Assembly: GCA_013115125.1 (NCBI GenBank) | Contig: JABANN010000345.1 | Coordinates: forward strand, 1 to 36,894 | Reading direction: 5' to 3' | DNA length: 36,894 nt | From: Perkinsus olseni | Lineage: Eukaryota | Shown: piece by piece, positions 1 to 36,894 of the stretch | Layout: each line of letters opens with the position of its first letter | Position numbering within the stretch: position 1 is the stretch's first letter | The notes under the pieces: generated by a model | What the model saw: the letters and a program-made list of their open reading frames with translations, nothing else | The model's database searches: none | What the model was told of the DNA's origin: nothing | Program-made: the position numbers and the translations under genes

Positions 1-345
1 ACATCTACTCGGACGACAGGCGAGACTATGACAGTTCTGACTCAGAACGTATCAGTGACACTCCTTCCTTTCAGTCCCCTTAATAGTACTTACGGAGGCG
101 CAGAATGTGATGAGCACCCCGAAGAAAACTACTCCGCAGCTGCTGCTGCTGCCGATGCCGAAGCAGATCGGGGCTTAGCCGTGGAGAAGGCAGCAGCATT
201 CTTGTCCCGACAACAACAGTTACTGCTCATTATCGCACTGTGTTGCGTTGACGGAGTTTGTAGTTCTAATCAAGGGCCGAGAGCCTCTAGAGGCGGGGTT
301 GGACCGATAGGACTGATACCTACGAAGGGTGCTACGCATTATGCA

Positions 346-2635
346 ATGCCGCCGCCTTCTCCACCGCCGCCTCCACCTTCGGCTACGGTATGCTTCCGTA
401 ACGATCGGTTCGACGGTAGATGTGTGACCCCTATCGAGTCAACTCCTGGGGCTGAAAGTGGGGATGATGATGCTACAGGGTTCCGGAAAATACTGTAATA
501 TCCTACTGCAGGGTGGTGGTCATAGGCTACATGGCAGGTATGAGCCACAGTCCTACCCTGACAACTACTGCAGTCAGGAGGCCTTCTTGAGCAGCCTGCG
601 TATGAATACTAATTTGAAGAGGTATCGGTATTGGCCCCTGGTTGCTAAGACGGCCTGTATCGCCCAACATCTGTCGGTAGGATAAGCTGTGGTCGAAAGG
701 CTGATAGAGAACGCCATCGCTGCTGTAGGTGATAGCGATATTTGTTATAGTATGGCTGTGGCTTCGAGCGGGAGCAATAGAGCCCCCAGCCCTGCTAGTC
801 GCCGATGTAGCCCTCCTATTATTGGGCTACTCTTGCAGGTAGGGTCGCGGCGTCCTTGCTACAGTCTAGTCTGTTCCCGTTCATCAGATCAGCTCTCCTT
901 CGAGCTGCCGGCGCCCAGCTTGTTGTCTCCAACACGCGGAATCGTAATAAGGGCGGCAAAATCTCGGCGTCTTGCGGCAGCTTCCATTGCGCCTTTCAAG
1001 ATGCTTATTACAAGAACATCCACGGTGGATCGACACGCCATGCAGCAGAGGCAGCCTTCCGCTGCATCCATACGCCGCAGCGGCATCATGGGCTGAAGGT
1101 AGTGATACATGGGACAGTCTTCGTATACGGCAGCGAGCGTCTGACCGCAGGACGATCTACTCTCGCCACTACGCCCCTCTCGACCAGTGAGAACCCCCCA
1201 GAGTGATCAACCTCATTCGAGAAGCGTTCGGCTTCTGTCTGCGCCAGCCGAGAGCCTCCATGTTCGCCAGGAATGCGAAGACCCCGCCGTTGCTGGGGTT
1301 GACGACCTTGGTAGCATTGACGTCGTTGACGTTGTATCATCATTGACATTTCAGGTTCATTGCCAGAGTATTCCCTACTGGAAAACTCTCCTACAATAGT
1401 ATCCGAGGGTATAAGGCTTCGTGAGAGGCTTTGGGAGGACACTAAGTCAGCGCTACACGTATTCGGTAGTAGAAGGGGTTGGCTGGGGACCGAACCCGGA
1501 GTAGAATGGCTGATACAACGAAAATGCTGCCGAGGCCATCTCTGCCACTGAGATCGGTACCAGGTGGAAAGAGCGAGAGGGTGATGCGGGAAAAAGAGCT
1601 TCCAAAAAATACCCGCAGCATTTTCTCATTCGAGATCTTTCATGCTAATTGACCCTAATGGCATTACCCTGTACTGTGAATTACCCTCTACCCAGCGCTG
1701 AACGTGATAGTAGGTGGCGTTGGATACAGCTATGTAGCTGTCTGGCTAAGGTACACTATGGGTGCTGAGTCCGATATTACAGACTCTTACTTCCTCCTGG
1801 AGTGAGGACACTATCATAGCTGTTGCTGTCATCCTACTTGTGGTAGTGGTACTATCACCTCTACCCTTGTCTCCCTTCCGACCAGGCTTGTCAGATTCAT
1901 GCCCTCATACACGACTACGCCTTCGTCTATCGTCCTGTCCCCAGCAGTGCTCTGGTAGTACCCTGAGAGGCTGTCATACCGTTCCCAGAGCTTCCCTACT
2001 CAGATTAGCAAGTCCCTAGCATTACGAAAGGCATGGCTGGTCGACTCAACAGTTGGCCTCAACGCTGCTATGTTTGCCGCCATCATACTTGCATCTAGAC
2101 TACGTAAGATATCCGGGGGACGAGCGGGGATCCCTATCGCACTGTCTAGGTACACCAGACTACGTCTTTGCCTTTGCCTTTTTCGCCATGCTCGCCTTCG
2201 CGTTTGTCCCCTTTGCCTTCAAGTGGGTGTATGACAACAGCCGTAACGTTTATACGAAAGTGAGCGAGGCCACAATGCCCTCTGTGTAGTGCTAACTTTA
2301 TTCGAAGGTTCTCACGCCCGGGATCTGCTTCGTGGCGACACTGGGCCTCTGGATGCACAGCAAGTTCGGTGCGATAGCCTTCCAGGCCCTCATTGCTATG
2401 GTAGGAAAAAGGCGGAGCGAAACACGAATCAGCTGATTTAGTCGTCAGATGTGCTTTGCCTGTCCTTATCTCCTTATAAAGAGCCAGTGCTATAAGACCG
2501 AGATGAGAGGGCCCTGGGATATCGCCATAGTAGGTTCTGCGAGCATCTTCATGACCCCACAGCTTAGTTCAGGTGAAGTCTGGCAGCAGTCGGAAGCAGT
2601 CGACGCCCCACAAGCTTCGGTCTATCAGCGCCTAG
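346..2635 (+). CDS. PIGC: GPI-GlcNAc transferase subunit C (PIG-C/GPI2), multi-exon; start uncertain (ATG 346 or 28)
   Basis: Splicing intron 495-537 gives FRKILYEPQSYPDNY..FLSSLRMN. Later exons give LSPILQTLTSSWSEDTI, HALIHDY, GLNAAMFAAIILASRL and YKTEMRGPWDIA, all hallmark PIG-C motifs. Stop TAG 2633-2635 after a final intron. Confidence 0.9.
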
Positions 2636-2817
2636 TACGTTTACCATTATCAACATTCATCGTGTATTATTGGATGCACCATAGCTGTATCATTAGATGA
2701 GTTTTCTTTGTGGAAGGGAGTGCATTGGGTGCTAGTGGGGAGACATAGCGGGGGCAGCTGGTCATAGAATCTTTGCGGTGCGCTAGCGGTTGAATCTTCT
2801 GTCCTTGCGGCGAATCC

Positions 2818-5800
2818 ATGTCGGCTGCGGTAGTCACGGCAGCTCGCTTGCTTCGAGAGAGGTTCACAGCAGCATCTTCTAGGAGGGTGGCTGGAGGCGT
2901 CCTGGGCCTTTCTACGGCTGTGCTCACCGTACGAGCTACGCGGGGGCAAAGCACCACCAGCAATAGCCAAGGTAATAGGGCAGCTCCTTCTTCGGTGAAG
3001 GGCGATGTGGGGAATTCGATATGAAGCGCGGATGAATTACGTAGGGCTTTAAGAGCAGTGGCATCGCCTTAGGGCTGGCTGCTAGTTCGGGCGTCTCTCA
3101 GTTGCATTCTGCGAGTCGGCTCGTCAGTCCGTGAAGACAGGGGGCTTCAAACGCCCCGGCCCACCCTTAGAAGAGCTAGTCTTGACCCCGCCGGATCCAG
3201 TGTTCTCGTTGGCCCCTGTGAACCCTAGCGGGAGCCGCTTCTTCATTGAGTACGGTCGGCGGACGTCTTTCGTAAGTAGGGCTTCGCGAGGGTAGTACCT
3301 GTCGGAGCGTCTCGGCACTATATGGCAGCTGCTGCTACTATTGAATCTCTCTCCTCCGACAGAAGGGGTATCCTCGACATCCCTCTTGCCCTAGACAACC
3401 CTAGCCGACGTTTGCATCGAGGCCAACACCAAGCATAGGCTTGGTGGTCTAGACTTCGACGCTGCCACGCGGATGCCAACCTCCCTCACTTGGTACGATT
3501 GGATCGGCCCTGAGATCAAGTGCCTGGATGACGATGACGACACCACCAACGGTACCTCCCGTCCTCAGCAGGCCTGTCCTTCCAGTGCTGTATTGCTCAG
3601 CTCCCACTATAATATCGGGCTTGCCGTCTGGTGAGGGTATCAAGTATGCCTTCGTGAAGTGGTCTGCTCGAGGGGACAGACTGGCCATTACAGTGAGAGG
3701 TGCCTTCACTCGCGGCTTATTGTTAGCGCTACTCCCGTTCTGCATCAGATGATGCCTCTTCTACGACAAGCCTTTACATTATCGATGCCCTCAAGGGCCA
3801 AGCTGTGGGTTCTTCCGCCACTTCGCCGTTCGGAAACCATAATTCTCACCTCGTCATCAGAGTCGTGTAGCCGAGGGCCTCCGTCTTAACGCTGTAACGG
3901 GAGCATGCCCGTACCTATGGTCATCTGATGGGGATCAGCTGCTCTTGTGGTGTGTCCCGGAGGCCAACATGAGAGATATCGACAGCAAAATAGACCGACT
4001 GTAAGGGTGCCTCGTCTTGCCTCGGCGGATGGTAGCTTTGGTGTGGTACTCTCATCTCTGCACCGTGCAGACTGTACAATTTGGTATGCCAAGAGTCTTT
4101 AGAGGCCGGTGGCAGGTTCACGCCACCAGAGGGACCAGTGACCGAAGAGTGTCAGGGGAAGAAGCAGGAAACGCGCACATACGCAAGTAGAAGGCGAGAG
4201 GGTCGTTGTCGATTATGATAGCTCTAGATACCTTGAAGTCTCCGTATGATGATAAGCTCTTCGAGTACTACACACAGACTCAGATGTAAGCCTGCTGGCT
4301 GCATTAGAGGGCTCGGCCTTCATCGAGGGGACTGGTTCCTCTCATCGTGGCAGCTCTGATGTCACCATCGGGCGCAGCCTCTCCCGAGTGGGCAGGTACA
4401 TCCACACTGTAGCTAGCGGGCAGACTAGAAAGCTGGGCAGCCCATCAATGATATGCGATACCTCATTTTCCCCGGATAATTGCTTTGTGAGACCCCGTGC
4501 CACGGCAAGCTTAGCCCACCGTTCGCCCATCAGTTGCTTGTGACGGAGATCACTGGCCCTCCCTTTAGCCGTAGGCTACCCAGGTCGTGGCCCCCCCCCT
4601 GATCATCTCTCTCAGGATCGTTGCTGATGTCTCGCTTTGGACGGCAGTTCAGCGTATTATCACTAGCGTCGGAGGGGGATGAGGGGCCACAGTACTTTCC
4701 TCTGCACCGGCGGCCCGCCCAGGAGGATCGGCCCAATCGCTTTGACGCCTGCCCTCCTGGTCCACGAGGCTTTCGCTGGGTAAGGTTAGAGAAGGTGCAT
4801 CCTCGGTCCAGCCTATTGTGCCTGTTGGTGTAGCTACCCGTTAAGCCCCATTCCCTCGTTTTTGTCGTGGCTGACGGTGACAATGGGGACCCCAGATGTA
4901 AGGGCCCAACCCTCCCGGTCTTCCGGGCTGACGCTGTTGTGGTAGCTAAGGGAGTTAGCCATCGAGACACGGCTATGGTGGTGCAGGAGGCCCCTTGGGA
5001 TCTCCAACAGGCATCAGTACTCTTTCGAAGTGAGATGAGTAAGAGCCGTCAGAAGTCGGCATGAGGCGTGTATCGAGGGCTCCTTCCGGTCCACATATGG
5101 GTGCTGGTCAGAGGCTTCTGCCAGGAGCCGAGCTGCCGACTAAATCCTACTATGTATTGTCGGACGGCATTCCTGTCAGGGATGCACAACCGTATGCGGT
5201 TCACGAGTGATGGGGACATAGTATGGACTGAGTGGAGGTTCAAGGACAAGAGTCATCGGGTGTGGATGCGCCCGCATGGTATTCAGCCCTCTGTCGAGGC
5301 CGCCACGGGAGTGGACGATTTCGCACTGCCTCGGAATGAGACGACTGAGGTAGACGAGGACCCAGCAGCCTTTCGCCGGCTACTGAGGCCCCCCAGGTAA
5401 AGTTGAATCCTGCTAATGGCTGTTTGTTGCTGCATAGTGGGAAGTACGATGATGCCTACACCAGCATGGGCGACTTTCAGACGGTTCGGGGCGGGCCCTT
5501 CAATAGAGTGGTAGTGCCGGTGATGCTACTAAGACACAGCACAGGGCTGATGCCAGGTGCTGCAGCAAGTCAACGATGGTAGCTTGGTCCTCTTCGGCGA
5601 TGGCGCCTCCGACGTCGGCCTCCGTCCCTTCGTCGACTCAGTTCGCATACAGTTGTCTGGTGACAGGTTAGCTTTATCTGGGGTCTTCCGGCTTCAGATT
5701 GAAATCAGGACTGCGGCTAGCGTGTGCCATAGAAGGCTGTGGCGATGCTGTCTGGGCGAAGACGTCGAAGAGGATGCCGTGGACACTCAGTAGCCATTGG

Positions 5801-7342
5801 TGGATTCTGGCGCAGGTTGCCTGCATTGGAGATTAGGAGTGAGGTTGAAAGTCAGCCGATACCGCCGCGTGGAGACTACCTCGAACAGCCCATTCGCCTG
5901 CTGGGCGACGGTGGCCAACGCCTCCTTCTCGCTAGAGAGAGCATAGCTCAGCCGCGAGAGGTGGGCAGGGGGGCGTGCTCAGCCTGGGATCAGTGCCCGC
6001 TACAGAGGTTCCTGAGGGACATGGTTAATGGGAGAGAAAAGCCTGTGACGGTTAACAAGGACCCGAGGGCCAAGCAAGCGCCGCTCTTCGACAACTTAGT
6101 CGAGAAAAAGGTGAACGCATAGGGCTCTTCTGCTACATCCGGCATTGATACTATTGCTGGCGGGAGCGTCTTGAACAGGTCCTCCACTACAAGCGGGAAG
6201 ATGGTGTGGACTTGACAGCTACTTTATACCTCCCCAAGAAGGCGGCTACGGAGGGTCGCCCTCCTCCTTGCATCGTTTGGGCCTATCCAGAATCGTACAG
6301 TGGTGGACGCCCTTTTGCCACTGTGGCCGGGGCATGCTTGCTAGGTACTCATCGGGGAAGTCAGCAGGCCAGGTGAGGGTCTCGAAGTATCAGTTCAAGC
6401 GGGCCACTTGGGGGAGGCCATTGATGTGGATAAGCAAGGGATGGGCTGTAGGAAGCTCCATCGGCGTCGCGTGCTCGCACTCACCGCCACGAAGGTGCTT
6501 GACAAGCCGTCCATGCCTATCATAGGCGATGGCGATACTGCCAACGACACGTTTATAGAGCAGCTCGTGATGAACGGCGAGGCTGCGGTAGTGGGATTAG
6601 GTCGCTTCCTTGAAGGCTTAGCCCGCTGATCAATAGGTGGCAGCAGCAACAGCCAACGGAGTGGACCCGTCCAGGATAGCAGTGGGAGGCCACTCATACG
6701 GAGGCTTTATGACTGGTGCGACACAGTGACACAGCGGAGCGAAGCAATCGGCGAGATTTTATTCTCAGCCAACCTCATTGCACACAGTCGTCCCGGCCTC
6801 TTCCGGGCTGGCATCGGGAGGTCTGGAGGTTACAATAGGAGTCTTACGCCTTTTGGTTTCCAAAGGGAGGAGAGGAATTACTGGGATGCAACGGAGGTGT
6901 AGGCTCATGGAACGCCTACAGCCATATCATACCACCTTTCCAACAAATCGTGTCGAGGTATAACAACATGTCGCCCTTCACTTGGGCGAACCGGATAGCC
7001 GCGAACAAGACTGCCCCTCTACTGCTAATACACGGCCAGGACGATGCGAATTCGGGCACAGCGCCACTCCAGTCCGAAAGGCTCTTTGGAGCGATCAAGG
7101 GCCTCGGGGGCGTAGCAAGGCTATGCATGCTGCCGAAGGAGGGCCACCACTACAAGACGATAGAAGGAGTCATGCACGCTACGTGGGAGATGGATCAGTA
7201 AGTCATTGAGGTCTCTGTAGGTCCGCCATTGCATAGCAGGTGGCTGGAGCGCTATGTGCTTAACGCCGAACCTCTTCTCCCTGAGGAGGAATCACCCATG
7301 ACGGAGGCCCCTCGAGCGACTGTTGAGCAGCCGAAGTTGTGA
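2818..7342 (+). CDS. S9 family serine peptidase, glutamyl endopeptidase (S9D/cGEP)-like, multi-exon
   Basis: Nucleophile motif AVGGHSYGGFMT (GHSYG 6688-6702), then RSGGYNRSLTPFGFQREERNYWDA, PLLLIHGQDDANSGT and MLPKEGHHY. Ends WLERYV...EQPKL* (TGA 7340-7342). The N-terminus is Arg/Ala/Ser-rich. Confidence 0.9.
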
Positions 7343-7471
7343 CTTACATGCTCACTCTGAATTTAATAGCATTTTGTCTACCATAGTGTTTCACGGACGT
7401 GCTTTTGTTGTTGCGCATGAGTATCGCTAACTTCGATCATGAGTCCCGACGGGTAGCCCGACTCCCTCAGC

Positions 7472-8595
7472 ATGCCTACGAGCGTCAGTGCACTGAAGTA
7501 CCTGCCCTTCTTGGAGAAGGCGATGAGGACGAAGCTGAGGAATCGGAACACTAAGATTCGACCGAAGGAGTTTTTGAAGGTAAGCCGCCTGACCAGAGGG
7601 AATGGGGCGCCCTCGAGTCCCCGGAGCAGGTGGGCAAGGAGCCGTCGATGCCCAAGGAGGTGAAGAATAAGGAACCTGAGCACATCAACATGACCAAAAT
7701 ATTCAACATCAAGCCCGGAGATCTGGTCCAGGTTAGTCCCCTAGCAGGGTCGAGTAATCGAGTGGGGTCCGTTGAGGTCCTGTACGGTCGGGATGCCGGC
7801 AAGCATGGCGTCATACGACATGTGCTGTGGCAGAAGAACCAAGTTATAGTCACGGGCTGCAACATGGTGGGCCCCCTCGCGGCGCCTCCACTGTCTTACT
7901 GTCCCTTCAGGTGAGGTCCTTCTGGCGACCGCTCCCCTCCAATACAATGAAGCGTGATGTGCTGCCGAAGGGGGCTCGGAAACCCTCGAACATCGTCACA
8001 GTAGAGGCCCCCATCCATATAACCAATGTTGCTCCGGTGGACCCTGTGACTAAGTAGCCGACCCTCTCTAGTGCCCCTATGCTAAGAACGATATCTGACT
8101 ATCTGTCGAGCTTCCTGTTGTACTGCCTGTAGGAAGCCTACTCGAATAAAGCGTCGGTACTCTATGTTCGGGGAGTGCGTTCGGATATCCAAAGTAGGGC
8201 CAGGCCAACAGTTCGGCCGTTGTCTGATTCGGCATGCCGTAGGTCTCCATGTGTGCGATGCCCGAGCCCATCACGAGGGAAGAGCAGGAGTGTGAGAGCG
8301 ACAAGCTTTACAAGCGTAGGTCAACGCGGACGGAAAAGTTGGTATGGACCGTGTGTGTCAGTGGCCAAGGCACAGCAGAAGGAAATACTCAAGGGGGCTC
8401 CAATGAGAGAAAAATATGCGTAAGCCGGGGCTTATTTATCGGGAGTGTCGGATACATATAATGCGCAGGGTTCGTGATAAAAAGCATTATGAGATGCTTC
8501 TTCGAGTGGCCAACAGGCTCCGAGTGCCTCCTGGCAGCAGGTGGGGGAACCGACGCCGCCAACATGAGGAGGACGATGATCGTGTTCACGTTTGA
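7472..8595 (+). CDS. MRPL24: Organellar (probably mitochondrial) ribosomal protein uL24, multi-exon
   Basis: KOW-type segment IKPGDLVQVLYGRDAGKHGVI...VIVTGCNM, then EAPIHITNVAPVDPVTK and KPTRIKRRYSMFGECVRISK. The last exon is inferred; stop TGA 8593-8595. Confidence 0.85.
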
Positions 8596-8608
8596 CCGAT
8601 GTGCCATC

Positions 8609-11600
8609 ATGAGTTTCAGTGTTTTTGATTCGCTGTTAGCTTCTGCGTTTATGATTGGAACTGCCTAATTTTGGTTCCTATCAGTGTCGCCAAGATAACT
8701 ATTTGGTCCCCTTGCCAAGGATAGAGGCCTCCTCATCCTTTCCCTCCTCTACAGTGGCGGCAGCAGTGCCTCCCTCTGGTGGACCTCGTCTGGCTTCCTT
8801 CGGTATCGCTGCCAAGACCCTCTCCAACCCTACAGTCACCCAAGAGGTGTCCGTCGTCCCAACGAGCGTCTCTACGGCAGCCACATCATCAGCCTCCAGC
8901 ATCGGCAGCGCCCCCTTGCAACTAGCCGTTGTTGGCAATGGTCAGTCGTCACTCTCAGCCCGTCACTTGAACTCTGTAAATAGTGCATGCCTCAGGCACT
9001 TACGGAGCCCTCATTGATAGGCGTAGTAGAGTCGTATGGTGCTGTATGGACAGGTGATGCAGCAGACCATCGCCGCTCTGTTGTGCCAGTATCATGGGCT
9101 GCAGGTTTGATGGTGATCCGATCTTCAACTCCCTCCTCAATAACGATAGTGAGGAGTCTGGCTTCTTCGATGTCGTTTTACAAGGTCAGGTCCGCTCCGA
9201 ACAGAAGTAATGGCAGTTCATACCGTTCCAGCTTCGCCACTAACTACCCCCTAGGTACATCCCCAACACAGCCATTCTGGTCACGACGCTGAGCAGCAAG
9301 AACAATGACGTCGTACAGGTGCCATTCCCTGGTCCTCTTTCCTCCCCAGACGCAGCCTCCTCAGGTCAAAGATTTCGCCCCCAAGTTTGTGCACTACGAC
9401 AGAATGTTCCGACCGTTTCAGCTCTTTCGCGTTATAACGAGGATCCGCGGGGACCCCATGATAACCGTACTAGCAGTCGGTGGAGGCATCCCCCCACCCC
9501 CTTACAGGTTCGAGTCCGCCCCACCTTCAACTACAACTCTACCGATGGTTACCAGACACGCGGCAGCCACCACATACGTTTTTGTGGCCCCACTGATACG
9601 TGGCGGATGACCTCTAACGCCAGCATCAGGGTGAGGGCCATCTTTCCTTCTTGCTGCTCGTGTCTCTCTTGGCTCATACTCGCTCCTCCGTCAGACCATG
9701 ATCGAGGAGGTCCCATTCCTAGTCCACGACCCGGTCTATATAGTATTCGGCCAGGACGAGTCCTTCGCCAACTCTCTCACTCAAGTAACCCTTCTTCCCT
9801 ATGGCCCGCATTGGTAGCCTAGGTCGACTCAGGTGTGTAAGGAGTTTGAGGATAAGACTCTAAAGTATTGGAAGCAATGGTGTATGAACCTGGTCCTCCC
9901 AGTTGACTATCAAGACATACTAGCCAGGTGAGACCCCTCAGAGCCAGCGGCGTCAGTATTCGTGCCACCAGGTCTGCAATAACCCTGTCGCTGCTCCAAA
10001 GTCATGAGTGTGGGGGTCTTGTGTCTAGTCTGACAACTGGGATACCGCTAGGTGGGTCGTTGCGAAGCGTGCTTCAGCTCTTCACTCTGTTCGTGGCAGG
10101 TCCCTCTTCGCCGCCAACACGGGACGAACGAGCGTGTCGTATACTGGACATCTGCATGAGCTTGCCGGTACCACCGCCGTTATGCTAGACCCAACGTGAG
10201 CGCCTCTCCCTTTAGGTGCTCCGTCAGTTCGGCCTCTTCACCATGGTGAGGCGGTTCCTGGAGTATGTGAAGAACCTTTGCTTCAGTAGCGGCATGAATG
10301 TGCGGCCTGTTTACAGTAATCACCCCAATCATCTTTATTCCCTTCGTACCATCAACGTCCGTTAGGTCTCATCGGGGATTCCGACGTCCCGGGAGAGCGT
10401 GTGATATACCTAGCGGGGTGAGTCCTAGTGCCAACTGAAGCTACTGCTCTCATGTGTGCTCCTCCCAGTTACCAAGGCGTTGGAGAGGTGGTCGTCGGCG
10501 GGGTTGGAGAGGGTTACGCTAGGCAGGGTCCTAGCGGCGACCCCCGCGCTAATATAAACGACCCTAATATCCCGATGTGAGTCCAGTTACTGCTGAGACA
10601 GAAGGGCATGGCGAGAGTGTAGGTACGGCCTCTTCTGTATCGCCCTCGCCCATGGCTTCTTCGATGTGCGCCTCAAGGACATCTGCAGTCCCAAAGTCTT
10701 CGACCGACTGGAGAAATTCGGTGACTCGACTGATGATTCTAGTACTCCGCCATGTACTACAGTATTACAGGGACCAAGGCTGTTGAGGCCTTCCAGATGT
10801 TCGTCACTTACACCCATGCTCCACCACCGCCACCTGCTGGGGAGGAGGAGTGGCCGAGCTACAAGGACGGGTAAAGGCCATCATCGTCACGACCGACGAG
10901 TCGAAGGCGTATTTTCAGTCCATCCCCGGGCCTCTCCTTCGACGACGACCTCCGGTTTTTAACATTAGCGGAGGATGATGATGACGACTCGGGAGGGTAC
11001 AATGACGTGGACGGGGCCGATAGGGAATGGTAGAGGGCACCCCTCCCTCTCCTTTATCTCCCAAGTTCTCCCACTCAGGGCGCATCAGCAGGGCCTCAGC
11101 GATGACTCCCGAGACTCCTACGGCCGCCCTCGTGTCCACACATTCACCTCGGTACACCTACGGATGGTTCTCGCACTTCGTCCAGTCCTCGTTGTGTTAA
11201 TACTCTGTCCTCTTCCCCCCCCTCAGGTCCTGTGCTGGGCTGCCTGTGACAGACTGCAACGTGTGGCCGAGCATCTCCACTGGGTTGAGAAGAGCAAGAT
11301 GTGGGGGTAATTTACCGGCGATAGCGTCTTCGTGATCGGCACTCTACCGTGTCCTCCTCAGTGCTTATGCTCGCCATCTCCTCAACGAGATCTGGAAGCA
11401 CGCCTGGAACAGGAAGCGACAGGTGAGTCTACCACCGCTCCAGCGGCAGTTGCCCCTACTCCTCCTCAACGACAGGCTCTTACAGCCTACTGGGGCGGTG
11501 AGCGAGTTGGGCCCAGCATCCTCCGTTTGGCCGAGATCGGCTTCGTATCATCCACGGATTGGAGGTAGTCAGACATAAGACACCGGCCGCCACCAAGTTG

Positions 11601-12160
11601 GGCACTTGCCAGGTTCGCCTCGAGTGTTGTAGCGTTCGAGCAAGATGCTCCGCTGTACTGCTGCAGCAAGGGCGCTATGAACCGCCCATCGGAGGAAAAG
11701 AAGCGATCGACACCACATGAGCTGTAAGTAGACGGGACTAGGTTGGGCCCTACCTTCTTCATTCCACCATGCAGTGAGTTTACTACTGCATCACGACTGT
11801 GCTGTAGTGACTCGAGAACTCACTCCCACCTTCAGAGGCAACGCCCTGCTGTCGTCCCCCTCTGCCACTTACCTAACGTCCACTCTGCTGTGGTATGCCG
11901 AGGCCTTGAGGAGCACTGGCCGAGATAGCGACGCTCGAACTATATTTCACGTAAGCTCCCCCGTGTCCTATCAGCCTTCCCGATGAATCGGCCTCGCCCC
12001 TTCTCAGTCCCTATGTGCTGCTTCTACTGAGTGTGGGCTGCTCTCTGAATCCATCGACCTTCAAAACTGTACCTTGTGGGGTAACTTCCCCAGCTTACCC
12101 GCGATACTCGGCTTCGTTCGTCTGGGCTGGAGGCTTTCTCGATCCTGGCGTAGCATCTAG
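8609..12160 (+). CDS. Glycoside hydrolase family 15 (bacterial trehalase/glucoamylase-like) protein with degenerate active site, many exons; start uncertain
   Basis: Spliced translation, collinear with bacterial GH15 trehalase-like proteins from end to end: LAVVGNGTYGALIDRRSRVVWCCMDRFDGDPIFNSLL; YIPNTAILVTTL; VKDFAPKF; RSAITLSLLQSHECGGLVSSLTTGIP; LAGYQGVGEV; YGLFCIALAHGFFDVRL; VHTFTSVLCWAACDRL; SILRLAEIGFV; LLWYAEALRSTGR; GLLSESIDLQNCTLWGNFP...RLSRSWRSI* (TAG 12158-12160). Confidence 0.85.
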
Positions 12161-12293
12161 TCGGCGACCCATTCAAGTACTCGACATCGTGTTTTATCAT
12201 CAATAGTATTGCGTTGGTATAGCTCACTAGGGTGGTTAATCACAGTACTAGTCAACAACCTAGTTTGTTTTAAGCAACCTAGAAGTCCGTTAA

Positions 12294-13351
12294 ATGGCGG
12301 TATCACCGGCCAGTACACTCGGAGTGGGCCCTCTGAGTCGTGTCATCTCATACCTGGACCTGCCCTCTCTCCCAGAAGTCTCCACTGTTAACTCAGAGTT
12401 TGCAGCGGCAGTCTCTCGTCGCCTGCAAAGAATCGAGTCCGCGTCAGTTCTACAGGCTATCGCTGGGCAGCCGTCTGTCTCGGAGAGGGTCACGGACTGC
12501 ACCCTCCACTTTTGCCAAGAGGACCTATCATCTGTTATATCAGAGATCAACTTCGGCCAGTTGAAGCACTTGGATTTGAGTGCTTGTCAGTGGCTCGACG
12601 ATGCGGCCGTGATGGGCCTGTCGCACCATACGGGGAGTCTCGAATACTTGGGTAAGGCAGCCGTAATAGACCTCGCATGGAGACCTGTTCGTTCTTGTCA
12701 GATCTTTACTGGTCCGCTGCTATCAAGTCGGACACAGCCCTTTGCCACCTCATCCGGGCCAATAAAGGGCTCCGCTACCTCTCATTATCGGGCGTCAAAG
12801 CTACGACGGATCGGGTCGTCATGGCAGCATGTTCTCAGCCAGGGAGGGCGATGCTGGAAACTCTCGACCTCACGAGATGCCCACGCATCACCGACGCCTC
12901 TCTCATGGCGATTGGCTCATCATATGGCGATTCCCTGAAGGTGCTCCGTCTCTATGCGACGACTCAGTTATCTGATGATGGCTACTCGGCTCTGAAACAT
13001 CTGAGGCGTCTGGAAGTTTTGGATCTTTGCGGACATATAAACCTGTCAAGCTCAGCGGCACGGGAGTGTCTCCAGTGCATGCCTAACCTAAAGCGTTTGA
13101 ATCTAACTTGGTGTAAACAGATCGACGACTCGGTGATGGAGACCATCGGAAACTACAATACCAGAGTTCGCTGGCTCTCTGTGTTCGGCGCGAAGAACCT
13201 GACGAAGCGATCTTTGGATGCAGTCTCTGGGCTCACCCTCACCCACTGTGATTTTAGAGGGATACCTAACCTGTCTGATTACACCCTCGATGACTGTAAA
13301 GGTCTGAGGGAGCTATTTCCGAGACTAAGGGAATGGATACTTTTCTCTTAG
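12294..13351 (+). CDS. F-box/leucine-rich repeat (FBXL/AMN1-type LRR) protein, 2 exons
   Basis: Degenerate F-box (LSRVISYLDLPSLPEVSTVN) and repeated LxxLxLxxCxxIxD units (LKHLDLSACQWLDD, LETLDLTRCPRITD, LKRLNLTWCKQIDD). Intron about 12652-12701 joins ORFs 12294 and 12677. Confidence 0.85.
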
Positions 13352-13899
13352 TCGAGAATCTACTTTCTACGTTACTCCATAATTGAGTTTTTCGAGTGCT
13401 GTTGAAGGGGGAGCGATTTTCGGGAGTCCCGTAGACAACTGAGTCCCCGAGCTTTTTCAAATCTAGACAAGCCCCTCACGCGAGTCGGCTTTGAGTCTTT
13501 GGAGCCTAGGGGGTACACTTGGCAGTTAGGATGTGCAGGACCAGAAGAGAAAGGGCAAGAGTTAATCGATGTTCAATATGTAATGCTTACCCTAATGATA
13601 GTCGCAAAAACTGATCTGAGAAAGACTCGCCGTATCATCATCTTAGATCAGGAGGGCGTGGTTGGCAAACTTACAAACAGGCTTGCTTTAATGGTCGGGT
13701 TCGTGATGAGAACTCCCGCACATTCACAATCTCGACGGCTGGTGTGTGTAAGATTGAAGTCCAACAGTACGCCAGCAGTACGACTTGCTGAGACTAGCAC
13801 CGACGTACCTATCCTCGTTTCCAATGCTCTCTCAACGACAGCCGTGTATAGAGTAAGACTGTATCGTTCCCAGGATCGAACTCGTACCGTTAGCGAAGA

Positions 13900-13972
13900 G
13901 CTGGAATGGTCTAGTTGGTTATGACGACTGCCTAACATGCAGTGGTCCCGAGTTCGATTCTCGGTTCCAGTA
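13900..13972 (+). tRNA. tRNA-Val (AAC), copy 1
   Basis: Cloverleaf: acceptor GCTGGAA/TTCCAGT, anticodon arm ACTGC-CTAACAT-GCAGT (AAC 13934-13936), T arm CCGAG-TTCGATT-CTCGG. The variable loop is 1 nt shorter than in copy 2. Confidence 0.9.
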
Positions 13973-14046
13973 TTTGTTCGTTGGCTGCTTTCTACACTCT
14001 AGGACAAGCATTGTTGCCGGCAGAAGGCTACAGGATGTCCTGACTA

Positions 14047-14128
14047 TGAGTGCTGTGGGGTTCGAACCCACGCGGACCGCGTCCAGTGGATCTTAAGTCC
14101 ACCCCCTTAACCACTCGGGCAAACACTC
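14047..14128 (-). tRNA. tRNA-Leu (TAA), copy 1
   Basis: Reverse complement GAGTGTT TGCCCGAGTGGTTAAGGGG GTGGA-CTTAAGA-TCCAC T GGAC-GCG-GTCC GC GTGGG-TTCGAAC-CCCAC AGCACTC A. Long variable arm, discriminator A. Confidence 0.93.
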
Positions 14129-14273
14129 GCTCACCTACAGGCTTCAAATCGATTTGGTGTGTATGCCTGCAAGTCCCGAGCTCGATCCTCATTCCCACTG
14201 CTTTCTCGACGACAGCCGGTTATAGAGTGAGACTGTATCGTTCCCAGGATCGAACTCGTACCGTTAGCGAATC

Positions 14274-14347
14274 GCTGGAATGGTCTAGTTGGTTATGACG
14301 ACTGCCTAACACGCAGTAGGTCCCGAGTTCGATTCTCGGTTCCAGTA
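14274..14347 (+). tRNA. tRNA-Val (AAC), copy 2
   Basis: Intact 74-nt cloverleaf with anticodon loop CTAACAC, variable loop AGGTC and T loop TTCGATT. Confidence 0.93.
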
Positions 14348-14411
14348 TTTGTTCGTTGGCTGCTTTCTACACTCTAGGACAAGCATTGAAGGCTACAGGA
14401 TGTCCTGACTA

Positions 14412-14493
14412 TGAGTGCTGTGGGGTTCCAACCCACGCGGACCGTGTCCAGTGGATCTTAAGTCCACCCCCTTCACCACTCGGGCAAACACTC
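14412..14493 (-). tRNA. tRNA-Leu (TAA), copy 2, probably defective
   Basis: Same body as copy 1, but the T loop reads TTGGAAC (invariant C56 of the B box changed to G) and there is a D-loop substitution. Confidence 0.75.
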
Positions 14494-14616
14494 GTGCCAA
14501 CACTAGTGCCAGATAAGCGTTAGACAGGCTTTTCCCGAACAATTCGGATACACACCGACTGTGAGGAGCATCGTCGACAAGCTAACACTTGCTAAGGTAT
14601 CGGCACGTTGGAATGA

Positions 14617-15155
14617 TACCTTATTGAGAGCGGCACACCTGGTAGATCTAGCCCGTTCCCGGACTCCGGCCTCCTGAAAGATCTCCCTGCTAGTACTCAG
14701 CGGGTTCTTAGCCATTGCTCTTTTCAGGCTTCTCTTTTCGCGTTCGGTGACTGAGTTCCGGTAGGGTCCTCTGGGGCGGGAGTATTGATGGGAAGGGTTC
14801 GACAGATACCTTGTGATAGTCCGCTCGCAACGGCCCAGTTTCTCCGCGATCTCGCTTTTGGGCTCTCCTAGGCAAGGAGACGCACGATCTCCGCACGCTC
14901 TTCAGTTGAGAGGAGTTTTCCGCGATCCATGGTGGGAAAAAGTCAACTAGGACTATCAAAATGGGACAGCACGCGATGGGTGTATCACTCGCGCGCGCCC
15001 TAGAAGTGAAACGGTGATCGATATGCTGTCCAAAAATTTCTAGTCAGATTTCAACTCTACTCAGCCTCATTTTACGAAAGTTTGGTTGGTAAATCCTCCG
15101 TATTCGAGAAGTTATGCGCTTTTTCCGTTTTGGACTATCAAAATCGAACACACTG
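14617..15155 (-). mobile_element. Truncated Tc1/mariner (Tc3-like) DNA transposon: 5' end plus pseudogenised transposase N-terminus
   Basis: The minus strand starts TA|CAGTGTGTTCGATTTTGATAGTCC (TA at 15156-15157). GGACTATCAAAAT is repeated at 14950-14962 and 15132-15144. From ATG 14930 the frame reads MDRGKLLSTEERAEIVRLLA*, and after a frameshift SEIAEKLGRCERTITRYLSNPSHQYSRPRG...TEREKRSLKRAMAKNPLSTSREIFQEAGV..RSTRCAAL, a paired-like double HTH. No DDE domain or second TIR was seen. Confidence 0.85.
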
Positions 15156-15283
15156 TATATTGCTACAGGCACCTAAAGTTGGGTTGACGCATCGAGTGTA
15201 GTATGACCATCTGACGTTGTGGAGAGGCATAAAGGAAAATATCACCATGGTTGCCGACAGAAGGCTATACGATGCTTCTACGA

Positions 15284-15365
15284 TGAGTGCTACGGGGTTC
15301 GAACCCACTCGGGTCGCGTTCAGTGGATTTCAAGTCCACCCCATTATCCACTCGGGCAAACACTC
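15284..15365 (-). pseudogene. Diverged tRNA-Leu paralogue with TGA (Ser) anticodon; likely tRNA pseudogene
   Basis: Reverse complement GAGTGTT TGCCCGAGTGGATAATGGG GTGGA-CTTGAAA-TCCAC TGAACGCGACCCGA GTGGG-TTCGAAC-CCCGT AGCACTC A. Same length and acceptor stem as the Leu(TAA) genes, and both flanks are homologous to theirs. Confidence 0.8.
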
Positions 15366-17288
15366 GCATATCTATTGGCGGCAAGCTGAATTGTTGTGTA
15401 TGAGCAATGAGCAGCGTTGTGCCCTGAGCAGGATTTTTCCTATTTTTTCGAACACGCACAGACTATGTGCAAGGCTAATAGGAAGGCAAGGCGCATCCGG
15501 AGGCTGCGTTGTGCCGGACTATCAACCGGTAGAAATCCACAGAAGTCAGGCTGCTCGGGTTCAGTTCCCCCGAACCTTGCGCGGGGGAACACAATCGTGA
15601 CAAGTTGTCACTGACAACTCACGCGCCTAGTGCTCATTACTACGAAACGCTCGGGTCGGCGATACAAGCTATCGGTAACGGCGCCCTCAGGAACGGTTCC
15701 TCGGCACTGCCGCCGCTTAGTATGTGGCACCGTGCCACTGGCACGTGCAGACTATGCAGTACGCAAGTCTAAAAGGCTCTGACTGTACTCAGCAGCCCGG
15801 TGGCAGAAAGGCAAACTATAGGGGCTCGTCACAGCAGACATTGCCAGAGCGAGTCACTATTTTGAGATCGCGGTGATAGGCCGGTAGGGCCAAATCGATG
15901 TTCGACGTTACAGGGCTCCCTTTCAAGCTTAGCCACTGTTTGGACCAGCGCCGTCCCCCGCACAGCGAGACGCGCAACTGTCGATCAGTTGACTTGGGAG
16001 TAGTTCGACGCCTCTGCTCAGCTGTTCACCTCCGCAGCCTGTGGAGTCCACAGTGGGGACCACAGAAGCTGCCAGCTCAAATCGTTAGGGTGGGCGTCTG
16101 GCCCAATCAGCGGCCAGTGACATCGCCATCCGTAAGTCACCACCCACCAAGTATGGCCACCAGCTCGGGTCGCGGTCTGTCCGTCGTTCACTCACTCAAA
16201 GTTTGGAGAGTTCGTGACTCCGTTGTGGGTTTTGAGGACCTTATTTTTATCCCCTGAACCATTCGACAAGGCGCATACAGAAGAGGTTTTCTAGGCCGGC
16301 GCCAATTCATTGACCACATTCAGAGCAGGCGAAAGTGCGCTCCGAATAGGATGAGGATCGAGTATAGTAAAAATCATGCTATCTGCATCCGACGTTGTAG
16401 TGATGCGTCGAGTAGACCAGAAGCATGCAGATTGCAAACGCCAGAGGTTCCATTCCGCAAAACTTAGGGAGTCCTTGGGTGAGGCATCTTGCCGGCCCCT
16501 GAACCTTGGCTCTCACCTCTATCGGCGCACACCTGAGATTGGCTGGAAGCAAGAGCCAGCCGTGATGCACAATCCATCATCCGAGAAGTATAGCCGATAC
16601 TCTATCCACAATTGCCGTGTTCACTTGAATTGGATCCGCGTTGTGTGAAATGCCAGTGTTCCACAAGTTACAAGGTCCACACCGCGTTGTGAAAGAGAAT
16701 GTTCTGCTCGCTAGAGGCTTCGGAGTCGGATGCTGTGGGTCAGTTGAGCGAGCCTGATCCCACTCCGGCCGAGCAGAGGAAAGATCTCCGAGAAGTGAGG
16801 ACGTCCAGGAAGCGTGCGATGCCAGAAGCCACGACTTCTGAGAGGTCGAAGGCAGAGAGAGTTAAGTGATGAGATAGCTGAAGTGTCCGGTCCGAACGAC
16901 GTGAGTCGGCCCAGTCCAAGTTGGACTGTCCAACCAAAAACGGGCCATTAACCATTATCATTAGTTGTGCGCACTGCCCGACGGTTACTGTGTGATCCCG
17001 GTCGGCCGACTTTGTAACGGCACTAGCAGTTCCAACGGACGAAGCCTTCTCGCAATGAGTCGAATAAAGCAAAACTTTTAAGATATGGAAACTGATGATA
17101 ATCAGAGGGCGCCCTTCCCCGAGTGTCAGGGGACTTTCTTGAAAAAACTGGAATGAACTTGGAACTGGCGGGACAACCAAAACTACTGTATTCATTCCGA
17201 TTGAGAGTCGACACATTTAATTCACTCAGTCTCGACTCCAGACTTCGACGGACCCCAGGAAGGGCCATTGTCAACGAAATATGTTCCC

Positions 17289-18827
17289 TCAGACCAGCTC
17301 GGCAGCTTCTTGGGTTTGTTTATTGACTCTCAAGCGGACTTGCCGCGCTCCCTGAGGGAGGAGTCGGACTGCAAAGGATAGCGGGGGCGTCCCTACTTTG
17401 TTAAGAAGATCGACAAGTCTCATCCGGTCTGTTAGTTCAACGACTACGACTGCTGTCAACGCTAGGACTTGCAAGATGGCCAACAGGCCAGCCTGAAGCA
17501 GGGAAGAGATATCCACTCTATTATGCGGAGTGAAGCTCACCAGCCAAATGCATGCAGTGATGCTTCCCAGGGGTGACTCAGCCACAGTATTCCGGACTCG
17601 GCACCACGAGTTCACATTGCCTGAAGAGCGCGAGTCACCGTTGCCTCTCATGATAGTCGACCTAAGTACCATAGGGGTCAGCCACCGGGTCCGCATCTGG
17701 GGGACGGATAGGCTCCTGGCCTTGAGCGATGAGCCACTGCCGGCATTCCAACACGAGCCTAGGCTAGAACTAGGATCAAACACATCGTGGTGAGGAACTA
17801 CTCGTCAGTAAGCTCTTCATCGGCCGTTACGAATAAGCCTTCGAGATACTTCTGCAAGTTCGTATCCATTGGGCCTGAGGGAGAAGCCCAGCGATCAGAG
17901 GAGCGGTGATGGACTAGGTTTCCTCACAAGAGACTGACTGAAACTCTAGAGGCTCCTCCGAACAGTTGGAGGTGCGGCAGCCTCCCCCAACACACTCGCC
18001 GAGCTCCCAAAGACTCATGAAGCCCTGCTGGTATCTGCCATGTGGTGTCATTGAAGTCCTTCCAAGAGACAGCGACAGCGTGCTACCGATCGAGGTAGTC
18101 GTGCGCTGCGGCATCCGTATGATGGTCGTAATAATTAACGTCATGGTCGGCGATATCTTGGACAACAGCCCGAAATCTGAGTCAATCATGAACCATACCG
18201 ATACGAGTGCAACTTTATTACTGAGAGATCTCAATGGCGCTTGCTAAGAAGCATACCGTCGTTGCAACCTACGGAGAGAGACGGCCATGAAGATGCTGAG
18301 AGTAGGGGGACGCACCATGAAGGTGATGTAGAGTGTTAACCTGAGCGGCTTGCGACGCCTCGGAGTTTGACAGCCAAGAACAGATACGAAAAGTGATACC
18401 AACGAGGCGAGCACAGCGAGGTACATAAAAGGATCAATTTTGAGGTCTTCGACGTCCATGTGGGCAAGGCTGCCTGAGGAAGGATGCTGCGGGCTATCAG
18501 TGTTGACAAGGATTTCACCCTCCTACCCATGGCCGCGTAGAACATTATAATAGAGAAGAGGAAAACGAGTCCATTGAGAATGTCTATGATTATTCTTCTG
18601 TATCCCGTGATAGGGGGAACAGCCCGCCAGCAGGACGGCTCCTTATTCCGCACTGGGCGCGGACGCCTTGGGGGGTCTACTCGAGCCCCCGGCTCAACAG
18701 GCCCGGTCGACAGCAGACCCTCTTCATTAGAGGGAGGAGGAGGAGGAGAAGGCGAAGACGAGGGTGACGGTGGAGAGGCGATAGTGCTGCCGTTGATGAC
18801 GAAAGTAACGCGACGATCCGCAGCCAT
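17289..18827 (-). CDS. Four-pass membrane protein, tetraspanin-like, multi-exon
   Basis: All-GT-AG splicing gives TM1 (ILNGLVFLFSIIMFYAAMG), TM2 (FMYLAVLASLVSLFVSVLGC), a short basic loop, TM3 (LTLYITFMVATTVCFLASAI), a large loop with six Cys, TM4 (ITACIWLAGLLAILQVLALTAVVVV) and a short tail. Confidence 0.65.
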
Positions 18828-18984
18828 CGTCCGGAGCCAAAACTGTCTAAAGACCGTATGGCTATCTCTGTTCTCCTTCTTCCAGTCCCTAGGGACGTGG
18901 ATTTACTCACAGAAGTTTGACCAACTGAGGAACTTCAACACGAACTAGGTTGTCATTGAAACGTTTACAGTAAAAGATGGTACG

Positions 18985-20282
18985 TCAGTCTACAAGCTTG
19001 GGTGTGACGGGTATGGTTCCTACCCATGTACCCTTCTGGACGAGTGTTTTGCTCTGCAACCAGGCTTCCCGGAGGGCCACTGCCTCTGCTGGTTCCAGGG
19101 ATACCTGTACCAGCTTACCCTTGTCCTTCGGCCGGTCTTCTCGCAGCATGATCTTAGCGGCTCTAGTGGCCACCCCAAGGCAGTCCAAGACGACCAGATC
19201 CCTCGATAGCACCACCATAGGGCCAAGAGTCTCGTCAGCCACTTCTAATACAAACCATATCATCGGCTCGGGGAGCAGCTGGCTGGCTAAGGAGGCTCTG
19301 GAGTAACCGCGTATCGGCTCCTCAAGGCATAGCTTGGGAATCACAACATATGACCCGCCGTCATCATCGAAATCGCTGATGCTGTCGGCACACAAACCGA
19401 TGGAAGTCGCAGCCTCTCGAGTGCTGGGGATGGTTGATTTCCCACAGCAGCTGCAGGCTGATAGAAGCAGGTGGGACTCGTGGAGCATTACGGTCGTCTC
19501 GGATACAAAAAGGCGGCCCTGGAGGCGGGTCCAGATTTCAGTTTCGGTAACAGATTGCCGCATGCCAGTGTGGTGGCAGTCATCCCGCTCACACTCGGCT
19601 AGGAGAGGTCCACACTCCTCACAGGCTTTTATCTCCGATCCCAACTGATAAAGACGGGCAAGTATAATCGAATCATCTCACGTTGCTCAGCTCACCTGCC
19701 AAACGACACTAGGGACTGCACAAACCTGCAGACTCCCAACATCAACCAGCTCCGCACCGCAAGAAGCACACGTCAAGATGGCCGTGGCGAGAGGAGGCTT
19801 CGACCAGTCCTCCACGAGGGCGCCTAGGAACCGTGACCCTATAGCGCTGGTAGAGGCAGAGGTGTTACTTTGGTAAGAGTCTGGCAGTTCCAATTTTGTG
19901 AAGGCTATCGGCAGAGTCATCGTCGCTTTGTCTTGGCTTATGGTGAGGCCTTTAACAGCCGATAGGCAGCTACCCCGTCCGAAGTCAATAACTAACTCCT
20001 CGATAGAAGGAGATAGCGATATGCTCAGTACTCCGCTGCTGAACTTAACCTATCCAAAGAGAGTCATGGAGGTGTTATTAATGATGCTATCACCTTCACA
20101 TCAGCATCATCAATATCAAAACCAGCCGGTGTGGTTATTAATACTCTGGCGAGCTTCAGCGTCCGTTCCATCTCAACGCGATAGCTGACACTGGCATTCA
20201 AAGCTCGAGTCAGAACGAGCCCACTCCGCTCCTCAGTAGCCGCTGAGCCTGGTTCTAGTGTTTCCGTTGCTGCTGATGCCAT
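18985..20282 (-). CDS. Cys-rich protein, possibly HECT_2 (UBE3D/Ipa1-like) family, multi-exon
   Basis: Open spliced frame from MASAATET with motifs LTCASCGAELV, VPSVVWQ..ACEEC and ACSCCG. The CxxC / PSxxW / Cys arrangement resembles HECT_2 proteins. The family call comes from motif pattern only. Confidence 0.5.
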
Positions 20283-20437
20283 GATTTGAAGGTAATGCTG
20301 TTCCCGTATGATAAGAATCAAGATCTTGTTCACGCGTCCAACGGTAAATTCGACGCCCCTGGCAGAACTACTGGTTTAACACAAGATTTTCTGAAAGTGA
20401 ACCGTTGATAATAAATCTGTGGTTATTCGAAACTGAA

Positions 20438-22051
20438 TCAGTTGTTGCTGCGAACAAAAACGCCACTGCTCCAGACGTAAAAGAGGAGGAGTATCCCTCC
20501 CAAACTCTGGACATTGCTCATCATCTTCTTCGATGTCTTATCCTGCGGGATGAGAGACTCCGGTATCGGCAGTACTTCTACGCACAGGAATATGACAACG
20601 CCGGAGAGCGAGAAGAGCGCCAGTGGGATGCAATGCAACATGTAGTAGGCCACCTGAGAAGCACTTGCGGTGAAGTGGCCAGAAAACGAGGATTCGTGAT
20701 ATTAGCGGCACTTCTGTCGTCCTGGCTTCGAGCCGTATTTTGGCGCGAAGATATTCGGAGACTGTTGGACTAACGTCATAACAAATAGCCACAACTTTCA
20801 ACAGGGTGGGGTGCGAGGGAGGAGATGAGAGGGGTGTGAAGCTGGGTATAAATTCTGTTGATTTTCCTCTTACTGTTGTGGTATGCTGGAACTACACGAG
20901 ATAAACTCCGTTACTGAGGCATGCGTATTCCTCCCGAGTAGTATCACTGCGAGCATTATCGATCTAGTGACTACAGAAGCCGAGCCGAGTTAGTCAGCAG
21001 CAAGACACTTGGGGATTCCTCGGGATTGCGGTACGAGCATGACCTAGTGCCTCCATGAACTTCCCATCCCGTTGACGGCCTTTAAATGGTCCAAGATACG
21101 TCGTAGGGGGACCGCGAGCCCCTCGCCTATTCACTCCAAAAAAATTACCGCACAAAACGTCCGCAACATTCCAGGCGCGGTCTACAGCATCAACGATGAG
21201 GCTCCACAGGTTGAAGAACCCTACGTCCAATCACGCACAGAATGTGTAGACATACTTAGCAGCATTGAAGGAGTACACCCGACCCGCCTGATTTCGCCCA
21301 GTTACTACCGCTGCCTCTGCTGATGTGAGAGTGAGGACCAATACGCAAGACGAACTGTGGCCAACTTTGACAGCAAGCGTCCTCTTGTCCGTCTTAGCAT
21401 CATCATACATATCCATGATCTCGAACCATATATGAGTTCGCCACAACATGCACAAGTGAAAGAGCCAAGAACCTATAATGAAGATGTGGAAGGGCCAACT
21501 TCCGTGACGAGCTTACCGAGAGGCGGCAAGGGTAGGTTGTTGAGTTTGCAGCTGAGGATTGGGACGAGGAAGTTGCCAGCAGCCATGCAAGGCAGCTCCC
21601 ACGGCCCTCTCCTAGAGAGAATGAGTGGCCGCCTGTTGTACGCCACGTTCACTAATAATGCCAACAACAACCATGTAATGTACCAGACCCATTCGCCTGT
21701 CAGAGCGGCCATCAATATGATTGGCAAGCCGTTGGCGAGCACGATTATGCTGGGAACTTCCGATAGCTGCTGCTTGGTCGCCTTAGCGCCGTACACGTAG
21801 TTGTTCTTCCGATCGTTTATAGCGTCCACGTCTAAGTCGGCCATATCGTTCATACCATAGACCATGAGGTTGAGAGGTAGGATACAATAGACCAGTCCTA
21901 GCCAGAACTTGAAGCTCTTGGCAAGCTCACCATGACCACCGGTGGGCCACATGTAGAGCCATACGTAAACTAGCCATAGTCCTGGACGGGATATCTTCAG
22001 TAGGGTTTTTAGATCCATCGTTTGGAACGGCCTCACGAAAAGGGATGCCAT
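20438..22051 (-). CDS. UbiA-superfamily membrane prenyltransferase, lycopene elongase (LyeJ/CrtEb)-like, 3 exons
   Basis: LKISRPGLWL, PLNLMVYGMNDMADLDVDAINDRK (NDxxDxxxD), AYNRRPL, and second acidic motif EIMDMYDDAKTDKRTLAVKVG. Last exon 20438-20653 follows intron 20654-21308. Confidence 0.85.
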
Positions 22052-22433
22052 TTTGTCAGAGAAAAGACGATAGATGATCCCGTTCAATACTGGACTGACA
22101 GGAACGGTATCAGGATATGGTTTCGCGCCATGGGTGTAGAATGAGCGCACAATTTTTACACCCGCCAGTGACAATCACTGTCCATTCAGTCAGTGGTAAT
22201 AGGTGTATCGACCCCTCCACTACGAGAATGAACAGTAAAGCAGAGTTATTACAGCCTCGTTCCTCTCTCAAGATTCGTCCGAACGGACGCGACGTTAAAA
22301 GCGAACGCCACATTGATCGATCCACACGGTCCCGTATCGTGCATGATGGACATGTGGGAGATGTCTGTGCCCTCGACTGGACCGTGAAGTATGTTTATTA
22401 TTTAGTTGGATTGGTTCTCCTCTTCTTCACACC

Positions 22434-22983
22434 ATGCGGCTGCTCACACACAATCTAATGATGTGCAATAGGAAGCAGTGCTCGGGAGGCTATCCACTTC
22501 GTATATGCCCCAAGGAACAGCAGCAGGACGTTGGGATGAGGGACTCCGAGGACGAGAGCTCACCAGAGGCTGAACAAGTAGTAGCCGGGCACTGGCGGAG
22601 CTGGGCCGATTTCGGGTTGTGCAGGAGCGTCCAGCATTCAAGGTGGAAGAGTCAGACTTCAACCCTGATTTTATTCGACATATGCTGGACAAGCTTGAGT
22701 GGGATGCTCTGGTGGCTACTCTGCCGCAGTGCCAAGGGCTCACACAGTCCCTGGCGCCTAGCTACACGGACAGCGATAAGGATGACGAAAACTTCCTCAA
22801 GGTAGTACCTGTGAGAGCATCGTCCTTGTTGCGGTGAACGAATGGTACTCCATCCAGGCTGTCCACGACGTAATAATAGACTATCACATTTTGGAGGCTG
22901 ATCTCAAGTGCCCGAAGTGCGATAGAATCTACCCCATCACGAAGGGCATTCCCAACATGCTCCTGCAAGACGATGAGGTATAG
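22434..22983 (+). CDS. TRM112: Methyltransferase activator subunit Trm112, 3 exons
   Basis: MRLLTHNLMMC..C..GYPL; FNPDFIRHMLDKLEWDAL; LKCPKCDRIYPITKGIPNMLLQDDEV*. Confidence 0.95.
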
Positions 22984-23121
22984 GCCGAAGAGCTGTAAAG
23001 TGTTTCCCTATCTCCGTCACCTTTCCTACTGGTACTGTAGTAATAACGTTTACCACCTTATACGTCTTGAGTTGGTTCATCCCGTGGCCTGTTAATAAGG
23101 TGATGCAGATGTTTTGCTGTA

Positions 23122-26105
23122 ATGTCATCAGGAGGGTGGAGTAGACTTAGAACGATCAATCGCAGGCATTCGGTTCACGGCGCAACATCGACCTCGACCA
23201 GACGGGTAAGTCGGAGATGAGCTCAAGGTTGCGATGGCGCTTGCTAGGACGAGGAGGATGCGGCTAGAGATGATTTCATGAGGTCCATGAGGGCAGGGGA
23301 GGTTGTAGTACATGCTGTGTCCGTGGCGCTGTTCCAAACTATGCGTGTCTTCAAGGTAAGGGGCGCTATGGGTAGGACATTTGTTGTCGCGTGAAGGGTC
23401 TATTGTTCTTAGGCTGATCCAGGCAATTCTACGGATAACTCCGAGGACCCGGCTGATCATGCTGCTGCCAAGAGACGCTCATCAGAGGACACAGTGAGTG
23501 AGGGTGCTCTACGCGTGGCAGGATAGGGTGCTCGTCTGTGAGATCACTCAGTATCCTCGCTGCTTCCCTTCCAGATGACCCGAGTCAGAGCAGTCCTAAC
23601 CGAGCTCGAGTCCCAATTGTTGCAGGCGTGCTGGGTAAGGGCGTGTAATTGAGGATCTCTATTGCAAGGGTTGTCGCCCTTTTGCAGGCGCGCTTCCACC
23701 AGAGTCAACAGGATTTGTTGCATGCACAGCGGACTATCCGGGAGCTCAACGAAAAGATTGAAGCGCAGCGTGTGAACTACATGAAGGTAGCAGTCGGTCT
23801 CGCCTCCTATCGGAGGTACTTCTTGTCCCCGTGGGCATTTGGCCGAAATAAGGCAGTTCACGTGATACTGAGTGTGCTCGGTGTCTAATGGACCGGTAGT
23901 TCTATTCGTTTTGACGACCCGCTTTGGCGCTCTTCTACTGTGATTCATCTGCTGAGAAAATGAGAGCGAGCGTGCTGCAGGAGGTGACCTCTTTGAGAGG
24001 GCGCCAGCGGACACTGGACGACGATGTGGTCCAAGCTCTAGGGGGAGGGGACGAAGAGAAAATTATTAGCGAAGCGGAGGACGATGATGGAACAATGTTT
24101 TTCGGTATGACGGGTTCCTGCATGTGGAATAGATGTGATATGGTGATTGGGCTGTAGATCTGACTGGCGGCATGGCCGAGAGGGACAAAGAAACAATAAG
24201 GATGGTCGTACGTGACAGAGTGGAGCATATTCTGTCGAAGTTGCCGCGGCGGAAAGTAAGCTATTCGACCACGTCGTTCCCAACGCTCCGGTCAGGAGGA
24301 CCAGAAAAGGATCGCTAGTCTGGAGGCTGACATCACTGCTGCTCGTAGAGAGGCCACCGACGCTCGGACAGCGCTTGAAGAGGCCCAGGCGGAGCTGGAA
24401 CAGGCTAGGGTAGCTATTGCCTCCTCGGGCGTCTTGGCAGAGTTATCTGTGCTTCAGGCGAGGGCAAGGGAGAAAGGGGATCGTGTGCACTCGGCTGCAT
24501 GCCAGACTTGTGTGGGCACGGGCTCTCTCGTTTCTTCGAGCATGCTCAGGTGACGTTCTTCAGATGAGCGGAAGTCATATGATGTTGCTTCGAGGAGAGA
24601 CCGAGGCGGGCTGTACACGAACAGGTTGTGCAACGGCGGGTTCGGAGCCTGACGAGGTAGTCGAGGCAGCAACGAAATCAGAGGGAGCTTGGATCGCCAG
24701 TGAATGTACCTTCGTTGAAGGTGGAAACCCTACGACAGCGCGTCGCTGAGTTGGAAGATGCCCTTGGGGGACGTGGGTTGGGTGCTGCCATGGGGTAAGA
24801 GGCAGCCTACTGTTCGTTACTGTAGAAGCTTTCATCGTATTAGGGTTGTTAAGAGGGGGGAGAGGTGTGGCCAGTTGGGGAGAAGGGAGAGCACTTTGAT
24901 GGAGCAATCTGGTACTGCAATGCTGAGGCGTGTCGAGCGTTTTGCTGATGAATACGGTCGTGCCTGCGGCGGTTGTAAACAGTGACTGCAGGTGATCCGA
25001 GGAGCGCCCGTCGTCGACGTCTCAAGCATTCGTCTGCGGAGGTCTCTTGCCCCGCGAGAGAGGGCTGCCCGGTCACGAGGGCTGTATTCCGGAGGCTGTA
25101 TCGGGACGCCTTCGAACGAGTGGAACGATTGGAGGACCTTAAGCTGGATATTGATCATGTGATAGGGGAAGAAGCGATGGAGGTAGACATCGGAGCTGAG
25201 GGAGGGGACTCTTACCATCTCGATGGGCAGGTCCTTCGTCAGCAGAGGCTGGTGTATCGCGGCACTCCGGCTGAGATTGCCAGAATCATCGAGGGGAGGA
25301 GGTGGGGGGGGGACCCTGGCCGAGTCATGAGGGTGTGATTCTGTCGGCTCAGAGGAGTACAACCTGTGTCGGAGGTGAATACTGTGCTGGGTGCCACTGA
25401 TCACGGCAATTATTCCTGGCCTCCGAGGGAACTCAAGAGCGTAGCAAAAGGCCAGAAGAACGCTGACGGGTGGCAGCCTTGTGATGACGGGTAGGGGGGC
25501 TGCTGTGCGAGCGCCGGAGGAACCTTTGTTGTTTGAGAGTCGACCAGTGAGGACGCCGCCCTCTCACTATCTATCGGCATTGTGATCTCGTCTGGCTTAT
25601 TCAGGCTGATGTTCAAGCGTTTTGTCGAAGGGCAACGGTTGCTGCGGCAGATAGCACACCGGCAGGAGGTGCTCACCTACTCTGCTGCCGTCTTCGAGAC
25701 ACCCGCTGAGGCCCTTGCCCCGAACGAGGATCCCCGCTTAAAGCACCTGAGAGGCTCCTTAGACTTCCAACTGCGGCAGGTAGGTGATCTTCGCTCGTGT
25801 GGCTCTACTCTCGCCGTGGTATTCAGCTGGGGGACTCTGCTTTCGGGGGATTCGCTGAGGGGGGAGGCAGGAGGAAGAGGACCAAGAAGGATGTGGAGAA
25901 GTCCTTAGAACTCACTTCGCTTGAGAAGCAGCATAAGCATGTAAGCTTGTCGACCCTCTTTGTTGGTGGTCACGACGCCGTTCAGAAACGGTCTAGGGAG
26001 CGTGCTCGGCGCGGGCGGCAGGTCCTGGAAGCAGCCCTTGGCCTCTCCGGGTATTATGACGATGACAGTGCTCAGGAGGACAACATCGGTGTGGGCGCTG
26101 AGTGA
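23122..26105 (+). CDS. Uncharacterised coiled-coil protein, multi-exon; boundaries approximate
   Basis: Successive exons bounded by GT-AG encode heptad-like segments (QQDLLHAQRTIRELNEKIEAQRVNYMKEVTSLR; EDQKRIASLEADITAARREATDARTALEEAQAELEQAR). No family recognised. Confidence 0.55.
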
Positions 26106-26592
26106 GATCCGATCACATCGAACACTGGGTGAATGGAGCTGGTCGATACAAGGATGTCTTTTCGGTTCAGATGGGGCACCACGTCATTGCCGTTGCTGAA
26201 TGCGGGCCATAAGAAGCCGCCGATGGCCGCTAGGCGGAGGCCGCGCGTACTTCTTTAAGCGGCCGTATGATCCTGCGCGAGCCCAAACTGGACACCCGCG
26301 ACCTGTGTCAATCTATGGTGACCGTATGAGTGATGTAGAGTCTAAAGGAACTAATACGCATGCTACTGCATTGAAGGCTTAGTCCGTGTTACAGCTTATA
26401 TGCCTTGCGTGGTAGTTGCCTGATCAATCAGGGTGGCCGCGGTAGTAGTAGGAGTCTGGTGTGTCACATGCACCTTGAATTTGAATGCAGAGACTCGCGA
26501 AGGTCTCATATTGTTGGACTGGGTCCGGCCGAGTTGTGAGGTTACCGTTTACACGGTCTTAGTCTTTCGATTCTCGGACACAGTGTTTGGCG

Positions 26593-27650
26593 ATGGCTCC
26601 TGAGTCCAGGATAAGACTGCCATTCTGTCGTTGTCTGCTCACCCTGGTGCTGCTGCTGGCAGTATCAGTGACGTTGAGCGTGGGCGAGGAGGCTGAGTAT
26701 GCTAATGGAGCGGAGATCATTGTGTGGATGGACAAGGGTGAGAGGGGGGTAATAGGAATGCATTGTGGCCTATCGGGTCTTGCATAGCCATTTCGAACAT
26801 GTGCCCGGTCCCCTTCTTATTCTCTTTGTCTCGAATCCTGAGGATGGTTTTTAGTTGGTCCGTATAACAATCCGCATGAGACCTACCCTTACACAAAGCT
26901 GGGGTTATGTGAGGTGGGTGATGATAGAGAAAGCAACAAGGGGGACCTCAGTATTGGAGAGGAGCTCGAAGGGCACGATTTTGTGGAGAATCCCTTCTTA
27001 GAAATCAAGTTCGGCAGTAAGTTCAATTTCGTGGCGCGCGACTTTTCGTAGGTCGGGGACCTTTCTCTCAGAGAACTTAGCCGAGAGCCCAACATGTAAC
27101 ATGGTATTGACGAAAGAGAAGGCTGCTCTATTGAAGAGGGCCATCAAGGATAACTACTGGTGATACCCCTGCTTCTGGAGAACTAGCATCACTGAGCTCT
27201 GAAGTTCCTCGCAGCTTGGGTGTGCACGAGTTCCCTGTCGTTGGCAGGTACGAAATGTACATCGATGACTTGCCGCTTTGGGCGTTCGTTGGTCAGCCGG
27301 GGAGTGGTGCTGAAGCCTTACTCGAGGGAAGTGGAGGTACCTGAGTAGTGCTCCTCCCTGTGTTGTGACGTCGATTTTGTTGTTAGTGAGTCATCGTCCA
27401 GAGACGATATACACGAAGCGAGAGTTTGTCATTCAGAAGAACGGCGGGCAGGTAAGGGCTTTCATTGGTGTAACCTAGGAGTCCCTTGTCGTAACTGCTG
27501 ATTCTGGAAGAAGGGATGAAAAATGCTTCTCCGCCAAATCTTTCCGGTGGAGTTCGAGAGGGGGTCGTGTCAAGGGACTCCGATATTTGGATGCCACGAG
27601 AAGTTACTCGCTGGGACAAAAGACTAGGATTTGAGTAGAGTGTATCATCG

Positions 27651-27715
<65 letters not shown>

Positions 27716-29809
27716 GCTGCTGCTGGTAAGGGTGGTATCTGGTCAGGTTATCAGTGTCGATGTGGTCCCTGGCAATCCTATGCCGGTCGTGGAGGGCACA
27801 CTGTTGCAGTTTACGTACTCTGTCGAGTGGCAGGATACTGACAAGGCTTACTCCGCTCGATTTGATAAGTACTTGGAGACTAACTTCTTCGAACATAAGG
27901 TAACCACCATAACGGAGTCATAACCAACTACGTTCCCTTAGTGACCGTGAAGGCTCTGATGGGCGTCCTGATGTACTCAGGTTCACTGGTTCTCTATAGT
28001 CAATTCCTTCATGCTCTGCCTCTTCCTTATTGCTGTTGTGACCATCATCCTTATGAAGACATTACGTAGGGATTTCACTAAGTATACTATGACGGAGCAA
28101 GAGGAACTCGAGAACATAGACCGTGCTGGTAGGCATCTTCCATCGCGATGGCCTCCCCTGCCCATGCCGTACACAGCAATTGGAATGTAACTACTGTGTA
28201 CGAGGCCGTCATCAACCTCGCTACGATGCGATTGGAACCTGTTACGATGAGATTCACGGTCTGGTGATGCCTCAGCAGATACCTGTAATCAATCTCAATA
28301 CGAGATTGAGTGATAGCTTATCAGTGAAAGAAGACTGAGGGTCTCCGTAACTCTCTTTTTGCTGCATTGAGAACTCTACTCGCCGGAGGTTTTCGAGAGA
28401 AATAAAATTCGTACATACGTTGATGACTGCGAATTGGGGGCGAGGGAGGAGAGTTCATACAGTTGAACCGCTGTTCTGTCTCAGCTGATGACTCGGGCTG
28501 GAAGCAAGTGCATGGAGATGTGTTCCGTCGTCCGCCCCACCTGATGCAGCTCTCCGTCTTGGTCAGTACAGGCGTTCACATTGCGGCAACGGTTGCATGT
28601 GTGCTCGTACTCGCCATCACCAACACGTAGGCCCCACACCAGCCATCCGGTCATGCGCGGCATAGTTGCTCTTTAGGTATTATCGGCAACGAGGCACGAC
28701 CAGAGCCTCCGCCGTTCTCATGTACGTGCTGACTACGATGTTGGCGGGGTATGCTGGAGGTCGGCTGTAAGTCTTCTGCATCGGCTGTCACGAGCGGGCG
28801 CCTAGCTGCCGTCAACTCAGATACCGTCAGTTCGGTGGCAAGACGTGGAAGAAGGCGATGGTGTACCAAGTGCTTTTCCTGCCGGCTGTCCTCTGCCTCA
28901 TGTTCATGATTGTGAATACAACGGCATGGATCAAAGGCCTCACCTACGCTATGCCCTTCAAGACCATACTCCTGCTACTCATGGTCTTCCTTGCGGTAAG
29001 TTTATGGCTGCTCAGAGGGGAATGTGATTACTGGAAAAAATCCTCCGATTCATGGAAACAAATACAAGGACGAAGAAAATGTTGATGCCCGTACTCAGGG
29101 CGGAGGGACGGAGACTGCGCTTCGTTTTAACACCTTTGCAATGTTTTCTGGGGATACCCTGTGCTCTGTGAATCTGCTTTCTACGGAGCGCTCGTCACTT
29201 CATCAGGTCTGCGTACCACTGCATATGATTGGAACCCTATGGGGAAGACGCTCGGCCGCCGAGCGCAGCTTCCCTTGCCGAGTGCATCACCTGAAGAGGC
29301 CCATACCCATCCAGCATCGCTTTTTTATCCCTGGCCTCATCTTAGGCGCAGGTGAGCATCTTTCTAGCAGACACACCTCATAATACTCCCTGTCAGGTTT
29401 GGTGCCGTTCGGCTGCGTCTTCATCGAGATGTACTTCGTCTTCTCGAGTCTTTGGTCCTACAATAAGATATACTATGTCTACGGATTCATGCTGGCCATT
29501 CTAGGGCTGCTCACAATGGTGCTGGTCTGTGTATCAATCACGTGCGTCTACCTTCTCCTCAATAATGAAGACTATCGTTGGCAGTGGATGAGCTTCCTCT
29601 GTAGCTCGAGTATCGGTATTTACATAGCCCTTTATTCGATATACTATTACCATCATTCAACCCACATGTCGGGCATCTCGCAGTGGCTGTATTACGTTTG
29701 CACTAACACGTTCATTTGCCTCGGGATGACATTATTCTGCGGCACAGTGGGCTACTTGGGAGCTTGCAAGTTCGTCTTTGCCATCTATCGCAACATCAAG
29801 TCTGACTGA
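26593..29809 (+). CDS. Nonaspanin / transmembrane 9 superfamily (EMP70) protein, TM9SF1/3-like, multi-exon
   Basis: Signal peptide; VGPYNNPHETY; YEMYIDDLPLWAFVG; VHWFSIVNSFM; DDSGWKQVHGDVFR; VPFGCVFIEMYF; EDYRWQWMSF; C-terminal IYRNIKSD*. Confidence 0.95.
27651..27725. repeat. (TTG)22(CTG)3 microsatellite within a TM9SF intron
   Basis: Direct reading; it lies between the donor near 27452 and the acceptor near 27746. Confidence 0.95.
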
Positions 29810-30024
29810 GTTTGCTTTCGTCTCCAGCAAGTGATGATGTCTATTTTTCAAATGATGCCCCATACTTGTTCAGCTGTTAATAGGATCTCGAATTGGGGTT
29901 AGGTGAATCATGCGTCGCTTCGGAAGTACTAGGTGACTTCGTCAACCACCCTATCCCTCTCGAATGTCGACGCAGTCTGCAGCAGCGGCTCGTCTGGCAC
30001 GAAAGTTGGAGAAGTTCCATCAAC

Positions 30025-33000
30025 ATGAGCGGGATTTGGAAAGGAGAGCTAGACAACTCTCGATGTGAGTCGGGCCGTGCCTGCTCAATGGTACATGCTC
30101 CGCACTCAAGTATCCTGGAGATCGGTAGAGTGTGGTTGAGGTCCGCTATGCTGAGGAGCTTCTGTTGGTAGGCTTGAAGAGCAAGAGGCTGAACACAAAC
30201 GTCTCATGAACCGTGATGCGTCTCTAGCATATGAAAGAAGGAAAAAGGAACGGGTAGGGATGTTCTCCCGGAGGAGCAGTATAGTGACCCATGCAGTCAA
30301 CAACTCTGTCCCAGTAGTGGTCTACAACTCTTGTTTGACTGGAATGGAGGCCGTGTGATGGCGCATTCGTTGTAGGCTATTGAATGGGAGGCGGCCCATC
30401 AGCGCAGATGGGAAGATAGCCTGCGGGACCGGCATCAACAGGAGCAGCAAGACTCAAGATTCAAGAAGGTGAGCGAAGGGCAGATCGGCATAGCACTGGT
30501 TCTGGTAGTGGCGCAACATTTCAAGAGAACGCTTATGGGAATAAAATTCTCTCGCCTTGCTCCAGGAAGATGCGGAATGCTTGGAAGAGAGCGTTGGCGT
30601 GGGTAAAGTTACCGTGCCCGATACGATACGGCGCGAAAGAGAACGATACTGCGCATCGTTCTATATCCTAGAGTTCAGCGTCTTATGCAATGAGAATGAC
30701 TTCATGTGCAGTCTCGAGCGGCAGCAGCTCGAGAAGCAGTCATGAGAGTGAGGAAGGCAGCTGCTGAGAATATGTCTGTGGGGATCAGCGAATTCGAGAG
30801 TCGACTCGGTTCGACCTTGGATACCGCGGAGGAACGGATTGAGGTGGGGATCTGCCGTTTTCTACCTGATCGACGGAAGTACAGGTCAACGGCCTGGCAT
30901 CTAGCGTGACAGCTGCTGAGTTCGACCGTCAGCTCGCTCGGAAGGCTGAGAGTCTACGATCGAAGGGCGGCTCAAGTGAGTTCGGGTTGCCCTCTTCCCT
31001 TCAACCGTCTCACACCTCCGACCCACAGGGACGGGCAACCTCGCCGAAGCAGGGGCGTTCGTTGGAGCGATGAAGCGTAGCAAGGCAGCTGGAAACGCTG
31101 CGCGCGAAAGAAGCGATGAGTGGCGCAGACACGTGATGGTGGCGGTAGGCTTCGGCGCACCGATCAGCAAGCAGGACACTCGGCTCAATCAGATAGAAGA
31201 GGAGGAGACCAGCCGTATGACTGGCCAATGGTGTCGTCGTATTGAGGAGTGTGCAGTTCATAGGAACTGCCGCGCCGAGAACGAGCTCAGGAAACGGGTT
31301 CAGCGATCTACCCTTCGCAGCCGTCACCTCATCGTCAGGTGTTTGACAAGATGCTAGCCTATGAACAATATGTGCAGCGGAGTGCTTCGCTCCGTCGGGC
31401 TAGGATTGAGCTGCACGAGCAGAAGAATAATACTAGGCTCCATGAGAGAGAGCTGAGTCTCGTGACAGAGGCTCTGAGGAAGCTCAAGCTGGGGATTGAC
31501 GTAGCTCTCGTCATTGCCTTGTATACGACCCTTTAAGGGCTCTCTGTGGCCTTCAGAGTCACCAAAAGCAGTATCGCATTCTCAAGCGGCAGGCTCGGGC
31601 TAATGATCGTAGTAAGGCTTGCGATACTGCAGAGAGCATCCTGGAGCAGATGCTGTGTCTAGCTGTCAGTGCTGTTGGTCATCGACGTAGTACACGGGAG
31701 CGAAGGTCCCTCATGGCAGGTGGCAGTGTTTCAGGTGTTATTGATGCTGGGAACGACGCTTTGATGGACGATGAGACTTGGCAAGGTTGGAAGCTTGCTT
31801 TTGTAGAGGGTTTGTTCCTTGAAGGCCATCGTCCAGCCGAGGAGAAGGTGCGGCTAGGTTCCGCGCGCCACTTGCCAGTCAGCTCTCTTGCAGGCTGGTG
31901 GCATCTTCTCGCTGGATCGTATCGTCAACCCTCCAGATGTTAGTGCGGTGGAGGATGGCCCGGATGTGGAAAGTGGAATGAGAAGTGGCAGCAGCGGGGA
32001 TTATCAGCCTGAAGGAGTGCTCATGGCAGCGTCGGACAGGATGAAGGTACTCCGATCGATATAGTCTGCGTGTAGGCATTTCGCTCTGGTGTACTGGGCA
32101 GGCACATGGACAGATGACGACTGGATGCGACGGTCTGCTCGACCGGAGGGAGGTAGATGATTACATCAAGGGTAGAGGACAGTGGCGATTGTCTACAGCA
32201 GACGCATCTCGCAACAAGGAAGTGAGTGCGGAGCGGAGCAGTGGGGTAGTACAATGGGAGCGGTGCTTCAGAAAATCAAGAGTTCGCTGACAGAGATATT
32301 TGGTGAGCGGCTCAGTGATGATCCTGTGGGGGCCGCCCTATGGAAGGACGTGGAAGAGGATATTGACAACGGCTTGACTAACCAGTGGCTAGCGGATGCT
32401 GTTGAATATTTGTGCAGAATCCGCCAGCCAGACAAGCTTCTGAGGGAGCATACCACAGTGAGAGGGGCCACGATCACTTCTGGACCTTAGTATAGCCTCG
32501 CATGGATCTGCTCGTACAAGATGCCTGAGTAGGGTCGAATGGCGGTCTCCAGTTATGACTCACAGCCCGCTCTCGGGAGTGACGCCGGGCGGCATTGTCG
32601 TGTGGCTGATCTATCTCAGTACTCGCCAGTGTCTGCTGGTGTTCGAGTACTGCTGGGTGGGAAGTATCTTTCGGGAAGGAAGACGCTAGCTCGCGGGCTG
32701 AAGGAGAGGTGCCCCGCACACTGCTGGATTCATCGGCCCCGGTTTGATGATCATGGCAGATATCCGAGCGTTATTGTTGTCGACGTGGACGAGGTGGTGG
32801 CGGAATGCATTCATCTTGGTGGACAGTTGTCCGAGGCTGGCTCTTCAGGGGAGCTGAAAGCATGTGGTCAGAAGGCATTGGACGAACTTATCGGAGGAAG
32901 TAAAGGCCATTGGGGACCAGAAGGGTTCTCCTGCACTCTTCGTCTAGGTAGCATCAGCGATGATGTGTATATTGACATGATTCTCGCTAAGCTTACTGAT

Positions 33001-34611
33001 AAACTTGGAGGGGACTCGACTGTAGCTCAGGTGGGGCTTCTTCAGTTTGTATGAGTAGTGGTGTAGTAGTGGTGGTTTCGAATCTCAATACTGCGGGCCG
33101 ACTTCGCTTGTTTTTCGAGAGTCCCACGCCGTCTTCAGTTTTTCGTGGGTCTCACGCCTTCTTCCGTTCTTCAGCGCCCTGCTGCTGCAACCAGCCCGAA
33201 AGATGATGTTTGTGGATGGGTCCTCGTTGGCTTCCCGAACAGTGGTACGCCTAGCTCCACCTGGCCATCGGAATTCTCTCTCTGCAGAACGCCAGCTCAC
33301 CCTACTTACGCGCCGTCTTGCCGGAGTCGTCCCTATCGAGCATTTGGACACTCACGATAGAGCCCTCAATCGAGGTAGCTGCGATGGCCGTTCGTTCACT
33401 TCCTTTTGCCTGTCCCTTCCCCTCAGTTCTGGATATGGCTGGGAGCTCTCGCCGCCCGCAAGCCGTGATTGATCCTCAACTGGACTGCGGCTATGACCTG
33501 AGGGTTGTGAGTACAGTCATGCGGTCGTGCACTACCGAGCCGGCCGCGGGTAGGGAATGGCGGACTCCCCTGCCCTGTGTCTGAGTAGGTCATCGGTGTT
33601 CCCAATGAGGAGCTCAGCAGGAGGGCTCTGGGTCGGCTGGTGGATCAGGTCTCGGGCGTAGTATTTCATATACAGGTAACAGAGGGAAATGTGGGTGGGC
33701 CAGTGGGGCGTGGCGTTCCGTCTCGCCTCGTTTCCCATTGTACACCAAGTGTTCCGAGTCACGGGTGGCCCAGTGAAAAGTAGGGGCTCGTTCTACTTCG
33801 ACTGATCCCTCCTAGTCGCGTTGTCGATCTGTGGGCTGCGTTTGGCAGGACGACCCTCCACCAATTGTTGCTGAAGCTGTCCGAAGAGCCTCTCCGGAAG
33901 TGGCAACCCTGATTGATAGTCTGGGAGGGGATTCGACAGCAGGGACGATGGGGGGACCGGCCTTGCCCTTGGATGCATCGTTGGTGAGCATCCGTGGAGA
34001 AGGCGAGTGGCGTTGTTTGTCTATCGATTTTGTTGGCCGCTACTGAACTCGAGGAGCAAGCGGTTGGACGTCAGCTGGGGACTGGGAGTTGCCTACGGAT
34101 GAGCTCTCTTTCGTAGGAGGAGCCTCTCGCGGCGAGTGGCAGGACTGCAAGAACCTCCCCGAAACGACAGGTGAGTCCGAACTGAATTACTTGGAGCGCT
34201 GCTGCTTCGAATTACTTGGAGGCTCCAAGTTGGAGCACTGATGCTTTCTTCAGAAGTGTCGCGTTTCCCTTGCACGGACCTCCCCCTATCATGACCCAGC
34301 ATACCCTAGCAGTATCCTACCGAATTTGTGATTACCCTATGATACTCATCCGCCATGACTGTTTCCGAGAGACCTTCTCCCCCAGGTATCACGCCTTCGA
34401 TAAGAAGGAGGAAGCGCTTGATCGAACATCCGCCGAGTTGGGCCGTTCTACATTGCGAATCGGGTCACGTAATCGAGAGGAGGTCCTGAACGACCTCTGC
34501 GGAGTTGTGGAGGTGAACATTCGCCCGTCCGGTCTGGCCACGCGTTGATGATCGTCGGTAGAAGTGGAAGTTTCTTCTTTCAGGAATTGTGGGCCAGTCG
34601 TACGAAGGATG

Positions 34612-34657
<46 letters not shown>

Positions 34658-36422
34658 GAGCGAGATTGGCGTCTCCTCGAAAGAGGAAATCGCCCCTAGA
34701 GAGGTCCGCTGGCCGGCCGGGTATTCATTGGATCAGCCTCTCATGTTCTATCGCCTGTCAGGCGGCTGATCACTTTACGCTGGTTGAAGCCCTCAAGGAA
34801 GTCGATGTCTGTAGTGTTCTCTTCCTCGCCGATCAATGGGAAGCCGCGGTGACTGCTCCTAACGGCCTAGATGAGCAGTACAGGAGAGTGAGTTCTTCCT
34901 TATATCAGGTGTCCCCTCCCACTACCTTTGCTCTGCCTCCCGCTAATTCGCTGAAATTTGGTGTTGATTGATGATTCAGGCCTTCCGCTGGGTACGCCGG
35001 TGCAAGGAGTTCTCGAGGCAGGGCCTGGCTGATATACGGTATGTGTCGCGGAGGAAAAGATGATGTCATATCATGACAGGTCGTTGATAATCAAGCGTCT
35101 TGAGATGGTAGACGCACGACAGAGCATCGTGAACTCCTTTATGGGTGACTTCAATGCCTTTACTGAGGAGTATAGTGATATGTGCCGAGAAAACGAAGAG
35201 ACTAGGAACGAGCTGCATGCACGGGTATGAAGATCTCTGGGGTCGTCTCGTCATTTCCTAAACCAACCAGCGAGCACTCGGTAGTCTTCGGAGTCGTGGT
35301 CAGGTGGACGATGTCTGTCATCGGCTGGTTGTAGAGTTCGTGAGGAAGAAGATCCAAGCTTCCACAGATCTCCGAAAGCAGGTGCTGCTCATCATTGCTT
35401 GCCATTTGCAGGCTCGTCCCATGGGAGATGGCGCCTTTGACAGGTTCTTGCTTCAAGATGGGCTGAAGGGGTGTTGACAACTTTTGCAGCGGCCATCCAA
35501 TCACTATTCCGAGCTGAGTGGGTGGTGGGAGTACTACTCTGCGGCTCGCTGAGAGGCTATTCCTGTATGATCCGACAGGAGATTGTCCGTGATTGGGTGA
35601 CCGTACACGGGAATATACTCGGTGATTATGAACTTTCTTCACACCCGAGGCCCGCGCGCGTGATATCTGCTTGGAACATGTACTCAGGTATGCAAGGTTT
35701 CATGCCGTCTGTCGGCTGCTATGCGACGCCTATTCTCTAGTACTGCCCACTGAGCATGGCGGTCCTGTTCTTCATGAGGTGTCGGCCGACGAACAACTCC
35801 AGGACATCGATGTTTTGGGAATAGATGACGAGGCTGTAAGAGTCGGACTCTAACGGTTGCTGCGAATCGGAGCACGCGAGAGTTATCCATTCCACGGTTG
35901 CAGGTCAAAGAGAACCGGCAGAAGTTTGAAGCTTTTATCGACGAGGCTTCGCGTGGCGACGGCGACGGACAACAGGGAAATGTAGTCGAGGCGCCGGAGC
36001 TCGCCTGGACGGCCTGCGAGGTTCGGAAGTAATCCTTGGGCACCTCACTGAGGAACTACAGGCCAGAAATAGGGGTGGTCAGGTATATCAACTCTGAGGG
36101 TGAGAATGATCCACCGGCACAAGGGGAGTGGACCTTCCCGTTCATCGACAAATTGGCCGATGCCGTCCGCAAAGCCTCGGAGCCCGCACCTGGTGTGCTA
36201 TCGCCCTGGAAGGTGGGCGACCTATACTTAAGACCGATCTCGGATCGGCGAGCTGCGCTGCTGCAGGACCCCAGCAAGTTGGCGGAGCCTGTGCCCGACC
36301 CAAAGGCAGGTAAGGGCGTGAAGAAGAAGAAAGCAGAACCCGCGCAGGAGGAACTCGAGGTCAAGCCGCCGCCAGAAGCTTATATAGATTACCAACGAGC
36401 TGTATTGAAGGAGAAGGTATAG
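30025..36422 (+). CDS. SPEF2/CPC1-like flagellar central-pair protein (coiled coil plus adenylate-kinase-like domain), multi-exon; may continue past 36418
   Basis: N-terminal charged coiled coil (EWEAAHQRRWEDSL; ARERSDEWRRHVM), ADK-like P-loop segment VLLGGKYLSGRKTLARGL..IVVDVDEVV, GWVLVGFP motif, and a late DPKAGKGVKKKK segment. The architecture recalls SPEF2/CPC1. GAGAAG|GTATAG at the end may be a donor. Confidence 0.6.
34612..34656. repeat. (CTA)15 microsatellite, probably exonic (poly-Thr)
   Basis: Lies in an apparent exon CAG|GAATTG...AGAGAG|GTCCGC reading ELWASRTKDATTTT...SEIG, in phase with the previous exon. Confidence 0.9.
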
Positions 36423-36894
36423 CAGGTTCATGTCTTCACGGTGGATATTGAGGAACTCGGGCCCCGGCAAATTTCCTTGTTCTTGCTATCACTCAATCAG
36501 ATTAGTGAATGCTATGTCACGTATCTGAAATAATTGGCTCATGCCTCGATCCGAGAGCTTGCGAGCATCGTTCAGTGCGACGAGGTCTGGCAGAAGTCGT
36601 TTGATATCCTGTGCAGGTTTTATTATCCAACAAGCTCACTGTTCTCACAAGATGGGCCAACGAAACTATGTTGAAGGCCAATGAGGATATCGAGAATACC
36701 ATGGCTGATACTGCACACTGGATCTCTCTACGCGAGTGGGTTGGTTCTAAATTTAGCTCCCTTGTCGTACTGTATGTAGCCCAGGAGGCCATTCGTGGGG
36801 GACCATCTTCCCGCACAGTAGTCTACACCATTTCCCGTGCAAGTTTGACACGTGAGCAGACAAGAATGACATTGTTGAATCCAAGAATGACAAT

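Follow-up and report, generated by a model that had tools for sequence, protein, structure and literature searches.

A transcribed GH15-derived gene of Perkinsus olseni encodes a probable pseudoenzyme of a conserved family

Gene structure, expression and GH15 ancestry

The window analysed here, a stretch of 36,894 nucleotides of the Perkinsus olseni contig JABANN010000345.1, contains on its + strand a gene that we modelled as 24 exons totalling 2301 nt and encoding 766 amino acids with no internal stop codon. The 23 introns are each 41-112 nt long with GT..AG ends throughout, and tblastn of P0001 and of the orthologue P0002 was consistent with the exon model. RNA contigs and tblastn together support the body of the gene, exons 2-24 (8685..12160, + strand). 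Exons 2-7 lie at 8685-8940, 8996-9053, 9105-9206, 9255-9318, 9365-9466 and 9508-9630; exons 8-13 at 9695-9784, 9833-9927, 9972-10051, 10100-10167, 10216-10315 and 10366-10417; exons 14-19 at 10469-10576, 10623-10720, 10771-10870, 10919-11029, 11079-11151 and 11227-11306; and exons 20-24 at 11362-11422, 11476-11564, 11613-11723, 11836-11950 and 12008-12160, all on the + strand, the last being closed by the stop codon TAG at 12158-12160.

Exon joining as modelled, from 8688 to 12185, was seen in RNA contigs of all four runs, of which X3 and X13 are recorded as RNA-Seq and X1 and X2 are presumed to be RNA; among the exon joints listed, at least 15 were GT..AG in these contigs. Record 9 of run X3 (2311 nt, 8688-12185) and record 1 of run X1 (2272 nt, 8707-12165) are exactly as long as exons 2-24 added up over their ranges, and neither letter variants nor indels were reported between the RNA contigs and the gene. 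The locus is a real, expressed and correctly spliced Perkinsus-type gene. The first-pass annotation had read an intact spliced frame from the DNA and had proposed RNA-seq as a check of its exons; the frame runs for 766 residues without a stop, with homology to bacterial GH15 proteins up to residue 765, and the RNA contigs reproduce the modelled splicing.

The proposed start at ATG 8609 gained no support. The L24 gene upstream ends with its stop 14 nt before this codon, and no RNA contig reaches it: the contigs of the four runs start at 8683-8707 and give no coverage of 8606-8682, and the one contig that begins at 8683 carries four unmatched letters ahead of that position. Exon 1 (8609..8620, + strand) and the intron that would follow it (8621-8684) are accordingly provisional. 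The RNA-supported 5' part contains no in-frame ATG before 9046. It encodes, in frame, a Ser/Ala/Pro-rich N-terminal extension of 81 residues (aa 5-85, 8685..8927, + strand).

The protein is clearly GH15-derived. Against a profile of 25 bacterial GH15 sequences, hmmsearch scored the spliced product at 457 bits and matched residues 80-478 and 555-765. Alignment of the clade to which the protein belongs with the bacterial sequences by hhalign gave a probability of 100 and an E-value of 2e-122 over 590 columns, and the nearest bacterial GH15 proteins found by phmmer (E ~1e-100, 31-34% identity) covered 95% of P0002, so that GH15 homology extends over both domains by profile, hhalign and phmmer. 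The PF00723 gathering score of 22 was missed by the orthologues P0002 (13.2 bits) and P0003 (16.8 bits), and no PF00723 match was listed for P0001; these PF00723 scores refer to orthologues and not to the window's spliced product, and 18 single-frame pieces of the window contained no Pfam family. The best NCBIfam matches were NF041084 (TreH1) and NF041085 (TreH2), with E-values of 4e-93 for the bacterial sisters and 1e-24 for P0002. P0002 stayed below both equivalog cut-offs (87.2 versus 820 bits and 77.1 versus 1000 bits), as did the bacterial sisters, which reached only ~310 bits. A phmmer search of PDB with P0002 and P0025 returned nothing meaningful. Designer PPR proteins topped the profile search, with GH15 entries ranked below them; we judged these matches spurious because only a helical-hairpin stretch of 21-33 residues of the profile is matched, repeatedly.

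Two domains follow the extension. The N-terminal beta-sandwich domain (aa 86-300, 8928..9925, + strand) shows the highest conservation within the protein; the (alpha/alpha)6 barrel that formerly was the catalytic domain (aa 301-766, 9926..12157, + strand) is supported by the profile, hhalign and the fold of the orthologue. The product ends 25 residues past the WGNFP motif, right after the barrel. Evidence on the fold comes not from the window's own product but from P0002, with an identity of 44-70% depending on the domain. The AF2 model of P0002 (pLDDT 74.1, pTM 0.80) contains the strands of the N-terminal domain. In VIA it aligned with the glucoamylase 1LF6 at a Z-score of 29.1 and an rmsd of 3.4 over 513 residues (residues 28-687), followed by the GH15 entries 5Z3E/5Z3C, 9JU0 and 1UG9, and a Foldseek search with the model gave an E-value of 5.7e-10. 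The intact GH15 fold suggested earlier, a beta-sandwich plus an (alpha/alpha)6 barrel, is thus predicted for the orthologue.

Active-site blocks and the loop insertion

GH15 catalysis is described as depending on two glutamates, one acting as acid from the alpha5-alpha6 loop, the other as base from the alpha11-alpha12 loop (available part of PMC12446779). In the window's protein, alignment places TRDERACRILD (10117..10149, + strand) at block S1, where the bacterial sisters have NWDYRYCWLRD: D336, R338 and D344 survive, whereas neither Trp, none of the Tyr residues and not the last Arg is kept. Block S2 reads NIPMYG for QxDVYG (10566..10629, + strand) and is interrupted by the intron 10577-10622. 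Both substitutions had been noticed in the first-pass annotation and were recovered here in the spliced product. The region that replaces the Arg-Tyr block S4 (aa 653-692, 11647..11878, + strand, by alignment) has lost three residues of the bacterial consensus, R508, Y509 and D513.

In place of the general-acid block PDAGxWE the protein has an expanded alpha5-alpha6 loop of 76 residues (aa 479-554, 10797..11121, + strand), and profile nodes 388-397, which represent this block, are left unmatched by HMMER in the window's product; the reported replacement of PDxGxWE by a Pro/Asp-rich insertion is thereby located. MAFFT aligned GADR (11013..11024, + strand) with the columns of GLWE, which would turn the lost general acid from Glu to Arg, a placement that is uncertain because the loop is variable. 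The motif VHTFTS (11134-11151, + strand) lies 3' of the loop.

The insertion is present as described but is not just low-complexity sequence. It bears a clade-conserved acidic motif, SFDDDLR (10935..10955, + strand), with the family pattern [FY]F[DE]DD, of which F510 and D512 are at least 90% conserved in the clade and absent in bacteria. The loop is of low confidence in the P0002 model (pLDDT <55). Three candidate remnants of the acid, which conflict with one another, were considered and rejected as family features: P0015 has a WE directly behind the helix, Chromera a GVWE close to VHT, and the window an AGEEE that P. chesapeaki does not share.

On the 3' side, GLLSE with the general-base Glu E730 (12035..12049, + strand) and WGNFP (12077..12091, + strand) are retained, as had been read from the DNA. 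The surviving sugar-site residues are E730, D344, D336, R338, H560 and W568-D572-R573, so that ligand binding, or some chemistry, may persist.

Loss, retention and constraint across the clade

Loss of the active-site blocks is common to all 27 members of one clade, comprising Perkinsus, Amoebophrya, dinoflagellates and Chromera. S1, S2 and S3 as written are absent in 27/27 clade rows, whereas the key residues of all blocks are 96-100% kept in 64 bacterial rows; the Trp and Glu of the acid block, invariant in the bacteria (100% of 64 rows), occur at that column in only one clade row (Chromera). Throughout the clade, S1 is without its Arg and its two Trp, S2 without its Gln and Asp, and S4 without its Arg-Tyr pair. 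In 63 bacterial rows, 100 columns are conserved to at least 95%; 21 clade rows keep 44 of these columns and have lost 39, the lost ones falling in S1-S4. Retention of the general base, claimed for the window, is correct for the window's protein but is no feature of the family, in which the position is Glu in 17 of 27 members and Gln in 10, the latter including Chromera and P0002.

In the tree, the clade falls on one side of a branch with a support of 100 and a stem length of 0.81, and a second tree again gave a support of 100. Branch lengths within the clade resemble those of the bacterial enzymes. A second degenerate clade forms an open fork in the tree relative to the alveolate clade. None of 8 pattern matches among GTDB species genomes was confirmed as a close relative of P0005, and none of 47 matches of the clade profile in IMG/VR was confirmed. 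A metagenome scan gave five loci, four on contigs of ~1.3-2.1 kb and one consisting of a single 24-residue match. Uninterrupted ORFs were also observed on long contigs, P0092 on one of 150 kb and P0098 on one of 376 kb.

The window's protein is 95-96% identical to its P. chesapeaki orthologue over 532-537 aligned columns. In the N-terminal domain, identity reaches 98.4% with P. chesapeaki, 69.8% with P0002 and 59.1% with Chromera. This domain is more conserved than the C-terminal domain in 160/160 clade pairs (median ratio 1.27) and in 1% of 877 bacterial pairs (ratio 0.82), the pairs in both sets not being phylogenetically independent. As judged from these alignments, constraint in the clade has shifted to the N-terminal beta-sandwich, away from the former catalytic domain. 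The clade also has 43 newly conserved columns, and Chromera and the dinoflagellates have the same degenerate state, which includes invariant columns. The suggestion that the gene encodes a maintained non-catalytic protein is supported by its transcription and splicing, its near-identity in P. chesapeaki, the clade-wide loss, the new columns and the higher conservation of the N-terminal domain in the clade.

Interpretation and relation to known systems

Catalytically dead relatives of glycosidases are a known kind of protein. Most of the catalytic site is lost, and the protein therefore probably works by binding and not by cutting sugar. We consider it likely that it is a maintained, non-hydrolytic GH15 pseudoenzyme that acts as a scaffold, regulatory partner or ligand sensor and is plausibly still linked to trehalose; the loss of hydrolysis, the binding role and the trehalose link are the parts of this reading that we infer. 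The ancestor would have been a bacterial GH15 trehalase-like enzyme of otsB-GH15-otsA trehalose operons. On the stem of the clade, which unites perkinsids, Syndiniales, dinoflagellates and a chromerid, the general-acid block would have been lost together with most residues of subsite -1, namely those of S1, S2 and S4 listed above for the clade, and the enlarged alpha5-alpha6 loop that carries the conserved [FY]F[DE]DD motif would have been gained. Purifying selection would have acted afterwards, most strongly on the N-terminal beta-sandwich.

The retention of E730, D344, D336 and R338 would also be expected if the protein were still an enzyme with a rewired site, in which E730 and an acidic residue of the loop motif act together on another substrate, by hydrolysis or transfer. 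The [FY]F[DE]DD motif is the sole conserved acidic element of the insertion and is new to the clade, and a change of mechanism on the same GH15 fold has been described, for example for dextran dextrinase (available part of PMC12446779). Against such an enzyme speaks the Gln found at the base position in 10 of 27 members, which means that a Glu-dependent mechanism is no family property; the S1, S2 and S4 residues named above are gone clade-wide, and constraint is weaker on the former catalytic domain than on the other half of the protein. We regard continued catalysis of this kind as unlikely. That the gene is a decaying or recently dead pseudogene, transcribed by chance, would fit the lost catalytic motifs and the missing in-frame ATG in the RNA-supported 5' part before 9046, but is hardly credible for a gene with 24 exons free of stops and frameshifts, precise splicing in 4/4 runs and 95-96% identity to P. 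chesapeaki, in a clade that has kept its degenerate state, with invariant columns, from Chromera to dinoflagellates on branches similar in length to those of the bacterial enzymes.

The protein might instead be non-catalytic with a role unrelated to trehalose or glucans, for instance structural or organelle-associated through the beta-sandwich and the Ser/Ala/Pro-rich extension. The trehalose link comes solely from the operon context of the bacterial sisters, the strongest constraint falls on the N-terminal domain and not on the sugar pocket, and 81 Ser/Ala/Pro-rich residues precede that domain. On the other side, the main text of a Perkinsus mitochondrial complexome study names no glucoamylase, GH15 protein, glycoside or glycosyl hydrolase, or trehalase (PMC13623125). 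We hold such a role to be improbable.

Within the preferred reading of a binding pseudoenzyme, one specific form would be a trehalose- or T6P-responsive regulatory subunit, derived from a bacterial OtsB-GH15-OtsA arrangement, retained once catalysis had been lost and partnering a fused T6P synthase-phosphatase, with the highly conserved beta-sandwich binding and the [FY]F[DE]DD loop switching. This form is quite unlikely as it stands; if true, the protein would be what pseudoenzyme subunits are in other sugar-signalling complexes, here in alveolates. The shift of constraint from barrel to beta-sandwich offers a concrete handle on what the GH15 N-terminal domain binds. The protein is one member of an entire conserved family that spans Perkinsus, Syndiniales, Chromera and dinoflagellates, coral symbionts among them. 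We found no description of this family: our search of the literature on GH15 pseudoenzymes returned no paper, and no literature match listed concerned, by title or abstract, a GH15 gene of a dinoflagellate. Databases label family members 'GH15 family glucan-1,4-alpha-glucosidase'. The catalytic blocks are lost despite this label, so that metabolic reconstructions would err in counting the gene as trehalase or as glucoamylase; a 2010 survey lists 'trehalase' for Perkinsus, the gene not being named in the part available (PMC2935371).

Among known systems, the proteobacterial otsB-GH15-otsA proteins (P0025, P0036; loci L021, L031 and L062) share the two-domain architecture and length class of the window's protein, as well as the N-terminal domain blocks and WGN, CWAxDR and VHT. 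In six sister loci scanned, Trehalose_PPase lies upstream in 4/6, GT20 downstream in 4/6 and a TreT-type synthase nearby in 1/6. These proteins keep S1-S5, whereas the window's protein lacks part of S1 as well as S2, S3 and S4, and adds the 76-residue loop at the acid block and the N-terminal extension. Characterised GH15 trehalases, namely archaeal TreH1/TreH2 and Thermoplasma Tvn1315, are described with the same layout of beta-sandwich and catalytic domain (available part of PMC11327188); the clade differs from TreH1/TreH2 in lacking the catalytic blocks, and P0002 lies far under their equivalog cut-offs. The glucoamylase 1LF6, isomaltose glucohydrolase 5Z3A-F, dextran dextrinase 9JU0 and glucodextranase 1UG9 match the P0002 model with Z-scores of 29.1, 28.6, 28.2 and 27.0; they are 10-12% identical to P0002, and all have both catalytic Glu.

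A further comparison is with eukaryotic phosphorylase kinase, in which the D1 domain found in both the alpha and the beta subunit is described as glucoamylase-like, with undetectable hydrolase activity, and as having regulatory or scaffold roles; in the beta subunit some of the catalytic residues are missing (available part of PMC10978961). Each of these subunits is built from five domains, D1-D5, opening with the glucoamylase-like D1, and is part of a kinase complex (same source). Compared with the phosphorylase kinase subunits as described, the window's protein begins with the beta-sandwich, ends after the barrel and comes from a different, trehalase-like branch of GH15 than their D1.

Gene structure, transcripts and 5′ end

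The window is eukaryotic DNA rich in short introns. Guided by tblastn of P0001 (the Perkinsus chesapeaki 'hypothetical protein' FOL47_008886, 1206 aa) and P0002 (a modelled orthologue of 691 aa), relatives found using one frame of the window, we chained 23 exons at 8685-12160 into one open frame (forward strand, as for the neighbouring genes). With a provisional exon 1 at 8609-8620, present in the model only, the frame comprises 2301 nt and 766 aa, and its 23 introns (41-112 nt) are all GT..AG. The product is 95-96% identical to P0001 over their shared part (532 and 537 columns), which suggests that the window derives from Perkinsus or something very closely akin to it. Judged by its Pfam domains, P0001 is a fused gene model merging three genes: its start matches the neighbouring ribosomal L24/KOW gene (PF17136, PF00467; 7472-8595) and its end the F-box/LRR gene (12294-13351).

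In 24 public sequencing runs, a fraction of ~0.24-0.42 of the words sampled from 8400-12400 was present, as expected for a spliced transcript. Contigs of four runs were placed on the gene, two recorded as RNA-Seq (X3, X13) and two taken as RNA only by guess (X1, X2); such contigs are evidence of presence and structure, not of expression level. Contigs from all four link exons at modelled boundaries, and among the exon joints listed, at least 15, every one is GT..AG. Record 9 of X3 (2311 nt, covering 8688-12185) and record 1 of X1 (2272 nt, 8707-12165) have exactly the summed lengths of exons 2-24 over their respective ranges which, together with the listed joints, indicates that introns 2-23 are all spliced out as modelled. 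The exons, which the first-pass annotation had left to be checked against RNA, therefore agree with the contigs from exon 2 to exon 24.

That annotation had placed the start codon at ATG 8609, 14 nt past the L24 stop. This choice is without contig support: contig starts fall at 8683, 8688 and 8707, and 8606-8682 is uncovered in X1, X2, X3 and X13. The contig starting at 8683 is preceded by four unmatched letters. At the F-box/LRR gene, RNA contigs have loose ends reading ...CTTGGCTCA just before 12262, which seems to match the end of the spliced leader of perkinsids and dinoflagellates, and ...CTCA at 12244. These ends, at 12244-12263, look as though a spliced-leader tail had been joined on ahead of that gene (ATG 12294). 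Because of the uncovered stretch, the unmatched letters and the leader-like end, we suspect a trans-splice acceptor at 8683/8684 and a GH15-like mRNA that does not include ATG 8609. Reading on from 8685, the ATG met first (8938) is not in frame, and an in-frame one does not occur until 9046; the product of 8920-9045 aligns residue for residue with the conserved N-terminal strands of the family. Since conserved coding begins by ~8920 and no usable AUG precedes 9046, translation could start at a non-AUG codon, for example ATA 8721 or GTG 8754, both of favourable context; alternatively, the protein may be shortened at its N-terminus. The P. chesapeaki annotation likewise omits the 5′ conserved segment, a region bypassed by the gene fusion. 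The start codon is a side puzzle of this gene.

GH15 homology, fold and probable bacterial ancestry

Pfam gave no match from single frames of the window, and P0002 and the related protein P0003 reach 13-17 bits against PF00723, under the cut-off of 22; on sequence comparison, GH15 descent is visible by profiles only. Searching a database with P0002 gave 90 proteins. The upper group (40-50% identity) includes Polarella glacialis and Chromera velia; the lower group consists of bacterial proteins with PF19291, PF00723 and PF22422 (E ~1e-100, 31-34% identity, ~95% of length). Profile-profile comparison of the clade that holds the window product with the bacterial proteins gave a probability of 100 (E 2e-122, 590 columns), and the window product scored 457 bits against a profile of 25 bacterial relatives, which upholds the earlier description of an intact frame tracking bacterial GH15 proteins. 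A profile search of a protein library matched 7278 proteins at E<=1e-3, 2903 at E<=1e-10 and 651 at E<=1e-30; among the best 150, clade members are the top few only.

The AlphaFold model of P0002 (pLDDT 74.1, pTM 0.80) best matches the bacterial glucoamylase 1LF6 (Foldseek E 5.7e-10), superimposing with a Z of 29.1 and an rmsd of 3.4 (VIA) over 513 residues spanning both domains, followed by the GH15 entries 5Z3E/5Z3C, 9JU0 and 1UG9. The GH15 fold is thus predicted to be intact, as modelled on the orthologue rather than the window product. Designer pentatricopeptide-repeat proteins, which ranked above true GH15 structures in a PDB profile search, were dismissed as a repeat artefact that arises from a single helical hairpin, at positions 515-547 of the profile.

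A tree built on 84 rows, with seven fragments omitted (P0021-P0024, P0077, P0081, P0084), sets the clade apart by a branch supported at 100, with a stem length of 0.81; a fork supported at 99 connects it to 56 canonical bacterial rows. Support was likewise 100 in a second tree, of 53 rows. Members include P. chesapeaki, Polarella glacialis, Chromera velia, Amoebophrya sp., Effrenium voratum and Durusdinium trenchii. A single transfer from bacteria to an early myzozoan would be compatible with the tree. The closest clade members to Perkinsus (P0092, P0098, P0017) come from ORFs of 630-660 aa that run without interruption on contigs of 72-376 kb; GTDB species genomes and IMG/VR yielded no relative, and these ORFs may derive from intron-poor uncultured alveolates. 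Two Polarella glacialis proteins named for ketosynthase domains (P0103, 1422 aa; P0104, 513 aa) share a 90% cluster with P0007 and are probably merged gene models.

The bacterial sister family is widespread in Proteobacteria, relatives making up 590 of 592 pattern matches. In NCBIfam, the sisters are nearest the archaeal trehalase TreH1 (E 4e-93, far under the equivalog cut-off), which P0002 matches at E 1e-24. We retained 80 sister loci, listed ORFs for eight and scanned 13 flanking ORFs from six; two of these ORFs had no family match. A trehalose-phosphatase gene (otsB, Trehalose_PPase) lies directly upstream in four of these six loci (L021, L062, L031, L015) and a GT20 trehalose-6-phosphate synthase gene (otsA) directly downstream in four (L021, L062, L007, L031); L074 has a TreT-type synthase instead. 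The more distant relatives P0088-P0090 are fused to a trehalose-phosphatase domain. Gene context, fusions and nearness to TreH1 together indicate that the ancestor was very probably a trehalose-pathway hydrolase. A 2010 survey credits Perkinsus with a fused T6P synthase-phosphatase and 'a trehalase', in passages that do not name its gene (PMC2935371).

Active-site loss and shifted constraint

As described in PMC12446779, GH15 enzymes possess two catalytic Glu residues, an acid carried by the alpha5-alpha6 loop and a base carried by the alpha11-alpha12 loop, together with five conserved regions and a conserved Asp holding O4 and O6 of the -1 glucose. We aligned the window product with all 90 relatives. 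In the 64 bacterial rows, key residues of NWDYRYCWLRD (S1), QxDVYG (S2), PDAGxWE (S3, general acid) and GLLxE (S5, general base) are kept at 96-100%; all 27 clade rows (window, P0001-P0024, P0081, P0084) are without S1-S3. In S1 the window reads TRDERACRILD at 10117-10149, where the two Asp and the central Arg survive and the two Trp, the Tyr residues and the final Arg do not; in S2 it reads NIPMYG. HMMER leaves profile nodes 388-397 of the acid block unmatched and places a replacing segment at aa 479-554 (10797-11121); MAFFT puts GADR in the GLWE columns. The Arg-Tyr of S4 is also lost. Among 100 columns conserved at >=95% in 63 bacterial rows, the 21 full-length clade rows keep 44 and have lost 39, the lost ones mapping to S1-S4.

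The altered motifs reported in the first-pass annotation thus extend to the whole clade, and WGNFP is indeed kept at 12077-12091. Its retained general base, GLLSE at 12035-12049, holds for the window but is not a family feature, the position being Glu in 17 and Gln in 10 of the 27 rows. The insertion replacing the acid block was correctly located; it is not merely Pro/Asp-rich but carries a loop motif found in most clade members, [FY]F[DE]DD and then a hydrophobic residue (SFDDDLR at 10935-10955 in the window). Within it, F510 and D512 reach >=90% conservation across the clade, and the bacterial proteins have no equivalent of them. Three stretches could be relics of the acid: P0015 has WE, Chromera GVWE and the window AGEEE. 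They lie at differing places and none is conserved. The contigs of the four runs showed no base differences, indels or alternative forms, so that no transcript was seen restoring the missing motifs, a possibility the first-pass annotation had raised. The protein-library profile search also yielded a second, partly degenerate GH15 trehalase-like group (P0107, P0110-P0113, P0121/P0258), in which, for example, QxDVYG is intact and WE lost; P0113 is from the amoebozoan Phalansterium solitarium, and the group's ~2 kb contigs suggest transcripts.

Forty-three columns are >=90% conserved in the clade yet different from bacteria. Identity of the window product to P0001, P0002, Polarella and Chromera is 98.4, 69.8, 62.3 and 59.1% in the N-domain (aa 86-300) and 88.7, 43.6, 43.2 and 39.2% in the C-domain. 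Across all pairs with 30-60% C-domain identity, N-domain identity exceeds that of the C-domain in each of 160 clade pairs (median N/C ratio 1.27) and in 1% of 877 bacterial pairs (ratio 0.82); as pairs share ancestry, we read this as a pattern rather than a statistical test. Such a pattern would be expected had selection on the sugar-cutting barrel weakened and the beta-sandwich retained or acquired a function. A conserved clade with such N-domain constraint is unlike what a pseudogene shows, and we rejected that reading.

Proposed role and comparison with known systems

We consider it likely that the protein has a non-hydrolytic, binding role. The whole clade, an old one, has lost the acid and most residues of the -1 subsite, and within it the base is dispensable; the scaffold stays intact, and the strongest constraint lies outside the barrel. 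The main rival, a rewired enzyme using E730 and the DDD loop, appears improbable, because Gln replaces the base Glu in some members and the barrel is under relaxed constraint. A maintained non-catalytic protein, as first proposed, is accordingly a sound reading of clade-wide motif loss and shifted constraint. Such a protein would bind a ligand or a partner in place of hydrolysis; the identity of either we can only infer, and ancestry makes a partner from trehalose metabolism the simplest guess.

A literature search, with most subscription journals outside its coverage, found no published description of the degenerate clade, which adds a well-delimited new case to a phenomenon already known. 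By descent, the closest proteins are the GH15 members of ots operons. In kind, the closest are the D1 domains of phosphorylase kinase alpha/beta, which are glucoamylase-like and have no detectable activity (PMC10978961), and from which the GH15-like protein differs in architecture and lineage.
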